Part shown: piece after piece, positions 1-64,000 of the stretch | Position numbering within the stretch: position 1 is the stretch's first letter | Layout of the letters: the number at the start of each line of letters is the position of its first letter | From: an uncultured Bacteroidota bacterium | Lineage (GTDB): Bacteria > Bacteroidota > Rhodothermia > Rhodothermales > DATKEJ01 | Direction: 5' to 3' | NCBI GenBank assembly: GCA_963768715.1 | Contig: CAVYJC010000011.1 | Location: 4,050 to 68,049 of the forward strand | Length of the DNA stretch: 64,000 nucleotides | Notes under the pieces: generated by a model | Told to the model about the DNA's origin: nothing | Seen by the model: the letters and a program-made list of their open reading frames with translations, nothing else | Databases searched by the model: none | Translations under genes and position numbers: made by a program

Positions 1-262
1 TACCCTTCTCGAGATCGCCGGAACTCGCTCGTTCGGTCCTCGGAAACCGGTTGTTGGATATCGGACCTCGGATCCCTTGCCGCTAGGCGAAGGCGCCGGT
101 TGATCCCAGGTGACAGAGACTTTGTGTATATGGGTTTTATTCCCCTGACAGGGCTGCTTGGTTTTGCCCAAATCAGAACCTAAAATGCGGGGGAAAACCT
201 CAGCTCGCGTAGGTGCTGACAGCAAACCGGGTTCGCAGATCACTTCAACTTCACACGGACAA

Positions 263-853
263 ATGAACGTAGCACGATCAATTTCAAGAGCAGTTCGCCA
301 ACGCTTTAACGCCTCTCTCGTGATATCATCTCTCGTGATGCTGGCATTGGTAAACACCGGCTGTGACAGTGCAATGGTTACCGAAACTGCGGCTACAGCA
401 ACAGAGAATAGCGATCACGCATCGTTGGGCAAGAGGGGCGTCAGAGCGTCTGGTTCGGGGGAAATAGCCGTCACGTCAAATGGACGGACTTTTGCGTTTA
501 CTGCGGTCGAATTACCTGACGGACGCGCGACCGGGCAGTTGAGTCTCGATTACAAGCAAATCGATGTGCACGGGCATGGTGTGATCGATTGTCTCGCTGT
601 CGATGGCAATGTCGCGACGATGAGTGGGACGGTTACCACAGGCAGCTACTTTGGCGAAGACTTACGCGGTCTGGAACTTGCCTTCTGGTTTCGCGCAGAG
701 GATAATGGGGAACCCGGCATAAACGCCGATCGCATGACGGGCCTTTGGGTTGAGGAAATTGACCTTCCCTCTATTCCGGACTGCACGGGCGAACTTCCGT
801 TCACGCCTACGCTCTATACCATCGCTACCGGTAATATCAACGTAGGTGAATAG
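263..853 (+). CDS. hypothetical lipoprotein
   Basis: ORF 158..853. The in-frame ATG at 263 gives a signal peptide ending LALVNTGC (lipobox-like Cys). No family recognised. Confidence 0.45.
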   Translation: MNVARSISRAVRQRFNASLVISSLVMLALVNTGCDSAMVTETAATATENSDHASLGKRGVRASGSGEIAVTSNGRTFAFTAVELPDGRATGQLSLDYKQIDVHGHGVIDCLAVDGNVATMSGTVTTGSYFGEDLRGLELAFWFRAEDNGEPGINADRMTGLWVEEIDLPSIPDCTGELPFTPTLYTIATGNINVGE

Positions 854-879
854 TTAGCTGGTCATCGGGGCAGCGTCGG

Positions 880-1293
880 TTAGATCTCGTCCGTATAGCT
901 CTCCACGAAATACAGAAACCCGCTCAGTACCAACGCGACAATCGGGATGAGCGGAAGGCCAAACTGCAGGGGAAGCAGCATGGGCTCGGCGACGACCAGA
1001 TGGAGGTAGGTCAAAAGCGCCATGATGAGGACGCAGACGAAACTTGCGAGTCTTACCAGGTAGCCTCCAATCAGCATCACGCCGACGATGCCCTCCAGCG
1101 TCGGAAGGACGACCATCGTCAGTCCCTGGAGTGGAATATGCCCCGCGTCTAGCTGATTCATGAACGCGACCTTCAATTCCGGAACGAAGAAGGTGACGAC
1201 GCCCAGTCCTAGAACGAACAGGCCGAGCAGCACACGCGCTGCAGAAATAAAGGACGTATCACTCCCTGCAATGACGTCTTGAAACTCTCTCAT
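880..1293 (-). CDS. DoxX-like small integral membrane protein
   Basis: ORF 880..1503. The Met at 1293 (MREFQDV..) precedes 4 hydrophobic helices. The region upstream of 1293 is Arg/Ser-rich and overlaps tandem repeats. Confidence 0.55.
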   Translation of the reverse strand: MREFQDVIAGSDTSFISAARVLLGLFVLGLGVVTFFVPELKVAFMNQLDAGHIPLQGLTMVVLPTLEGIVGVMLIGGYLVRLASFVCVLIMALLTYLHLVVAEPMLLPLQFGLPLIPIVALVLSGFLYFVESYTDEI

Positions 1294-1426
1294 CTTTCGA
1301 TCGCCGGTTGATTGCAGCTCCACCTCGATGGGGAGTAGAGCCTTCCGTGGTTGCTTGTTCAGCGAATCGGTGCCTCCGCTTCTATAAGACGCGTAAGGAT
1401 TGTTCGGGAAGGATCTTCTGTTGGAC

Positions 1427-1458
1427 GTCCGTGGTCCGTGGTCCGTGGTCCTGTGTCC
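1427..1458. repeat. tandem heptamer array (GTCCGTG)x3 plus a degenerate unit
   Basis: Read directly: gtccgtg gtccgtg gtccgtg gtcctgt gtcc. Bracketed by ggatcttctg / agatcttctg. Confidence 0.9.
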
Positions 1459-1582
1459 AAGATCTTCTGAACGGCCTGCTTTCCGCATCGCCCCGTATTG
1501 CACGATGTACGGATACGCCGGCTCCCGACGTTGTCAGAATCGGCGTGTCCCTACGAAAGACAGGTACACCGGACGACTGCGG

Positions 1583-1614
1583 ACTAGAAGACTAGAAGAC
1601 CAGAAGACTAGAAG
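1583..1614. repeat. tandem octamer array (ACYAGAAG)x4
   Basis: Read directly: actagaag actagaag accagaag actagaag. Confidence 0.9.
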
Positions 1615-1666
1615 ACCCGACGACCGAAATTGCTTCTTGCATCCGTCACGACTAAACTCGCGCATC

Positions 1667-2410
1667 TTGGATGCCTTTCTCTCACCACACTACACTGGTC
1701 CGCCGTTCGAACTGTTCGGCGCGTCACACCTCTGGACGATCCTGGCAATGGCGATCGTCGGGGTCGTGATCATTCGTGCGGGTATGGCAGGGGGTGAATC
1801 GCTGCGGCGAGGCCTCCGGTGGACGATGGTCGGGATCTTCCTTTTTTGGGAGATCGAATGGCAGGTCTGGTACGTTGCAACCGGATTGTGGACCGTCCAG
1901 GGCCAATTGCCGCTGCACCTGTGTTCCATCATGATCTGGGTGGCCACCTACGGACTCGCGATGCAGGATGAACGCGTCTATCCGCTGATCTATTTCTTCG
2001 GCATTGCCGGATCTTTCCAGGCCGTGATCACTCCCGACGCCGTATTCGATTTTCCTCACGTCGAGTTTCTGAATACGATGATTTCGCACAGCTTGCTCGT
2101 CATCGTCGGATTCTGGATTGTGCTCGTCGAGCGATACCGTCCAACTTGGCGGGACATGGCGATGGCCCTGGTGACCCTGAATGTCTATGCACTGGTGGTC
2201 TATCCAATCGACGTGGCAATCGACGCGAACTACTTGTATGTCGTCGCCAAGCCCGCCACGGCCTCCCTGTATGATTTGTTTCCGGACTGGCCGTGGTATT
2301 TGTTGATCACCGAAGTGATTGCTGCGGCGATATTTGCCGCAATGTGCTGGCCGTTTAACCGTGTCAGCGTCACCCAGGCTGTGCAGAGAGTGTCCTCAGA
2401 GTCCGACTAG
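1667..2410 (+). CDS. YwaF/TIGR02206-like polytopic membrane protein
   Basis: ORF 1400..2410. Multi-TM protein with an LPLHLCS motif. The N-terminal 90 codons of the ORF cross the repeat arrays, so the start is set at the in-frame TTG at 1667. Start uncertain. Confidence 0.55.
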   Translation: MDAFLSPHYTGPPFELFGASHLWTILAMAIVGVVIIRAGMAGGESLRRGLRWTMVGIFLFWEIEWQVWYVATGLWTVQGQLPLHLCSIMIWVATYGLAMQDERVYPLIYFFGIAGSFQAVITPDAVFDFPHVEFLNTMISHSLLVIVGFWIVLVERYRPTWRDMAMALVTLNVYALVVYPIDVAIDANYLYVVAKPATASLYDLFPDWPWYLLITEVIAAAIFAAMCWPFNRVSVTQAVQRVSSESD

Positions 2411-2550
2411 GAGGCCAAGCTGTCCATGTCCTCCAGCGTTGGACCACCCCCGGCTTACGCTCCGTCAGGCTTCACTTCGTTTCGCCGAGACTTCGCTTCA
2501 GCCGCCCCCTCCCAAGGCGGACAGTTGTGCCTTTCTATGACGCCGGGACC

Positions 2551-3648
2551 CTAATTGAACCCGAAAACCGCCGGAAACGCGATCACCACAATCGCCGCCC
2601 ATGCTGCGTAAACGGGCAGATAAGACGTCTGCCAGCGTTCAAGGGTATCGAAACGGCGCCGACCCCGTAGGAATCCGACGCTGAGCCAAGCCGACCACGC
2701 CAGGTTGACCAGGATGATCAGGTTGAGACCCAATGCGGCCGTCTTGTTGGCACTGAATCCGAACTCCGAGATTCGTCCGGCGATTGCCGCGAGCGCCAGC
2801 AGATCTACGAGCAGGGCGGAGACCAACAGGACTAGCTGAAGACCGTCGAAGACACCCGCTCGTGCCTCGAGATCACGCGACGAGATCGTGTAGAGTGACA
2901 GTCCGAGAACGACGACCAGCAGCAAGTCGAATCCGATCAGTACGTTGCGCTCAATGTTGATCCCATTGCCGGTTACGACCATTGCAACCAGAAAGGCCAG
3001 CATCGCCACCGCGAACAGGGGAGTGAACAGGCGAGTGAGGACCGGCGCCATGTTTTCCATTACGCTCCGCTTGGTTTCCACCAGCCACGACGCGATGATG
3101 AAGCCGCCCGCGGCGCCGCAAGGCAGCAGCCACTCTCCGAGAAACGATTCGATGTCAACGCCGATCGCTCCGAACAGGAATCCAGTCAGGAGGGTCAGCA
3201 AACCTCCGCCGAGCGCGATCAGCACGTAGTAGACAAACAACTCGCCCGAGAACCGAACGAAGTTCATTCGGTGATCGCTCGAGTTCCATCGGCCGCCCGT
3301 GTATGCGACCCCGATCGCCAGCCACAAAGCGATGGGCAAGTGGAGCGCCGTGAGACCTTCGGTTGCGCCGCCCGAGACAAACGGGAAGACGTTGACGATC
3401 ACGCCGGCGGCCACGAACGATGCAGCGATCCAGGCGCCGTGCGACCGATCGAGTCCTCGCTTCCATCCAAAATAGACCGCCAGCAGCGGCAGCACGAAGA
3501 AGCTGAGGTTGCGCGCATAAAACGAATTTCCGCTGCCGAAGAGCGCGTAGCCGAGCAAATCCGGTAGCTTCACCGCGATTGCGGCCACTGCGGCCAGGCC
3601 GAGAACAACGAGGGTTTCATTGCGAAGACGGGAGGTTGATTTCTTCAT
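2551..3648 (-). CDS. polytopic membrane protein (DUF4153-like)
   Basis: 365-aa ORF with about 10 hydrophobic segments and an MKKSTSRLRNE start. Confidence 0.5.
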   Translation of the reverse strand: MKKSTSRLRNETLVVLGLAAVAAIAVKLPDLLGYALFGSGNSFYARNLSFFVLPLLAVYFGWKRGLDRSHGAWIAASFVAAGVIVNVFPFVSGGATEGLTALHLPIALWLAIGVAYTGGRWNSSDHRMNFVRFSGELFVYYVLIALGGGLLTLLTGFLFGAIGVDIESFLGEWLLPCGAAGGFIIASWLVETKRSVMENMAPVLTRLFTPLFAVAMLAFLVAMVVTGNGINIERNVLIGFDLLLVVVLGLSLYTISSRDLEARAGVFDGLQLVLLVSALLVDLLALAAIAGRISEFGFSANKTAALGLNLIILVNLAWSAWLSVGFLRGRRRFDTLERWQTSYLPVYAAWAAIVVIAFPAVFGFN

Positions 3649-3919
3649 GTTCGGTCGAGATAGCCGGGCTCAGATGCAAAAGGGTCCCGGCGTGCTCGTT
3701 CATGAAGCGGCGCGTTGGGCCACTCGTCTCGGCGAGGCGTCTGACGGCGACAAGGAACGCCTCCTCGATGCTCAGACCGGCATTGGAAAGGGTCGCGATC
3801 TCGGCTCGCAGACCCGCCTCGAGACCAGAGGCCTCGTTTTCGCCGGCTTCGGTCTCGTGACCGATCGTGTCGCGCCAGGCGGCAAGTTGCTGTTCGAGTC
3901 GGTCGTTGGTGTCGCTCAT
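3617..3919 (-). CDS. small helical protein, permease-prefix-like N-terminal module
   Basis: 100-aa ORF. 'GLSIEEAFLVAVRRLAE' resembles the helical prefix domains found ahead of membrane permeases. It overlaps the downstream membrane gene by 32 nt in another frame, so a frameshifted fusion is possible. Confidence 0.3.
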   Translation of the reverse strand: MSDTNDRLEQQLAAWRDTIGHETEAGENEASGLEAGLRAEIATLSNAGLSIEEAFLVAVRRLAETSGPTRRFMNEHAGTLLHLSPAISTEHEEINLPSSQ

Positions 3920-4076
3920 GGGGGCCTAGCATGTTCTCATGCCTACGTTTCGGCAAGACGGTGGATGCATTCTAGGTTACGAGGATACGATCTTGGAATG
4001 GAGGGGATCAACCGGTCAACGTGACCGGTATCCTATCTTAATGTGCTGCAAACGCACATGAGGCAGCAACATCCTG

Positions 4077-5033
4077 ATGAGAACGTCACTGATCATCGCC
4101 CTAAACCTGATCGCGGCCTTTTCGTTCGCGCAGGCGCCAGACACCTCGGTCGCCAGCCCCGATTCGACCTACTTCTACGGGATGGTAACCGCCAAGGAGT
4201 CTGGTGCACCTCTTGAAGGCTTTTCGATGGAGTTGTACCCGTCAACTGCGGATGGCGCTGATAGACATTCCGCCAAACTACTCACAGGACTCAATGGCAA
4301 GTATTCCGCCATGATACCACGTGGCCACTACTGGATCCAGGCATTTCAGACACGATACCGAGACGTGTATGGTACCGCCACATTCGACAGGGACACGGTT
4401 TCCCTGAACTTCCAGCTTGAGTTGGATTCCCTTGGAGTGGACTGCGGACTCGAAAGATACGAAGGTCGTCTGATCGATGGCGAACAGGACGGGAGGATCA
4501 CATATCCTACGTTGGACGCCCGAACACAGCTTGAAGAGTATGCGCGGGCCAAGGGTTTTTTCACACCGGACTCACTCCTCGATCTCATAGGGCCGCAAGA
4601 GCTACAATATCCGGGGTTCCCACACGAGTCGCCCTGGCGCTGCAGCGATTCCCCGTTCAGCCTCTATAAGGATCTAAACGGTGATGGTCGCAAAGATGCA
4701 GTGATGTTGGCAGGTGTTCCCAACTGCATCCGCTTCGTGCATTGCTTTACCGTTGCCAAGGGCGTCGAGTGCGCCAAGAGCTGGGCTTCGTACAACCCCG
4801 ACAAACCACCTGACATGGGCTTCGCGGAAGCATGCTTCATGGACGCGCGGGATTCCCAACGCAACAGGTTTTGGGTTCAGTATACTCCGTCAGAATTAGC
4901 TGCGTCGGGTTACGAAGTCAAAGGCAATCGAATCTATGACGACGGAATGATCGTGTGTGGGGTTGGAGCGTCCCCGACCGCATTTCCAGAGGTTCCCGAG
5001 TTGGTTCCGCCGGCATCTCGCGGTGAAAGGTGA
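4077..5033 (+). CDS. secreted hypothetical protein with N-terminal carboxypeptidase-regulatory-like fold
   Basis: Signal peptide MRTSLIIALNLIAAFSFAQA. 'YFYGMVTAKESGAPLEGFSMELYP' is a CarboxypepD_reg-like strand pattern. Confidence 0.5.
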   Translation: MRTSLIIALNLIAAFSFAQAPDTSVASPDSTYFYGMVTAKESGAPLEGFSMELYPSTADGADRHSAKLLTGLNGKYSAMIPRGHYWIQAFQTRYRDVYGTATFDRDTVSLNFQLELDSLGVDCGLERYEGRLIDGEQDGRITYPTLDARTQLEEYARAKGFFTPDSLLDLIGPQELQYPGFPHESPWRCSDSPFSLYKDLNGDGRKDAVMLAGVPNCIRFVHCFTVAKGVECAKSWASYNPDKPPDMGFAEACFMDARDSQRNRFWVQYTPSELAASGYEVKGNRIYDDGMIVCGVGASPTAFPEVPELVPPASRGER

Positions 5034-5077
5034 TTGCTTCCGAGCTACCCGTGAATTGGAGCCCCAGACCCCTCGAC

Positions 5078-5882
5078 TTATTCTCGGACGCGCGTCGCCC
5101 CCGACCGATTCTCCTCTGCTTCAGTCGGCTCTTCCGGAACGTCGAGAAGCGTCGATTTCGGCGCCGGCAGTTGCGCTTCGCTGTCGTGGAGGACTGACTG
5201 ACGTCCGACCCCTTTCGACTTGAGAACTCGCGCTGCGATCGCTTCCATCTGCTTCCTTCGCGTCCGAGCCCAGCTTGGCAGCGTCGACGCCGAGTAGCCG
5301 GCGACGCCCAGTCCGATCAGGGCCATCATGATGGTGAACAACACCTTCGGATCCAACGCGAAATCGTTCTGAGCCATCTTCATCAGCGCGACCATGAGGA
5401 TGAACAGAAACCATCCGAATCCTGCGATGATCGCGTAGCGGGTCTCCACTTTTCTCGTGCCGAAGCGGAGCCTTGCACCCGACTTAGTCGGTTCGACCAT
5501 GGCAAACAGATTTCCGTTTCGCCACTCGCGAAGTGCGCCGTCCAGAGTGATTTCCCCTCGCGCCTGAAACGTGTGGCGGAGGTCTACGACCAGGCGGTCC
5601 CAGTCATCTTCCGTGAACGGTCCTGGAATGTCGACCGTATGCGAAGCACTCACGGGAAGTCCCAGGAACGTCTCGGGCGCAACCTCGGGGATGTGGTCAT
5701 CCAATCCCGCTGCAGCCCGTGTCACGAACTCAGAGATCCAACCTGGCTCCGATCATCTGCAGCTCGTCGAGCGTCAAGCCCTCGCTGGCGGACGGATGGT
5801 CACTCGCTGCACGTTGGGCTGAAGCAGCGTGCTCAAAGATGGACGCTATCTCCTTTTCACTGTATCGTCGGTCGGTGGACAT
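5078..5882 (-). CDS. membrane protein, paralogue of 42313..43122, with an apparent 1-nt frameshift near 5745-5753
   Basis: An untracked 50-codon ORF (ATG 5882..stop 5730) reads MSTDRRYSEKEIASIFEHAA..GLTLDELQMIG. It aligns with the N-terminus of the 42313 protein (SEREIGAILKRAAE..GLTVEELQQLA). Shifting frame there gives SEPGWISEFVTRAAAGLD, matching SDTGIDPDQIRKAAAELD. Confidence 0.55.
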
Positions 5883-5960
5883 CCAGACGGTTGTTCGTCG
5901 TTAGGCTCCGGGCGATGCTCTAGGGCGGACATCGCAAACGTGAGGCAGGCCAATTAATCG

Positions 5961-7338
5961 TTAGAGTGCGTGCACTGGTTCCTTGACAATTGGACTTCGG
6001 CGGCGCAGGCCGACAAACGCAAACGTTGCAATGAGCGAAGCCAGGAAACTCCACAGCAGGATGTGCCGGATCCAGTATGTCCGCGCACCGTCCGTCGGAA
6101 AATTCGCCAGGGCCAACGGCGGCTTGAACCAGTACCGCTCGAGGTTTCCCCAGAAAAACGTACTGTTCTTGAAGAGCATGCTGTAGTCGTACCGGATATC
6201 CTCCACATTCGGCGGCCGCCGCCATTTGTAGATCGAGCTCGTAACGAACTGCCGTTCGACGATCCCGTTGACGTCCGCGAAATCGGCGTTGACGAACGTG
6301 CCGTCCTCGCCTTCGAGTTCCGGCCACCCCAGTCTTTGTAAACGCGAGCCGTCACCCGTCCCATGCGTCGTGCTGTCGCAGTTCTGACAGTTCCACCGTA
6401 TTGAGAAAGCGTCCGTTTTTATCCTTGGCGTAGACGAGACCATAACTCGGGTCCACCCATGCCCAGCGCCCTTGCTCGGGAATCCAAGCCTCTACCCATG
6501 TATGCCCGGTGAGGACGAAATCGTTGCCTTCAAGCCGAGCTCCCTGGATCAGTCTTGCCTGAAGGCCGGCCCGGTTCGCGAAATAGGTGAACATCTGGGC
6601 ATGCTGCGTGCACCATCCCTGCGACTCACCTGAGTCCATTTCCTTGTAGATCTGGAAGGGCGTCTTCCAGCGGAAATCCGGAGGGGGCGTGCCGCGGCAC
6701 TTTTGCCCGAGCTTGCTGCGGAAATGCGCCATGAGCTTCTCGAGGCGCTCGGTGACGGTGTCGTCGGACCGGATGCCGACCTGATTCTTCAGGATGTCGT
6801 CGGTTGCTGCGAGATCGTCCCGGCTCATGTAGCCGTAATCGTCGACCCAGGCGCTGACAGGATACTCTTCGAAGCGTGCTGTGGGCACGTCCGTTCGGAT
6901 GAGATACGTATCCGGCCGGGGCAGGCCGCGGTTCGTATGGAATGCCTCGGGGAGAAACCGGATCTCGATTTCAAGCGGCGGAAAGAGTCCTTCCGGTTCC
7001 GGGATCGCTTTGTAGAGGTGCATCGCTTCATCGCCGACCGGAGTAGGGAAGAAGGGGTTTGCACCCTGGTTCTGCGAGTAAGGCGCGCCTTCTTTGAGAA
7101 TGCGCCAACCCTCGACAGGGGCGTTCCAATTGAGCACGGCCTCGATGCCGCCGTCGACCTCTTTCCAGTCGGAAATCACCGGCCGGTCGGTCGAATAGTA
7201 AATGGTCGCGTAGGTGGTCGGATAGTAGCTGTCCTCCATGTCGCGATTCAGGAAGAAGGCGATGTTTGCAGCCAGGAGAAGGAGTGTGAGGGCGCCCAGA
7301 TAGGGAAGCCATCGACGTCGATTGACAGAGTCGGACAC
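5961..7338 (-). CDS. transglutaminase-like cysteine protease-fold membrane protein, with an apparent frameshift at 6352-6357
   Basis: Cys-His-Asp pattern: GWCTQHAQ ... GHTWVEAW ... WVDPS. N-terminal TM. ORF 6352..7338 ends ..HDAWDG*. Removing one base of the CCC run at 6355-6357 continues into ORF 5961..6443 (DGSRLQRLGW..., C-terminal TM). Confidence 0.6.
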
Positions 7339-7443
7339 AGGAGTAGCGGGTAGATCAGGTTTCCAGTCAGTCTATCTATCCAATATCCTGATTATCGGAC
7401 GGGTTATCCAGTGGGGTGTTATATCAAGGATCAATCGTCGACG

Positions 7444-7504
7444 CCCGCACGGGAATAAATCCCCATGTTCCCCACGCCCGCACGGGAATAAATCCCCGTG
7501 CTAC
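7444..7504 (-). repeat. two adjacent REP copies (variant 2; the left one is degenerate)
   Basis: cccgcacgggaataaatcccc[a/g]tg. The reverse complement reads GTAGCACGGGgatttattCCCGTGCGGG, i.e. a 5' GTAG followed by a hairpin. Confidence 0.75.
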
Positions 7505-7612
7505 AATGAATCACGCCCGCTAAAGCGGGCTGGGTGCGAAATGCCTTCCGGGTTCCAGCCGCATTACGATAGGGGCAATCCACAGCCCTGCGGCAGCAGG
7601 GCGGGACGTATT

Positions 7613-7641
7613 GTAGCACGGTTGCTTCAGCGCCGTGCGGC
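7613..7641 (+). repeat. REP copy (variant 1)
   Basis: GTAGCACGGttgcttcagcgCCGTGCGGC, preceded by the hairpin gccctgcggcagcagggc. The same module recurs 3x at 8271-8566. Confidence 0.75.
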
Positions 7642-7710
7642 CATGGCAGACGGCGCGACCGTCGAGGAGAGACGACAGGACCTGCAACCCCAACACCAGC
7701 TACCCGTGAT

Positions 7711-8110
7711 TCACCATCGTTCCAGATCGTCAATGAGTCTGCCTTTGCGGTGATGCGTCTCTTGATTCAAGACGTATTGCACGGTCCTGCCAATCTCCTG
7801 ACGCCTGATGGTGAATGCTCCGTACTCTGATTGCCAGGCGAAACTTGTTGGGCGAAGCATCCGACTCATCTTGAATGATGTGGCCCCCTTTGATGCGATC
7901 CACAAATGTCGCGACATCCAATGTTGGCGGAAGCGAAACCACCACGTGGACGTGGTCTTCAATCCCTCCTACGGCGTGCACAACCGCATTCAATTCTCGC
8001 GATTGCTTCCGTATTTCTGCATGGAGCGTCTCGCAAAGCGACCCCGAAATAAGAGGAGCTCGGCCCTTCGTTGACCAAACAAGGTGGTAATGCAGCTGGC
8101 AATATGGCAT
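7711..8110 (-). mobile_element. REP-associated tyrosine transposase (RAYT, IS200/IS605 TnpA-like Y1 HUH enzyme), with a frameshift at a G5/C5 run
   Basis: MPYCQLHYHLVWSTKGR..., HUH motif DHVHVVV. After deleting one base of ccccc at 7884-7888 the frame continues KGATSFKMS..FAWQSEYGAF..VQYVLNQETHHRK (catalytic Tyr / NQxxHH). The ORF track splits it into 7730..8209 and 7711..7962. Confidence 0.8.
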
Positions 8111-8202
8111 GGGTGTCGTGCGTTTCTGAATAGACACCTGGGGGCTACAAACGTAACCTGGATGCAATCGCAATCTCACCACGTGCGTCGATGACCCCAA
8201 CA

Positions 8203-8230
8203 CCCGCACGGGAATAAATCCCCGTGCTAC
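8203..8230 (-). repeat. REP copy (variant 2)
   Basis: Identical to the 7477..7504 core, followed by the hairpin cccgctgaagcgggc. Confidence 0.75.
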
Positions 8231-8270
8231 AATGGGTCAACCCCGCTGAAGCGGGCTAACGACAGTCGAA

Positions 8271-8566
8271 ATCGCCAGGAAGTGCCGAAAATTGAGGACA
8301 ACCCAGCCCTGCGGCAGCAGGGCGGGACGTATTGTAGCACGGTTGCTTCAGCGCCGTGCGGCTGGCGTCCCAATCGCCAGGAAGTGCCGAAATTTGAGGA
8401 CAACCCAGCCCTGCGGCAGCAGGGCGGGACGTATTGTAGCACGGTTGCTTCAGCGCCGTGCGGCTGGCGTCTGAATCGCCAGGAAGTGCCGAAATTTGAG
8501 GACAACCCAGCCCTGCGGCAGCAGGGCGGGACGTATTGTAGCACGGTTGCTTCAGCGCCGTGCGGC
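8271..8566 (+). repeat. tandem array, 3 x 102 bp, each unit ending in a variant-1 REP
   Basis: Unit starts (atcgccagga) at 8271, 8373 and 8475. GTAG of the REPs at 8334, 8436 and 8538. Confidence 0.9.
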
Positions 8567-8592
8567 CATGGCTGTCGCGTTCTCGCCAACGA

Positions 8593-10798
8593 CTAATGAC
8601 CAACAACGACCATCAGCCTCGACTGCGTGAAGTCGCCCGATCTCATTTCCAGGACATAGGTCCCGCTCGTGAGGCGGCTCGCGTTGAATGCCACGGTGTG
8701 ATTACCGGCGGTGAACTGTCGTCGGCCACGGTTTCCACTTCACGCCCGAGCATATCGAAGATCTTCATCACCACATGCGCATGTTCTGGAAGCGCGAAGC
8801 CGATAGTCGTCGATTCTTCGAACGGGTTGGGGTAGTTCTCGAAGAGCTCGAAGGATTGCGGCAGCGTTTCCTCCTTTTCGGTCCCGATGTTGGCTACGGT
8901 GACTCGGCCACCGCCCACAATAGGTTCCCGTTCGGTGACTTCACCTTGCCCGTGATCTGGTCGCTGGCGTTGACCTCGAGTTGCCAAACGACCTCGGCCG
9001 TCTTCTTGTCGTCCGGGTCATGAACGAACAGCACCGCCTTCTTTTCCGAAGAGGTCGCATAGCCCGTAACGGTCACCCAGTCAGATCCGCCGCGCGGCCA
9101 TCCGATCAGAGCTCTACGTCCTGTCCCTTGGGGACTTCGTTGCGGATGAACTCGAATGCTTTTGCCCCCTTGGCATTGTCATCGGTATTTCCGCCTTCTA
9201 CGACCAACGGAAGGTTGCGGGCCTGGATGTATGTCTTCTTGCCGTCGTGCAACTCGTCTCCTTGCAGGCCGCCGAACGGTCTCGTCTGGTTTCCGGCCAT
9301 CGCCTGCATGAGATCGAGGATGAGTTGGTCTTGATCTACCTCGCCATCCTTCTGCGGCAACCGGTCCGAAAAGTTGTGCTTGTTCGCCAGCCAGATAAGC
9401 GAATTTGCGGTCGACGTCGGACCGCACTCGTTGTGTTTCTGGGCGATGTCCGGCATCCCGTTTGGATCGTTCGGGCCCGGAATGAAGTCGACGAACGTTA
9501 TCTCAGGAAAGGGCACAGTTGCCGGTTCCGGTTCCGGTTGATCGGGGACTTCCTGTCCATTGGGATCGTTATCGCCCCACTGGTTCTCCTCAAGCGGTAC
9601 CGTGCTGACCAGATCCGCCATAATCAGTTCGATGGGTGTGTTATCGGGCACGTCGATCAGGTCGGAAGTAAGCCCGGCGACGAAGGGGATCTCCGTTTCG
9701 GCGCCGATCGTCATGTCAGGCAACGGAAACCATGCACTAAACCGCGGAGTGCTCAAGAGTCCGTTCGTACCGGGGAGCGGAACGTTTCGAAGAACCCACT
9801 CGCTCTGATCCGAGTCTTTCGAGACCGGGTAATCGGCGATCATGCCGTCGCCGTTAAGATCTACAACGACGTTCAGGTACGTGTAGTCGTATTCGTCCGA
9901 AACGCTTGCCACCTTGAAGTCGAACGTTCCATCCGGCATCGGGTCACCGAATCGGTCGATGACCCGGTAAAGGGCGGATCCGACAGCATCGCGACCGGTG
10001 CATAGAGCGGAATCCGGAAGTTCCCGAACAATCCAAGAATCCCTGACCCGACTGGGTCAGCTCGACCGAGTAGCCGCTGAATCCATGCGGCTCGGTGATG
10101 ACCCAGCCGTCGCGCATGAATTCGATCAGATTATACGTGCCGAGCGGCACGTTCTCAAAAGTGGCCATTCCCGATGTGTCGGTAGAAGCGACACGTTCGC
10201 CTTCGTCCAGCTCGCCGTTGTCGTTCTCGTCGAGGAAGAAGTCCCAGCCCTCCATGTAGGGCTCTCCTTCGTCCATCGTCCCGTTGCCGTTGAAATCGTT
10301 GTACTTCGCGGCATACACGGTTCCCGACGGCGGCGTGACCTCGATATCGCAGCTCTCCTGGCTTTCGCCACTGTACTGGGAGGTGAGTGTCGCCGTGCCG
10401 AGGTCGACCGTTGAGATCAGGAAGGTGAACGTGACGACCACGCCTGGATTTACGGTACCCATTGCAAGGGATGCGTTTTGCGCTCCGGGCGTCCAGGTCC
10501 CCTGGGTCGTCGTGAAGTCTGAGAGTGACAAAAGGTTCGTTACCGTAACGGTAAACGAGACGTTGTCTATGGCGACCTCTCCGTCGTTGGTGTACGTTCC
10601 CGTGAACTGAATCGCGAAGCCGAGGGGGAGCGATTCGGGACACTGAAGCTCGAACGCCTTTGACAATGCCGAGGAATACTCGACATGCATCTCACGCGTA
10701 ACGTTTTGCGCGGTCGCGGGAATCACAAAGCAACAGAGCAAGGCAGCGGTGGCGCCTGCGACGGAGAAGGCTCGCGTCGCAAAGTTTGTGACGTTCAT
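8593..10798 (-). pseudogene. T9SS-secreted C39-like (papain-fold) peptidase with SdrD/Cna-B-like repeat, broken by at least 5 frame changes
   Basis: Start MNVTNFATRAF.. (signal peptide) at 10798. Contains 'YNDFNGNGTMDEGE..FLDENDNGELDEGE', 'KHNECGPTSTANSLIWL' and 'WVTVTGY..VLFVHDPDD'. The CTD 'ELFENYPNPFEESTTIGFALPEHAHVVMKIFDMLGREVETV' is completed only after a shift near 8713-8723: 'QFTAGNHTVAFNASRLTSGTYVLEMRSGDFTQSRLMVVVGH*', with the stop at 8593. Further breaks lie near 8894-8905, 9095-9110 and twice within 9960-10045. The track shows four separate ORFs. Confidence 0.6.
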
Positions 10799-10895
10799 GG
10801 CTCGGAAAGGGCGGGACGGTGGATTGGGAGGGACGCTTCCCAAATAAGAACTTTGAGGAATATTCCAAGAGACGTCCGTCGTCCCGAGTCGGTGC

Positions 10896-11405
10896 TTACG
10901 CCACACGGTAGCGCAATTCGGCGAACCCCTTCCCAAGCGGCCGCGCCGATACGAGCTCAAACGTTGCGTCTCGCGGCAGGAGCGCCTTGCCTGCACCCAG
11001 CGTCCGGCTCGCCACCGTCACGACCAACTCGTCTAGAAGTCCCGCGTCCAGGAACTGCCCCGCCAACTCCCCTCCGCCGACCACCCAGACGTTGCCATGC
11101 GAGGCCATGTCTGGGTACACCGTCGCTACGTCCCCTGAAACGAAGGTCACGCCCGCGCGGCTCGCGAACGCACCGTGCGTAAACACCCACACGGGACGGT
11201 CAGGATACGGCCAGTCGTGACCCTGCGCCACGTGTCGGAGCAAGAATTCGTAGGTGGATTTACCCATCGCGATTGCCCCGATACTCTCCAGGAACGGCAC
11301 ATACGTGTCCTCGTTAGGCGGCGGGAGCCGATCGAGCCAGGAGACGTCGTCGTCCAGCGTGGCAAGGAAGCCGTCGAGCGACGTGGCGGTGTAGAATGTG
11401 ACCAT
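10896..11405 (-). CDS. dihydrofolate reductase family protein (RibD C-terminal domain type)
   Basis: 'FYTATSLDGFLA...IAMGKSTYEF...VWVVGGGELAGQFLDAGLLDELVVTV' is typical of the family. Confidence 0.75.
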   Translation of the reverse strand: MVTFYTATSLDGFLATLDDDVSWLDRLPPPNEDTYVPFLESIGAIAMGKSTYEFLLRHVAQGHDWPYPDRPVWVFTHGAFASRAGVTFVSGDVATVYPDMASHGNVWVVGGGELAGQFLDAGLLDELVVTVASRTLGAGKALLPRDATFELVSARPLGKGFAELRYRVA

Positions 11406-11597
11406 GACCCGGGATTCAAAGAGGATTCATACGGCTCGTTGCGGGGAATATATGATGGATGCCGTCTGGCATCGACTTAGTCTATCCGGGACGCATCCCG
11501 ATCAAGAATGGCAACCGCCATCCTGTACATCATCTTCTGGTACGCAATACATTCACAGTGATATCGTCCGTCGTCGAAATTAATCAACGAACCGGAA

Positions 11598-12581
11598 GTG
11601 GCATCAGATAATCGATACGACAATATGCAGTATCGCCGAGCCGGCCGAAGCGGCATCGATCTGCCCGTTCTTTCACTGGGATTCTGGCACAACTTTGGCG
11701 AAAAGGCTGACCCTGAAGTGGCTCGGTCACTGGCCCTGCGTGCCTTCGATCTGGGCATCACCTATTTCGACACTGCAAACGAGTACGGCCCGCCTGGGGG
11801 CGCCGCCGAAATCACGCTCTCCCGAATTCTCAAGTCGGACCTGTGGGCGCATCGTGACGAGCTCTTCATCGCTACGAAGGCCGGCTTCCGGATGTGGCCC
11901 GGTCCCTACGGCGACCACGGATCCCGCAAGTACCTGCTGGCCAGTCTCGATCAGAGTCTTCGCCGCCTTGGACTCGAATATGTCGACGTATTCTATCACC
12001 ATCGTCAGGATCTCAACACGCCCCTCGAAGAGACGATGGGAGCGCTCGATCGTATGGTGCGCTCCGGTAAGGCCCTCTACGTGGGCCTGTCAAACTACGA
12101 CCCTGACCGAATGGAGCAGGCGATCACTATTCTCCGAAGCCTTGGTACGCCCTGCCTGCTGAATCAGCCCCAGTACAGCATGCTGCAGCGGAAACCCGAA
12201 CATGGCCTGTTCTCACTCCTGGCGAGGGAAGGGGTCGGGTGTGCGATCTTCTCGGCGCTCGCTCAGGGCGTGCTGACGGGCAGGTATCTCGACGGAATTC
12301 CTGACGACTCGCGTGCGGCTGATCCCGACGGTTTTCTGACTGTCGACGCTGTCCACCGGCGGCACGCGATCGTCCGAGCGCTGAACGACATCGCCGTGGC
12401 ACGCGGACAGACGCTGGCACAAATGGCGCTTACCTGGGTGTTGCGTCGCCCCGAAGTCACGTCGATCATCATCGGGGTGAGCAAAGTGCAGCAGCTTGAA
12501 GACGACGTCGCGGCACTCGCGGCATCCCCACTGAGCGAAGAAGAACTCGCATCGATCGATCGGGTGCTCGAAGGGGCCTAA
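11598..12581 (+). CDS. yghZ: aldo/keto reductase, YghZ (L-glyceraldehyde-3-phosphate reductase)-like
   Basis: GTG start. 'RYDNMQYRRAGRSGIDLPVLSLGFWHNFG' closely parallels the E. coli YghZ N-terminus as I recall it. AKR motifs 'ITYFDTANEYG' and 'GLSNY'. Confidence 0.8.
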   Translation: MASDNRYDNMQYRRAGRSGIDLPVLSLGFWHNFGEKADPEVARSLALRAFDLGITYFDTANEYGPPGGAAEITLSRILKSDLWAHRDELFIATKAGFRMWPGPYGDHGSRKYLLASLDQSLRRLGLEYVDVFYHHRQDLNTPLEETMGALDRMVRSGKALYVGLSNYDPDRMEQAITILRSLGTPCLLNQPQYSMLQRKPEHGLFSLLAREGVGCAIFSALAQGVLTGRYLDGIPDDSRAADPDGFLTVDAVHRRHAIVRALNDIAVARGQTLAQMALTWVLRRPEVTSIIIGVSKVQQLEDDVAALAASPLSEEELASIDRVLEGA

Positions 12582-12623
12582 GGCACAGCCGGAGCCGTCG
12601 ACCGGCGGCGCGATGTGGGCAGG

Positions 12624-14021
12624 CTATTTCGTTGCAGTGAGGAGCGAATCGAGCTTCGTCTGCATTTCCGCGAGCGTGGAAATGGCGGAGGGATCGCTGA
12701 TCAGATTACGCACTTCGTGCGGATCGGCCTGCAGGTCGTAGAGCTCGTCCATTCCTTCCAGGTCGGTGTAGCGTATGTACTTCCAGTGCTCGGTGCGGAC
12801 CGACTGCCAGGGCCTGGCGTTTGGCGCGACCTTTTCGAGGAAGTATTCGGTCAGCATCGACTCTCTCCAGTCTGCATTCGGATCGCGCAGTAAGGGAACG
12901 AACGAACGACCGTTCACGGGGGTTATGGGAGTGACTCCGGCGATGTCCAAGAGGGTCGGGACAACGTCTACGTTCAGGGTCATCGCATCGATGATGGTTC
13001 CCGGGGTGACCAGGGGCGGGTATCGAATGATGAACGGAATTCGGATCGATTCGTCGTATGCGAGCCGCTTGTCGTTGAATCGACCGTGCTCACCGAGCAG
13101 GAACCCGTTGTCGCTCGTGAATATCACCACGGTGTTGTCCAGTTGTCCGGTTTCGGTCAGTACGTCGAAAAGCATGCCCAAGCCTTCGTCGACCGACATG
13201 AGCGTGCGCATCTGATCCCGAATGATGGAACCTGGGTCTTTCCCGCGACCGCGCCGAGGCTCGCCCGGTTCCGGCGCTATACTCTCCAGCTCATACCAAG
13301 GCACCGTCGGCAAATTGAGATGCAGCGCCGGCTTTCCTTTGATATCCGCATCCGTTACTTCCGGCGGATGGTAGGTTACATCCGTGTAGAGACTGTCGAA
13401 TCGAGCAGCCGGAAGGAATGGGTTGTGAACCGCCTTGTGGGAGAGGTATAGAAGGAAAGGTTGTGACCGAGGCTGGCTGACGAATTCGACCGCCTTTCTG
13501 TTAAGGTAGTCCGTGATGTATCCGGTGAGTTGCAGCCGGGTACCGTTTTCGTTGACTACTGGATCGATGTATTGTCCCTGGCCCTTGAAACTGACCCAAT
13601 AGTCGAATCCAGGTCTCCGGGAATCATCGAGCCCCATGTGCCACTTCCCGACAAAGGCCGTTTCGTAACCTGCCTCTCGTAGTCGTCGTGGAAAAGTGTA
13701 AAGCGAGTGGCCGATGACGTCGATTCCCAGCCGGTCGTTATTCGTGACCAGGTGTTTGTGGGCATACTGACCTGTCAGGAAGCTCGCTCGACTGGGCGAG
13801 CAAAGCGGGGTCGTCACGAAGAACTCGGTGAAGCGCGCACCCTCGTTGGCGAGGCGGTCAATGTTCGGCGTCCTCAGATCCGGGTGTCCGGCGACGCCGA
13901 GCCAGTCGGCGCGTTGATCATCGGTGATGATGAAGACGATGTTCGGCCGCTGCTCTTGGGCGAGCAGCTTCCCGGAAGTGACGATTAGCAACAGGAGGAT
14001 CGGGACAACGCAGCGCTTCAT
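12624..14021 (-). CDS. sulfatase (formylglycine-dependent, S1 family)
   Basis: Signal peptide MKRCVVPILLLLIV. 'PNIVFIITDDQ' and 'CSPSRASFLTG' (C-x-P-x-R). Confidence 0.85.
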   Translation of the reverse strand: MKRCVVPILLLLIVTSGKLLAQEQRPNIVFIITDDQRADWLGVAGHPDLRTPNIDRLANEGARFTEFFVTTPLCSPSRASFLTGQYAHKHLVTNNDRLGIDVIGHSLYTFPRRLREAGYETAFVGKWHMGLDDSRRPGFDYWVSFKGQGQYIDPVVNENGTRLQLTGYITDYLNRKAVEFVSQPRSQPFLLYLSHKAVHNPFLPAARFDSLYTDVTYHPPEVTDADIKGKPALHLNLPTVPWYELESIAPEPGEPRRGRGKDPGSIIRDQMRTLMSVDEGLGMLFDVLTETGQLDNTVVIFTSDNGFLLGEHGRFNDKRLAYDESIRIPFIIRYPPLVTPGTIIDAMTLNVDVVPTLLDIAGVTPITPVNGRSFVPLLRDPNADWRESMLTEYFLEKVAPNARPWQSVRTEHWKYIRYTDLEGMDELYDLQADPHEVRNLISDPSAISTLAEMQTKLDSLLTATK

Positions 14022-14223
14022 TGCACGTATTACAGGGAGAGGTGGGGTATGGCGAGCTCGCGCTCTCAAGGCGCGATATGGGATACGCCAGAATTCACCC
14101 GCTTGCCGCATTTTCATGGCGTCAATATATGGATCGTCCATTTCTCAACTCGCAGGTGTACGTTATGCCTGGACCGACAATTCGGAACCTGACCAACCGG
14201 AAACGAAACCGAAGGTTGTAACA

Positions 14224-15585
14224 ATGATGACATCAACTCGGGCCCGCCGCTGGGGCGCCCTCCTGACGTTTCTCCTTGTTTGCGCGAGCTGCTCGAGCGT
14301 CTCAGCTCAATCGGACGCGTTCGTAAGGGTCGAAGACGGTCGCTTCGTGCTGAATGGGCACTACTACTATTTCACAGGGGTCAACTTCTGGTACGGGATG
14401 AATCTCGGATCGGAGGGCGAAGGCGGCGATCGGGCCCGGCTGGTTATGGAACTCGATTCGATGGCGGCGAGGGGCCTCAAGAACTTGCGCGTCATGGCGT
14501 CGAGCGAAGGTCCCAACACCGAGCCCTTCCGCGTCAAGCCGACTCTTCAGCCGGAGCCACGTGTGTACAACCAGGATCTCTTGAAAGGACTCGATTTTCT
14601 GCTCGCCGAAATGGGGAAGCGGGACATGAAGGCGGTGCTGGTCCTCAACAACTTCTTTGACTGGTCCGGCGGGATGGCCCAGTATGTTTCGTGGACGACC
14701 GGGACTCCCATCCCCTATCCATCGCCAGGGGAGGGAGGCTATTCGTCTGATGACCTGCAAAACTACGCATCCCAGTTCTATGCAGATTTCGACGCGCAGC
14801 GATTGTATCTCGACTTCATATTCGAGTTGATCCATCGTAAGAATCACATAACGGGCCTGCTCTATCGCGACGATCCGACCATCATGACCTGGGAGCTGGC
14901 GAATGAGCCTCGTGGCTCCGCTCATTCGGATGAATACGTGGAATGGGTGGACAAAGCGGCGGGATTCATACAGCTGCAAGATCCAAATCATCTCGTCTGT
15001 TTGGGAGGCGAGGGTAAGCTCGTCCCAGGCAACGGGACGCAGTTCGAATGGGTCAGCACGTCGCCCTATCTCGACTACATAACCATCCATATCTGGATCG
15101 AGAACTGGGGATGGTTCGATCCGAAGAAGTCCGACGAAACGTTCCCGACGGCCGTAGGTCGCGCCATGGGGTATCTGGCCGATCACGTCAGCCTTGCGCG
15201 CGCCATCAACAAGCCGATGGTGGTAGAGGAATTCGGCGTGTCGCGGGACGGCGGGAGCTTCGAGATCTCTGCCGGCACGGCGTACCGCGATAGCTACTAT
15301 CGAGTGGTCCTTGAGGCGTTGTACAGGCTCGCGCAGGAAGGCAACGTGGCCGCCGGAAGCAATGTCTGGTCGTGGTCGGGTTCGGGACGACCGGTCACGC
15401 CTGGCTCGCTGTGGCAGAAAGGCGAACCGTTTACAGGAGATCCCCCAAACGAACAACAGGGACGGTACTCGATCTACGACAAGGACTCGTCCACTCTCGA
15501 CATACTGACGGAGTACGCCGGATTGATGAGCGACCTGGACGCAACGATCGAGAATGGAGCGGAGACGGGCGACGTCAGGGAGTGA
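14224..15585 (+). CDS. glycoside hydrolase family 5, beta-mannanase-like
   Basis: Signal peptide plus 'FVLNGHYYYFTGVNFWY'; acid/base motif 'TWELANEPRG'; nucleophile motif 'VVEEFGVSRDG'. Confidence 0.75.
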   Translation: MMTSTRARRWGALLTFLLVCASCSSVSAQSDAFVRVEDGRFVLNGHYYYFTGVNFWYGMNLGSEGEGGDRARLVMELDSMAARGLKNLRVMASSEGPNTEPFRVKPTLQPEPRVYNQDLLKGLDFLLAEMGKRDMKAVLVLNNFFDWSGGMAQYVSWTTGTPIPYPSPGEGGYSSDDLQNYASQFYADFDAQRLYLDFIFELIHRKNHITGLLYRDDPTIMTWELANEPRGSAHSDEYVEWVDKAAGFIQLQDPNHLVCLGGEGKLVPGNGTQFEWVSTSPYLDYITIHIWIENWGWFDPKKSDETFPTAVGRAMGYLADHVSLARAINKPMVVEEFGVSRDGGSFEISAGTAYRDSYYRVVLEALYRLAQEGNVAAGSNVWSWSGSGRPVTPGSLWQKGEPFTGDPPNEQQGRYSIYDKDSSTLDILTEYAGLMSDLDATIENGAETGDVRE

Positions 15586-15610
15586 GCGTGAACGTAGTGA
15601 GAGGACGGAA

Positions 15611-17140
15611 ATGCTGAGGAGAATCCGATTTGTAAAGGTCCTCCTGGGTGCAAGCATGCTCGCGGGAACGATCTTTGCTGTTCCACCCGCATACGGTCAG
15701 AAGTTCGAAGAGCTGGCCCTCACACCTCCGATGGGCTGGAACAGCTGGAACCACTTCGGCTGTGACATGAACGAGCAGATTGTTCGGGATATTGCGGACT
15801 CCATCGTTACGACCGGCATGCGTGACGCCGGCTACGTCTATTTGAACATCGACGATTGTTGGACCAAGTCGAGAGACGGCGAAGGAAACCTGCAGGCCGA
15901 TGCGGAACGATTCCCTTCAGGCATGAAGGCGTTGGCGGAATACGTGCACAGCAAGGGTTTGAAATTCGGGATCTACTCGGATGTCGGGCCGAAGACGTGT
16001 GGCGAATGGCCGGGAAGCGGCGGGAATGAATACAGGGATGCGATCACCTTTGCCTCATGGGGTGTGGACTATCTCAAATACGACTGGTGCTTTTCCGATG
16101 GGCTGGACCCCGTTGAGGCATACCAGACCATGAGTACGGCTCTGGCCGAAGCGGGTCGACCCGTGGTGTTCAGTATCTGCGAATGGGGCCTCAGTAAGCC
16201 GTGGGAGTGGGCGCGATCGGTGGGTCATCTATGGCGCACAGTTGGCGACATTACGGTTTGCTTCGACTGTGTCGTGGACCACGGAGATTGGTACTCATGG
16301 GGCATCATGCCGATCGTCGATCGACAGGTAAACTTGCGGGCGTATGCCGGACCGGGGCACTGGAATGATCCGGACATACTCGAGGTCGGCAATGGGATGA
16401 CGCCCGCTGAGGATCGAGCCCACTTCTCACTGTGGAGCATGCTTGCAGCGCCTCTGCTCACAGGCAACGACGTCCGAAACATGTCCCGGGAAGCGCTTGA
16501 GACATTGACCAACAGCGAGGTCATCGCTGTAGATCAAGATTCGCTGGGAATCCAGGGTTTCCGATATGCGCAGAGCAACGAAATCCAGATCTGGTTCAAG
16601 CCGCTGATGCACGGGGCGTGGGCGATGGCGGTTGTAAATCGGTCGTCGCAAACTCGAACGTTCAGGTTCGACTGGGCAAGAGAGCGTGTCGTTGACGCAG
16701 AGTTCTTTCGCGACGCCGCCTTCGATGAAATCGAATACAACGTGCGAAATCTCTGGCTGCACGAAGATCGGGGTACAACAACAGAGCCCCTTGTCGAAGA
16801 TATTGCCTCTCACGACGTTCTGATGCTGCGACTGGAGCCGATGGGTGCATTCGATGGTCAGGTCGCAGAACATGGCTCGGACCGGATGATTGTTGGCATC
16901 TTTCCGAATCCGGCCACGGTGTACACGAGTGTTCGTTTTCTATCCCTGGATTCCGGAAGGATGGCAATAGACGTCTACAGCGTTCTCGGTCGCCACGTTC
17001 TCCATGCGATAGAACGAGAACTACCGGCCGGTCTCCACACAGTCAACATCCAGTTAGATGCCCTTGCGCCCGGTAGTTATTTCGTACGAGTGGAGCACGC
17101 CGGTAGCGTCAAGGTCAAGCCACTGCAGATTGTCCACTGA
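15611..17140 (+). CDS. alpha-galactosidase (GH27) with T9SS C-terminal domain
   Basis: 'PPMGWNSWNHFGC..YVYLNIDDCW..KFGIYSD..YLKYDWC'. C-terminus 'FPNPATVYTSVRF...GSYFVRVEHAGSVKVKPLQIVH'. Confidence 0.85.
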   Translation: MLRRIRFVKVLLGASMLAGTIFAVPPAYGQKFEELALTPPMGWNSWNHFGCDMNEQIVRDIADSIVTTGMRDAGYVYLNIDDCWTKSRDGEGNLQADAERFPSGMKALAEYVHSKGLKFGIYSDVGPKTCGEWPGSGGNEYRDAITFASWGVDYLKYDWCFSDGLDPVEAYQTMSTALAEAGRPVVFSICEWGLSKPWEWARSVGHLWRTVGDITVCFDCVVDHGDWYSWGIMPIVDRQVNLRAYAGPGHWNDPDILEVGNGMTPAEDRAHFSLWSMLAAPLLTGNDVRNMSREALETLTNSEVIAVDQDSLGIQGFRYAQSNEIQIWFKPLMHGAWAMAVVNRSSQTRTFRFDWARERVVDAEFFRDAAFDEIEYNVRNLWLHEDRGTTTEPLVEDIASHDVLMLRLEPMGAFDGQVAEHGSDRMIVGIFPNPATVYTSVRFLSLDSGRMAIDVYSVLGRHVLHAIERELPAGLHTVNIQLDALAPGSYFVRVEHAGSVKVKPLQIVH

Positions 17141-17168
17141 ACGTACGTGGACGACTTGCGATTGCCGG

Positions 17169-19139
17169 TCATTGTCCAAGAGACATCATTGCTCCGGTAG
17201 CCCGGTACGTATTCCCGGACGCTCCGAAGAAGACCACTCGAAAGTAGTAGGGGCCGCCGGCCTGCGGCGAGAAATCGAGCCCCGTAACCTGTTGGTGCAC
17301 CGGAAGTATCGTGCGAACCTGCACGCGACCGAGCGCGTCAACAATCGTCACTTCCGCTATGCCACCCTCGGGCCGTTGAATGAGCAGCGTGGTTTTGCCG
17401 AGGAATGGGTTGGGAAAGTTGTTCACGGCGAAGCCCTGAACCTCCGCAGGAGGCTTAGGCTCTTGCAGAAATACGTTGGTATCTAGCGACAGGAGCCAGT
17501 CGGACCCGTCTGGCGGCTGAACCGAGAGTATCCCGTCGACTGGAACCTGCGTGAACTCGGTTGAATCCCCCGTAGAAGGATCGATCCAGCAATAGCCTGC
17601 TTCCGGCCCAAACGACGATACCTTGAACGCAGCCTTCTCAGTGTTTGCAGGGAAGTAGGCCAGCATCCTGTCTTGAGACTGCGCGATCGGAACGTGGATG
17701 TCAGGTGTTACGCTGACGAGTAGTTCCTGATTAGGCTCCAACTTGTACCAGTCACTCTCCTCCATGAGACGCCTTAGCAATCCCATTTGGACGGACCCGG
17801 GCAAGCTGCTTGCTTCCCCGACAAGGTACCGCGAACCGAATCCGCCAGGAATCGATGGCGTGGACCACTGCCATACTCCATTCGCTCCATAAATGTATCC
17901 AGCGAGTCCTCCGGAAAAGATCGACTGGTATGCTGCTTCCCGTACATCGACTGCCCTAATACGGGGTACTCCGGTGGTATCTTCATGGTGTTCCCAGAAG
18001 TGATCCAGGAGATCTTCGTATTGGGCCTCACCGCTAATGACAGGTTTGGTCGGTCTCGCCGTGTAGCCGGCAATGGCGCCCTGCCAGCTATAGGCAAGCG
18101 GTTCGGCGTAGTGCCCGACCGAGTACATGTAGTAATCCAGCCACGTGGCATCTTCACCGTAGAAATCGAACGATCCGGTCCATCCGGTTGAATGGATGGT
18201 GGTGAGATGAATGTCCCCACCGGCAGCCTTCAGTGTGCGTGCGAACGTAGCCCAGAACTTATTCTGGTCGGGATCATCATATTTCCAGTCTCCTCCAGCG
18301 ATCCACATCACGTTACTTCCCGCGTACCGAGCGGCCGTGTACCGGGCGAGGACGAGTGCTTCCTCAACTGTGACGGGTGTACCATAGCCGAGCTCCGTAG
18401 CAACGAACTCGATGAGTCTTCCCCAGAGCGGTACCATGGAAACGACCATCCCGGCATCGTTCGCCTTCTTGACGATTTCGTCCAGGTAGTCGAAATACCT
18501 TGGATTTGGCAATGAAAAATCCGAGTCCAGAACAAACCGTTCGCCGAACTGATTCTCGATTCCCCACGGATATTCAAACTGGTGAGACTGCGTTACCAAC
18601 TGAATGACGTTAAATCCTTTGGCCTTTCGATCGGCCAAATACGGTTCGAGATCGTCGTCCGTGGACTTCCACGTAATTTCCCACGCCGTATCGCCCAAGA
18701 GGAAGAGAGGGGTGCTGTCTTGATACGTGATGTATCTGCCATCAGGCGAGACTTTCGGCCAGCCCTTTCGTTTGAAAATTTCATCGCCTTCATATTTCGA
18801 CGCCAAGATGGTCCCCTCTCTGCCATTCAATCCGGCATTGGCGGGATCACTTGCCGAGACTTGAAACGTCCAGGTGCCCGGTAGCGGCGGGGCGAAACGT
18901 ACCCGGTATATTCGACCGCCGTCCCAGAATCCGGAAATGGAGATTATCGAGCCGTCAGGACCATGGAAATCCGCGTTGACCGTTACGTCGGTGACGGGCT
19001 GTGCGTAGTCGCGCGATGAGGTGAGCAAGATCTCGACCAACTCAAAAGTCTGCGTATGAAGAGTTTGAGCTGAGAGTTTGAGTCCGGACGAGGCCACCAT
19101 CAGACAGCATCCGAGAACGAATCCGATGTAATGGATCAT
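17169..19139 (-). CDS. DUF5060 + DUF4038 (GH140-like) glycosidase with T9SS C-terminal domain
   Basis: 'ISGFWDGGRIYRVRFAPPLPGTWTF', 'TPLFLLGDTAWEI...AKGFNVIQLV'. CTD 'NNFPNPFLGKTTLLI...GPYYFRVVF'. Confidence 0.7.
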   Translation of the reverse strand: MIHYIGFVLGCCLMVASSGLKLSAQTLHTQTFELVEILLTSSRDYAQPVTDVTVNADFHGPDGSIISISGFWDGGRIYRVRFAPPLPGTWTFQVSASDPANAGLNGREGTILASKYEGDEIFKRKGWPKVSPDGRYITYQDSTPLFLLGDTAWEITWKSTDDDLEPYLADRKAKGFNVIQLVTQSHQFEYPWGIENQFGERFVLDSDFSLPNPRYFDYLDEIVKKANDAGMVVSMVPLWGRLIEFVATELGYGTPVTVEEALVLARYTAARYAGSNVMWIAGGDWKYDDPDQNKFWATFARTLKAAGGDIHLTTIHSTGWTGSFDFYGEDATWLDYYMYSVGHYAEPLAYSWQGAIAGYTARPTKPVISGEAQYEDLLDHFWEHHEDTTGVPRIRAVDVREAAYQSIFSGGLAGYIYGANGVWQWSTPSIPGGFGSRYLVGEASSLPGSVQMGLLRRLMEESDWYKLEPNQELLVSVTPDIHVPIAQSQDRMLAYFPANTEKAAFKVSSFGPEAGYCWIDPSTGDSTEFTQVPVDGILSVQPPDGSDWLLSLDTNVFLQEPKPPAEVQGFAVNNFPNPFLGKTTLLIQRPEGGIAEVTIVDALGRVQVRTILPVHQQVTGLDFSPQAGGPYYFRVVFFGASGNTYRATGAMMSLGQ

Positions 19140-19292
19140 GCCGTCGCTGCCGCCGCCTAGATTTTCGATCACTCTTGAGCACGGATCCTAGCCTGCACTG
19201 AGCATCAGTCCTTACACTGGGCTAACATTATGGGACAGTTATCGCCAACCCTACTCTAACTGTCATGTTCCAGTTCTCCAGCCAGGGGCCAC

Positions 19293-19902
19293 TTGAATCT
19301 CGTCGTGACGTCTGCGCTGGGCGGCACCGGAATGCTCTGCTATGCGGTGACTCTCGCAGGTTCGACGGTTTGCCATGCGCAGGAGTCCGTGCGGTTATGC
19401 CCCGACACGACGATCTCCGACACCGTCAAGCAGGGAGAGCGATTCGAACAGTGTTTTCGGAGACAGCCTGAAATTCGTCCTGGATCCGTCGAAGAGCCCG
19501 CCCAATCCTGACGGCTGGACGATCCGCGTCGTCGGCCCCGATTCCACGCATGACTATCTCCTGGTCGCTACACCGCCGTATCGGTTCTCCAATCCGCGCT
19601 ACCTCGACACATCGTACGGTCACTCCGCTTCGGAAGCCGTTGACTGGACTCCCCGCACTTTCCGTTTCGTCGTCGACGAAGCATCGTTCCAGAAGATGAA
19701 CGAAGCCATCGGCGTCCTCCTCTGGCCGGCGGATAAGACTTCGGATGAGATCGATGAGGCGACCGCTACGCTGGGGAAGACGAATACTGCGCGTGGCGAA
19801 TTTCGGATTTTGTCGGCTGAAACATCGGATCCGACGAGCGACATGCCGATGGGAAGGATCGAGAAGCTTTCGTTCGAGGTGGAGCTGTGCCGTGGGGAGT
19901 GA
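19293..19902 (+). CDS. secreted hypothetical protein, with an apparent frameshift at the T4 run 19454-19457
   Basis: ORF 19293..19511 supplies the signal peptide (..MLCYAVTLAGSTVCHAQE). Removing one T gives EQCF-GDSLKFVLDP, which continues into ORF 19375..19902. Confidence 0.5.
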
Positions 19903-19904
19903 TG

Positions 19905-19932
19905 GACGTCCGACGTCCGACGTCCGACGTCG
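19905..19932. repeat. tandem heptamer array (GACGTCC)x3 plus GACGTCG
   Basis: Starts 3 nt after the stop codon at 19900-19902. Confidence 0.9.
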
Positions 19933-19991
19933 TCTCGAGAAGGTCTGGAGCGCTTGCTGAAGGCGTCGCCGCTGGGAATGCTCGGACCTTC

Positions 19992-20026
19992 TAATGACTA
20001 ATGACCAATGACCAATGACTAATCCC
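19992..20026. repeat. tandem heptamer array (YAATGAC)x4 plus a partial unit
   Basis: taatgac taatgac caatgac caatgac taatccc. Overlaps the stop codon (20019-20021) of the K+ channel gene. Confidence 0.9.
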
Positions 20027-21119
20027 CAGCCTTCCTGCTCAGCCTATCCACCTGCTCCACCTCCCCAATGACGACGAGCATCGCCCCTGTCTGGATGACG
20101 TGATCCCCTGAGGGATTGTAAATAAACTCGTTTTCCGGTTTTCCGGGCTCATGGATGGCGACGACCAGGAGACCGAAGTCCTCGTGGATGCGGCTGTTGC
20201 GCAACGTCTTGCCGACGAAGTCGGACATACCGGCAACCGGCACCTCCGAAACCCTGATCTGTCGCTTGGGATCACGCAGCATGCGATCCAGGAAGGAAAC
20301 CACCGTCGGGCGAATCATCTCCGATGCCATGCGCATGGCGCCGATCTGCCAGGGGTATACGACGGAATCCGCCCCAGCGCGAACCATTTTGTCGCGACTC
20401 TTCGGATCCGCCGCGCTGCTCACGATGCGAATCTTAGGATTGAGCGCGCGCGCCGTGATCGTAAGAAACAAGTTGTCGGGGTCCGAAGACAGATTGCAGA
20501 TGAGCCCGGATGCCCGCTGGAGTCCCGCCTGGGAGAGCACGGCTTCGTCCGTTGCGTCGCCGTGCAGCAGCACGACGTCGGACTCCGACTCCTGCTCAAC
20601 GAAGTTCAGGCGATCCCTGTTCACGTCGATCACGACGAGGGGTTTGCCGGTCTTGGCAAATTCGTCGATGATGGGGATGCCCGTCTGTCCGAGCCCGCAA
20701 AGGATAAAGTGATCTTCCATCTGGGTAGCACGACGTTGGTGTCGTCTCCGGAACAACGCATCGGAAAGCGTTCCTTCGACGAAATAGGCCACGACGGTCG
20801 ACGAAGTCCAGACGACGACCCCGTAGGCCACGAGAACATACACGATTGTGAATATCAGCGCGACGCTGCGCCCGGGCTCCGGCAGCAGGAGGAGCTCCAT
20901 ATTGTCGGCATACCCGACCGTGGCGAGCGTGATGACGGTCAGGTAGACCGCGTCGAGGAACGAGTGCGCCCCCGGATTCGGACTGAACAGCATCCAGATG
21001 GCGTAGAATCCGATCGCACCGGCCGCCATGACCGCGACCAGTGACTTCAGCGCCACAATGGTTCGTCCCACCCATTTCTCGTGTCTTGCCAGGGCGGGAT
21101 CTGCGATTGACCCCTTCAT
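20019..21119 (-). CDS. 2-TM K+ channel with cytoplasmic RCK (TrkA-N/TrkA-C) domains
   Basis: Pore 'YLTVITLATVGYADN'. Rossmann motif 'HFILCGLGQTGIPII'. Confidence 0.8.
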   Translation of the reverse strand: MKGSIADPALARHEKWVGRTIVALKSLVAVMAAGAIGFYAIWMLFSPNPGAHSFLDAVYLTVITLATVGYADNMELLLLPEPGRSVALIFTIVYVLVAYGVVVWTSSTVVAYFVEGTLSDALFRRRHQRRATQMEDHFILCGLGQTGIPIIDEFAKTGKPLVVIDVNRDRLNFVEQESESDVVLLHGDATDEAVLSQAGLQRASGLICNLSSDPDNLFLTITARALNPKIRIVSSAADPKSRDKMVRAGADSVVYPWQIGAMRMASEMIRPTVVSFLDRMLRDPKRQIRVSEVPVAGMSDFVGKTLRNSRIHEDFGLLVVAIHEPGKPENEFIYNPSGDHVIQTGAMLVVIGEVEQVDRLSRKAGD

Positions 21120-21198
21120 GCTGCCACGTTAAAGCTGACGCGTAATCCGCGCAATCGAGCAAATGTACGATTCCGTAGAGACGTGCACGCGATCGAGT

Positions 21199-22569
21199 TC
21201 AGATCGCCAGCTTGCGGAATACCCGCATCCGTACGCCAGGACGCGGCTCGAGCGTTGCCCCCATGTGCGGGCGGACGTCCCGGTCAATTAGCTCAAATTG
21301 AAACGAACTGAGAAGGTGGGCGAGCACGACCTTCGCTTCGATCTGGGCATATGCGGCGCCGATGCAGTTGCGCGGACCTCCCCCGAACGGGACGTAGGCG
21401 AGACTCGGCCTCCGATCCTTTCCGGGTTGGAATCGCTCCGGAATGAAGGCCTCGGGATCCTTCCAGATCTTGGGATCACGATGCGACAGATAGATGGAGT
21501 ACATCACGCGTCGCCCTTCCTCCAGCCGGTGTCCTCCGAACTCAATGTCCGTTCGGACGCGTCGATTGCCTACATGGATCGGCGGATACAGCCGGAGCGC
21601 CTCCTTGATTACCCAGTCGACATACTCCATATTCGCCAGGGACGAAGTGTCGATTCCATTCTCGCCTACCACGTGATCGACCTCGGCCGTCGCCCTTTGG
21701 AGTGCGGTTGGATTCGAGCCGAGAAGCCACAGAGCCCAGGCGAGCAGCGCGGTACTCGTATCGTGTCCGGCGATCAGCATCGTGAGCAATTGGTCACGGA
21801 TCAGATCGTCGCTCATGCCATCGGTCTGGATGAGCGTGCCCAGGAGATCCGACGTGTCCGCCCCGGCGTCGGACGCTCCAAGTTGCTGCCGGCGCTCGTC
21901 AATGATCGCGTAGAGGTAATCATCGAGCGTGCGTAGCGGAGCCATGAATCCAAAGCGCGGCATCTCGGGCCAGACAATCCAGGGACCGGGCGAGATGAAT
22001 GCAATCGAGCGCAAAATGGGATGCCAGAGGCGATCGAGATCCGGGCGGAAATCGATCTTGAAGAGCGTCCGCATCAGGATTACGAGCGCGATCTTCCGCA
22101 TCTCGACCAGCATGTCGACAGTCGCTCCATCCTTCCACTGGTCCGTTACGAAGCGCGTCTCTTCGAGCATCAGGGGGATCTGATCGACAGCCTCTCGTTT
22201 GTGAAGCGACGGGTTCATGCACTCCCTGAGCGCGGCGTGCCGCTCACCGTCTTCGACGAGCAGTCCGTGCCGGAGCAGTTTCGTGACCGCATCCGACTCC
22301 GTACGAAAACAGAACTGCTCACGGTCCGAAACGAGGAGGCGGCGGTTGAGCTCCGGGCCTACGACGACCACGGGATCGAATCCCGGGAGCGAGATCTCAA
22401 AGAAATCTCCGACCTGTTCGTGCATGACCGAAAGCGCGGCGAGAAACGATCGCTCTCTGGCCAGTGCTCGCAATACATCGAGCCCGGTCTTTCGATCGGC
22501 AACCGGGACGTGGGGTAGTCCTTCAAGCGTCGATGCGGGCACCTTCAGTTCGTCGACGAAGCCTCCCAA
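21199..22569 (-). CDS. cytochrome P450
   Basis: Heme loop 'FGGGPRNCIGAAYA', 'EALRLYPP', 'AGHDTS'. The start overlaps the upstream gene by 25 nt and may be slightly later. Confidence 0.85.
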   Translation of the reverse strand: MGGFVDELKVPASTLEGLPHVPVADRKTGLDVLRALARERSFLAALSVMHEQVGDFFEISLPGFDPVVVVGPELNRRLLVSDREQFCFRTESDAVTKLLRHGLLVEDGERHAALRECMNPSLHKREAVDQIPLMLEETRFVTDQWKDGATVDMLVEMRKIALVILMRTLFKIDFRPDLDRLWHPILRSIAFISPGPWIVWPEMPRFGFMAPLRTLDDYLYAIIDERRQQLGASDAGADTSDLLGTLIQTDGMSDDLIRDQLLTMLIAGHDTSTALLAWALWLLGSNPTALQRATAEVDHVVGENGIDTSSLANMEYVDWVIKEALRLYPPIHVGNRRVRTDIEFGGHRLEEGRRVMYSIYLSHRDPKIWKDPEAFIPERFQPGKDRRPSLAYVPFGGGPRNCIGAAYAQIEAKVVLAHLLSSFQFELIDRDVRPHMGATLEPRPGVRMRVFRKLAI

Positions 22570-24491
22570 ACGTTGTTCGATCGGTCGACGTCAGGCATGA
22601 ATTGGTCGGGATCGATCTCGACCTTGGTCACGCTTCCAGCGGGGAAGGTCAAGGTGGCCTCTCGATTTCCGGCGAGCCAGACCTTCACGTCGACGCGCTG
22701 GCTTTCCTTTTTGCCATCCGCATAGGTTACCGTGACAGGAGCGGGCATCGTCGAAAGGCCCAGGTCGCGGATCGTAACGTTGACGCCGTCATCGCTCGAA
22801 TCGACGGAGGCCACGGCCTGATCAAGCGTCCACGTTTCATAGAACGCGGATCGCCAGAACCAGTCCATGTCCTCTCCGGTCACGTCTTCGAACGTATTGA
22901 ACAGATCGTACGACGTCGGATGTTTGAAGGCCCAGCGGCGGGCGTATTCCTTGAACGCTTTGTAGAAGAGGTCTTCTCCGAGCAGGCCGTTCAACGCGTG
23001 CAGCATGACCGCCGGTTTGCTGTACGACGCGATGCTGTAGGCCTCGGTACCGAAGGGATACTCGTCTGAGTGGCGCATCGGGGCGACTTCGTAACCGCTG
23101 CCGGCTATCCGATAATAGGCTTGCCGTTCGGGGTCCCAGACGTTCGGATCGTGGTTGAAATCCACGTTTCCGTTGCTCTGATTGAAGGAGGTCAGGCCTT
23201 CATCCATCCAGGCATTTTCTTTTTCGTCCGACCCGACGATCATCGGAAACCACATGTGCCCGATCTCGTGGTAGGTGACGCTGAAGAGTCCGCTTTCAGA
23301 TCGGCCTCCTCCGATGAGCGTCATCATCGGATATTCCATCCCGCCCCGGATGATGCCTTCGACGGTGGTCATGTGCGGCCAGGGGTAGGGGATGACGTCC
23401 TTCGAGAGATTCTCGATGGAGAATTTTCCGAACTCCGCCGAACGATGCCAGGGTCTCGCCTGCGGACGGTAGAATGCATTGATTGCGACGTGGTCTGATT
23501 TCCCGTCGTTGTCGCGATCGGGAACTACGGCGTGAGTGGCGTCCCAGACGTAGGCGTCGGACAGACCGAATGCGAAGTCACGGACATTGCTCGCCGTGAA
23601 GTGCCAGGTTGCGTTACCGGTATTCGTCGGTACGAAGGCGGAGTCGCGATTATCGTCCGTCACGATATTCACGACATCCGAATCGGTCGCCGCTTGCGCG
23701 AGGCGCCCCAGCACTTCCGGAGTCAGGATCTCCTCCGCATTCTGGAGGACGCCGGTTGCCGGTACGAGGTAGCCCTCAGGCACCGTGACGCGGACATCAT
23801 AGTCGGCGTAATCCATGTAGAACTCACCGGTACCCATGTAGCGATCGAGGTCCCATCCGTCACCAAATCCTGGGCCACCCGTAACATCATCATATACAGC
23901 GACTTGAGGATACCAGTATCCAAGATAGAAGACCTGGCCGTCGGTGCCCATCCTCATATTGGAGGAGGATGCCGGGATGGGGAAGTCCCAGCAGAATCGC
24001 ATGTCGACCGATCCGCCGGGTTCAACGGGATCGACCAGATTGATGACCATTTTTGTCCCGCTGATCACGTAGCCGTCGAGCCGCGGGTCGCCCTGCTCGA
24101 TGATCGGCTTGTCGTTGACGGAGGCGCACGAGAGGTTGATGCCTCCTGTCGTGACGGTGTTCCGATCGCGGATCTCGCCTTCACGGTAGAGATTCTGGTA
24201 GAGGTTCAGCACGAGACGATGGAGGACGTCGGGGGAATTGTTGTGATACGTGACTGACTCGGTGCCGCCGAGCTCAAAGGAGGCCGGCGATACGGTCACG
24301 TCGATGTCGTAGGCCGCGGTGTTGGTCCAATAATGCGGACCGGGTTTCCCGTCGCGGCTGCGGGTGCCGTTCTCGACGGCGCGCTTGAACTGGGGTGTTT
24401 CGAAGACGGGATAGGGGAGCGGGCGGGTGCCCTGGCCGAAAGCGGTTCCAGCCGTAATCAGCAGAACGGCCGCGGAAAGAGAAAGTCGCAT
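22545..24491 (-). CDS. M1-family zinc metallopeptidase
   Basis: 'VTYHEIGHMWF...WMDEGLTSF' (HExxH + E). Signal peptide MRLSLSAAVLLITAGTAFG at 24491. The ORF extension to 24752 is a translation of repeat elements. Confidence 0.85.
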   Translation of the reverse strand: MRLSLSAAVLLITAGTAFGQGTRPLPYPVFETPQFKRAVENGTRSRDGKPGPHYWTNTAAYDIDVTVSPASFELGGTESVTYHNNSPDVLHRLVLNLYQNLYREGEIRDRNTVTTGGINLSCASVNDKPIIEQGDPRLDGYVISGTKMVINLVDPVEPGGSVDMRFCWDFPIPASSSNMRMGTDGQVFYLGYWYPQVAVYDDVTGGPGFGDGWDLDRYMGTGEFYMDYADYDVRVTVPEGYLVPATGVLQNAEEILTPEVLGRLAQAATDSDVVNIVTDDNRDSAFVPTNTGNATWHFTASNVRDFAFGLSDAYVWDATHAVVPDRDNDGKSDHVAINAFYRPQARPWHRSAEFGKFSIENLSKDVIPYPWPHMTTVEGIIRGGMEYPMMTLIGGGRSESGLFSVTYHEIGHMWFPMIVGSDEKENAWMDEGLTSFNQSNGNVDFNHDPNVWDPERQAYYRIAGSGYEVAPMRHSDEYPFGTEAYSIASYSKPAVMLHALNGLLGEDLFYKAFKEYARRWAFKHPTSYDLFNTFEDVTGEDMDWFWRSAFYETWTLDQAVASVDSSDDGVNVTIRDLGLSTMPAPVTVTYADGKKESQRVDVKVWLAGNREATLTFPAGSVTKVEIDPDQFMPDVDRSNNVWEASSTN

Positions 24492-24603
24492 GTGTCCAAT
24501 TCCTCCGGAATGCGTGCGCGAGGGGATAAATCCATTCTTACCAAATATCTGGGTAGGAGATACACACGCGGGGATAAGAAACTGTGAAAGAAGAACGTCC
24601 GGG

Positions 24604-24624
24604 GTCCGAAGTCCGAAGTCCGAG
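24604..24624. repeat. tandem heptamer array (GTCCGAR)x3
   Basis: gtccgaa gtccgaa gtccgag. Confidence 0.85.
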
Positions 24625-24638
24625 TGCGAGACTCCGCC

Positions 24639-24748
24639 CGTCATCCCCGCGGAGGCGGGGATCCAGGGAAGTGTAATGAGGAATGCGGAATGATGAACGC
24701 GGAATGGCTTCCGCCGGCTGAGCAAGTCGCTTCGCGTCGGGAATGACA
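24639..24748. repeat. 110-bp inverted-repeat element (CGTCATCCCC ... GGGAATGACA)
   Basis: Termini are reverse complements. Internal hairpin tccccgcggaggcgggga. A half-element follows at 24755-24790. Confidence 0.65.
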
Positions 24749-24844
24749 CCAACTGTCATCCTGAGCCCGACTTCAGTCGGGTGAAGGACCTAAGGGTGCA
24801 ACTCGAAGAAGTGTGTGCCGGGCGATGCAATGGCGCTAATGTTG

Positions 24845-24909
24845 CGTCATCCCCAAAGAGGTCCCTCCTTCCTCTCCCGACTACGTCGGGATCGGTCGTC
24901 GGGATGACA
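24845..24909. repeat. 65-bp inverted-repeat element (CGTCATCCCC ... GGGATGACA)
   Basis: Same termini and the shared 'tccctccttc' core as the element at 42161-42217. Internal hairpin cccgactacgtcggg. Confidence 0.7.
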
Positions 24910-25253
24910 AGCGCCGGCCCTAACAAACGCGCGGGCACGACGGTTCAGGCCGCGATCGTTGCCCGCGCGACAGCGCCACACGGTCCCCCTCCATGAGGGG
25001 GCGGCTAAGGCCGAATTTATTCGGGTGCAGCCGGGGGAGGTCGCGTCCGGATAAACCGCCACACGCAGCTGGGGGAGGTCGCCACCGCCACCAATCTCTG
25101 GGTCAGCGTCAGGCGAACGGCCATTTGATCCGGCTCCGCCCGTCGTCGTATCACCTATATTCGTTAAGGCGGCAATCGCAAGAGAACGAAGTCCGCCGCA
25201 TTGGAAGCAAGCCTATTGACATCGGCTATCGGATAACGCCACCAGCAATCACT

Positions 25254-26546
25254 ATGAACGTCGACGCCATATTGGAACAGGATATTTCCCGGCTTTCCCC
25301 TGTCTGGGGACGCATAACCGATCTCGTCGTGGAGCGAGGGGAGGGATGCTTCGTGTATACGGTCGACGGCGAGCGATACCTGGATTTCACGAGCGGCATA
25401 GGGGTCACCAATACAGGCCACTGCCACCCCAGGGTAGTTCGTGCGATTCAGGAACAGGCGGCACGAATCATACATGCCCAAGTCAACTGTTACTTCCACC
25501 CAGCGCTCATTCGACTGGCACAGGCGCTCGATAGCGTTACGCCGGCTCATCTGGACACTTTCTTCTTCTCCAACTCCGGCGCTGAAGCCGTGGAGGGTTC
25601 TGTAAAACTCGCGCGCCACGCCACCGGACGCACCAACATAATCGTCTTTCAGGGGAGTTTTCACGGCCGTACCAGTCAAACGATGGCAATGACGTCCTCG
25701 AAAACAATCTATCGCGTCGGCTATCAGCCACTGCCGGGGGGCGTCTTCGTGGCGCCTTTCCCCGACCCGTTCCGTCATCGTATGAGTGAGGAAGACGTCA
25801 GCGCATGGGCGCTGAAGGAGTTGGATCTTCTCCTGCATTCGCAAACGGCGCCGGGAGAAACGGCCGCGATAGTGATCGAGCCGGTCCTGGGCGAAGGAGG
25901 GTACATCCCTGCGCCGGTCCCGTTCCTCAAGGGACTGCGCCAGGTATGCGACGAGCACGGCATCCTCCTGGTCATGGACGAGGTCCAGAGCGGATTCGGG
26001 CGTACGGGATGGTTCTTTGCGCACGAATACGCAGATGTGAAGGCCGACGTGGTCGTCATGGCTAAGGGGATGGGGAGTGGGTTTCCGATCTCGGGGATCG
26101 CCTCTACCAAGGAAATCATGGGGAAGTGGCAGCGCGGCGCTCACGGTGGCACCTACGGAGGCAATCCAATCGGCTGTGCTGCAGCGGAAGCCACAATCGG
26201 CGTTCTCCTCGACGAAGGCCTTATTGACAATGCGGCTGCGCGTGGCCGCCAACTTATCGAGGGACTGCGCGAGATACAGGCACGTTTCCCGGCACTCGGC
26301 GACGTGCGCGGCCTCGGCCTGATGATCGGCTGTGAGTTTGTCAATCCTGACACAGGCGAACCTGATGGGCAACTCGTGAATACAATACTACGTCACGCTC
26401 GCGAAGAAGGCCGCCTGCTACTACTTCCATGTGGAACCTATGGCAACGTGGTCCGCTGGATTCCGCCGCTGGTGGTCACCGACCGTCAGATCGCCGAGGC
26501 ACTCGATACCTTTGAAGAGGCTATGAGCGCTTCCGTACGGCCGTGA
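25254..26546 (+). CDS. class-III PLP aminotransferase (GabT / diamine-omega-aminotransferase family)
   Basis: 'GIGVTNTGHCHPRVV', 'LVMDEVQSGFGRTG', 'VVMAKGMGSGFP'. ATG at 25254. The upstream ORF extension is Arg-rich and lies on repeats. Confidence 0.85.
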   Translation: MNVDAILEQDISRLSPVWGRITDLVVERGEGCFVYTVDGERYLDFTSGIGVTNTGHCHPRVVRAIQEQAARIIHAQVNCYFHPALIRLAQALDSVTPAHLDTFFFSNSGAEAVEGSVKLARHATGRTNIIVFQGSFHGRTSQTMAMTSSKTIYRVGYQPLPGGVFVAPFPDPFRHRMSEEDVSAWALKELDLLLHSQTAPGETAAIVIEPVLGEGGYIPAPVPFLKGLRQVCDEHGILLVMDEVQSGFGRTGWFFAHEYADVKADVVVMAKGMGSGFPISGIASTKEIMGKWQRGAHGGTYGGNPIGCAAAEATIGVLLDEGLIDNAAARGRQLIEGLREIQARFPALGDVRGLGLMIGCEFVNPDTGEPDGQLVNTILRHAREEGRLLLLPCGTYGNVVRWIPPLVVTDRQIAEALDTFEEAMSASVRP

Positions 26547-26586
26547 TCGCGATTAAAGTAAGTTCTGAACTCAACACGTATTTTGT

Positions 26587-27483
26587 ATGACACCTTTTGC
26601 GATTGCAGGCGTCCAGATGAGGGTTTCGGCGGCGGAGCACAATTTGCCGGCAATGATCAGGCGCCTGGACACGCTGATGGGGCTCTATCCGTGGGTTCAG
26701 ATGGTGGTCTTCAGTGAGCTGGCTATCTGGGGTCCGATTCGTGCGAAGGCGCAGCGCATTCCAGGTCCCGCGGAAGAGGCGTTTCGGAAGATGGCCGCCA
26801 AACATCGCATCTGGCTGATCCCGGGCTCCCTGTACGAATACGTCGGGAATCGTGTCTACAATACAAGCCTGGTCGTCAATCCGGACGGCGAAGTGGTCGG
26901 TCGATACCGAAAGATGTTCCCCTTTCGGCCCTACGAGGTCGGTATTACTCCGGGAGACCAGTTCCTGGTTTTCGACGTGCCCGACGTCGGCCGGTTCGGT
27001 TTGTCGATCTGTTACGACATGTGGTTTCCCGAGACCACCCGCACACTTGCTGTGATGGGCGCCGAGGTCATTCTGCACCCATCGTTGACAGGCACCGTCG
27101 ACCGTGATCTCGAGTTGACAATTGCGCGTGCGAGCGCCGCGACGAATCAGTGTTATATATTTGATATTAATGGACTTGGAGATGGTGGCATTGGACGTTC
27201 GATCGTTTGCGGTCCCGAAGGTGCCGTCGTCCACCAGGCGGGCGATAACGAGGAATTCATCCCAATCGAGATTGACCTGGACCGTGTGAGGCGCAGTCGC
27301 AGCCACGGCATCATGCGGCTTGGACAGGTGCTGAAGAGTTTTCGCGACCGGTCCGTCGAATTCTCAATCTATCAGCCAGGCGTCCGCCATCCGTTTCTCG
27401 ATGAGCTTGGACCGCTGGAGGTACCCAAGAGGAACGATCGCAAGGAGGTCCCCCAGGACCTGCTGAACGCCGACGGCCTGTAA
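26587..27483 (+). CDS. carbon-nitrogen hydrolase (nitrilase superfamily, amidase-like branch)
   Basis: Glu-Lys-Cys triad contexts 'VVFSELA', 'YRKMFPFRPYE', 'GLSICYDMWFPE'. Confidence 0.8.
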   Translation: MTPFAIAGVQMRVSAAEHNLPAMIRRLDTLMGLYPWVQMVVFSELAIWGPIRAKAQRIPGPAEEAFRKMAAKHRIWLIPGSLYEYVGNRVYNTSLVVNPDGEVVGRYRKMFPFRPYEVGITPGDQFLVFDVPDVGRFGLSICYDMWFPETTRTLAVMGAEVILHPSLTGTVDRDLELTIARASAATNQCYIFDINGLGDGGIGRSIVCGPEGAVVHQAGDNEEFIPIEIDLDRVRRSRSHGIMRLGQVLKSFRDRSVEFSIYQPGVRHPFLDELGPLEVPKRNDRKEVPQDLLNADGL

Positions 27484-27545
27484 AGTTGACGCCGCCACAC
27501 GCGGGCGCAAGACCGCTTCGAGAAGAACAAGGATAACGCTAAACC

Positions 27546-30422
27546 ATGCTTGACAATAAGACCGGCACCGGCACCGCCAAGGTGCGCAGCCTCAGCCGCT
27601 ATTACAACGCTTCACAACTCCGAATCGATACCTGGAACCGCTTGAAGGATGCAGCCAAGCGATTGGGTGATCGACAGAAGACCGGGGCAGACGTCTCAAG
27701 CCTGCGGCGATCCGTTGCTGAGCTCTTCTCGATTGTGTCGCCGATTGAATGCTACTGGGCGTTTCCCGGCAAGGACATACTCGATCAATTGCAAGAACTG
27801 TTTGAGCAGAAGGACTATGGGCCGTTCGCGACTGCGGTTGGGACCGTCGTTCGACAGTTGGTCAGCGAGTCCTATCGCACCCGGACGGGGGGCTGGCACG
27901 CGACCGGTTCCGACAAGGTGGGCGGGCGCGTCTTGTCCGGTCGGGGTGAGGGTTCGGGCAATGCGGCGGACCACCATTATTTCGAGGTGCTTTTCGTCGA
28001 CAACCTGCCGGTCGACGAGGAGCGGGCCCTGCGCAAACGGATGCGGGAGATCGGCGACCCGGACGACCGTTTCGTTTATGACATCGTCGTCGTCAAGAGC
28101 CTTGAGGATGCGCTCATGGCGGTCATGCTCAACTACAATATCCAGAGCTGCGTAATCCGCCAGAATTTTCCGTTGAGGTCGAAGAACCGCCTCGAGATCC
28201 TCCAGCCGTACCTGTCGGAGATCGAAAAGGCCGGTCTCGATGCGACGAGCGAAGTCGACCTCGGTCCGGCTCTTGCCCGGATTATCAAACGACTGCGACC
28301 CGAGCTCGACCTCTATCTCGTAAGCGACGCCGGCGTCGAGGAGGCTGCCAGTGAAGGGCACCAGGCCTTCCGTCGGATATTCTACCGGCAGGAGGACTAT
28401 TTCGAGCTGCATCTCAGTATTCGGCGCGGCATCATGGAGCGTTACGAAACGCCCTTCTTCTCCGCTTTGAAAGCGTACAGCCAGCGGCCCACCGGGGTTT
28501 TCCACGCGATGCCCATTTCACGGGGGAACTCGATCTCCAAATCCCACTGGATCCAGGACATGGGCCGGTTCTACGGCCGCAACATCTTCCTGGCCGAAAC
28601 ATCCGCGACGACGGGCGGTCTCGATTCGCTTCTTCAACCCACGGGCACGCTCAAAAAGGCCCGCGTGATGGCCGCCCGCGCGTTCGGGGCGCAGCAGACT
28701 TTTTTCGTCACCAACGGCACCTCCACGTCGAACAAGATCGTCCTGCAGGCGCTCGTCAAGCCGGGCGACACGGTGCTGGTTGACCGCGACTGCCACAAGT
28801 CGCATCACTACGGACTTGTCCTATCGGGAGCGCTGCCGGTCTACCTGGACTCTTATCCTGTCGCCGCGTATTCCATGTACGGGGCGGTTCCCCTCCGTGA
28901 GATCAAGAAGAAGCTCCTCGAGCTCAAGCGGGCCGGACGGTTGGACCAGGTCAAAATGCTATTGCTGACCAACTGCACGTTCGACGGCATTGTTTATAAC
29001 GTCGAACGGGTCATGGAGGAAGTGCTCGCCATAAAGCCCGATATGATCTTTCTGTGGGATGAGGCCTGGTTCGGCTTCGCCCAGTTTACGCCGACCTATC
29101 GCCGGCGAACCGCCATGTCGACCGCCGCGCGCCTGCAAGAGCGGTATCAGAGCCAGGATTATCGCGCGCGCTACGCCAAGTACAAGGCGAGCTTTGACGA
29201 GCTCGATCCGGACGACGATGCCACATGGCTTGACCAGCCATTGCTGCCTGATCCGGATCGCGTGAAGATCCGCGCATACGCTACGCAGTCCACGCACAAG
29301 AAGCTCTCGTCATTGCGCCAGGGCGCGATGATTCATGTATACGACGAGGAGTTCAAGCGGAAGGTGGAGGACACGTTCCACGAGGCGTACATGACCCACA
29401 CCTCGACCTCGCCCAACTATCAGATTCTGGCGTCGCTGGACGTCGCTCGGCGTCAGGCCGAGCTCGAGGGTTTCGAGCTGGTACAGAAGAGCGTCGAAAT
29501 GGCTATGACGCTGCGCGCCAAGATATCGGAGCATCCCGTGCTGAAGCGATATTTCGAGGTGTTGACCATCCGAGACCTGATTCCCTCTGCCTACCGATCT
29601 TCCGGGCTGGAGCAGTACTTCGACCCGGAGGAAGGCTGGAGCCGGATGGAGGAAGCGTGGCGGACGGATGAGTTCGTGCTGGATCCGACACACATCACAC
29701 TGGCTGTGGGCAAAGCGGGGATCGATGGCGACACGTTCAAGGGCCGGTACCTTATGGATCAGTTCGGAATTCAGGTCAACAAGACCAGCCGGAACACGGT
29801 GCTGTTCATGACGAACATCGGCACGACACGGAGTTCGGTCGCCTACCTGATCAGCGTACTGGTCAAGATCGCCGAGCAGCTTCGCGCGGAAGAGCTCTCG
29901 TTGAATCCGACGGAAGCAGACCTCCACAAGCAGCGAATTGTATCGCTCACTGAGAAGCTGCCGCCATTGCCCGATTTCAGTCGATTCCATGCGGCCTTTT
30001 CTCCCAATCCGGGGACGCCCGAAGGGGACCTGCGCTCCGCCTTCTTTATGGCCTACGACGAAACAGCCTGCGAATATCTCAAAATGGACGGCTCGATAAG
30101 CGAAGCGATCGTATCCGGACGTGAAGTGGTATCGGCCTCGTTCATCATCCCGTACCCTCCCGGATTCCCGATCCTGGTGCCCGGACAGGTCATCAGCGAG
30201 GAAATTCTGGCCTTCATGCACGCACTCGACGTCAAGGAAATCCACGGCTACCGACCCGATCTGGGACTTCGAGTTTTCACGGAGGCGGCAATGAGAGCGG
30301 TTTCCGCAAAGCGCGCACATGCCGGGGAGCGCGGCGACGGCAATATTGAGCCGGCCGAGCCTGTGCTCGCCCCTCCGCGCAGGCGTGGCAGCAAGGCGGG
30401 CGCCACCTCCGACGTAAACTAA
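27546..30422 (+). CDS. Orn/Lys/Arg decarboxylase family (fold-type I, wing-domain type), unusually long at 958 aa
   Basis: 'FHAMPISRGNSI', 'FFVTNGTSTSNKIV', PLP-Lys context 'YATQSTHKKLSSLRQG'. CheY-like wing 'YFEVLFVDNLP...IVVVKSLEDALMAV'. Confidence 0.85.
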   Translation: MLDNKTGTGTAKVRSLSRYYNASQLRIDTWNRLKDAAKRLGDRQKTGADVSSLRRSVAELFSIVSPIECYWAFPGKDILDQLQELFEQKDYGPFATAVGTVVRQLVSESYRTRTGGWHATGSDKVGGRVLSGRGEGSGNAADHHYFEVLFVDNLPVDEERALRKRMREIGDPDDRFVYDIVVVKSLEDALMAVMLNYNIQSCVIRQNFPLRSKNRLEILQPYLSEIEKAGLDATSEVDLGPALARIIKRLRPELDLYLVSDAGVEEAASEGHQAFRRIFYRQEDYFELHLSIRRGIMERYETPFFSALKAYSQRPTGVFHAMPISRGNSISKSHWIQDMGRFYGRNIFLAETSATTGGLDSLLQPTGTLKKARVMAARAFGAQQTFFVTNGTSTSNKIVLQALVKPGDTVLVDRDCHKSHHYGLVLSGALPVYLDSYPVAAYSMYGAVPLREIKKKLLELKRAGRLDQVKMLLLTNCTFDGIVYNVERVMEEVLAIKPDMIFLWDEAWFGFAQFTPTYRRRTAMSTAARLQERYQSQDYRARYAKYKASFDELDPDDDATWLDQPLLPDPDRVKIRAYATQSTHKKLSSLRQGAMIHVYDEEFKRKVEDTFHEAYMTHTSTSPNYQILASLDVARRQAELEGFELVQKSVEMAMTLRAKISEHPVLKRYFEVLTIRDLIPSAYRSSGLEQYFDPEEGWSRMEEAWRTDEFVLDPTHITLAVGKAGIDGDTFKGRYLMDQFGIQVNKTSRNTVLFMTNIGTTRSSVAYLISVLVKIAEQLRAEELSLNPTEADLHKQRIVSLTEKLPPLPDFSRFHAAFSPNPGTPEGDLRSAFFMAYDETACEYLKMDGSISEAIVSGREVVSASFIIPYPPGFPILVPGQVISEEILAFMHALDVKEIHGYRPDLGLRVFTEAAMRAVSAKRAHAGERGDGNIEPAEPVLAPPRRRGSKAGATSDVN

Positions 30423-30438
30423 ACTGATAACTCATTTT

Positions 30439-31894
30439 ATGATGGCTTCCAAGCCCCTTCGCGGCGTATCCGACATCCGCCGGTTTTTCTATCGTAACGA
30501 GACGCCTGTCTACTTTGTCAGTGCGACCAATTTCAACCTGCTGGGGGCGGACGAGTGGGTTAGGGGATTCAGGTTCATATCCTACATCGACTGCTTCGAC
30601 GGGCAGCATCCCAGCGTCTTCGTTCCAAAGGAGATGCCGCATGACACGTTCGAAAGCATCGAAGACATCAATCGGTACCTGCTCGAACACAAGGAGGTGG
30701 CCGACTACATCGGCAGGCGGGGTGAGGGAGGGAAGGTGCTGTTTTTGATGTTTGACGAGCAGACGGAAGACCTGGCCCGCGATCTTGGGCTCGAGGTTTG
30801 CTTTCCACCGGCCAAGCTGCGCCAGTACCTCGACGACAAGGTGACGACGACCCGCGTAGCAGACAAGGCCGGCGTACCGAGCGTCCCGAACGTCCTGGCC
30901 AAGGTCGACAGCTACGAAACCCTGCGTCGTGTTTCGGCGCCCCTGGGCAAGGACCTCGTCATACAGACTCCTTTCGGAGACTCGGGCCACACGACCTTTT
31001 TCATATCCGACGAGGACGACTGGAACGAGCACGCGTCGGAGATCGTGGCGGAGCCCGAGGTCAAGGTGATGAAACGTATCCGATGCCGCGGCTCGGCCAT
31101 TGAGGCCTGTGTGACCCGCCACGGCACCATCGTCGCGCCGCTCATGACGGAGCTTGTCGGCTTCAAGGAACTCACGCCGTACAAGGGAGGCTGGTGTGGA
31201 AACGAGATCTTTGCGGATACCTTCACGAGCAGTATCCGGCGTCAGGCGCGCAAGTATACGCAAGCGATGGGGGACCAACTCAGGGAGGAAGGCTACAGAG
31301 GCTATTTTGAGCTCGACTTTCTAATCGATGAGGACAGCGGGAAGCTCTATCTGGGTGAGCTAAATCCCCGTATCACGGGAGCGAGCTCCATTACCAACCA
31401 TGCCGTCTTTGCATTGGCGGATGCACCCCTGTTCATGTTTCACTTGCTGGAATGGTTCGACGTCGATTACAAGCTCAGCGTCGTGGGGATCAACCGACGC
31501 TGGGCGCGGCCGGAAAACATCGACACCTGGAGCCAGCTCGTGATCAAGCACACGGAAGACACCGTCGACGTCATCAAGAAGGCGCCGCCGACCGGTATAT
31601 GGAGCATGGAAAGGCGACGGGAGCGTCCATTTCGCACGCTTCGACACGCACCGACGGGCGGTCGAAAGCGAGTCTGAGGCTTTCTTTTTGCGCATTGCGG
31701 GGGCGGGCGACTATCAGTATGAAGGCGCAGATCTGGGCATTCTCGTCACGCGCGGGCGCTTGATGACGGATGACTTCCAGCTGAACGAACGGGCGCAGGC
31801 GTGGATTCGAGGCATCAAGGGCCATTTTGCAACGGGCGAACGCAGCAAAGTGGAGTACGTACCCGCCGAAGTCGGCAGTTTCAAGATGCTGTAG
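30439..31894 (+). CDS. ATP-grasp ligase, with an apparent 1-nt insertion near 31606-31614
   Basis: 'VIQTPFGDSGHTTFFI', 'GYFELDFLIDEDSGKLYLGELNPRITGAS'. The track ORF ends in Arg-rich junk (..MERRRERPFRTLRH). Shifting frame gives ..WSM-KGDGSVHFARFDTHRRAVESESEAFFLRIAGAGDYQ.., which runs into ORF 31688..31894. Confidence 0.7.
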
Positions 31895-31900
31895 CAGCGA

Positions 31901-32878
31901 ATGGATCTGCGTTTCGTATCGATATCGGAGGCGAGGCCGGGTCCAAAGTGGCAGGCGGTTTTTGAGCGTCACTGGCCGGCGTACAAGAAATGGTTTCTCT
32001 CGGAGGGTCACCGTGCCCGTCCCGGATACCAGAGCTCGCTGAAGGCACTCCGAAACCACATGCCCGAGCTTGTACCGATTTACGAGTCGCTCGTCGAGCT
32101 TGCCGGAGGCGGCGACCTCGAGGCGAGATTTCTGAGCTTGTATTGTCCGCCGCCTTACCTCTCGGGCTGCTCGCAGGCTGTGTGGTCGCGGGATCGGCCG
32201 GTCCTCGTGAGGAACTACGATTACAGTCCGCGACTCTTCGAAGGGCGACTGCTCCGCACCGAGTGGCGTCGGCCCGTGATTTCGGTGATCGACTGCCTCT
32301 GGGGCGTACTCGACGGTATGAACGATGCGGGGTTGGCGGTGTCCCTTTCGTTCGGAGGTAACAAGACCGTCGGGGAAGGCTTCGGCGTCCCGCTCATCCT
32401 GCGCTACGTGCTGGAAACCTGTGACGACGCCGAGTCAGCGTCCAAAGTCCTGCAGCGCATTCCCACGCACATGCATTACAACATCACCGTGGCAGATCGG
32501 GAGGGGACGTTCTTCACCGCGCACCTTGCTCCCGACCGACCGGCAATCATCAGGGCTGAACCCGTCAGCACGAATCACCAGGACCGGGTCGAGTGGGATG
32601 ACTATGCTCGGATGACGACGACCGTCGAACGGAAGGAACATCTCCAGGCGCGGCTGGCCGATCCGGAGGAAACCGAGCAGACCTTCCTCAACCGGTTCCT
32701 CGAACCGCCGCTGTACAGTACCCGGTTCGACAAAGCATTCGGAACGCTGTACACGGCTGCCTACTATCCAGAGACCCTCGAGGCCGAGTACCGCTGGCCC
32801 GGCGGCCGGAGCCTGCGGCAGTCTTTCGAGAATTTCAAAGAGGGGACGACGGTCATCCGGTTGAAGCGGGCCGCTTGA
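31901..32878 (+). CDS. peptidase C45 / acyl-CoA:6-APA acyltransferase-type Ntn hydrolase
   Basis: 'YLSGCSQAVW' (nucleophile Cys context), 'VRNYDY', 'LDGMNDAGLAVSLSFGG', 'YNITVADREG'. Confidence 0.7.
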   Translation: MDLRFVSISEARPGPKWQAVFERHWPAYKKWFLSEGHRARPGYQSSLKALRNHMPELVPIYESLVELAGGGDLEARFLSLYCPPPYLSGCSQAVWSRDRPVLVRNYDYSPRLFEGRLLRTEWRRPVISVIDCLWGVLDGMNDAGLAVSLSFGGNKTVGEGFGVPLILRYVLETCDDAESASKVLQRIPTHMHYNITVADREGTFFTAHLAPDRPAIIRAEPVSTNHQDRVEWDDYARMTTTVERKEHLQARLADPEETEQTFLNRFLEPPLYSTRFDKAFGTLYTAAYYPETLEAEYRWPGGRSLRQSFENFKEGTTVIRLKRAA

Positions 32879-32880
32879 CG

Positions 32881-32978
<98 letters not shown>

Positions 32979-33126
32979 ATCATCCAGCATTCATGATTCG
33001 GCACGGGGAGTCGGTTGCGGAACCTTAGAGGATACGCGTACCTTAAATGCTCGCTCGTCAAGAGCCTTCGTAGGATGATGCCGGGGGCCTGCCTCGGCGT
33101 AGCCGAACGGAGTGAGGCGAAGACGG

Positions 33127-33213
33127 GCCCAAGTGGCGGAATTGGTAGACGCGCTACGTTCAGGGCGTAGTGGCCTTATGGCCGTGGAGGTTCGAGTCCT
33201 CTCTTGGGCACCA
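33127..33213 (+). tRNA. tRNA-Leu (anticodon CAG), type II with long variable arm, CCA encoded
   Basis: Acceptor GCCCAAG/CTTGGGC; anticodon stem CTACG/CGTAG with loop TTCAGGG; variable arm TGGCCTTATGGCCGT; T-arm GGAGG-TTCGAGT-CCTCT; ACCA end. Confidence 0.9.
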
Positions 33214-33249
33214 GAAAACTGCAGACACCAAATTCAAACACCAAAGTTG

Positions 33250-33275
33250 GGGCACGCCGACGGCGTGCCCTTTTT
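33250..33275 (+). terminator. rho-independent terminator after tRNA-Leu
   Basis: GGGCACGC-cgacg-GCGTGCCC followed by TTTTT. Confidence 0.75.
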
Positions 33276-33577
33276 GGTTGTTCGCTGAACCTGATCGGTC
33301 TGCCTGCCGGGATCTAGCAGCACCCCCGTTGCTCAACGTCGGTAGCCAAAACGACAACCCGGCTCCATGCTTACCTAACCCAGCCCCACGGCTCTACTCG
33401 GAGCGAACAAAACCTGCCTCCGTCGGTCAAAACAGCCTTTGGACCAGTGCGCGTTGGCTGAGACCATGGAGAAACAAGCACGGATACGAAAACAGGTCGG
33501 CTCGAACAAGTCGCTGACTCCATTACAGCGGGCCTTCCTCCTGAGAACACTGATCCTTCCGTTCACAAAAGCAGATC

Positions 33578-34048
33578 TTGAGCGAGAAACCAACTTCGTT
33601 CGAAGAGTTGTTGGCCGATCTAAGTCGGCACGGCGTTGAGTACATCCTCGTAGGAGGGTTGGCAGTGGCACTGTGTGGTTTCATTCGCGCAACGCTGGAC
33701 GTAGACATTCTTGTACAGGCGGCAGAGGGAAATATCCGCCGGCTGCTGGACCGACTCGCTCTCTTCGGAGAAGGTCACGCCCGGGAACTCAAGGTGAACG
33801 ATTTCACGCTGGAAGAGGGTAGTATCCGCATAGTCGAAGATTTTGCAGTCGATGTCTTCACTCTGATGAGTGGCAACACCTACGAGGATATGTTGCCGCT
33901 TACGGCGCGGCACAGGATTGAGGACACAGAGGTTGTGTTTCTCAATGCTGAGGGTTTGATCATGCTCAAGGCCGACTCGTTGCGCCCACAAGATCAAATT
34001 GATGTGCAGACCCTCAAGGACATCATGCGAGGTCAGGACAGTCAATAG
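33578..34048 (+). CDS. small nucleotidyltransferase-fold protein (minimal NTase, about 156 aa)
   Basis: TTG start. 'GVEYILVGGLAVALCGFIRATLDVDILV' (GG...G..R.T.D.D pattern), 'LIMLKADSLRPQDQIDVQTL'. Confidence 0.6.
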   Translation: MSEKPTSFEELLADLSRHGVEYILVGGLAVALCGFIRATLDVDILVQAAEGNIRRLLDRLALFGEGHARELKVNDFTLEEGSIRIVEDFAVDVFTLMSGNTYEDMLPLTARHRIEDTEVVFLNAEGLIMLKADSLRPQDQIDVQTLKDIMRGQDSQ

Positions 34049-34206
34049 GCCTCAAATCTGATCGACGGCTCTGATCGAGCGGATCATGTTTTTGTCCAAC
34101 CAATACCACGATCGCTCGTGAGCGACTGGGCGCCAAGATGGCCGCCGGATAACTTCAAACACCGGATCTTGGCCCCGAGCGGGTGGGGCTTCAGGCTGCA
34201 AACTTA

Positions 34207-34235
34207 GGGTGCGCCGGTCGGCGCGCCCTTTTCTG
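34207..34235 (+). terminator. rho-independent terminator of cassette copy 1
   Basis: GGGTGCGCCGgtcGGCGCGCCC followed by TTTTCTGTTT. Confidence 0.65.
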
Positions 34236-34503
34236 TTTGTGCCGGCTAGCGGCCGGGGGGCAAAGTCTTCGTCACAGAACGCCCGACTCAACTCTGATCC
34301 TGACTCTCCTTCTTGCTTCCGATTCCGACCAACCTCCGCGTTGGCGAGTCTCGGCCATTTCAACCGGATCGTGCCGGTGTCGGAAGATCCGGACTCGTGT
34401 TCGTCCGGCCAGTGAACCGCGAATCTCGTCAGGGCCTCGGGCGCTGGGTAATCCGCGGGAGAGCAACCAGAAAAGCGGGGTCCAGTCGAGCGTCTAATCG
34501 AAA

Positions 34504-35259
34504 TCAATGCGCGAAGAGCTCACCGTTGTGCTCCCTCAAGTAACTTAGACGAACGTCCACCGCTCGGAGCATCGTCTGCAATTCCTCGACCTTCAGCATG
34601 TAGGTTTCACCACCGAACTCGAACAGCGCATACGGCTTGTCAAAGACAAGTCCAAACCGCAGAGTGCCCTCACCAAGATCAATGCTTTTCGTCTCATGGA
34701 CCCTGCCGTCCGTGCCGAAGGGGTCGCCTTCGACCAGGTAGGAATACAAGTTCCTAACTTCATCCGGAGTGAGCCTGAAGCTGACGACGCTTAGGCTCGG
34801 GTTTTCAAGTGACTCGTACATGCGAAGGACCTTCATTTCATCCTTCGCATGAGTCTGTTCCAAGGTTACCGTTGCATAGTACGCAGTGTCACTTGACGAA
34901 GCCGGGGCGTGGTCATGCCATGCTTCGATACTGGGATACTTGTGAGTCACGTCAACATGAGCCGAGACTTGAAATTCAAGAAGCGGAATTTCGCCGAGTT
35001 TCTTGTCGAAGTACTCTTCATACCTGCCGTCTTGGTCGGCGCCGGAAGCAGCACGGCCGAACGCTTGGACGAACTTCCTGAGGAAGATGTCCTCTTTGGA
35101 CAGAACGCGTGATTTGAACTTGTGAAACGGGAAGGAGATGGTCTCCGTTCTTGTCACCGGCGTAGTCCGAGAGTAGTCGGCATGTCCCTGTCCGAGTGCG
35201 ACATTTGCGCTAATCAGATTGAGGACGATCGTCGTGGCCGTTGCGAGTCTGACAATCAT
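34504..35259 (-). CDS. secreted hypothetical protein
   Basis: The Met at 35259 gives signal peptide MIVRLATATTIVLNLISANVALG. No family recognised. Confidence 0.45.
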   Translation of the reverse strand: MIVRLATATTIVLNLISANVALGQGHADYSRTTPVTRTETISFPFHKFKSRVLSKEDIFLRKFVQAFGRAASGADQDGRYEEYFDKKLGEIPLLEFQVSAHVDVTHKYPSIEAWHDHAPASSSDTAYYATVTLEQTHAKDEMKVLRMYESLENPSLSVVSFRLTPDEVRNLYSYLVEGDPFGTDGRVHETKSIDLGEGTLRFGLVFDKPYALFEFGGETYMLKVEELQTMLRAVDVRLSYLREHNGELFAH

Positions 35260-35376
35260 TTCGGTCACTCTTGGTTGATCGGGAACAGCCGTCAATATAG
35301 TGGAGCACCAAGGTAGTCGGATTCGGGCTGCCGAGGTCAACCAACATTTCGATCCCACTGTCGTGAGGTCGAGTCC

Positions 35377-37938
35377 TCATCGAACAATCGTCATCGCTCC
35401 AGAACGCGTTCCCAAATCACTGACCAATTCGTAGAAGAATACTCCAGCTTGGCAACGAACCTCGGCACGATCCGATACGAATGAGATACCGGCGTCAAGC
35501 ATTCCCAGTGATTCCTGGCGCAATCTCCGGCCGAGCGGATCAATGATCAACAGACTAACGGTTGTTCGGCGTGGCAAGCTAAATGGAATGCTTGTGCTTT
35601 GATTGAATGGGTTCGGGTAGTTGCTATCGACAGTGAACCTTTCCGGGACTTCGAGTTCATTATCGGTCGCGGTTCTTGTCGGATAGCCTTCGTCAAAAGC
35701 TTGTCTCACCTTCGTGGCTGAAGTGCGCAAGCTCGCAATGGAGTCGAAACGATCATTTCCTTGGGCCCAGATGATTGCCAGCGTCACATTACGAGTTTGT
35801 CCAGGATGCAGCGAGAAGGGTCCCAATGAAGCAACGAAACGCCTTTCGCCCGGCTGGTTCCTCGTCCCGGCACCGTCAATGTTCGCCTCACTCCAAAAGT
35901 TTGGCGGTATACCTGTGTACATGAGGGTCGTCGGCGTCCCGTCTTTCCCGTCACCGCCAAAAGTCAGCGCTGAACCGTCTCGCCATTTCCCGCTGAGATA
36001 CTGGTAGGCTTCTTGACCAGACGTCGGGTTGCCGAACGACGAGTCGTCATCACGATATGCTATGAAGCGGGTCAAGCCGATCGTCTCATCGGCCTCGTCC
36101 ACCTCCCCGTCATGATCGTTGTCAACCCCATCATCGGCGACGTTTACGCCTTCAAGTGCAACTACTCCCACGGCACTGGGTGTGTCCCCATAACCGTATT
36201 CGCCTCCATCGAAGTTGTCTCCATTCCAAACGAATGCAATTCCGTTTGTTGAATCAAATCCAACGTAGTCGTCGGTTGGGTCACCGAGAGCCGCGTCCAC
36301 CCAGAGTCCGAGAAACACTGCGCCCACGCTCGTTCCCCCTTTGTGCTCCAGAACGAGGTTGAGGAGAATCGAGTTGTTAATCGCAGATTGTTTGCTCAGC
36401 GAAGCATACGCAGTGCCCCTCACCTCCAGTCCAATCGGTGAAGTCCCTGACCAGTCATGTTGATTTCCGGCATCATTCATCACCCACCAGATTGTCTGGT
36501 CGCCCTTGAGCTGCGGTCGATCACCGTTGGCAAGATTATAGTTGTTCGGGTTACCATCTCGATCAACCACTGGAGCGCCCAATTGGTAAGGCCAGTCTGC
36601 AAGATCTTGCGACGCGGCACCCGATGACTCGTATTGGCGTAGATCTTCCACGCTGACTTTGAAGATTCGGTCGTATGATGAACAGTCATCCGACGGCTCG
36701 CCGTCCGAATCGAGCGGACCGGGGAAGAACTCCCATGGCCCGAAATCTGAGGCGGCAACTCGAAGCTCCTTTTCAATCAAACCACCTACCCAGATTCCCC
36801 CGATCGATAACGCTTGGTGTCCTGATCCGACAGGAACCTCGAAATATGGTGGTTGCAGGGAACTGTTTCCGAACAGACTGCCGTTGTTGAAAATGGTGGT
36901 TTGGACGTTGTTTGCATCGAGTTGATGACTCGCGGTCGCGGGCTCGCAACTCCCAACTGGCACTGGCGTCGGCATGCGATTTGGCACTCCTATAGTCTGC
37001 AAGCCGATGTCCCACGCTCCAGCGCCGATCCCGTCGTCGAATCTCGAGAGGCTCCGGCCGGGAGGCGCTACAACTGCTGCCTCCCCTTCGATCCACAGCC
37101 CTGCAGCAGTGGCTTGTTGCTCTCTCGAATGGGCGCCCTCACCGTAGGCCAGGTAGTCAACAAGAATCCCGGGTGACTGATCCTCGTTTCCCTCGTACAG
37201 AGCAACCTCGTCGCTCTCAGAGTCGAGCTGGTCGAAGATCGAGACGAAGAATCCACCGGGGCTGACGAGCATCGAATTGGTCAGCCGGCCGAGATCGCGA
37301 ATTCGAGAACAGTCCGAACCATTGCATATCCACCACAGGGAAAGATCGATTTCGCCTGTCCCTGAGTTGAGCATCTCGACATATCCGTGCTCGATGTCGA
37401 TTTCATTAAGTTGCATGATCGGTACCGGCCGCTCATTCGCGGAGCCGAGAGTAGGCAAACCTTTGCTCCAGGAAGCAGCGCCCGGTGCAGTTGCGAAACG
37501 CGACATCGTCCAACCAAAGCCAGGTCTTGCGACCGACTCGCCAGTTGTCCAGAGTCCCGCCTGGGCGGCAAGGGGTTCTCGTGTGTTTGTGCCTGCGCCG
37601 TAGCGGAGGTAGTCGGCCAATGAGCCAGAGTCAGAGAAGTTGGGTCCGACGTAAAGTGCGACCTCACCGTTTGCTTGCAAATCGGGGAAATCGATCACCA
37701 CGAACAGGTCGGCAATGATACTCGTCGAACCCACGCTAATCGCGAGTGTCCCAATCTGTCGGCAATTGGAGGAGTTGCAGAGCCACCAGTTGGCGACGTC
37801 TTGCGTGGTTGCTCCAGCATTTCGTAGCTCGACCCGCTTCTCATCCAGACTGACCTCGTTGAGAACAACCTGGGCTCGAGCCAGACGTACCGATCCCGCA
37901 ACAGAAAGAATAACGATTAGGACCGCGACGCCTCTCAT
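35377..37938 (-). CDS. large secreted protein with two lamin-tail-domain-like repeats and a T9SS C-terminal domain
   Basis: 'VVLNEVSLDEKRVELRNAGATTQDVANWWL' and 'IMQLNEIDIEHGYVEMLNSGTGEIDLSLWWI'. CTD 'NYPNPFNQSTSIPFSLP...GVFFYELV'. Confidence 0.7.
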   Translation of the reverse strand: MRGVAVLIVILSVAGSVRLARAQVVLNEVSLDEKRVELRNAGATTQDVANWWLCNSSNCRQIGTLAISVGSTSIIADLFVVIDFPDLQANGEVALYVGPNFSDSGSLADYLRYGAGTNTREPLAAQAGLWTTGESVARPGFGWTMSRFATAPGAASWSKGLPTLGSANERPVPIMQLNEIDIEHGYVEMLNSGTGEIDLSLWWICNGSDCSRIRDLGRLTNSMLVSPGGFFVSIFDQLDSESDEVALYEGNEDQSPGILVDYLAYGEGAHSREQQATAAGLWIEGEAAVVAPPGRSLSRFDDGIGAGAWDIGLQTIGVPNRMPTPVPVGSCEPATASHQLDANNVQTTIFNNGSLFGNSSLQPPYFEVPVGSGHQALSIGGIWVGGLIEKELRVAASDFGPWEFFPGPLDSDGEPSDDCSSYDRIFKVSVEDLRQYESSGAASQDLADWPYQLGAPVVDRDGNPNNYNLANGDRPQLKGDQTIWWVMNDAGNQHDWSGTSPIGLEVRGTAYASLSKQSAINNSILLNLVLEHKGGTSVGAVFLGLWVDAALGDPTDDYVGFDSTNGIAFVWNGDNFDGGEYGYGDTPSAVGVVALEGVNVADDGVDNDHDGEVDEADETIGLTRFIAYRDDDSSFGNPTSGQEAYQYLSGKWRDGSALTFGGDGKDGTPTTLMYTGIPPNFWSEANIDGAGTRNQPGERRFVASLGPFSLHPGQTRNVTLAIIWAQGNDRFDSIASLRTSATKVRQAFDEGYPTRTATDNELEVPERFTVDSNYPNPFNQSTSIPFSLPRRTTVSLLIIDPLGRRLRQESLGMLDAGISFVSDRAEVRCQAGVFFYELVSDLGTRSGAMTIVR

Positions 37939-38066
37939 ATGACGTGTGGTAATGCCTACAGAGGTCCCACGAACTTACGCGACGGTGATCAGAATCCCCA
38001 TGTATTTGTTCGCGACCTTCGTTCCGGTCTCCCTAGCGCCATTGCCTCACATACCCCTGTCCTCCC

Positions 38067-38105
38067 CGTCATTTGTGTCATTTCTCTCTGGGGAGGAAAA
38101 TGACA
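38067..38105. repeat. GTCATTT...AAATGAC hairpin element
   Basis: cgtcatttgtGTCATTTctctctggggaggAAAATGACa. Confidence 0.55.
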
Positions 38106-38394
38106 CTTGGCGAGGGGTGCCAACCGATCTCTTCCCGCAGCACGAAGCAAAACATCCGCTGAGCGCAGCGCCCGAGTCACTGAAGCCGGAGTGACGCAGC
38201 CCTTCCGACCACACCCCGACAACAACGACAGAGAATCCCCTGTCATGAATACCGCGAAGTTCCGTCACGCGGTTCGATCCCGTTTTGTTCTGTTGGTACG
38301 TTTCGCAAATCACGTTGCAGCGCCGGGCCCACATGGTCGGTCCGGTGCAAGACATGAACACGAGGTTGGTCATTACGCAAATGGGAAATCAACT

Positions 38395-39612
38395 ATGAAC
38401 CTGAGCCTCATCGGAAAATCCATAAGTGAATCGGTCACCCTGAAGCTCAACGAGACGGCGGCCATTCTTCGGGCCAAGGGGGAACCGGTGATTCATCTCG
38501 GCGGCGGCGAACCCAAATCCAGGGCCCCGCTCGACGCCATCGTGGCCGCCGCAGGGTTGATCAATAGCGGGGAGGTACGCTATACCCCTGCGGATGGCAC
38601 GCCCGCATTGAAACAGGCAATCATTCGCTACACGGAGGAATTCTACGGTCGGAAGGTGGAGCCCGAAAACGTGATTGCTTCAGGCGGGGCCAAGCAGTCA
38701 ATCATGGTCGCCCTGCAGGCCATCCTGAATCCACAGGAAGAAGTGATCTTCCCGGCCCCATACTGGGTGAGCTACCCGGAAATGGCGAAGATGGTCGGCG
38801 CGGTCCCCGTGCCGGTCCCTCCCGAGGACGGTTCTTTTTATCCCCGGCTGGAAGACATCGAGCGGTACGTCACGTCCTACACGAAGGCCGTGATCATCAA
38901 TAGTCCCAACAACCCGACGGGGGCGATGTATCCCGAGCAATTCATCGCCGAGATCGTGGAGTTCTGCGAAGAACGCGGCCTGTTTCTGATCATGGACGAT
39001 ATCTACCACCGCCTCGTGTTCGACGGCAAGCGGCCCATCAGCTGCTACAAGTTCTCCAAGGATCTGAGCGATAACTCGAAGCTCATCGTGATCAACGGCG
39101 TATCCAAGCAGTACGCCATGACAGGGTTCCGAATCGGCTGGGCCGTAGCCAGCAAGCGGATCATCAGCGTCATGACCAACATCCAGTCCCACCAGACGTC
39201 CGGGCCTTCAGCCGTCATGCAGGTCGCCGCTGCGGCCGCGCTCAACGGCATCCAGTCAAGCGTGGAAAGCCTGCGAATGACACTGGAGAACAACCGCAAC
39301 GTCATGGTGGAGCGGCTGAGAGCGTTCGACGGCGTCAAGACGGTCGTGCCGGACGGCACCTTCTACTGCTTCCCCGACTTCCGGGCTTATGAGAAGGATT
39401 CGACCAAGCTGAGCAAGTTCCTGCTGGACAAGGTCCGCGTGGTCACGGTTCCGGGGGTTGAGTTCGGGATGGAAGGCTTCCTGCGCCTGTCCACGTGCGG
39501 TACGATCAAGGACATCACCGAAGGCATCGACCGGATCAAGTGGGCGCTCGATCCCAATGCACCGAACGAACTGTTTATTGGCGAGAGAAAGTTAGTGAGG
39601 GACTGGGTATGA
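38395..39612 (+). CDS. class I/II aminotransferase (aspartate aminotransferase-like)
   Basis: 'IHLGGGEP', 'IINSPNNPTG', 'NGVSKQYAMTGFRIGW' (PLP Lys). ATG at 38395. Confidence 0.85.
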   Translation: MNLSLIGKSISESVTLKLNETAAILRAKGEPVIHLGGGEPKSRAPLDAIVAAAGLINSGEVRYTPADGTPALKQAIIRYTEEFYGRKVEPENVIASGGAKQSIMVALQAILNPQEEVIFPAPYWVSYPEMAKMVGAVPVPVPPEDGSFYPRLEDIERYVTSYTKAVIINSPNNPTGAMYPEQFIAEIVEFCEERGLFLIMDDIYHRLVFDGKRPISCYKFSKDLSDNSKLIVINGVSKQYAMTGFRIGWAVASKRIISVMTNIQSHQTSGPSAVMQVAAAAALNGIQSSVESLRMTLENNRNVMVERLRAFDGVKTVVPDGTFYCFPDFRAYEKDSTKLSKFLLDKVRVVTVPGVEFGMEGFLRLSTCGTIKDITEGIDRIKWALDPNAPNELFIGERKLVRDWV

Positions 39613-41261
39613 CCAAATATCTCGAATTCGACACGCCTGCAGGCAAACACGCCGGCGAGCTGGCAAGCGATTTCAAATTGAAGAATCACGGGCTCGCTTA
39701 TCTGGACAGGGTCTTCTGGAACCTGCCCTCCTCGGCCCTTTACGAGGAAGCGGTATTCCGCGGCGAGGGCCACATGATGGAGGGCGGGCCTTTTCTTGTG
39801 CACACCGGAAAGTGGACCGCGCGGGCGGCCAACGACAAGTACATCGTCCAGGAACCGACCACCGCAGAGAAGATCTGGTGGGGCATATACAACCGCCCCA
39901 TGGCGCCGGAGAAGTTCAGCGGGCTCTTCGGGCGGCTGCAGGCCTTTCTCCAGGGTGAAGAACTCTTCGTCCAGGACTGCTACGTGGGTGCGGATCCCGA
40001 ATACCGCATGCCTATCCGCGTGATTACAGAGCACGCCTGGCAGAGTCTCTTCGCGCGGAACATGTTCATCACGCCGAAGACCCGCGACGACTACAGGCGC
40101 CACATTCCGGAATTCACCCTCATCGCCGCTCCCTCCTTCAAGCTGGACCCGAGCGTGGACGGAACGCGCACGGAAACTGCCATCGTTATCAACTTCGCTC
40201 AGCGGCTCGCGCTGGTTTGCAACAGCAGTTACGGAGGAGAAATCAAGAAGTCGTTCTTCTCCATCATGAATTTCCTGCTGCCCCTGCAGAACGTGATGGC
40301 GATGCATTGCTCGGCCAACGTCGGCGATGGGGGAGACGTGGCCCTGTTCTTCGGACTGAGCGGTACGGGGAAGACCACGCTTTCGGCCGATCCAAAGAGA
40401 AAGCTCATCGGCGACGACGAGCACGGCTGGAGTGACAACGGCGTCTTCAATTTCGAAGGAGGATGCTATGCCAAGGTGATCCGGCTCTCGGCTGAGAATG
40501 AACCGGAGATCTACGCCTGCACCCGCAGATTCGGCACCATTCTCGAAAACGTGGTCTGGGATCCCGCCACACGGCACATCGACCTCGACGACGACAAGGT
40601 GACCGAGAACACGCGGTCTTCGTATCCGCTGGAATTCATTCCGAACGCCATGCCTGAGAAGATGGCTCCGTCGCACCCGAAGAACGTCATCTTCCTGACC
40701 TGCGATGCCTCGGGCGTCCTTCCTCCAATCGCACGTTTGAACATGAACCAGGCGATGTACCACTTCATCAGCGGCTACACCTCCAAACTCGGTGGCACTG
40801 AAATCGGCCTCGGCGCCGAACCCGAAATTACTTTCAGCGCCTGTTTCGGCGGTCCCTTCATGGTCCATCACCCCTCTTACTACGCCAATCTGCTGAAGCA
40901 GAAGATGGAGAGGTACGGAGCCACGTGCTGGCTCGTGAACACGGGCTGGGTGGGCGGCAAGTTTGGCGTGGGCAAGCGCATCAGCATCCGCCATACGCGC
41001 AACATGCTGGATGCCGCCCTGGAGGGCAAGCTGGACGGCGTGAAGTATCGCAAGGACAAGCTATTCGGCTTCGAAGTGCCGCTTACCTGTCCCGACGTGC
41101 CCTCCGACGTCCTGGAACCGTCCAATGCCTGGGGAAATAAGGAGGAGTACTGGATGAAGTACGACGCGCTCGGCGCCCGCTATATCGAGAACTTCAAACT
41201 CTTCGCCGGCGAATGTTCCGACGAAGTCGTCAAGGCAGGCCCAAAACGGCTCGGCAAGTAG
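39609..41261 (+). CDS. pckA: phosphoenolpyruvate carboxykinase (ATP)
   Basis: 'TGKWTARAANDKYIV', 'FFGLSGTGKTTLSADP', 'IGDDEHGW', 'NTGWVGG'. ATGA overlap with the upstream stop. Confidence 0.95.
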   Translation: MTKYLEFDTPAGKHAGELASDFKLKNHGLAYLDRVFWNLPSSALYEEAVFRGEGHMMEGGPFLVHTGKWTARAANDKYIVQEPTTAEKIWWGIYNRPMAPEKFSGLFGRLQAFLQGEELFVQDCYVGADPEYRMPIRVITEHAWQSLFARNMFITPKTRDDYRRHIPEFTLIAAPSFKLDPSVDGTRTETAIVINFAQRLALVCNSSYGGEIKKSFFSIMNFLLPLQNVMAMHCSANVGDGGDVALFFGLSGTGKTTLSADPKRKLIGDDEHGWSDNGVFNFEGGCYAKVIRLSAENEPEIYACTRRFGTILENVVWDPATRHIDLDDDKVTENTRSSYPLEFIPNAMPEKMAPSHPKNVIFLTCDASGVLPPIARLNMNQAMYHFISGYTSKLGGTEIGLGAEPEITFSACFGGPFMVHHPSYYANLLKQKMERYGATCWLVNTGWVGGKFGVGKRISIRHTRNMLDAALEGKLDGVKYRKDKLFGFEVPLTCPDVPSDVLEPSNAWGNKEEYWMKYDALGARYIENFKLFAGECSDEVVKAGPKRLGK

Positions 41262-41373
41262 CGATTTCGGATCGATCGTAGCGAGGCAAAGCTCATGCGG
41301 AAGCATAGGACCGAACAAAACCTGTGTCTGTCGGTCAAAATAATCTTTGGACCAATGCGCGTTGGCGGCGACC

Positions 41374-41490
41374 ATGGAGAAACAAGCACGGATACGAAAA
41401 CAGGTCGGCTCGAACAAGTCGCTGCCTCCGCTACGGCAGCGCCTTCCTCCTGAGAACATTGATCCTTCCGTTCACAAAAGCAGATCTTGA
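41374..41490 (+). CDS. possible 38-codon upstream ORF coupled to the NTase gene
   Basis: MEKQARIRKQVGSNKSLPPLRQRLPPENIDPSVHKSRS*. Its TGA overlaps the TTG start (tcTTGAgc). The frame is not preserved in copy 1 because of a 1-nt indel. Confidence 0.2.
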   Translation: MEKQARIRKQVGSNKSLPPLRQRLPPENIDPSVHKSRS

Positions 41491-41957
41491 GCGAGAAACC
41501 AACTTCGTTCGAAGAGTTGTTGGCCGACCTGAGTCGTCACGGCGTTGAGTACATCCTCGTAGGAGGGTTGGCGGTGGCACTGTGTGGTTTCGTTCGCGCA
41601 ACACTGGACGTAGACATTCTTGTACAGGCGGGAGAGGGAAATATCCGCCGGCTCCTGGGCCGACTCACTCACTTCGGAGAAGGCCACGCCCGGGAACTCA
41701 AGGCGAGCGATTTTACCCTGGAAGAGGGTAGTATCCGCATAGTCGAAGATTTTGCAGTCGATGTCTTCACCCTGATGAGTGGCAACACCTACGAGGATAT
41801 GTTGCCGCTTACGGCGCGGCACAGGATTGAGGACACAGAGGTTGTGTTTCTCAATGCTGAGGGTTTGATCATGCTCAAGGCCGACTCGTTGCGCCCACAA
41901 GATCAAATTGATGTGCAGACCCTCAAGGACATTATGCGAAGTCAGGACAGTCAATAG
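41487..41957 (+). CDS. small nucleotidyltransferase-fold protein, second copy
   Basis: 148 of 156 residues identical to 33578..34048 (counted by eye). Confidence 0.6.
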   Translation: MSEKPTSFEELLADLSRHGVEYILVGGLAVALCGFVRATLDVDILVQAGEGNIRRLLGRLTHFGEGHARELKASDFTLEEGSIRIVEDFAVDVFTLMSGNTYEDMLPLTARHRIEDTEVVFLNAEGLIMLKADSLRPQDQIDVQTLKDIMRSQDSQ

Positions 41958-42081
41958 GCCTCAAATCTGATCGACGACTCTGATGGGGCGCGGAATGTTT
42001 TCTTGTCCAAACGACACCACGATCGCTCGTGAGCGACTGGGCGCCAAAATGGGCACCAGATAACTTCAAACACCAAACCTG

Positions 42082-42110
42082 GGGCGCGCCGGTCGGTGCG
42101 CCTTATTTGT
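42082..42110 (+). terminator. rho-independent terminator of cassette copy 2
   Basis: GGCGCGCCggtcGGTGCGCC followed by TTATTTGTTT. Confidence 0.6.
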
Positions 42111-42160
42111 TTCAAACAGAGGATTCTTACTCCTTGCCTGCACAACCCATCGCCGGCGCC

Positions 42161-42217
42161 CGTCATCCCCAACCTGGTGAGGGATCCCTCCTTCGCTGAG
42201 GCTCGTTCGGGATGACA
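42161..42217. repeat. 57-bp inverted-repeat element (CGTCATCCCC ... GGGATGACA)
   Basis: Same termini and core as 24845-24909. Confidence 0.7.
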
Positions 42218-42312
42218 TATAGCGGATCTCGTCGCACGTCTGGTCGCCGTCAGCCGCCACGCACCACGTCGTATCTTGCCCGGGCTATCAAAAGGACGAT
42301 CTCAGAGGCTTC

Positions 42313-43122
42313 ATGAAAGAGTTTAGTGAAAGAGAAATCGGCGCCATTCTAAAACGGGCTGCAGAGAACACGAGTCGGGACGATCCGGATTCTATCGGTC
42401 TGACTGTTGAAGAATTGCAGCAACTAGCGTCCGATACGGGGATCGATCCGGACCAGATAAGAAAAGCCGCCGCGGAGCTCGACCTGGAATCCGAAAGCGT
42501 CGACCGGTCCCTCTGGGGCGGACCCTTTTCGTTCGACAGGCAGATGGTCCTGCATAGGGAAATTACCGCCGGGGAATGGGAGGACATGCTCATTTCGATC
42601 CGCAAGTGCTTCAAGTCCGAGGGCGTGGTCAAGATCCGGGATTCCGTTTTCGAGTGGAGCTCTCCATGGGGCGCCACGAATTCGGCGCATGTAACCGCCG
42701 TAAAGGAAGACGGAAAGACCAAGATCAGCGTCTTTTGGAACGGGCCGCTGACTGCCCTTCCGTTCTATGTCCCCCTGCCGCTGACCGCGATCCTGTCCCT
42801 GTTTCTCGCGCCTGAATTCCTGGGATTGAGTGCCGTTCCGGGCTTCATATTTGTGCTGCTTATGATGGCGCTGACCTTCATGGCCGGCCGGTGGGCGCTC
42901 ACGAGACACATGGACAAGCTGTTCGCCGGCTTCCGGCAAATGACGGCGGAATTCGAGCATCTGTCGACTAAGACGGAGGCAGAATCCGGCGCCGTGTCGA
43001 ATCAGGCAGGCGCACTGCAGAATGAGGCTGACGGTCGCGGACCGCTTTTGAACCTGGATGAGCCGATGGGCGAGGACGAATCGCGCACGATGTCCGGAGG
43101 TCGCGATCGTTCCCGAGGATAA
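42313..43122 (+). CDS. membrane protein, intact paralogue of 5078..5882
   Basis: N-terminal helical module, middle 'EW'-containing domain, two TM helices, acidic tail. Confidence 0.55.
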   Translation: MKEFSEREIGAILKRAAENTSRDDPDSIGLTVEELQQLASDTGIDPDQIRKAAAELDLESESVDRSLWGGPFSFDRQMVLHREITAGEWEDMLISIRKCFKSEGVVKIRDSVFEWSSPWGATNSAHVTAVKEDGKTKISVFWNGPLTALPFYVPLPLTAILSLFLAPEFLGLSAVPGFIFVLLMMALTFMAGRWALTRHMDKLFAGFRQMTAEFEHLSTKTEAESGAVSNQAGALQNEADGRGPLLNLDEPMGEDESRTMSGGRDRSRG

Positions 43123-43293
43123 CAGATCGACTGCGCCGCTATGATTTGACCACGCCCGCTAGAGGAAGAAAAAATAGTGGGGTGAGAGGGTTGTTTTACT
43201 CGGAGCAGGCGTCGAGATTTGGTGGCGAATCTCGTATTCTTTCCCTCAATTCAAGTCATCTGGCGAGACACGTGTCTCACGGGAGGATCCACC

Positions 43294-44823
43294 ATGTTTC
43301 CGAGAAGACTCGTGTTCGTTGTCGCCGTTCTGACCTTCACGGTCGTCAACAGTGGGGCCCGGGCTCAGGCGCCGCGCGTAATGTCGTTTCAAGGCCTGCT
43401 CACCGACGATCTGGGTGTGCCCATCGACGGAACGCGAGACATCACGTTGAAGATCTTTGACGCGGTGTCGGCAGGTACGCAGAAATGGAGCCGAACCTAC
43501 GCCGGCGTTTCCGTGAACGACGGTGTCTTCAACTTGGCACTGGAGGCCGGGTCACCCCTGTTCTACTTCGTTGAATTCGAGGATTCACTGTGGATCCAGG
43601 TCGAGGTGGACGCCGAGGTGGTCGGCCCGCGTAACCAGCTCACGGCGTCGCCGTACGCTATGGGGCTTAGCCTCCCGATTTACGCCTCGACGCCGGAGTC
43701 ATCATATGGGCTCGAGATTGAGAACACGGCTTCCTCAGGAGGATCCGGAGTAAAGGGGACGGCCAACGCGCACGACGGCGTAGGCGTGTACGGCCTGTCG
43801 AAATCAGAGGTCGGATCATCCTACGGCGTCTACGGGAGGAGTCGGTCGGCGATCGGGCGAGGCGTTTATGGCGAGGCGACATCGGCGACCGGCTCTGTCC
43901 AAGGCGTCTCTGGGACCAGCTACTCGACCGAGGGAACCGGCGTTTTTGGCGAGGTGCTTTCTGCAACAGGAGCCACCGTCGGAGTCAGCGGATACGTAAC
44001 GTCGTCGGCCGGCTGGGGCGTGTACGGTTTGGCATCTTCGGTGACGGGGGTCACCAACGGCGTCAGGGGGATTGTCAATTCGCCAACCGGCTGGGCCGGC
44101 TATTTCGGGGGCGGAAACGGTACGTTTACGAGAGGCGCGACCAACGACTCGCCGGATCTCATCCTTGGCGGGTCGTCAACCACAGACGACGACGGACGAA
44201 TTTTCTCCGATCCGGACTATCCCGACTCAGACATCTGGCTCCAAACCAACGATGCTTTGGTGGTTGTACTTGACAACGATGGAGGTGGACTGGATGCCGA
44301 TTTTGAGGTTAGGAATAATGCGCAGGCAGTTCTCTTCGATGTCGATGAGAGCGGGGCGGTCTCGATCCCCGGCACACTCAGCAAAGGAAGCGGCACTTTC
44401 AAGATCGACCACCCGCTCGATCCAGAACACAAGTACCTCTACCACAGCTTCGTGGAGAGTCCGGAGATGAAGAACATCTACGACGGGACCGTCATCCTGG
44501 ATCAATCCGGATCGGCGATGATCGAGTTGCCGGCGTATTTCGAGGCCCTCAACCGGGACTTTCGGTATTAGCTAACCGCGATTGGTCAACCCGCGCCCGA
44601 CTTGTACGTCAGCCGCCGTGTCGAGGGCAACCGGTTTTCCGTTGCCGGAGGCAAACCCGGAATGGAAGTCTCGTGGCTGTTGACCGGTGTTCGCAAGGAT
44701 CCCTTTGCGGAGACGCATCCCGTCCAGGTAGAGGTGGACAAGCCCCCAGACGAAATCGGGACTTATCTGCATCCTGATGCATACCGCTCGATCGCAAAGA
44801 AAAAGGAGCTCGCGGAGCGGTAG
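43294..44823 (+). CDS. secreted repeat protein with (G)VYG repeats and a conserved C-terminal domain, interrupted by an in-frame TAG at 44569
   Basis: Signal peptide MFPRRLVFVVAVLTFTVV. Repeats 'GVGVYGLS..SYGVYGRS..GRGVYGEA'. 'FKIDHPLDPEHKYLYHSFVESPEMKNIYDG..YFEALNRDFRY*LTAIGQPAPDLYV...' continues in the same frame to 44823. Confidence 0.55.
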
Positions 44824-44919
44824 TCGTTCCCCGATTTCTTGCTGACCGGTATCGAGGGATGCGAGTCGCAAATTGGGTCGCAGCGGTTGGCGTGCCTTTT
44901 TCTGCAGCGCCGTCGCTGT

Positions 44920-45429
44920 CTAGACTCCGCCGTACTGCGCTCGCAAGGCTACATCCGGCCGACTTCCCGGCTCCAGTGGTTCGCCGAAGTACGGAGGCAC
45001 CTTCCCCAGCAGCCTCAGGTACAATGAGATCTGGGCGGCGTGATGAACCTCGTGCTCGAGCAATGCCCAGAGCCGGGATGCCCTCGTTGATGGAGGCTCG
45101 CCAAACGTCTCGAATAAACCGCGGACATCCAGCCCGTCCAGCTTGCCCCGTGCTCGCGCGTGAGCATCCTCGAAGGACATCCTCAGCTTGTCGATGTCGC
45201 GGACGCGTTTCGGCAAACGGGCCCGGTCGAGATCCCAATCATCCTCGAAGAGCCCACGGATCATGAGATCCTCAGCCTGTGCGATGTGTACGAACTGCTG
45301 ACCCAGATTCATCATCTCTGGTAGAGGACGCCAATCGAGATCCGGCTCCTCGACCTGATCAAGCATCTGCAGTGTGACGGCGCGATATCGTTCGAAGTGC
45401 TCCCAGTAGTCGCTTAACTCGTCTATCAT
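44920..45429 (-). CDS. DinB-family (four-helix bundle) protein
   Basis: 'LGQQFVHIAQAEDL', 'LLEHEVHHAAQISLYLRLLG'. Confidence 0.7.
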   Translation of the reverse strand: MIDELSDYWEHFERYRAVTLQMLDQVEEPDLDWRPLPEMMNLGQQFVHIAQAEDLMIRGLFEDDWDLDRARLPKRVRDIDKLRMSFEDAHARARGKLDGLDVRGLFETFGEPPSTRASRLWALLEHEVHHAAQISLYLRLLGKVPPYFGEPLEPGSRPDVALRAQYGGV

Positions 45430-45605
45430 GATGTTAGTAGCTTCTATGGGATGCCGTGCTGGATAACGTATGAATGTTCGGCATCGTTTTCCATTCTTAC
45501 ATGAATGCCCGCCTGAACCTGAGGTCGAGTGAGTTCCCACGCACAGACGTTGAGAGTCTGGGATAAGGATCCCGCGTGAAGGGCACGGACCTCAACCGGT
45601 TTCAG

Positions 45606-46002
45606 CATGCGGAGTTTGCGGCGGCGCCGTATTTTCCATGCGGACACTCGCTTATCCAACCCGAGCGTTTCTTTGTCGGCGCATATGCTTGCATGATCGG
45701 GTCGCGATCGTGGACGCCTTCTCTCGGCGCTGCGCGACCGGCATTTGTACCTGTTGATTCACCGCCCCTCATCGGCGGCGGCGAACTCCCACACCTCGGA
45801 GCCAGGCTGCGCCGTGCTGGAAGCACTCGAGACAGGCGAACTGGACGAGGATCGGTACCGGAGCCACCAGAAACTGAAAAAGGAAGTGGCCTATCTGGAG
45901 CGCCGGAAAGACGAGTCGGCCGCGTTCGCACAGCGGGAGCATGACAGGAAGCTCACCCGCCTGTACAGGAGAACGATGAAGCAGAAGCGAGACGGGAGAT
46001 AG
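45606..46002 (+). pseudogene. rsgA: internally deleted ghost copy of rsgA (5' leader fused to the last ~70 codons)
   Basis: 45606-45781 aligns with 50252-50427 (the rsgA leader). 45785-46002 aligns with 51329-51542 ('EPGCAVLEAL.TGELD.DRY.SH.KL.KEVAYLERRKD.SAAFAQR.H.R.LTRLYRRT.KQKRD'). Confidence 0.8.
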
Positions 46003-46156
46003 GGGGCAGGGCGCACCGATTTTGCCTGGCGCCACACTGTTCCTCTTTCGCAGGGTTGGCGTCTCTAATGACTTGCCCCCGCGTGAAAGACTGGAGCCGG
46101 AACTCTGTACCTAAGACAAGAGTTGACATTTTCAAGTATAAACTTGGGAAACAGTT

Positions 46157-46390
46157 ATGGAAGCAACGGCGAAAGACCTTCGTTTTCATTCGAAGGAGCT
46201 TCTCGATACGGTAAAACGAGGAGAAGAGGTCCTGATCACGTATCGCGGCAAGCCCTGCGCGAAGCTGATCCCGATAGGGGAGGAGGATACCGGAGCAGAC
46301 GTTAAGGAGCTCTTTGGCATTTGGGCCGATCACGCCGAATCGGAATCCGTGCAGGACTTCGTTGACAAGGCGCGGGAACGGAGGCAATGA
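46157..46390 (+). CDS. type II antitoxin, Phd/YefM family
   Basis: 'AKDLRFHSKELLDTVKRGEEVLITYRGKPCAKLIP'. ATGA overlap with the downstream PIN gene. Confidence 0.8.
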   Translation: MEATAKDLRFHSKELLDTVKRGEEVLITYRGKPCAKLIPIGEEDTGADVKELFGIWADHAESESVQDFVDKARERRQ

Positions 46391-46770
46391 TGCTCGTCGA
46401 CACGGACGTTCTCGTCTGGTATCTGCGAGGCGACGAGCGAGCCCGAGCGGTCATTGAGCGCCTCCCTTCGTTCGCTGTGTCGGTCGTTACGTACATGGAA
46501 CTCGTCCAGGGAATGCGCGACAAGTCCGAGCTCCGCGCGCTGCGGCGGGCGCTGCGGGAATGGAATGCGCGCGTCCTCTACGTCGACGAAGAGATTTCGA
46601 TCAAAGCCATGTTTCTCGTCGAGCGGCACTTCCTGAGCGATTCCCTCAGGCTGGCAGATGCGTTGATTGCGTCTACGGCGCTCGCGACCGGACTCCCAAT
46701 CCTGACAGCCAATCGGAAGCACTACAAAGCGGTTAGCCAACTGGAGATCAAGCGTTTTCGGCCGGGGTAG
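46387..46770 (+). CDS. vapC: type II toxin, PIN-domain VapC ribonuclease
   Basis: 'MLVDTDVLVWYL', 'SVVTYMEL', 'ADALIASTAL...ILTANRKHY'. Confidence 0.8.
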   Translation: MMLVDTDVLVWYLRGDERARAVIERLPSFAVSVVTYMELVQGMRDKSELRALRRALREWNARVLYVDEEISIKAMFLVERHFLSDSLRLADALIASTALATGLPILTANRKHYKAVSQLEIKRFRPG

Positions 46771-46957
46771 GTTCGGGGTTCGGCCTGCCGGGCTCCAGAT
46801 TTTGTCCCGATGTGCCCAGGCATGCTTATCGCGCGACCCCGTGGGCGCGTGCAATCTCCGAAAGCTTCAGAGGGTCGACGATGTCGCCCTTGTGGAGCGC
46901 GACGGATTAGCGTCTCGCACGCGATTTTGGGGGCACATTCTCATCCCGATAGCGCAG

Positions 46958-47293
46958 TCACGGATACAAGCACGCATCCAATATCGCCAGCACCTCGTCA
47001 ATCAGGCTCTTCGGGACCTCGCCAACTCTCTTTGCGCGTCGCGCCCTGAAATCAACGGAACGGATCTGGTCCACCATCACGAGGCCCTCCATGCCGTCCA
47101 CCGCGTCGAGCGACACGTGAAACGGATAACCACGATCAGCACGGGTGATGGGGCAGACGATCGACATACCCGTCCGGTCGTTGAAGAGGTCGTTGCTGAT
47201 CACCAGTGCCGGTCGCCATCCCCTTTGCTCCGAACCGGATGTTGAACCGAAGAAAAGAGAAACGACATCGCCCTTCCTTGGCGTGTATGCCAT
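46958..47293 (-). CDS. mazF: type II toxin, MazF/PemK endoribonuclease
   Basis: 'PRKGDVV...SGSEQRGWRPALVIS', 'VCPITRADRGYPFHV', 'VMVDQIRSVD'. Confidence 0.8.
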   Translation of the reverse strand: MAYTPRKGDVVSLFFGSTSGSEQRGWRPALVISNDLFNDRTGMSIVCPITRADRGYPFHVSLDAVDGMEGLVMVDQIRSVDFRARRAKRVGEVPKSLIDEVLAILDACLYP

Positions 47294-47294
47294 C

Positions 47295-47543
47295 CTACCA
47301 GACCTCCTTGCCCGCCGAATCGCCCCATGCTTCCTCGCCCGGCTCGTAATCCTCAGGGATCTCCCTGACCAAGTCCTCGAGCTTGTACTTGCCCCTGCTT
47401 CGGGACACAGGCTTGACTATCAGTATGCCTTCTTCAACCGATATCACGACCTCCTCGCCGATCGTGATACCGGCTTCCCGGAGCAGATCCTTCGGTATCC
47501 GGATTCCCTGGCTATTGCCCCAGCGCTGGATCTTCGTTGTCAT
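47295..47543 (-). CDS. mazE: type II antitoxin, AbrB/MazE (SpoVT) family
   Basis: 'KIQRWGNSQGIRIPKDLLREAGI'. Its stop lies 1 nt upstream of the mazF start. Confidence 0.8.
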   Translation of the reverse strand: MTTKIQRWGNSQGIRIPKDLLREAGITIGEEVVISVEEGILIVKPVSRSRGKYKLEDLVREIPEDYEPGEEAWGDSAGKEVW

Positions 47544-47802
47544 GTGGGCCTTCGATTGTGGTGATATACATGTATATACGTATACTCGACGAGAGTTCCG
47601 ACCGGTATGCGTGTCGTATCTCTCCAGTTCAATGTCGCACTTTGAAGTTGGCGGTCCGACGCACTCGTCATATTTCTGACCTTCGCCATGCTCAATTATC
47701 AGAAGTTCGTGAATGCCCGTGCTAGTCAGGTTCCTCTCGGTCGCTCCGATCTATATTCGACTCGGCGCGATCACCGAACCCTCCGACTTACGACCGATCG
47801 TC

Positions 47803-49164
47803 ATGGATATTCTGACGCTGCACCGACTCCATTTCGCGTTCACCATCGTCTACCATTACATCTTCCCGCAGATCACGATGGGTCTGGCCCTGCTGATCTT
47901 CGTTCTTAAGACCATGGGCGTTCGGGGGGACGAGGCGGCCAATCGTGCCGTACGCTTCTGGGCAAAGATCTTCGGAGTTACGTTCGTGATGGGCGTCATT
48001 ACGGGCATCCCCATGGAGTTCCAGTTCGGTACGAACTGGTCGCGCTTTTCCGAAGCATCAGGTGGCATCATCGGGCAGACGCTGGCGATGGAGGGGGTCT
48101 TTGCCTTTTTCCTCGAGTCGTCGTTTCTGTACGTGCTCTTGTTCGGAGAGAAGCGTCTCGGTCCGCGGGGTCATTGGGTCGCTTCGCTGCTCGTGTTTAT
48201 AGGCACCTGGCTGAGCGCCTTCTTCATCGTTTGTACGAACGCGTGGATGCAGCATCCCGTCGGCTATGCGGTCGGCCCTGACGGGGTCATCCGACTCGAG
48301 AGCCTCACCGCATTGTTCACGAATCCGTGGGTGTGGCCGCAGTATCTGCATGTCATGGTCGGCACGACGATAACGGCCAGCTTCCTGATGGCTTCGATCG
48401 GTGCGTTCTACCTTCTTCGTGGTCGCCACGTCGAGACGGCGCGGCGATTCCTGTCCCTCGCTGTCGTCGTTGGTTTTGTCGCCAGCGTGCTCGCCATCTT
48501 CCCGACGGGTGACATGCACGCCAAGCTGGTCCACGACCATCAGCCTACTGCCTTCGCAGCGATGGAAGGGCAGTTCTACGCGGAGGAGGGCGCCGGTCTT
48601 GTCCTCATCGGCCAGCCCAATATGGACGAGCTGCGGCTCGACAATCCGATCGTGCTGCCGAACGTGCTTTCCTTCCTGACCCATCAGCGCTGGAAGGCCC
48701 GCGTCATTGGCCTGACCGACTATGACCGGGATCTGTGGCCCGACAATGTGGAGCTGCTTTACTACGCTTACCACGTTATGGCCGGTCTCGGTACCATGTT
48801 CATTCTGCTCATGGCACTCAGCGTGCTGTTTCTTTGGCGCCGGAGTCTGTACGGACGTCGCTGGCTGCTCTGGGGATTGATGCTCGCGTTGCCGTTTCCG
48901 TTCATCGCCAACACCGCAGGGTGGATGACTGCCGAGCTCGGCCGGCAACCGTGGATCATCTACGGCCTGATGAGAACCGCGGACGGCTATTCGACGAACG
49001 TCTCTTCGGGTAACGCCCTGTTCACGCTCATCGGATTCGCGGGCATGTACGCCCTCGTTTCGCTGCTGTATGCCTTCCTGACGGCCCGAATCATTGCAAA
49101 AGGACCGGGTCCCAACGATTCCGTAGAGGATATGCTCGCGACCGAAACATCCAGGGAGGCATAG
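47803..49164 (+). CDS. cydA: cytochrome bd ubiquinol oxidase subunit I
   Basis: 'RLHFAFTIVYHYIFPQITMGLA', 'GIPMEFQFGTNW', 'AMEGVFAFFLES', 'GWMTAELGRQPW'. Confidence 0.9.
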   Translation: MDILTLHRLHFAFTIVYHYIFPQITMGLALLIFVLKTMGVRGDEAANRAVRFWAKIFGVTFVMGVITGIPMEFQFGTNWSRFSEASGGIIGQTLAMEGVFAFFLESSFLYVLLFGEKRLGPRGHWVASLLVFIGTWLSAFFIVCTNAWMQHPVGYAVGPDGVIRLESLTALFTNPWVWPQYLHVMVGTTITASFLMASIGAFYLLRGRHVETARRFLSLAVVVGFVASVLAIFPTGDMHAKLVHDHQPTAFAAMEGQFYAEEGAGLVLIGQPNMDELRLDNPIVLPNVLSFLTHQRWKARVIGLTDYDRDLWPDNVELLYYAYHVMAGLGTMFILLMALSVLFLWRRSLYGRRWLLWGLMLALPFPFIANTAGWMTAELGRQPWIIYGLMRTADGYSTNVSSGNALFTLIGFAGMYALVSLLYAFLTARIIAKGPGPNDSVEDMLATETSREA

Positions 49165-49168
49165 TCTG

Positions 49169-50209
49169 ATGGAGACCCTCTGGTTCTGGCTCCTGACCTG
49201 GGTTATTGCCACGTACGTTGTGCTCGACGGGTTCGATTTCGGCGTCGGCATCATTCATTTGTTCGTGGCGCGGAACGAGGCCGAACGCGCCCAGGTGCTG
49301 CGATCGATCGGGCCCGTATGGGATGGAAACGAAGTCTGGCTCATCGTCGCGGGAGGGACCATCTTCTTTGCGTTCCCCAAACTCCTGGCCGTCTCGTTCA
49401 GCGGCTTCTACCTCGCGCTCATGCTCGTCCTGTGGCTCCTCATGTTTCGGGCGCTCGGCATCGAGCTCCGGCACCAGGTGGCCGATTCGCTCTGGCGACA
49501 ATTCTGGGATGTGGCATTTGCCTGGTCAAGTGCATTGTTGGCGCTCTTCCTGGGAGCCGCGCTCGGAAACCTCGTGCGGGGCGTGTCGATGAACGAGGAC
49601 GGGACCTTTTTTGCACCCCTGTGGACCGACTTCACTGTCGGCCAGAACGTCGGCATTCTCGATGTCTTTACGATTCTTGTGGCGGTTACGGCTGTCGCGT
49701 CCCTGGCGCATCACGGGGCCCTCTGGTTAAGCGCCCGAACCGATGCGTCGGTGGAACGTCGCGCACGCCGAGCCGCATCGATTCTCTGGCCTGTCGTGGC
49801 GCTTCTGGCGATCGCAACCACCGTCGCAACCTTCTTCACTCAGGAGAACGTCGGGTTGAATGTCTTCGAGATGCCGGTCGGCCTGATTCTCGCGGCCGTT
49901 GCACTGGTAGCTCACGGCGGCGCATTGGTCTTCAGAATGCGTGGAAAGGCGATGTGGGCCTTCCTTTCATCGGCCGCGTATCTGTACGGGATGGTAGGTT
50001 TGGCGGCCTTTGGCATGTATCCATTCGTGCTTCCCGCCAGGAATCCCGCTTTTGGGCTCACGATCCAGGATGCGGCGGCGCCCGCTGCCGGACTGGAGAC
50101 AGCACTCTTCTGGTGGATTCCCGGGATGCTCCTGGCGTGCGCCTACGCCGTGTACGTGTATTCGAGCATGCCGCGGACGTTCTCAGTACACGACGGTGAC
50201 GGCCACTGA
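49169..50209 (+). CDS. cydB: cytochrome bd ubiquinol oxidase subunit II
   Basis: 'YVVLDGFDFGVGI', 'GPVWDGNEVWLI'. Starts 4 nt after cydA. Confidence 0.9.
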   Translation: METLWFWLLTWVIATYVVLDGFDFGVGIIHLFVARNEAERAQVLRSIGPVWDGNEVWLIVAGGTIFFAFPKLLAVSFSGFYLALMLVLWLLMFRALGIELRHQVADSLWRQFWDVAFAWSSALLALFLGAALGNLVRGVSMNEDGTFFAPLWTDFTVGQNVGILDVFTILVAVTAVASLAHHGALWLSARTDASVERRARRAASILWPVVALLAIATTVATFFTQENVGLNVFEMPVGLILAAVALVAHGGALVFRMRGKAMWAFLSSAAYLYGMVGLAAFGMYPFVLPARNPAFGLTIQDAAAPAAGLETALFWWIPGMLLACAYAVYVYSSMPRTFSVHDGDGH

Positions 50210-50465
50210 ACACGCTCTGATCTTAAAGAGCGCTGCCGCTACCGGCCTCATCATGCGGAGTTTCCCGCCGCGCCGTATCTTTCCGCCGGACATTGCTCAC
50301 CTAAATCCAGAGCGTTTTTTTGTCAGCGCATATGGTTGCCTGATCGGGTCGCGATCGTAAACGCCGTTGCCCGGCGTCGCGCGACCAGCATTTCTATCTG
50401 TTGATTCATCGCCCCTCTCGGCGGCGGTGGCACTTTGTGCTGCTCAAACGTTATTCAAGCAAGCA

Positions 50466-51542
50466 ATGTCAATTTCCAATTTGGGCTGGACTCCGTTCTT
50501 CAGCCAGACTCTCGAACAATTCGACGCTCCCGGATTGAATCCGGCCCGCGTCTTTCGACAAGACAAACACCGATTCCTCGTTCACACAGGATCCGACATC
50601 GTCCCCGCCATACTGACCGGTTCGCTGACGAGCCGGCTCGCTGCAGCGGGCGACAGTGTCACTGTAGGGGACTGGGTCCTTGTGACGGCAGACCTCAACA
50701 GCGAGACACAATCCATTCACGAGCTGCTTCCGCGCCGAAGTGCTTTCAAACGAAAAAGTGCGGGTGCTGCGACGCGTGAACAGGTGGTGGCGGCCAATCT
50801 CGACATCGTGTTCCTTATCAGTGGACTGGATGGCGACTTCAACCTTCGCAGGATCGAGCGCTATGTAACACAGGCGTGGAGTAGTGGTGCTACACCCGTC
50901 ATCCTCCTGAACAAGGCCGACGTTTGCGACGATGTAGAAGGCCGATTGATGGCAGCTAGCGCCGTTGCGCCTGGTGTTGATGTCCATACCGTCAGTGCGA
51001 GGAACGGAACAGGTGTCAAGGAAATCGAGGAGTATCTGCGGCCCGGCGTCACAATTGCGCTGCTTGGATCTTCCGGTGTTGGCAAGTCAACTTTACTCAA
51101 TTCGTTGATGGGTGAGCACCGGATGGAGGTCGGCGACGTCCGCGAGGATGACAGCCGGGGTCGCCATACCACAACGCACCGTGAGATGATCATTCTTCCG
51201 AGCGGAGCACTCGTCATCGATACACCCGGAATGCGCGAACTGCAGCTCTGGAGCTCGAGCGAAGATCTCCAGCGGACCTTCGCGGAGGTGTCTGATCTGG
51301 CAGCACAGTGCCGATTCAACGATTGCAGCCACACTACGGAGCCCGGTTGCGCGGTGCTCGAGGCGCTGGCGTCGGGAGAACTGGATCAGGATCGTTATGA
51401 CAGCCACCTGAAGCTCGAGAAGGAGGTGGCCTACCTGGAGCGTCGGAAGGACGACTCGGCCGCGTTTGCACAACGGCAGCACGAAAGGGAGCTCACGCGG
51501 TTGTATAGACGAACAATAAAGCAGAAGCGAGACCGCAGATAA
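50466..51542 (+). CDS. rsgA: ribosome small-subunit-dependent GTPase A
   Basis: Circularly permuted GTPase motifs 'LLNKADV', 'LLGSSGVGKSTLLN', 'DTPGMRE'. Zn motif 'CRFNDCSHTTEPGC'. Confidence 0.9.
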   Translation: MSISNLGWTPFFSQTLEQFDAPGLNPARVFRQDKHRFLVHTGSDIVPAILTGSLTSRLAAAGDSVTVGDWVLVTADLNSETQSIHELLPRRSAFKRKSAGAATREQVVAANLDIVFLISGLDGDFNLRRIERYVTQAWSSGATPVILLNKADVCDDVEGRLMAASAVAPGVDVHTVSARNGTGVKEIEEYLRPGVTIALLGSSGVGKSTLLNSLMGEHRMEVGDVREDDSRGRHTTTHREMIILPSGALVIDTPGMRELQLWSSSEDLQRTFAEVSDLAAQCRFNDCSHTTEPGCAVLEALASGELDQDRYDSHLKLEKEVAYLERRKDDSAAFAQRQHERELTRLYRRTIKQKRDRR

Positions 51543-51578
51543 GGGTTCGTATGAATGTCCAGCCTTCCCGGCAAGCTT

Positions 51579-51713
51579 CTACTTCAGCAAAAGGACAGAT
51601 TTAGACGACTGAAATCGCTCCGTCGTGAGACGATAGATATATACTCCGCCGGGCAGATTGTTTGCATGTAGCGTTACGGTGTGTGCACCAGCCGAAAGCG
51701 TTGTCTCAAGCAT
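51579..51713 (-). pseudogene. orphan T9SS C-terminal-domain remnant
   Basis: The minus strand reads ..LSAGAHTVTLHANNLPGGVYIYRLTTERFQSSKSVLLLK*. There is no gene body upstream. It lies inside the 139-bp tandem duplication. Confidence 0.55.
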
Positions 51714-51903
51714 CCGTCAACTCTGCGGTTTCAACTGCAGCAGAACACAGATTCCGGAAGCTGTCTGGACGATAGATATATACTCCGCCGGGCAGATTGT
51801 TTGCATGTAGCGTTGCGGCGTGTGCACCAGCCGAAAGCGTTGTCTCAAGGAGCGCGTCGACCCGGCGGTTTCAACCGCTGCGCACACAGATTCCGGAAGC
51901 TGT
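51631..51903. repeat. tandem duplication, 2 x 139 bp
   Basis: cgatagatatatactccgccgggcagattgtttgcatgtagcgtt... recurs at 51631 and 51770. Confidence 0.9.
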
Positions 51904-52803
51904 TCAAATATGGGCTGATCCCATAATCAGATCACTCCCGATATGTATGCCTGCCATCGCCCCGGTGTGAATGGCGTGGTGAACTTGCTGCTTCGACGCG
52001 ATGATATCGCCCGCGGCGTAGATGCCCGGAATCGTCGTTTCCGACATGTCGTTGACCTTGACGTATCCTGCCTCGTTGAGCTCTAAACCCAGCTTCTCGA
52101 TCAGCGGAGGCTGGTGCTGTGGCGGGCCGATATAAATGTGGTCCAGGGGGATCGTCCCCGCACCTTCCACCTCAACCCCGGCGAGCTTCTCGCCTTCGCC
52201 GACGAAGGCCCTCACGGGGCCCTCGACCAACTGGATCCCTCGCTCGGCCAGTATTTCCGCACACCGTCGGGTGCTTTGTCTTTCTGATTCCAGAAGCCCA
52301 CGGTGTCGGAGGAAAGCTCGCGTAAGATAAGGAGTTTCCGTGCCGACTTCGGGTTTGTCGAAAAGCATCCCAAGTCGTTGGCCTCGACCCTCCCATCCCC
52401 AACACCAGGGGCAGTGGTGCACGGACTTACCCCACTTCTCCTGCAGTCCCGGGATGTCGGGCAGGTCATCCACCATCCCGAGGCCAAGCACAACGCGCCT
52501 GCACTCCTGACTGGAACCGTCTTCGAGGATCACGCGGAAGGCGTCATGCTCACCCTGTATGTCGGTGACCCAGCCCTTCCGTATGGAGAAAAGGTCTCCG
52601 TAAGCAGAGAGTTCTTCGAGGGCGATCCGCCGGAACTCGCTCGGACTTCGACCGGCGTTCGTGATGTTGCTCTGAATACCGTCGGAAACGAGGTTCCGAG
52701 GTTGGCCGCCATCGATGATGCGGACCCGGCGGCGGACGCGAACCAGGTTCAGGGCGGCACTCAGGCCGCTGGGCCCACCGCCTACGATCAGGACTTCAAG
52801 CAC
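51904..52803 (-). CDS. thioredoxin-reductase-like FAD/NAD(P) oxidoreductase
   Basis: 'VLIVGGGPSGLSAA', 'HHCPWCWGWE', 'IYAAGD'. An internal ~80-nt stretch reads better in another frame (see findings). Confidence 0.75.
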   Translation of the reverse strand: MLEVLIVGGGPSGLSAALNLVRVRRRVRIIDGGQPRNLVSDGIQSNITNAGRSPSEFRRIALEELSAYGDLFSIRKGWVTDIQGEHDAFRVILEDGSSQECRRVVLGLGMVDDLPDIPGLQEKWGKSVHHCPWCWGWEGRGQRLGMLFDKPEVGTETPYLTRAFLRHRGLLESERQSTRRCAEILAERGIQLVEGPVRAFVGEGEKLAGVEVEGAGTIPLDHIYIGPPQHQPPLIEKLGLELNEAGYVKVNDMSETTIPGIYAAGDIIASKQQVHHAIHTGAMAGIHIGSDLIMGSAHI

Positions 52804-52923
52804 GGGCTTCGCAGTTCATGTGATTTGAATTGGTGTGATTGAAGCCCGTCGATACCCAGCGGTTCCAGGACGGCTCCAGAAGATAAGTTCGAGTCCAGCT
52901 CTCGCGGATCCCTGGGACAGTCA

Positions 52924-53796
52924 CTACGGAATCCACTCCACTGAAAACCGTCCCGACGATCCGACATAGCCGAATCCATTGTGGACGTTCGACAATGTGC
53001 CGGGCTGTGACAGCACGTCTCGATCCCAGACGCCCCCGGGCGGTACCCAGTCAGCGGCCAGCACCTGAACCCTCATCAATGCCCCCACGAAATGCCATGG
53101 ATTGGTCCTGATATACTCTCTCTTGAGGAACGCGTAGTCGGCCGTGTAGTGGACTGTGATTTCCCATCCCTTCGACATGTCCTCTGACGAACTCTTGGTG
53201 TCATATGGGATGTCGAGGTCGATGAAGGGCATATCGTCCTGTTGCACGAACCTGTAGGACACGTCCACTCTGTGAGGCTCCGTCGTAAGCCCGGTCCAGA
53301 TGATCTTCTGCGTTCCTGTCGGAAACGCTTGATCTGGAGGTGACGAGATATCCGCCTCGCCCATGATTGCATGCGGTTGGTCCGGAACTGTGGTTTCGAC
53401 CCAGGTCACGGCGCCATCGGATCGCGTAACCTCTATCCGATAGGTCCGGCCGGCTTGGATCCGGAATCGACTGGTGAAGACGTGGCCGGTCGATCCGTCG
53501 GTGAACGTAAACACGCTGTCTCGCCAGGTCCATGTCTGGCCGTCCGAAAGGTCGGTGGCCGTTACTGCGGCGTCGATGGTAGAATCGATGGAGCCGATGT
53601 CTTGGTTGATCGGGACGACCCTCAGGTGTTGAACCAGAAAGTCCATGTCGAACGAGCCATAGATCGTGAAATAGCGCTCGGAGTCGAGAAAAGGATTGAC
53701 GTCGACGCTGCCGCATCCTCCCGTCATCAGGAAGCCGGTCCCGGCAAGCACCGCTACGATGAAAGGAGGCAATATGTGGGTCAGTCCGCCCCTCAT
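52924..53796 (-). CDS. DUF4249-like lipoprotein (partner of the TonB-dependent receptor)
   Basis: Lipobox 'FLMTGGCGS'. C-terminus 'NVHNGFGYVGSSGRFSVEW'. 4-nt overlap with the upstream receptor gene. Confidence 0.6.
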   Translation of the reverse strand: MRGGLTHILPPFIVAVLAGTGFLMTGGCGSVDVNPFLDSERYFTIYGSFDMDFLVQHLRVVPINQDIGSIDSTIDAAVTATDLSDGQTWTWRDSVFTFTDGSTGHVFTSRFRIQAGRTYRIEVTRSDGAVTWVETTVPDQPHAIMGEADISSPPDQAFPTGTQKIIWTGLTTEPHRVDVSYRFVQQDDMPFIDLDIPYDTKSSSEDMSKGWEITVHYTADYAFLKREYIRTNPWHFVGALMRVQVLAADWVPPGGVWDRDVLSQPGTLSNVHNGFGYVGSSGRFSVEWIP

Positions 53797-56075
53797 TTGA
53801 GATCGATTCGTAGTCCCAGTGAATAGAATCGCGGCAGCTGGTCCACCCGTTCGATCGTGAAGAGATCGAGATAGAGGAGGTTGTCACGGTCGTACGCATT
53901 AATCACGTCGAACTTCAGCGTGGCATCGAGGTGAGGAGCGGCCCGGAACGTTCTCGAGATAGACAGGTCGAGTCTGTGATAGGCGGGCAGCCGGTGCGCA
54001 TACGGGAGCCCGTAGATCACTCTTTCCTGGCTTGGATCGAAGCGTAAGTCGACGCCCTCGTAGGTATCCTCCAGCATGATGTACTCGTCGAACCCGAGTG
54101 CCTGGGTGAAGGGAGTGCCGGAACCGAACTGCCACAGGGCTGATACGTCGAACCCCAGTACATTCGCCTGGCCGCTGGTTGTGATCTGATGGCGACGGTC
54201 GTGGGACGGGCTGAATGTGACACTCTGGGTGCCATACCAATATTGAACGGCCGGCTCGCGTGTCTCGTATATGACACGCGTATAGCCATATCCGACAAAC
54301 GCGTACACGTTCTTCCAATCGAACTCTACTCGGAGGTCCATACCTGTTACGTTGCCGTCTGCCGGATGGAGGTTTGTCGTGAGTCGCGGAAAAGCGGTCC
54401 ACTCCGGTATCAGGAGATCCGAAAGGCGCTTGTAGAACCCCTCGGCCGACAGCGTCAGTCCTCTGCCAGCCATATATCGGTAGCCTGCGATCACGTGGAT
54501 TGCCGTTGGCGCCTTGCCGATGTCTTCAGCAGGAACCCAGGCCGTGAAGATGTCAGCGGGATCTCTGCGGTCTGTGACACCGGTGATCTCCTGCGAATAC
54601 AGGCCCGTGGCGGCGCTCAACTGATGATTTCCCCGCTTCCAGACCACTCTGGCGCGGGGCTCGATGCTCGAATGAGAAACGCTGGGGTACGAGTGAATTC
54701 GGAGTCCTGTCGTTAGTCTGATGTCCGGAATCGATTTAAACTCCGTCTCCAGGTATGCCCAGCCCTCGGTGAGGTATTGCTGCTCGTCGTCGAGTTGTTG
54801 AAATTGACCTCCAAGTTGGTTGTTCAGGGTGACCGTGCTCGCGCTGAATCCGAATTTGAAGTCCAGAGTGCGGGCGAAGTAGGTGGCATTCACGATCCCG
54901 CCGGCCCGCTGGATCTCGGAGGTGCGGATCGGATTGGGAGCGGGTCCAAAGCTGTTGTTGAAATGGGAGTAGGAGATCAGAAACTCGGCCAGGACAGGCA
55001 TCGTGGCGGGCAGAACGAGGAGTCGCGCGCCGGCCGCACGATTCGACCAGCTGATTTCATTGCTTTGTCCGCCAAGCGCATCGTTCGAACCGAGAGGCGC
55101 AAAGATACCTCTATCATTCGAGGAGATTCCGGTGATGGCAGCCTGGATGCTGGGCGACAGGTTGGCGTGCACCTTCCCGAACGCATCATCGAATCGGTAA
55201 GGCAGCGGCTCACCGATCACGTCGCCGCCGATCTCGTCTACGAGTGACCGGCGTACCGAGGCAAGAAAGGACACTGATCCTGGAACGACAGGTCCTTCCA
55301 ATCTGGCAGCGGCTATGAACGGCGATACGGAGGCACTCGAAGCGAAGCCCGTCTTATTCCCCGTCCTTGCGGAGACATCGATGATGGCCGAGATGCGCCC
55401 GCCGAACTCAGATCCGAATCCACCCGCATACACATCGGCCTGGCTCACGAGGTCCGAAGGGAAGGCAGAATAGAAGCCGAGAATATGGAACGGCTGGTAG
55501 ACCAGCATGCCGTCGATGAAGACGCCGTTCTCCGCTGGGGAACCTCCACGAATGAAAAGCAGGCCGCCGCGGTCACCGCCCGATACGATTCCCGGCAGCT
55601 GGACCAGGTAGCTGGCGAGGTCGGGTGAGAGACCCGGCAAGGGAATCCGCTCGATGTCGGCCGGCTTGACGGCTTGAACGCCCGCTGATTTGAGCGTCCC
55701 TCCTGTTTCCCCGCGTTCACCGCTGACAACGACCTCGTCGAATGACTCATTCCAAACCTTGAGCATCACGTCCCGGCGAACAATCTCTCCCTCGGCGAAC
55801 GTCACCTTCGACTGAAAAGTCTGATAGCCCACAAACGAGACGCGAAGCGTGAGTGACCCGGCGGGCACGTTGGTGATGGAGAAGAAGCCGTCCGCATTGG
55901 TGATGGCGCCGAACAGCGTGCTGTCAGCCGTGATCAGGACGACGTTGGTTCCTACGAGTGGCTGATGATCGGCCTCATCGGAGACAAAACCTCGGAGTGT
56001 TGCTGTCGACTGGCCCAGAACAGGGGAGACCGCCAGCAAGACAAGCACCACGGTATGCCTGACTCGCTTTGTCAC
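53793..56075 (-). CDS. TonB-dependent receptor with N-terminal carboxypeptidase-regulatory-like domain
   Basis: 'LRGFVSDEADHQPLVGTNVVL...ADGFFSITNVPAGSLTLRVSFVGYQT'; plug 'LLFIRGGSPAENGVFIDGM'; beta-barrel ending 'YSLGLRIDLK'. Confidence 0.85.
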   Translation of the reverse strand: MTKRVRHTVVLVLLAVSPVLGQSTATLRGFVSDEADHQPLVGTNVVLITADSTLFGAITNADGFFSITNVPAGSLTLRVSFVGYQTFQSKVTFAEGEIVRRDVMLKVWNESFDEVVVSGERGETGGTLKSAGVQAVKPADIERIPLPGLSPDLASYLVQLPGIVSGGDRGGLLFIRGGSPAENGVFIDGMLVYQPFHILGFYSAFPSDLVSQADVYAGGFGSEFGGRISAIIDVSARTGNKTGFASSASVSPFIAAARLEGPVVPGSVSFLASVRRSLVDEIGGDVIGEPLPYRFDDAFGKVHANLSPSIQAAITGISSNDRGIFAPLGSNDALGGQSNEISWSNRAAGARLLVLPATMPVLAEFLISYSHFNNSFGPAPNPIRTSEIQRAGGIVNATYFARTLDFKFGFSASTVTLNNQLGGQFQQLDDEQQYLTEGWAYLETEFKSIPDIRLTTGLRIHSYPSVSHSSIEPRARVVWKRGNHQLSAATGLYSQEITGVTDRRDPADIFTAWVPAEDIGKAPTAIHVIAGYRYMAGRGLTLSAEGFYKRLSDLLIPEWTAFPRLTTNLHPADGNVTGMDLRVEFDWKNVYAFVGYGYTRVIYETREPAVQYWYGTQSVTFSPSHDRRHQITTSGQANVLGFDVSALWQFGSGTPFTQALGFDEYIMLEDTYEGVDLRFDPSQERVIYGLPYAHRLPAYHRLDLSISRTFRAAPHLDATLKFDVINAYDRDNLLYLDLFTIERVDQLPRFYSLGLRIDLK

Positions 56076-57988
56076 GACCCCGCTCGTACGAGCTCAATGG
56101 TTTTCGAGTGCTGCTCCCCGACGATGCGCAAGAAATAGATGCCGGAAACGACCGGCCTTCCGTCGGCCGACCGGCCATCCCATACAATGCGATGTGCGCC
56201 GGCCGTGAGGTACTGCTCGGTCAGCGTCGAGACATGGGCGCCAAGGGCCGAATACACCTCAGTTCGGATTTTTTGCGGCGTCCGGACTTGAATCTCGATC
56301 GTGGCGTGGCTCGCATTGGGACCAAACGGATTTGGGTACGCTCCAGTCACCTCCAAATCGACCGGCAGCTCGATCGGTTCCGAGCCGGCCAGCGCCGTTT
56401 TGGATGCGCTTATATCGAAGACAGCCTCCTCAGCCCAAGAAGATCCTTGGAACGAAGGGTCTATGGCCTGGACGCTCCAATAGTATGTGCCAGGAGGGAG
56501 ATTGCGGATCAACCAGGACGTGTTGTTCTGGACATTGCCCATGTCCGCCACCATGCGCCGTCCGGTGTCGATATTCGACATGGGGCTCACAACGTCGAGC
56601 GATGCCTTTTTCGAGCCAATACGAATATTGTAGGTGAGTCCGGCGGAGGGCGTTTCGACGTCGATGGCTGCATCCCACGCCAGAAGAACGGCGCCATCCG
56701 ACGCGTCGGTCCGGAGGTTGGTCGGTGCGGCCGGTTGATTGTTGACGCGGCGGTGGTCGTTTCGGTACTGAACGAGCTTTCCACTGCCCGCAACGACGAC
56801 GTCGAGATCGCCGTCGGCATCGTAGTCCCCGAAACCGAGCCCCCCATACCGGATTCCGGCGAGGTTGAGAGCCGGCACAAAGGTATCATCACCTTGGTTG
56901 CGGTAGAATCGCGTAAAGGTGGGGCCCGTTCCTCCCTTTCCACCCGCGATCACGATGTCGAGAAACCCGTCATTGTCGTAGTCGCCAAAACGGGCCGTCC
57001 CGAACGCGGCATCATCCAAGGCGGCCTCGACGTCTGTGAATCGGCCCTGGCCGTCGTTTCGAAAGACCCTGCTCCGTTCATAGACGATGAGCGGACTCAG
57101 CACGCCTCCTGAAAGGACGATATCGAGGTCGCCGTCGTTGTCGTAATCACCCCAGTCGACATTGGAGAAAGCGAGACCCGGGAAGTTCGTATCGACTTCC
57201 TCGAATACTCCGCCGTTATTGCGAAGCAGTTTCGTCGCAAAACCGGTCGGTGTGTAGACCCCGGTGAGGATGATGTCCAGATCACCGTCCGAATCGAAAT
57301 CACCGAATTTGGCCTCACCAACCGACGTGTACGGCAGCTGTATCCCCGAGTCGGAAAGCGATCCGTTATCGTTGTTGTACAGCCGAGAGACGATCTCTTC
57401 GTCTCTCTGGCCCGTCAGTAATAGATCGGGATCTCCATCGTTGTCATAGTCGCCCCAGTCGATGGATCCGCCCACGACACCAATCAGGTCGACGTCGGAG
57501 ATGGGAACGTACTCGGTCCCGTGCGGCGCATAGATCCGCGTACTCAAGTCGAAGGGTTGGTCGACGCTCGCCGATCCTGAGACCGCAAATTCGAGTAGTC
57601 CGTCGTTGTTGAAGTCGATCCAGGCTATGTTACCCAGCCAGAGCGGAGTGACGCCTCGTGACCGCGTCCGGTAATGGTGCCGCCATCGCATCACGCCCCT
57701 GTCGTCGAACTCCTCCTCTGCGAGGTTGATATAGACCCTTGTAACGGGTCCATTGTTCGTGAGGCCCGTCAACAGCAGATCGAGATCCCCGTCCAGATCC
57801 TGATCACCCCAGGCTGCTTGAGCATAATCCAGACCGGCGAGGTTCATTTCGGAGGGCTGGAGATCGATGAGTTCGTACGTAAACGGCGGTTCGGGAGTGT
57901 CCTGTCCGTGCAGTTCGGCAACCCGAAACAAGAGTGAGCAAACGAGCGCCAGGACGAGGATGCTGGATTTGTATGCATTTTGATGCAT
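56072..57988 (-). CDS. FG-GAP/VCBS-repeat protein with FN3-like domain and T9SS C-terminal domain
   Basis: Six 'GD(Y/F)DNDGDLD..L.G' repeats. CTD 'AYPNPFGPNASHATIEI...GIYFLRIV'. Confidence 0.8.
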   Translation of the reverse strand: MHQNAYKSSILVLALVCSLLFRVAELHGQDTPEPPFTYELIDLQPSEMNLAGLDYAQAAWGDQDLDGDLDLLLTGLTNNGPVTRVYINLAEEEFDDRGVMRWRHHYRTRSRGVTPLWLGNIAWIDFNNDGLLEFAVSGSASVDQPFDLSTRIYAPHGTEYVPISDVDLIGVVGGSIDWGDYDNDGDPDLLLTGQRDEEIVSRLYNNDNGSLSDSGIQLPYTSVGEAKFGDFDSDGDLDIILTGVYTPTGFATKLLRNNGGVFEEVDTNFPGLAFSNVDWGDYDNDGDLDIVLSGGVLSPLIVYERSRVFRNDGQGRFTDVEAALDDAAFGTARFGDYDNDGFLDIVIAGGKGGTGPTFTRFYRNQGDDTFVPALNLAGIRYGGLGFGDYDADGDLDVVVAGSGKLVQYRNDHRRVNNQPAAPTNLRTDASDGAVLLAWDAAIDVETPSAGLTYNIRIGSKKASLDVVSPMSNIDTGRRMVADMGNVQNNTSWLIRNLPPGTYYWSVQAIDPSFQGSSWAEEAVFDISASKTALAGSEPIELPVDLEVTGAYPNPFGPNASHATIEIQVRTPQKIRTEVYSALGAHVSTLTEQYLTAGAHRIVWDGRSADGRPVVSGIYFLRIVGEQHSKTIELVRAGS

Positions 57989-58278
57989 AACGACCCTCCG
58001 GGGAAATGGATCAAGCGCGGCAAGCCTGAGCCCGCCGGTAACATTGACTAAAACAATGGTACAGACTGCAACTACAAAAGGCTAAACGTAATCCCTGTGT
58101 CGATTTGGCGATCGTCCGGACGCCAACCGGCTGATTCGACGAAACACCGGACCATCGTGGCTCGACCAACGGAACGAGCGGCGCTTGTCGGTCATCCATT
58201 TCAGCACCAAATCTCTTGACGGAAATAGGTAGGTTTGGACTCACAAGTCTGGGTCAGTGTATCAACGCGGGAAACGCC

Positions 58279-59835
58279 ATGCGACCGATCGTTGTGATCC
58301 TGCTGACGGCCTTGGTTTTGACTGTCGAGCAATCAGCTCGCGCCCAGAATGTCGAGCCAATCCGTCGTCCTGGAGAAAACATTTGGGTGCCTCCGGAGGC
58401 ACCTGAGGCCTCTTGTACGGAGTATTGGGATCTACCACAGCCGCTGCTCGGCGTGGACTGGCGCGCCTTCCCACCTCCTGGACTGCTCGAGGAAACACCG
58501 GAGAGATACGACGCAGGGACCTCGAGATGGTTGCCCGGTATCGAATCTAAGCTGGGAGAGTTGGAAGGTCCACGGTTTTTCACATACGACGAGTCTGGGA
58601 GAATCTCGACGTGGACTGTGACGTCCGGACCATTCAAGGATCCGACGAGGAATCAAGTCAGGTCGTTGTATGCGTACGATGAATCGGGAAACCTGACAGA
58701 CATTACGCAACAGAGTTGGGATTCTCCGTCCTGGACCAACGAAGTCCGGTCGATCTACATCTACACTGCGGCAGGACTCATAGATGGTGCGGAGCATCAC
58801 GTATGGAAAGACTCCTGGAATGTGTTCGCGCGAACAAACTGTCTTTATGGTAACAATGGGAGGTTGGAGTACCGTATAGAACAAACGTGCCCGCTTACTC
58901 CGGTGGAGAACCCGAATCCACCATGCCAGGACACCGATAGCACCCGGTTCGAGTACGACGCATCCGGCAGAATTACTCTGGAGTACAGACGTACACGGAC
59001 ATTCACCCAACCATGGGAGACGCCGCTGCCCGTCGGATACACATACGATGAAGAAGGGAGATTGATAGAGAAGAACGATACGGGAACGCGAGAACGCTTC
59101 GTGTGGGTGTACGATGATTACGGACGCTTGTCGGAGGAGACCCTGTTCACGTTGGGGACAAAAAGGCGTACTCGCTATGAGTACCAACATGCGGGTCTCT
59201 TGACCCGTGTCGCAACGGATACGTGGATTACTAGCCTCGAGGCCTGGGTCGAAGAAGGTGAGGTACGTTACCAGTACAACCCGCTGCTGAACCTTGGTGC
59301 AGAATTCGATTACGAGGGCGGGTCAGTTATCTGGCGGCGGCGACATTACGAGTACGACGGCCGCGACAACTTGATGTCTAGTGCCCAGGATGAATGGGTC
59401 GGCTCGGGTTGGCGCCCAGTGTTCACGGAAGAATTTGTTTACCATGACGCCGGTTTTCTGGAAGAGTATCGGTCCGACGATTATGTATCTGGCCGAGTCG
59501 CTGGACGGAATCGCGTGCTGTACAGCTATGCTGTCGGGACAGGTCTCTCTGGTAGGAATGACGACCTGAGCCGGCGCGTCGGATTGGAGCAGAACCATCC
59601 CAATCCGTCCAGCCTGCAGACGACGATCGCTTATACCCTTTCGCAGCCGGCGCACGTCGCCCTGGACGTCTTCGACCTCATGGGGCGGCGAGTAGAAACA
59701 CTCGTGTCGGGTGATCAGTCTGCGGGCCGACACCGAATCACTCTCGAGACCGGCGATTTGCCGTCCGGCATTTACTTCTATCGGCTGGAGACAGGCGGCG
59801 CCGTCAAAACCAGGCGCATGGTTGTGGTCAGATAG
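58279..59835 (+). CDS. YD-repeat protein with T9SS C-terminal domain
   Basis: 'YDESGRI', 'YAYDESGNL', 'FEYDASGRI', 'YTYDEEGRL', 'VYDDYGRL'. CTD 'NHPNPSSLQTTIAY...GIYFYRLETGGAVKTRRMVVVR'. Confidence 0.8.
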   Translation: MRPIVVILLTALVLTVEQSARAQNVEPIRRPGENIWVPPEAPEASCTEYWDLPQPLLGVDWRAFPPPGLLEETPERYDAGTSRWLPGIESKLGELEGPRFFTYDESGRISTWTVTSGPFKDPTRNQVRSLYAYDESGNLTDITQQSWDSPSWTNEVRSIYIYTAAGLIDGAEHHVWKDSWNVFARTNCLYGNNGRLEYRIEQTCPLTPVENPNPPCQDTDSTRFEYDASGRITLEYRRTRTFTQPWETPLPVGYTYDEEGRLIEKNDTGTRERFVWVYDDYGRLSEETLFTLGTKRRTRYEYQHAGLLTRVATDTWITSLEAWVEEGEVRYQYNPLLNLGAEFDYEGGSVIWRRRHYEYDGRDNLMSSAQDEWVGSGWRPVFTEEFVYHDAGFLEEYRSDDYVSGRVAGRNRVLYSYAVGTGLSGRNDDLSRRVGLEQNHPNPSSLQTTIAYTLSQPAHVALDVFDLMGRRVETLVSGDQSAGRHRITLETGDLPSGIYFYRLETGGAVKTRRMVVVR

Positions 59836-60261
59836 ATCGTGACACTTCAGCTTCTTCGCCGGTTCGCTCGCTAATGAGTCGGAACGATTCGGTGAAGGAT
59901 TGCTTTGAGCCCACAGACCCGTAGAGCTCGCTCCCGACAGCGCCGGTGCCATCCCAGATGTGCTTGTAAGAGTCCCCGCTTGCCGCTCCATCGAAGGCGG
60001 CGCTCAGAGCCTCCCGCGGCATATCCGCAGAAAGCAGCGAAGAGTTTGGGATCACAAATATTGCCGCAGGCGTCTACACGTTGACGATTCAAACCTATCC
60101 GATTCCTGTCAGATTCATCAGTTTGGAACATCTTGTAGCGAACAAGCGAGATCCTTCACGCCCGCTTCGTAAAATGTATTCATCTCTACAGGGCACTTCT
60201 CTTTTGAAACATGATGGCTCCGTACCGCGATAACGAACCGCGCAAATACGCGCAGATCACG

Positions 60262-61713
60262 ATGACACTCCGCTCAATCTTCGCTATTTCTGTTATTTCC
60301 AGCTTCTTTCTCGCCGGTTGCTCGGGCGATGTGGATCAAGGCTCGCAGCCCAGCGAGGCTGCGCAGCCGGCAACGCTCAGAATCGACTATTCCCATACCG
60401 GTACCGCCGAGGAGGAGTCGTTCGAACTGGATGCCCTGGTTCTGGAGGGTCCGTGGCCCGGAGCCGTCGGCGAAAGCGTCGATCCGTTCGGCTACGGTGA
60501 GTACTACGCCGAGCTGCGCTCCGCATCCACCGGCGATGTGTTGGCGTCATCGGGTTTCGCGAGCATTTTTGGGGAATGGCAGACCACCGGTGAGGCCAAG
60601 GAGAAGGAGAGGACCTTCTCTGAGTCCCTCAGATTTCCGATGCCGGATGAACCTGCCGAGCTCGTCGTCAGGCACAGGCAGCCCGACATGAGTTTCAAGG
60701 ATGTCTGGTCGGTGTCGATCGATCCGGCCGAGGCCCTGCCATGGACGCCGAATCCGGATTACAAGACTTGGGCGGTCATGGAAAACGGTCCGCCCAGCGA
60801 GAAGGTCGACCTTGTCTTGCTCGGAGACGGTTATACCGCAGACCAAATGGAGAAGTGGCATCAGGACGCGCGGAGACTCGCCGAGACGCTTTTCGAGCAG
60901 TCGCCGTTCAAGGAGCGGAAGTCCGATTTCAACGTCTGGGCCATTGATACGCCGGCCGATGAATCCGGGGTTTCGATTCCCTCGGCCGGAAAGGAGCGTA
61001 ACTCTCCGATAGGTGCGACCTATGACGCCTTCGGATCCGAGCGGTACGTCTTGGCCTTCGACAACAAACGCTGGCGCAACGTGGCCGCCGGAGCGCCTTA
61101 CGAGTTCGTCGAGATCGTCGTCAACGAGCGGAAATACGGTGGTGGCGGGATCTACAATCTGTTCGCCACCGTGGCCGCAGACAATGCCTTCACGCCGTAC
61201 GTCTTCGTCCACGAATTCGGCCATCATTTCGCTGGCCTGGCCGATGAGTACTACACGTCGGATGTCGCGTATGAAAGCGACGGAAAGCGCGTGGAGCCGT
61301 GGGGACCGAATGTGACGGCGGATCCGCAGTCACCTAAGTGGGCGGATCTGATCACTCCGGGCACTCCGTTGCCGACACCCTGGCCCAAAGAGGAGTTCGA
61401 GGCCCTCCAGCACGACATTCAGGGGCGCCGACGCGAACTGCGGGCTGCAGGAGCGCCGGAGGAGGAGATCGAAGCGCTCTTTCGCAAGGAGAAGGTGTCT
61501 ACGTCGAAACTGCTTGGGGGATCAGCGTATGCGGACTCCGTCGGAGCCTTCGAGGGTGCGTACTACCAGGCATCCGGTTACTATCGATCCCAGGTCGACT
61601 GCATCATGTTCACACGCGACGACGTCAGCTTCTGCGCGGCCTGTGACCGCGCCATCGACAGAATGATCGACCGGCACGCCGCCAGTGGCAAGAATTCCGA
61701 GCGGCTCGATTGA
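60262..61713 (+). CDS. M64 (IgA-peptidase-like) zinc metallopeptidase lipoprotein
   Basis: Lipobox 'FFLAGCSG'. 'VDLVLLGDGYT'. 'VFVHEFGHHFAGLADEY'. Confidence 0.8.
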   Translation: MTLRSIFAISVISSFFLAGCSGDVDQGSQPSEAAQPATLRIDYSHTGTAEEESFELDALVLEGPWPGAVGESVDPFGYGEYYAELRSASTGDVLASSGFASIFGEWQTTGEAKEKERTFSESLRFPMPDEPAELVVRHRQPDMSFKDVWSVSIDPAEALPWTPNPDYKTWAVMENGPPSEKVDLVLLGDGYTADQMEKWHQDARRLAETLFEQSPFKERKSDFNVWAIDTPADESGVSIPSAGKERNSPIGATYDAFGSERYVLAFDNKRWRNVAAGAPYEFVEIVVNERKYGGGGIYNLFATVAADNAFTPYVFVHEFGHHFAGLADEYYTSDVAYESDGKRVEPWGPNVTADPQSPKWADLITPGTPLPTPWPKEEFEALQHDIQGRRRELRAAGAPEEEIEALFRKEKVSTSKLLGGSAYADSVGAFEGAYYQASGYYRSQVDCIMFTRDDVSFCAACDRAIDRMIDRHAASGKNSERLD

Positions 61714-61853
61714 GCATCGAGTGCACGATCACGCGTTTAATTCCCTCTGAGTCGTGTGTCGTTTTCTCTCGCAAAGACACAAGAACTCCGCATCGGTGTA
61801 CGCCTTCGGAGAGGACCCGCGACCGGCCTCCAGGATCGATCACCGGAAGTGGT

Positions 61854-63121
61854 TCAGTCGCCCAGTGCCCCCTCGATCTGACTCAGCGAGACTCCCAACA
61901 CATGTTCCGCAATGGCGTTGAGATCGCTCTCGTCACCCTGGAAGTGAAACGTGCGGTGTATGTGCCGCATCTCCTCTCCTGGCGCCAGGGCGGCGGCTGG
62001 TGAGGATGTCTCGAGCTCATAAAACGGTCCGAGCCCCTTTTGTCCGGGGCCGAGCGGTCCGTCATTGTAGCTGTTCAGAACGTCACCGCCGTACGGGCGG
62101 TTCTGGATTTCCCACATCGAATTCACGTACCGCGTCTCGTCCGGAGGCTTCGTGTACTGGACCAGCGTCAGGACGCGGTTTGCGGCGTCATAACTGCCGG
62201 CTACTTCCGTCGCGCGCATGGGCGTCAGGCCGATCTTGCTCCGATACTCTCCGTCGCCTTTGAAGAACAGGACGCCCGGTTGAACGACCAGCCGTCGGCG
62301 GGCACTTTGCCGAAATAGGCATCGTTCACCACGGGTCCGAGCTCGGCGTCGGCGCCTTCTTTGAACGGGATGACGATCGTGGTTGCCGGCGATGGATTGA
62401 ACATTCCGAGGATCCAGATCGAGAGGAGGCCCGTGTCCTCATTCCAGGCATTCTCACCGGAGTTCTTGATCACGTTGTCGGACTCGAAAGCAACCGAGCG
62501 TACCGACTCACCGAGCGCCATGTCGAGCAAGTCCTCGATTTGTGCCCGGTCGAACAGACGAATCGTCCGTTCAACGCCAACCTCGAACAAGGCGCCTGAG
62601 TAATTCTCCAGCGCGAGCGACTTGTGAAAGACCACCTCCTGTCCGGAAGCGGATGCGACCTCGAACGGCTCGGTATCGAAGCCTGCGGGTGTGAACCAGT
62701 GCTCCAGATCGAAAGGATCTCCCTTCTTGAAGAAGACCGAAAACTGGCCGCCTTCCGGACCAATCCAGAACCGATCCTCGCCACCGTACGGATTCATGTG
62801 CTCCAGGGTATCGCCCGAAGCGATCAAGTCGTGGTTGATCCATCCCAGGCTCAGCCCATCCGGACCGGATAGCGTACTTGTCAACACCCGGCCCTGCATA
62901 CTTGGCGAGATCGCCACTTGAGCCGCGGCCGGCGACTGACCGTCCAGAGTCGACCCCGACAGGAGCAACACGTCCGTATGATCCTTGAGGAAAGCCAGGT
63001 CGTCTGAGAACGACCCCGCCACGGGTGGACCGGAATCGGGTTGGGATGAAGGCTCGGGCTGCTGTTGACAGCCCATCATGGCAAACAGCGAGATGATCGT
63101 GATAATGCGAATCGACTTCAT
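61854..63121 (-). CDS. hypothetical lipoprotein, with an apparent 1-nt deletion near 62291-62300
   Basis: Lipobox 'LFAMMGCQQ'. ORF 62225..63160 ends in Ser/Cys junk. Shifting frame gives ..GKVPAD-RLVVQPGVLFFKGDGEYRSKIGLTPMRATEVAG.., which joins ORF 61854..62219. Confidence 0.55.
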
Positions 63122-63220
63122 GGCAAATCCGGAAGGAGAGGGGACAAGGTCAGTTTCCATTGAAGGTAAACGATTCGTGTCAGGATATCATCGACCTCTC
63201 GGGCCTGAAGAGAGCGAGCC

Positions 63221-63241
63221 GACGTCAGACGTCAGACGTCA
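63221..63241. repeat. tandem heptamer array (GACGTCA)x3
   Basis: Read directly. An imperfect (TCGCACC)-type array follows at 63284-63311. Confidence 0.85.
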
Positions 63242-63324
63242 GAATTTGAATGTGAATTTCAATTGTTGATTGGGTTTGCGTCTTCGCACCTCGCACCCCG
63301 CCTCCGCACCTGAGTTGAGCGGAA

Positions 63325-63408
63325 TCAGAACTTCTGAAGACGGAGCACGACCACACCCGCGATCACAACGGCCATCCCTGCGAGCGAGAAGCCTGTCTCG
63401 TTTTCTTA
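63325..63408 (-). pseudogene. C-terminal remnant of an EamA/DMT-type transporter
   Basis: The minus strand reads ..ETGFSLAGMAVVIAGVVVLRLQKF*, preceded by an in-frame TAA. No start codon or gene body. Confidence 0.3.
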
Positions 63409-63483
63409 GGAATCCGTAACGTCCTCCATGCGTCTTGTCGATTCTATCTCTCGTATTCGTTTCTCTGACGGTCTCAGTGGCTC

Positions 63484-64000
63484 ATGGCCCAGGAAACTCC
63501 GCCGGCGATCTCGCCGGCCTCTGCAAACTTCTCTTTCCGGAATCCCGATCTCCCGCTCCAGGAGCGCGTCGACGACCTCATCTCTCGGATGACCATCGAT
63601 GAAAAGGTGTCGCAGATGCTCGACGTCGCGCCGGCGATCGAGCGACTGGGCATTCCCGAATACAACTGGTGGAACGAGGCCCTTCACGGTGTCGCACGCT
63701 CCGGTCTCGCGACCTCCTTTCCTCAGGCAATCGGCCTGGCCGCGACGTGGAACCGGGACCTGATCCACCGAATGGCAACGGTCATCTCCGACGAAGCGCG
63801 CGCGAAGTACCACGAGTACGACCGCGAGGGGAAGCATCACCGCTACCAGGGACTGACATTCTGGTCACCGAACATCAACATTTTCCGGGACCCGAGATGG
63901 GGCAGGGGACAGGAGACGTACGGTGAGGACCCGTTTCTCAGCGGGACCCTGGCGGTCCAGTTCATTCGCGGAATGCAGGGCGACGACCCGAACTACCTCA
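63484..64000 (+). CDS. glycoside hydrolase family 3 (partial, runs off the window)
   Basis: 'MTIDEKVSQM', 'IPEYNWWNEALHGVAR', 'SFPQAIGLAATWN', 'TFWSPNINIFRDPRWGRGQETYGEDP'. The signal peptide appears to sit upstream (ATG 63429) in shifted frames. Confidence 0.8.
   Translation, partial: MAQETPPAISPASANFSFRNPDLPLQERVDDLISRMTIDEKVSQMLDVAPAIERLGIPEYNWWNEALHGVARSGLATSFPQAIGLAATWNRDLIHRMATVISDEARAKYHEYDREGKHHRYQGLTFWSPNINIFRDPRWGRGQETYGEDPFLSGTLAVQFIRGMQGDDPNYL

Follow-up and report, generated by a model that had tools for sequence, protein, structure and literature searches.

The locus described here raises the question of how a truncated copy of rsgA came to lie upstream of an intact one, separated from it by two toxin-antitoxin (TA) pairs and the cydAB genes, and whether the segment between the two copies is a unit that can be excised. 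The window, the whole stretch of DNA that was analysed, is 64,000 nt long and originates from an uncultured bacterium of the Rhodothermales. In the first-pass annotation the arrangement was interpreted as the scar of an insertion or duplication that had brought a bd oxidase into the rsgA locus.

Anatomy of the two rsgA copies and of the segment between them

The upstream copy, referred to as the ghost, consists of two parts, both on the forward strand. The first part (45595-45788) is a non-coding 5' region, the leader, which aligns with the rsgA leaders of the related contigs L161, L162, L163, L165 and L081. In self-BLAST and repeat finding, 45595-45781 matches 50241-50427, in the leader of the intact gene, with 81% identity over 189 columns, including 4 gap columns (E 7e-44). 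The second part (45789-46005) matches 51329-51545, at the 3' end of the intact gene, with 78.3% identity over 217 nt without gaps (E 4e-47) and has an NCBIfam RsgA C-terminal match. These two matches had been noticed before and are confirmed, as is the loss of about 900 bp. The equivalent of approximately 50428-51328 (~0.9 kb), comprising 32-38 nt of the 5' UTR, the start codon and codons 1-287, is absent from the ghost, which means that essential parts of RsgA, being the start codon and the OB-fold and GTPase domains, are missing. The deletion junction, at which ACTCC meets CACAC, has a microhomology of 1-2 nt. The coding remnant (45790-46002) is made up of the final 70 rsgA codons and the stop codon, is in frame without an internal stop codon or frameshift, and is labelled by gene callers as a 62-aa hypothetical protein. 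No further copies of the leader or of the rsgA 3' end are found within the 64-kb window. The stretch with the ghost, the TA pairs and the DinB-family gene upstream of it is also present, with 99.9-100% identity, in three other public assemblies (L167 from ENA, L168 from the NCBI MAG GCA_049579085.1 and L169 from Logan), and the ghost is therefore not an artefact of a single assembly. It is best regarded as a pseudogene and is a true remnant of an rsgA transcription unit (leader and 3' end).

The intact copy, allele A, has its leader at 50241-50465 (forward strand), where alignment and folding identify a conserved core, TTTTTGTCAGCGCATATGSTTGCCTGATC, followed by three predicted hairpins. The gene itself (50466-51542, forward strand) encodes a protein of 358 aa (Pfam PF03193; TIGR00157, 168.6 bits with a cutoff of 100), whose translation has the RsgA zinc-finger motif C-x2-C-x-H-x5-C as CRFNDCSHTTEPGC. 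This protein is 99% identical to that of P0001/L161, and the gene is 93% identical, at the nucleotide level, to that of L170. The leader of ~190 nt is strongly constrained in all alleles, with pairwise BLAST identities of ~76-81% as compared with 36% identity at synonymous sites. No Rfam family is found for it at the gathering threshold in the window, nor at E<=10 when considering 50150-50520. Concerning the three predicted hairpins, both-sided changes occur in 4 of 26 pairs and 93% of cells are paired, a value that falls to 28-51% after shifting the partner columns by 1-3 positions, as calculated from seven close sequences that are also the ones used for deriving the structure; the z-scores range from -0.8 to -2.2.

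The segment between the ghost and the intact leader (46006-50240) is 4235 nt long. As previously annotated, and as confirmed by the Pfam and NCBIfam scans, it carries phd/yefM-vapC, mazEF on the opposite strand, and cydAB. The phd/yefM-vapC operon (46157-46770, forward strand; genes at 46157-46390 and 46387-46770) has matches to PF02604 (Phd/YefM, 32.8 bits, cutoff 29.8) and PF01850 (PIN/VapC, 60.5 bits, cutoff 23.6); its genes overlap by 4 nt and are followed by a terminator-like hairpin (46775-46796) according to a terminator scan. The mazE-mazF operon (46958-47543, reverse strand; mazF 46958-47293, mazE 47295-47543), in which the spacing is 1 nt, has matches to PF04014 (MazE, 48.8 bits, cutoff 24.7) and PF02452 (MazF, 92.6 bits, cutoff 23.1). 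With adjacent small genes, domain scores over the curated cutoffs and operon-like spacing, both pairs classify as type II TA modules. The cydAB block (47726-50209, forward strand) comprises a 77-nt upstream region, cydA (47803-49164; PF01654, 470 bits) and cydB (49169-50209; PF02322, 272 bits), adjacent and of full length; the reading frame of cydA is open as far upstream as 47713. The cydB stop codon is separated from the intact leader by 31 nt (50210-50240). Integrase, transposase and relaxase domains are not found by the Pfam and NCBIfam scans in the main ORFs between 42.3 and 52.8 kb, and near-identical att-type repeats are also absent, the sole direct repeats being the diverged leader and 3'-end pairs.

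Upstream of the ghost, and divergent from it, lies a gene (44920-45432, reverse strand) that had been named dinB; its product is a DinB-family protein (PF05163/PF12867), here referred to as type D2, and not DNA polymerase IV. Downstream of the intact rsgA, and convergent with it, are two tandem remnants of the 3' end of a T9SS C-terminal sorting-domain (CTD) gene (51562-51903, reverse strand), with a period of 139 nt as found by TRF. Translated, the remnant ends in LETTLSAGAHTVTLHANNLPGGVYIYRLTTERFQSSKSVLLLK at the stop codon and matches the C-terminal end of the Por_Secre_tail protein that is intact in L163. Considering also the DinB fragment of L161 described below, the intact allele has gene remnants on either side.

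Divergence of the copies

The ghost and intact 3' ends differ at 10, 3 and 34 sites at the first, second and third codon positions, respectively, with a pS of 0.64, a dS of ~1.4 and a dN/dS of 0.068. The repeats diverge by 19-22%, their longest identical runs measure 15 and 18 nt, and their edges are the limits of selective constraint (leader and coding sequence), not insertion junctions. Saturated synonymous sites and such short identical runs show that the copies are not recent duplicates; a recent segmental or tandem duplication is ruled out by the dS of 1.4, the nucleotide identity of 78-81% and the runs of 15 and 18 nt. The low dN/dS at high dS shows that the two copies diverged as working genes and that the deletion is recent relative to this divergence. 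There is no sign of relaxed selection since the inactivation of the ghost (dN/dS 0.068, zero stop codons). This is taken to reflect a very recent deletion, which is not separable here from ongoing function, as all available ghost copies are 99.9-100% identical.

It had been proposed that the repeats could loop out or exchange the whole segment, which is not supported by these divergence figures. In Bacillus subtilis, transformation drops logarithmically up to 15% sequence divergence (PMC6382021). Given how short the identical runs are (15 and 18 nt, at 19-22% divergence), homologous recombination should loop out or exchange the segment only very inefficiently, and such a loop-out is judged to be unlikely. 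The segment from the ghost to the intact gene is not an excisable element: the 'direct repeats' are parts of two old alleles that have been kept alike by selection. It is an idea that the TA pairs stabilise the segment.

The divergence of the rsgA alleles is much deeper than that of the genes next to them. When comparing the window with L163, the dS values are 0.29 (cydA), 0.34 (cydB), 0.18-0.20 (DUF6036), 0.44-0.51 (DinB, 84-86% nt identity to the DinB genes of L163 and L170) and 1.23 (rsgA). When comparing L170 with L163, the dS is 1.40 for rsgA and 0.21 for the adjacent DinB gene. The rsgA alleles thus have dS values >1.2, versus 0.2-0.5 for the flanking cydAB, DinB and DUF6036 genes, although the low values could instead reflect recent exchange of these flanking genes. 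Over the last 70 codons, the ghost is 89% identical at the amino acid level to the RsgA of L162, 82% identical to the intact copy and 65% identical to the RsgA of L163.

Arrangements in related contigs and the proposed history

The comparison contigs are all short (1.6-6.2 kb). In L163 the order is DUF6036-rsgA-cydAB-DinB(-)-T9SS gene, with an intact rsgA directly upstream of cydAB. Its homology with the window begins 77 nt upstream of cydA, and the cydAB block is 90.5% identical at the nucleotide level to L163 1996-4479. Neither phd-vapC nor mazEF is present in the rsgA-cydA spacer of L163, which suggests that the TA pairs were added later. L161, from a co-occurring strain, is ~97% identical to the window and homologous only from 50241 onward; it starts with the final 9 nt of cydB, which are followed by intergenic sequence, the 3' fragment of a DinB gene, an HAF-repeat gene and leader-rsgA. 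The homology of the window with L161 and L163 ends at the cydB stop codon; L161 has 1.56 kb in place of the 31-nt junction. The intergenic stretch and DinB 3' fragment of L161 share 90% identity with the region from cydB to DinB in L163. In L170, which belongs to the same, possibly strain-mixed, MAG as L168, an L163-type DinB gene (93%) lies 78 nt beyond rsgA, and there is no cydAB. Taken together, these arrangements show that the rsgA/cydAB/DinB locus is rearrangement-prone. The expected variation between relatives is therefore observed, but the predicted empty site, with DinB directly followed by leader-rsgA, occurs in none of the contigs, the variants being other rearrangements.

The structure of the locus, the measured divergence and the arrangements in other contigs are observed directly, and from them we infer the order and direction of events. 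In our best explanation, to which we assign a probability of roughly one half, the ghost is the decayed one of two deeply diverged rsgA alleles that were set side by side by recombination between lineages. The ancestral order would have been leader-rsgA, cydAB, DinB(-), T9SS-CTD gene(-), as still seen in L163. Allele A, as a second unit of leader and rsgA, would then have recombined in downstream of cydAB along with its upstream HAF-repeat gene, truncating that DinB copy and the T9SS-CTD gene, a state that would be preserved in L161. The upstream rsgA, now redundant, would have been deprived of the start codon and codons 1-287 by the 0.9-kb microhomology deletion, generating the ghost, after which phd-vapC and mazEF would have entered the rsgA-cydA spacer. 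In the strain of the window a later deletion of ~1.5 kb would have taken out the DinB fragment and the HAF gene, placing cydB 31 nt from the intact leader.

The presence of an intact rsgA directly upstream of cydAB in L163 suggests that the linkage of the ghost and cydAB is shared and probably old, and the newcomer may then be the intact downstream rsgA rather than cydAB. The ghost is favoured as the older, resident copy because it lies upstream of cydAB, like rsgA in L163. Of the initial interpretation, the recombination scar is retained, whereas recent copies are not supported and cydAB as the newcomer is the less favoured reading. Two observations count against the best explanation: by position the ghost corresponds to the L163 rsgA, yet its sequence is not similar (65% aa identity), and the D2 DinB gene to the left of the ghost is explained only as a paralogue.

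The same data also fit the opposite direction, the import of a unit made up of the ghost allele, cydAB and DinB1 beside a resident DinB2-(HAF)-rsgA(A). It is possible, but less probable, that a resident DinB2(-)-(HAF)-leader-rsgA(A) received leader-rsgA(G)-(TA)-cydAB-DinB1 from a related lineage, by which, in line with the first-pass annotation, a bd oxidase would have been imported into the rsgA locus, either by a single crossover with a circular intermediate or by homology-facilitated illegitimate recombination (HFIR) anchored in DinB/rsgA, the latter being an established route (PMC3240628, PMC6382021). The product would be DinB2-rsgA(G)-cydAB-DinB1'-rsgA(A), and the two newly arrived duplicates, rsgA(G) and DinB1', would later have decayed. 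The interleaved order D-R'-C-D'-R, seen when combining the window and L161, is the one expected if a Campbell-type R'-C-D' circle enters a D-R site, and the decayed copies are both the inner ones. This import is also in agreement with the rsgA-DinB unit without cydAB in L170, with the cydAB of L163, which likewise lies between DinB sequences, one a fragment of 33 nt and one an intact gene, and with hyp269 and a hyp450-like gene being found upstream of rsgA in L162 and L166. The closest named homologues of CydA belong to other phyla (NC10, Nitrospirales, Planctomycetota and Longimicrobiales; 74-80% aa identity), so that cydAB does not obviously track the species tree, and to this extent the suspected foreign origin of cydAB has support. 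The composition of cydAB does not support it: no anomaly is seen, as cydAB and the TA genes have GC and GC3 values inside the range of the neighbouring core genes. The import is further weakened by the lack of the empty site DinB2-leader-rsgA among the related contigs, by the comparison of the window and L163 DinB genes, which has no clear mosaic breakpoint, by the L161 DinB fragment, which past its breakpoint runs into unrelated and not DinB2-like sequence, and by the ghost allele, which is not L163-like, whereas cydAB and DinB1' are.

An ancient tandem duplication within one genome, after which two leader-bearing rsgA paralogues coexisted for long until one was lately inactivated by the deletion, is unlikely. 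Low dN/dS with saturated dS shows both copies to have been functional through most of their divergence, and both have retained the same leader, but two intact rsgA copies are found in no relative contig, the ghost is nearer to the L162 RsgA than to its neighbour copy, and the intervening DNA should have been doubled too, while there is no second cydAB/TA set. Even less probable is a functional ghost, acting as a 62-85-aa protein of the basic RsgA C-terminal tail, as a leader/promoter that drives or regulates phd-vapC, or by titrating a regulator of rsgA. Its intact frame, the fully kept and constrained leader and the position of phd-vapC, 151 nt downstream on the same strand, are compatible with such a function. 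Against it, the deletion has removed the start codon together with the sequence context upstream of it, a database search for a stand-alone family gave only the 62-aa ORF of the ghost itself and one RsgA fragment, the low dN/dS is accounted for by the past within a full gene, and the near-identical copies in the three other assemblies are uninformative about selection acting at present. That strain variants were joined into a chimera, generating the ghost or the cydB-rsgA junction, is very improbable, because, even though three short-read contigs all break in the 5' end of cydA (47799, 47829 and 48043), L161 is an alternative path in the same ENA assembly and the 50210-50240 junction is seen in the window only, the ghost, flanked by DinB and by the TA pairs, is identical in three independent assemblies, the RsgA and CydA proteins of the window are recorded together on one public contig of 905,986 nt, and a divergence of 19-22% is too high for repeat-induced mis-assembly.

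Known systems and significance

The general concept of gene displacement in situ is reportedly that of Omelchenko et al. in 2003. In Vibrio cholerae, T6SS effector genes are sequentially displaced in this way, and the incoming alleles leave remnants of the resident genes (PMC5361080). As in that system, a divergent homologue would here have arrived by the resident gene without a dedicated integrase, one copy decays to a 3' remnant beside kept neighbours, and the alleles are far more diverged than their flanks. The gene of this locus is, however, a ribosome-biogenesis GTPase and not an effector under diversifying selection, there is a single remnant and no array, and displacement in either direction fits. 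HFIR or Campbell-type single-crossover integration (PMC3240628, PMC6382021) would yield a partial duplication of the anchor gene around foreign cargo, as here, and homology at the junctions is slight or absent, with 1-2 nt at the deletion in the ghost and 31 nt of unassignable sequence at 50210-50240. For this locus, in contrast, the mechanism is deduced, and a mosaic breakpoint could not be shown inside the repeats. Integrase-mediated genomic islands at gene 3' ends share with this locus the accessory genes (oxidase, TA) between direct repeats derived from a host gene. They differ in that here there is no integrase, the repeats are 78-81% and not near-identical, the truncated copy is upstream with the promoter-leader, and the linkage of cydAB and rsgA probably predates the arrangement. 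Chromosomal segments stabilised by TA systems are known from superintegron cassettes and ICEs (reviewed in PMC5543033, PMC3827094). Here, too, two intact type II TA operons lie within what a repeat-mediated deletion would remove, but they are missing in L163 and the repeats are poor substrates for recombination.

The ghost locus is an ordinary, known kind of recombination scar, and knowledge of cytochrome bd oxidases and TA systems is unchanged by it. It provides a natural example of an ordinary process midway, in which divergent housekeeping-type alleles are juxtaposed by recombination and the redundant copy is then deleted. It is also a warning that repeat pairs around accessory genes need not mean a mobile or excisable unit, as they are here islands of constraint in old alleles. 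Of interest to specialists are the unusually deep allelic divergence of rsgA when compared with its neighbours and the strongly constrained, unannotated rsgA leader. A tentative and rather doubtful extension is that rsgA with its ~190-nt leader is an exchangeable module in this Rhodothermales clade, the window being a half-finished replacement, and that the leader is a new cis-regulatory element (a structured 5' UTR or an operator), maybe also serving as a homology anchor for exchanges. If true, rsgA allele classes with dS >1.2 would be found in closely related contexts, where the flanks have dS values of 0.2-0.5.

Anatomy and age of the decayed rsgA copy

The direct repeats reported in the first-pass annotation are real, as two matches are found between the intact rsgA gene (allele A, 50466-51542) and a decayed copy of rsgA, the ghost (allele G, 45595-46005), when using repeat finding, alignment and self-BLAST. 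The leader, which is the non-coding 5' region of rsgA, matches between 45595-45781 and 50241-50427 (81% identity, E 7e-44), and the 3' end matches without gaps between 45789-46005 and 51329-51545 (78.3%, E 4e-47); no further copies of either repeat are found in the 64-kb window. The leader match begins about 225 nt 5' of the rsgA ATG (50466), and the 3'-end match stops 3 nt past the stop codon. The ghost consists of the leader, the final 70 codons and the stop, and it lacks 32-38 nt of the 5' UTR, the ATG and codons 1-287, with a deletion junction (ACTCC|CACAC) having a microhomology of 1-2 nt. Every gene named in the first-pass annotation is recovered by Pfam/NCBIfam, but "dinB", left of the ghost (DinB2, 44920-45432, minus strand), codes for a DinB-family protein (PF05163), not for polymerase IV. 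The region of the ghost, with the neighbouring DinB and toxin-antitoxin (TA) genes, recurs at 99.9-100% identity in three further public assemblies (L167, L168 and L169). RsgA, CydA and TrxR-like proteins identical to those of the window are also recorded on one public contig of 905,986 nt; Rhodothermales is the source label on the MAGs carrying the identical RsgA/CydA or the ghost region.

When the 70 shared codons of the two copies are compared, there are 10, 3 and 34 differences at the first, second and third codon positions, respectively, with a pS of 0.64, a dS of about 1.4 and a dN/dS of 0.068, which indicates that both copies diverged inside working genes to synonymous saturation. The ghost tail is 89% identical (aa) to RsgA of another organism (L162) and 82% identical to that of the intact copy, which lies at a distance of 4.6 kb. 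Judged from these sequence comparisons, the ghost and the intact rsgA are old alleles, not recent duplicates, and the 0.9-kb deletion in the ghost would be recent relative to the divergence of the two copies. The defining test of a recent tandem duplication is negative for the ghost/rsgA pair, as are those of an integrase-borne island for the segment.

The suggestion that the direct repeats could loop out or exchange the segment is not borne out. The copies have diverged by 19-22%, and the longest runs of perfect identity are 15 and 18 nt, such that RecA-dependent loop-out is expected to be very inefficient. In Bacillus subtilis transformation, there is a logarithmic fall with divergence up to 15%, and illegitimate routes dominate above this value (PMC6382021). 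Gene conversion between the ghost and the intact gene was also considered, prompted by ghost-like residues 302-315 in the RsgA protein of contig L170 (P0242), and rejected, as the nucleotides of this patch are not ghost-identical and it resembles shared ancestral states.

The rsgA leader

The leader is 81% identical between the two copies, whereas the synonymous sites keep only 36% identity, and this shows that the leader is under purifying selection. The repeats therefore end where constraint ends, and not at the junctions of an insertion. The leader (50241-50465; ghost 45595-45788) is similarly conserved in the related contigs L161 (1575-1799), L162 (about 817-1015) and L163 (about 552-773), with 76-81% identity between alleles having saturated synonymous sites, and its core is also present in L165 and L081. 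An invariant core of about 30 nt, TTTTTGTCAGCGCATATGSTTGCCTGATC, is followed by two further GC-rich hairpins, giving three predicted hairpins in total. The fold has modest covariation support, with 4 of the 26 pairs changing on both sides among seven close sequences, and z-scores of -0.8 to -2.2. When all 170 loci are searched with an nhmmer profile of the leader, the matches are found only 5' of rsgA, within the close clade (RsgA identity of at least 64%); an Rfam search with the leader gives no matching family. Scans for sigma-70 promoters and terminators give site numbers no higher than in shuffled sequence. The hairpins were also inspected by eye as possible integron attC sites and rejected, because the R''/R' cores are not complementary and an integrase is absent. 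The leader is a candidate for a new cis-regulatory element; a structured 5' UTR and an operator-promoter block are both possible. In the ghost, it is retained whole, on the same strand as phd and 5' of it by the 70-codon fragment and 151 nt.

Gene order in relatives and a proposed order of events

When 185,579 species-representative genomes are scanned with RsgA, the best identity is 53% (aa), without shared synteny, and in a metagenome scan L081 (64%) is the sole useful relative, synteny being otherwise not found; the informative contigs were obtained by protein searches and contig look-ups. In the synteny comparison proposed in the first-pass annotation, the gene order at the rsgA locus is different in every relative sampled. 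In L163 (RsgA 77% aa identical to that of the window), the order is a DUF6036 gene, leader-rsgA, cydAB, DinB (minus strand) and a T9SS-CTD gene (minus strand). Its cydAB is 90.5% identical (nt) to that of the window (47803-50209), with homology beginning 77 nt 5' of cydA, and there are no TA genes in its rsgA-cydA spacer. L161 is about 97% identical (nt) to the window from 50241 onward and has the last 9 nt of cydB, an intergenic region, a DinB 3' fragment (DinB1'), a HAF-repeat lipoprotein gene, leader-rsgA and a T9SS-CTD remnant. Its intergenic region and 150-nt DinB fragment align with the cydB-DinB region of L163 at 90% identity, and it shares one ENA assembly with L167, which is 100% identical to the window. 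In L170 (rsgA 93% nt identical), a DinB (minus strand) of L163 type (93%) begins 78 nt past rsgA, and cydAB is absent. L162 (RsgA 82% aa) has the hypothetical gene hyp269, a PhnB-like gene and rsgA, and L166 (RsgA 62% aa) has a hyp450-like gene, URO-D (minus strand), rsgA and DUF6036 (minus strand). Between rsgA and the TrxR-like gene, the window has two orphaned tandem remnants (51562-51903, minus strand; 139-nt period, 91%) of a T9SS C-terminal sorting-domain gene, each covering its last 44 or so codons; the intact homologue is at 5276-5821 of L163. With these DinB and T9SS-CTD remnants and varying orders, the locus is strewn with half-genes.

Several further features are seen near these loci. 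In L163, 33 nt of the DinB 3' region (1897-1929, matching 4633-4665) are present 5' of cydA, so that cydAB sits between a DinB remnant and an intact DinB there too, a hint that target-duplicating recombination moves the cydAB block. L170 (GCA_049579085.1, JBAUND010000007.1, 91-1587) is a cydAB-less rsgA-DinB unit; its MAG, which may mix strains, also includes L168, the contig with the ghost and the TA genes. In L081 (2680-3340), directly 3' of rsgA, translations inspected by eye show an AbrB/SpoVT-type antitoxin gene and a PIN-toxin-like ORF, unrelated in sequence to phd-vapC of the window; TA modules seem to settle beside rsgA repeatedly.

The window has a second repeat-bracketed segment near the rsgA locus, in which a 767-nt direct repeat (93%; 33400-34163 and 41308-42074) encloses 7.1 kb including pckA, an aminotransferase gene and the gene of an 853-aa T9SS protein. 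Both copies encode a 156-aa DUF6036 nucleotidyltransferase (33578-34048 and 41487-41957; dS 0.11), and the first copy begins about 190 nt past tRNA-Leu(CAG) (33127-33213). In L163, the same DUF6036 gene directly precedes rsgA, and L166 has a DUF6036 gene 3' of its rsgA. A heptamer microsatellite, (CGAACAT/CGAACAC)n, is found just 5' of the tRNA-Leu (32879-32973), and similar short repeats of the CAAACACCAAAC type are present in the cydB-DinB spacers of L161 (40-115) and L163 (4484-4545). There is also a 102-nt tandem repeat at 8270-8566 (2.9 copies, 98%), with partial, more diverged copies about 700 nt 5' (7470-7647).

The combined order in the population of the window is DinB2 (minus strand), ghost rsgA (G), phd-vapC (46157-46770, plus strand), mazEF (46958-47543, minus strand), cydAB, [DinB1' fragment, HAF], leader-rsgA (A) and the T9SS remnants. 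This order holds one L163-like unit, rsgA-cydAB-DinB1, of which both the rsgA and the DinB are decayed, with an intact DinB and an intact rsgA on either side. In the favoured sequence of events, G would be the older copy, in the ancestral position 5' of cydAB. Allele A and the HAF gene would then have arrived 3' of cydAB, damaging DinB1 and the T9SS gene, after which G, being redundant, would have been deleted. The TA operons would have been inserted into the rsgA-cydA spacer, and DinB1'-HAF would have been lost later in the strain of the window.

The interleaved order is accounted for equally well if a G-cydAB-DinB1 fragment, circular or linear, integrated beside a resident DinB2-(HAF)-A pair, as in the earlier proposal of an insertion into the rsgA locus; such an import is possible, although less likely, and its route would be a single crossover or homology-facilitated illegitimate recombination. 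A crossover in DinB predicts a mosaic breakpoint in the DinB of the window, and sliding identity against L163 gave no clear one. The sequence beginning with G is favoured over this import. In both readings, the ghost is a pseudogene of a different rsgA allele, the repeats are poor excision substrates, the TA pairs are later additions and no integrase is involved, as judged by the Pfam/NCBIfam domain scans. It is unlikely that the ghost is a functional mini-gene, as its start codon is lost and a database search found no stand-alone protein family for its ORF. Stabilization of the segment by the TA pairs is conjecture (the concept is reviewed in PMC5543033 and PMC3827094).

Uneven divergence and the origin of cydAB

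When comparing the window with L163, the dS is 0.29-0.34 for cydAB, 0.18-0.20 for the DUF6036 gene, 0.44-0.51 for DinB and 1.23 for rsgA; between L170 and L163, it is 1.40 for rsgA and 0.21 for the adjacent DinB. On these short contigs, there are two possible readings, in which repeated exchange between lineages has affected either the rsgA alleles or the genes on their flanks.

The top matches of CydA carry the labels NC10, Nitrospirales, Longimicrobiales, Planctomycetota and Bipolaricaulia (74-80% aa identity) and, for one protein, Latescibacterota (88%), and Bacteroidota names are absent among them. These identities are unusually high for inter-phylum comparisons, which suggests that this type of cydAB has spread horizontally over a longer time scale. 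The composition check proposed for cydAB gives no sign of foreign origin, as cydAB and the TA genes are unremarkable in both GC and GC3.

The ghost locus exemplifies in situ gene displacement, or a partial heterologous duplication with later decay, and it is like the Vibrio T6SS clusters, where effector-gene displacement leaves remnants (PMC5361080). It is real, well documented and ordinary in kind; only the uneven, deep allelic divergence of rsgA and its constrained leader might repay more work.
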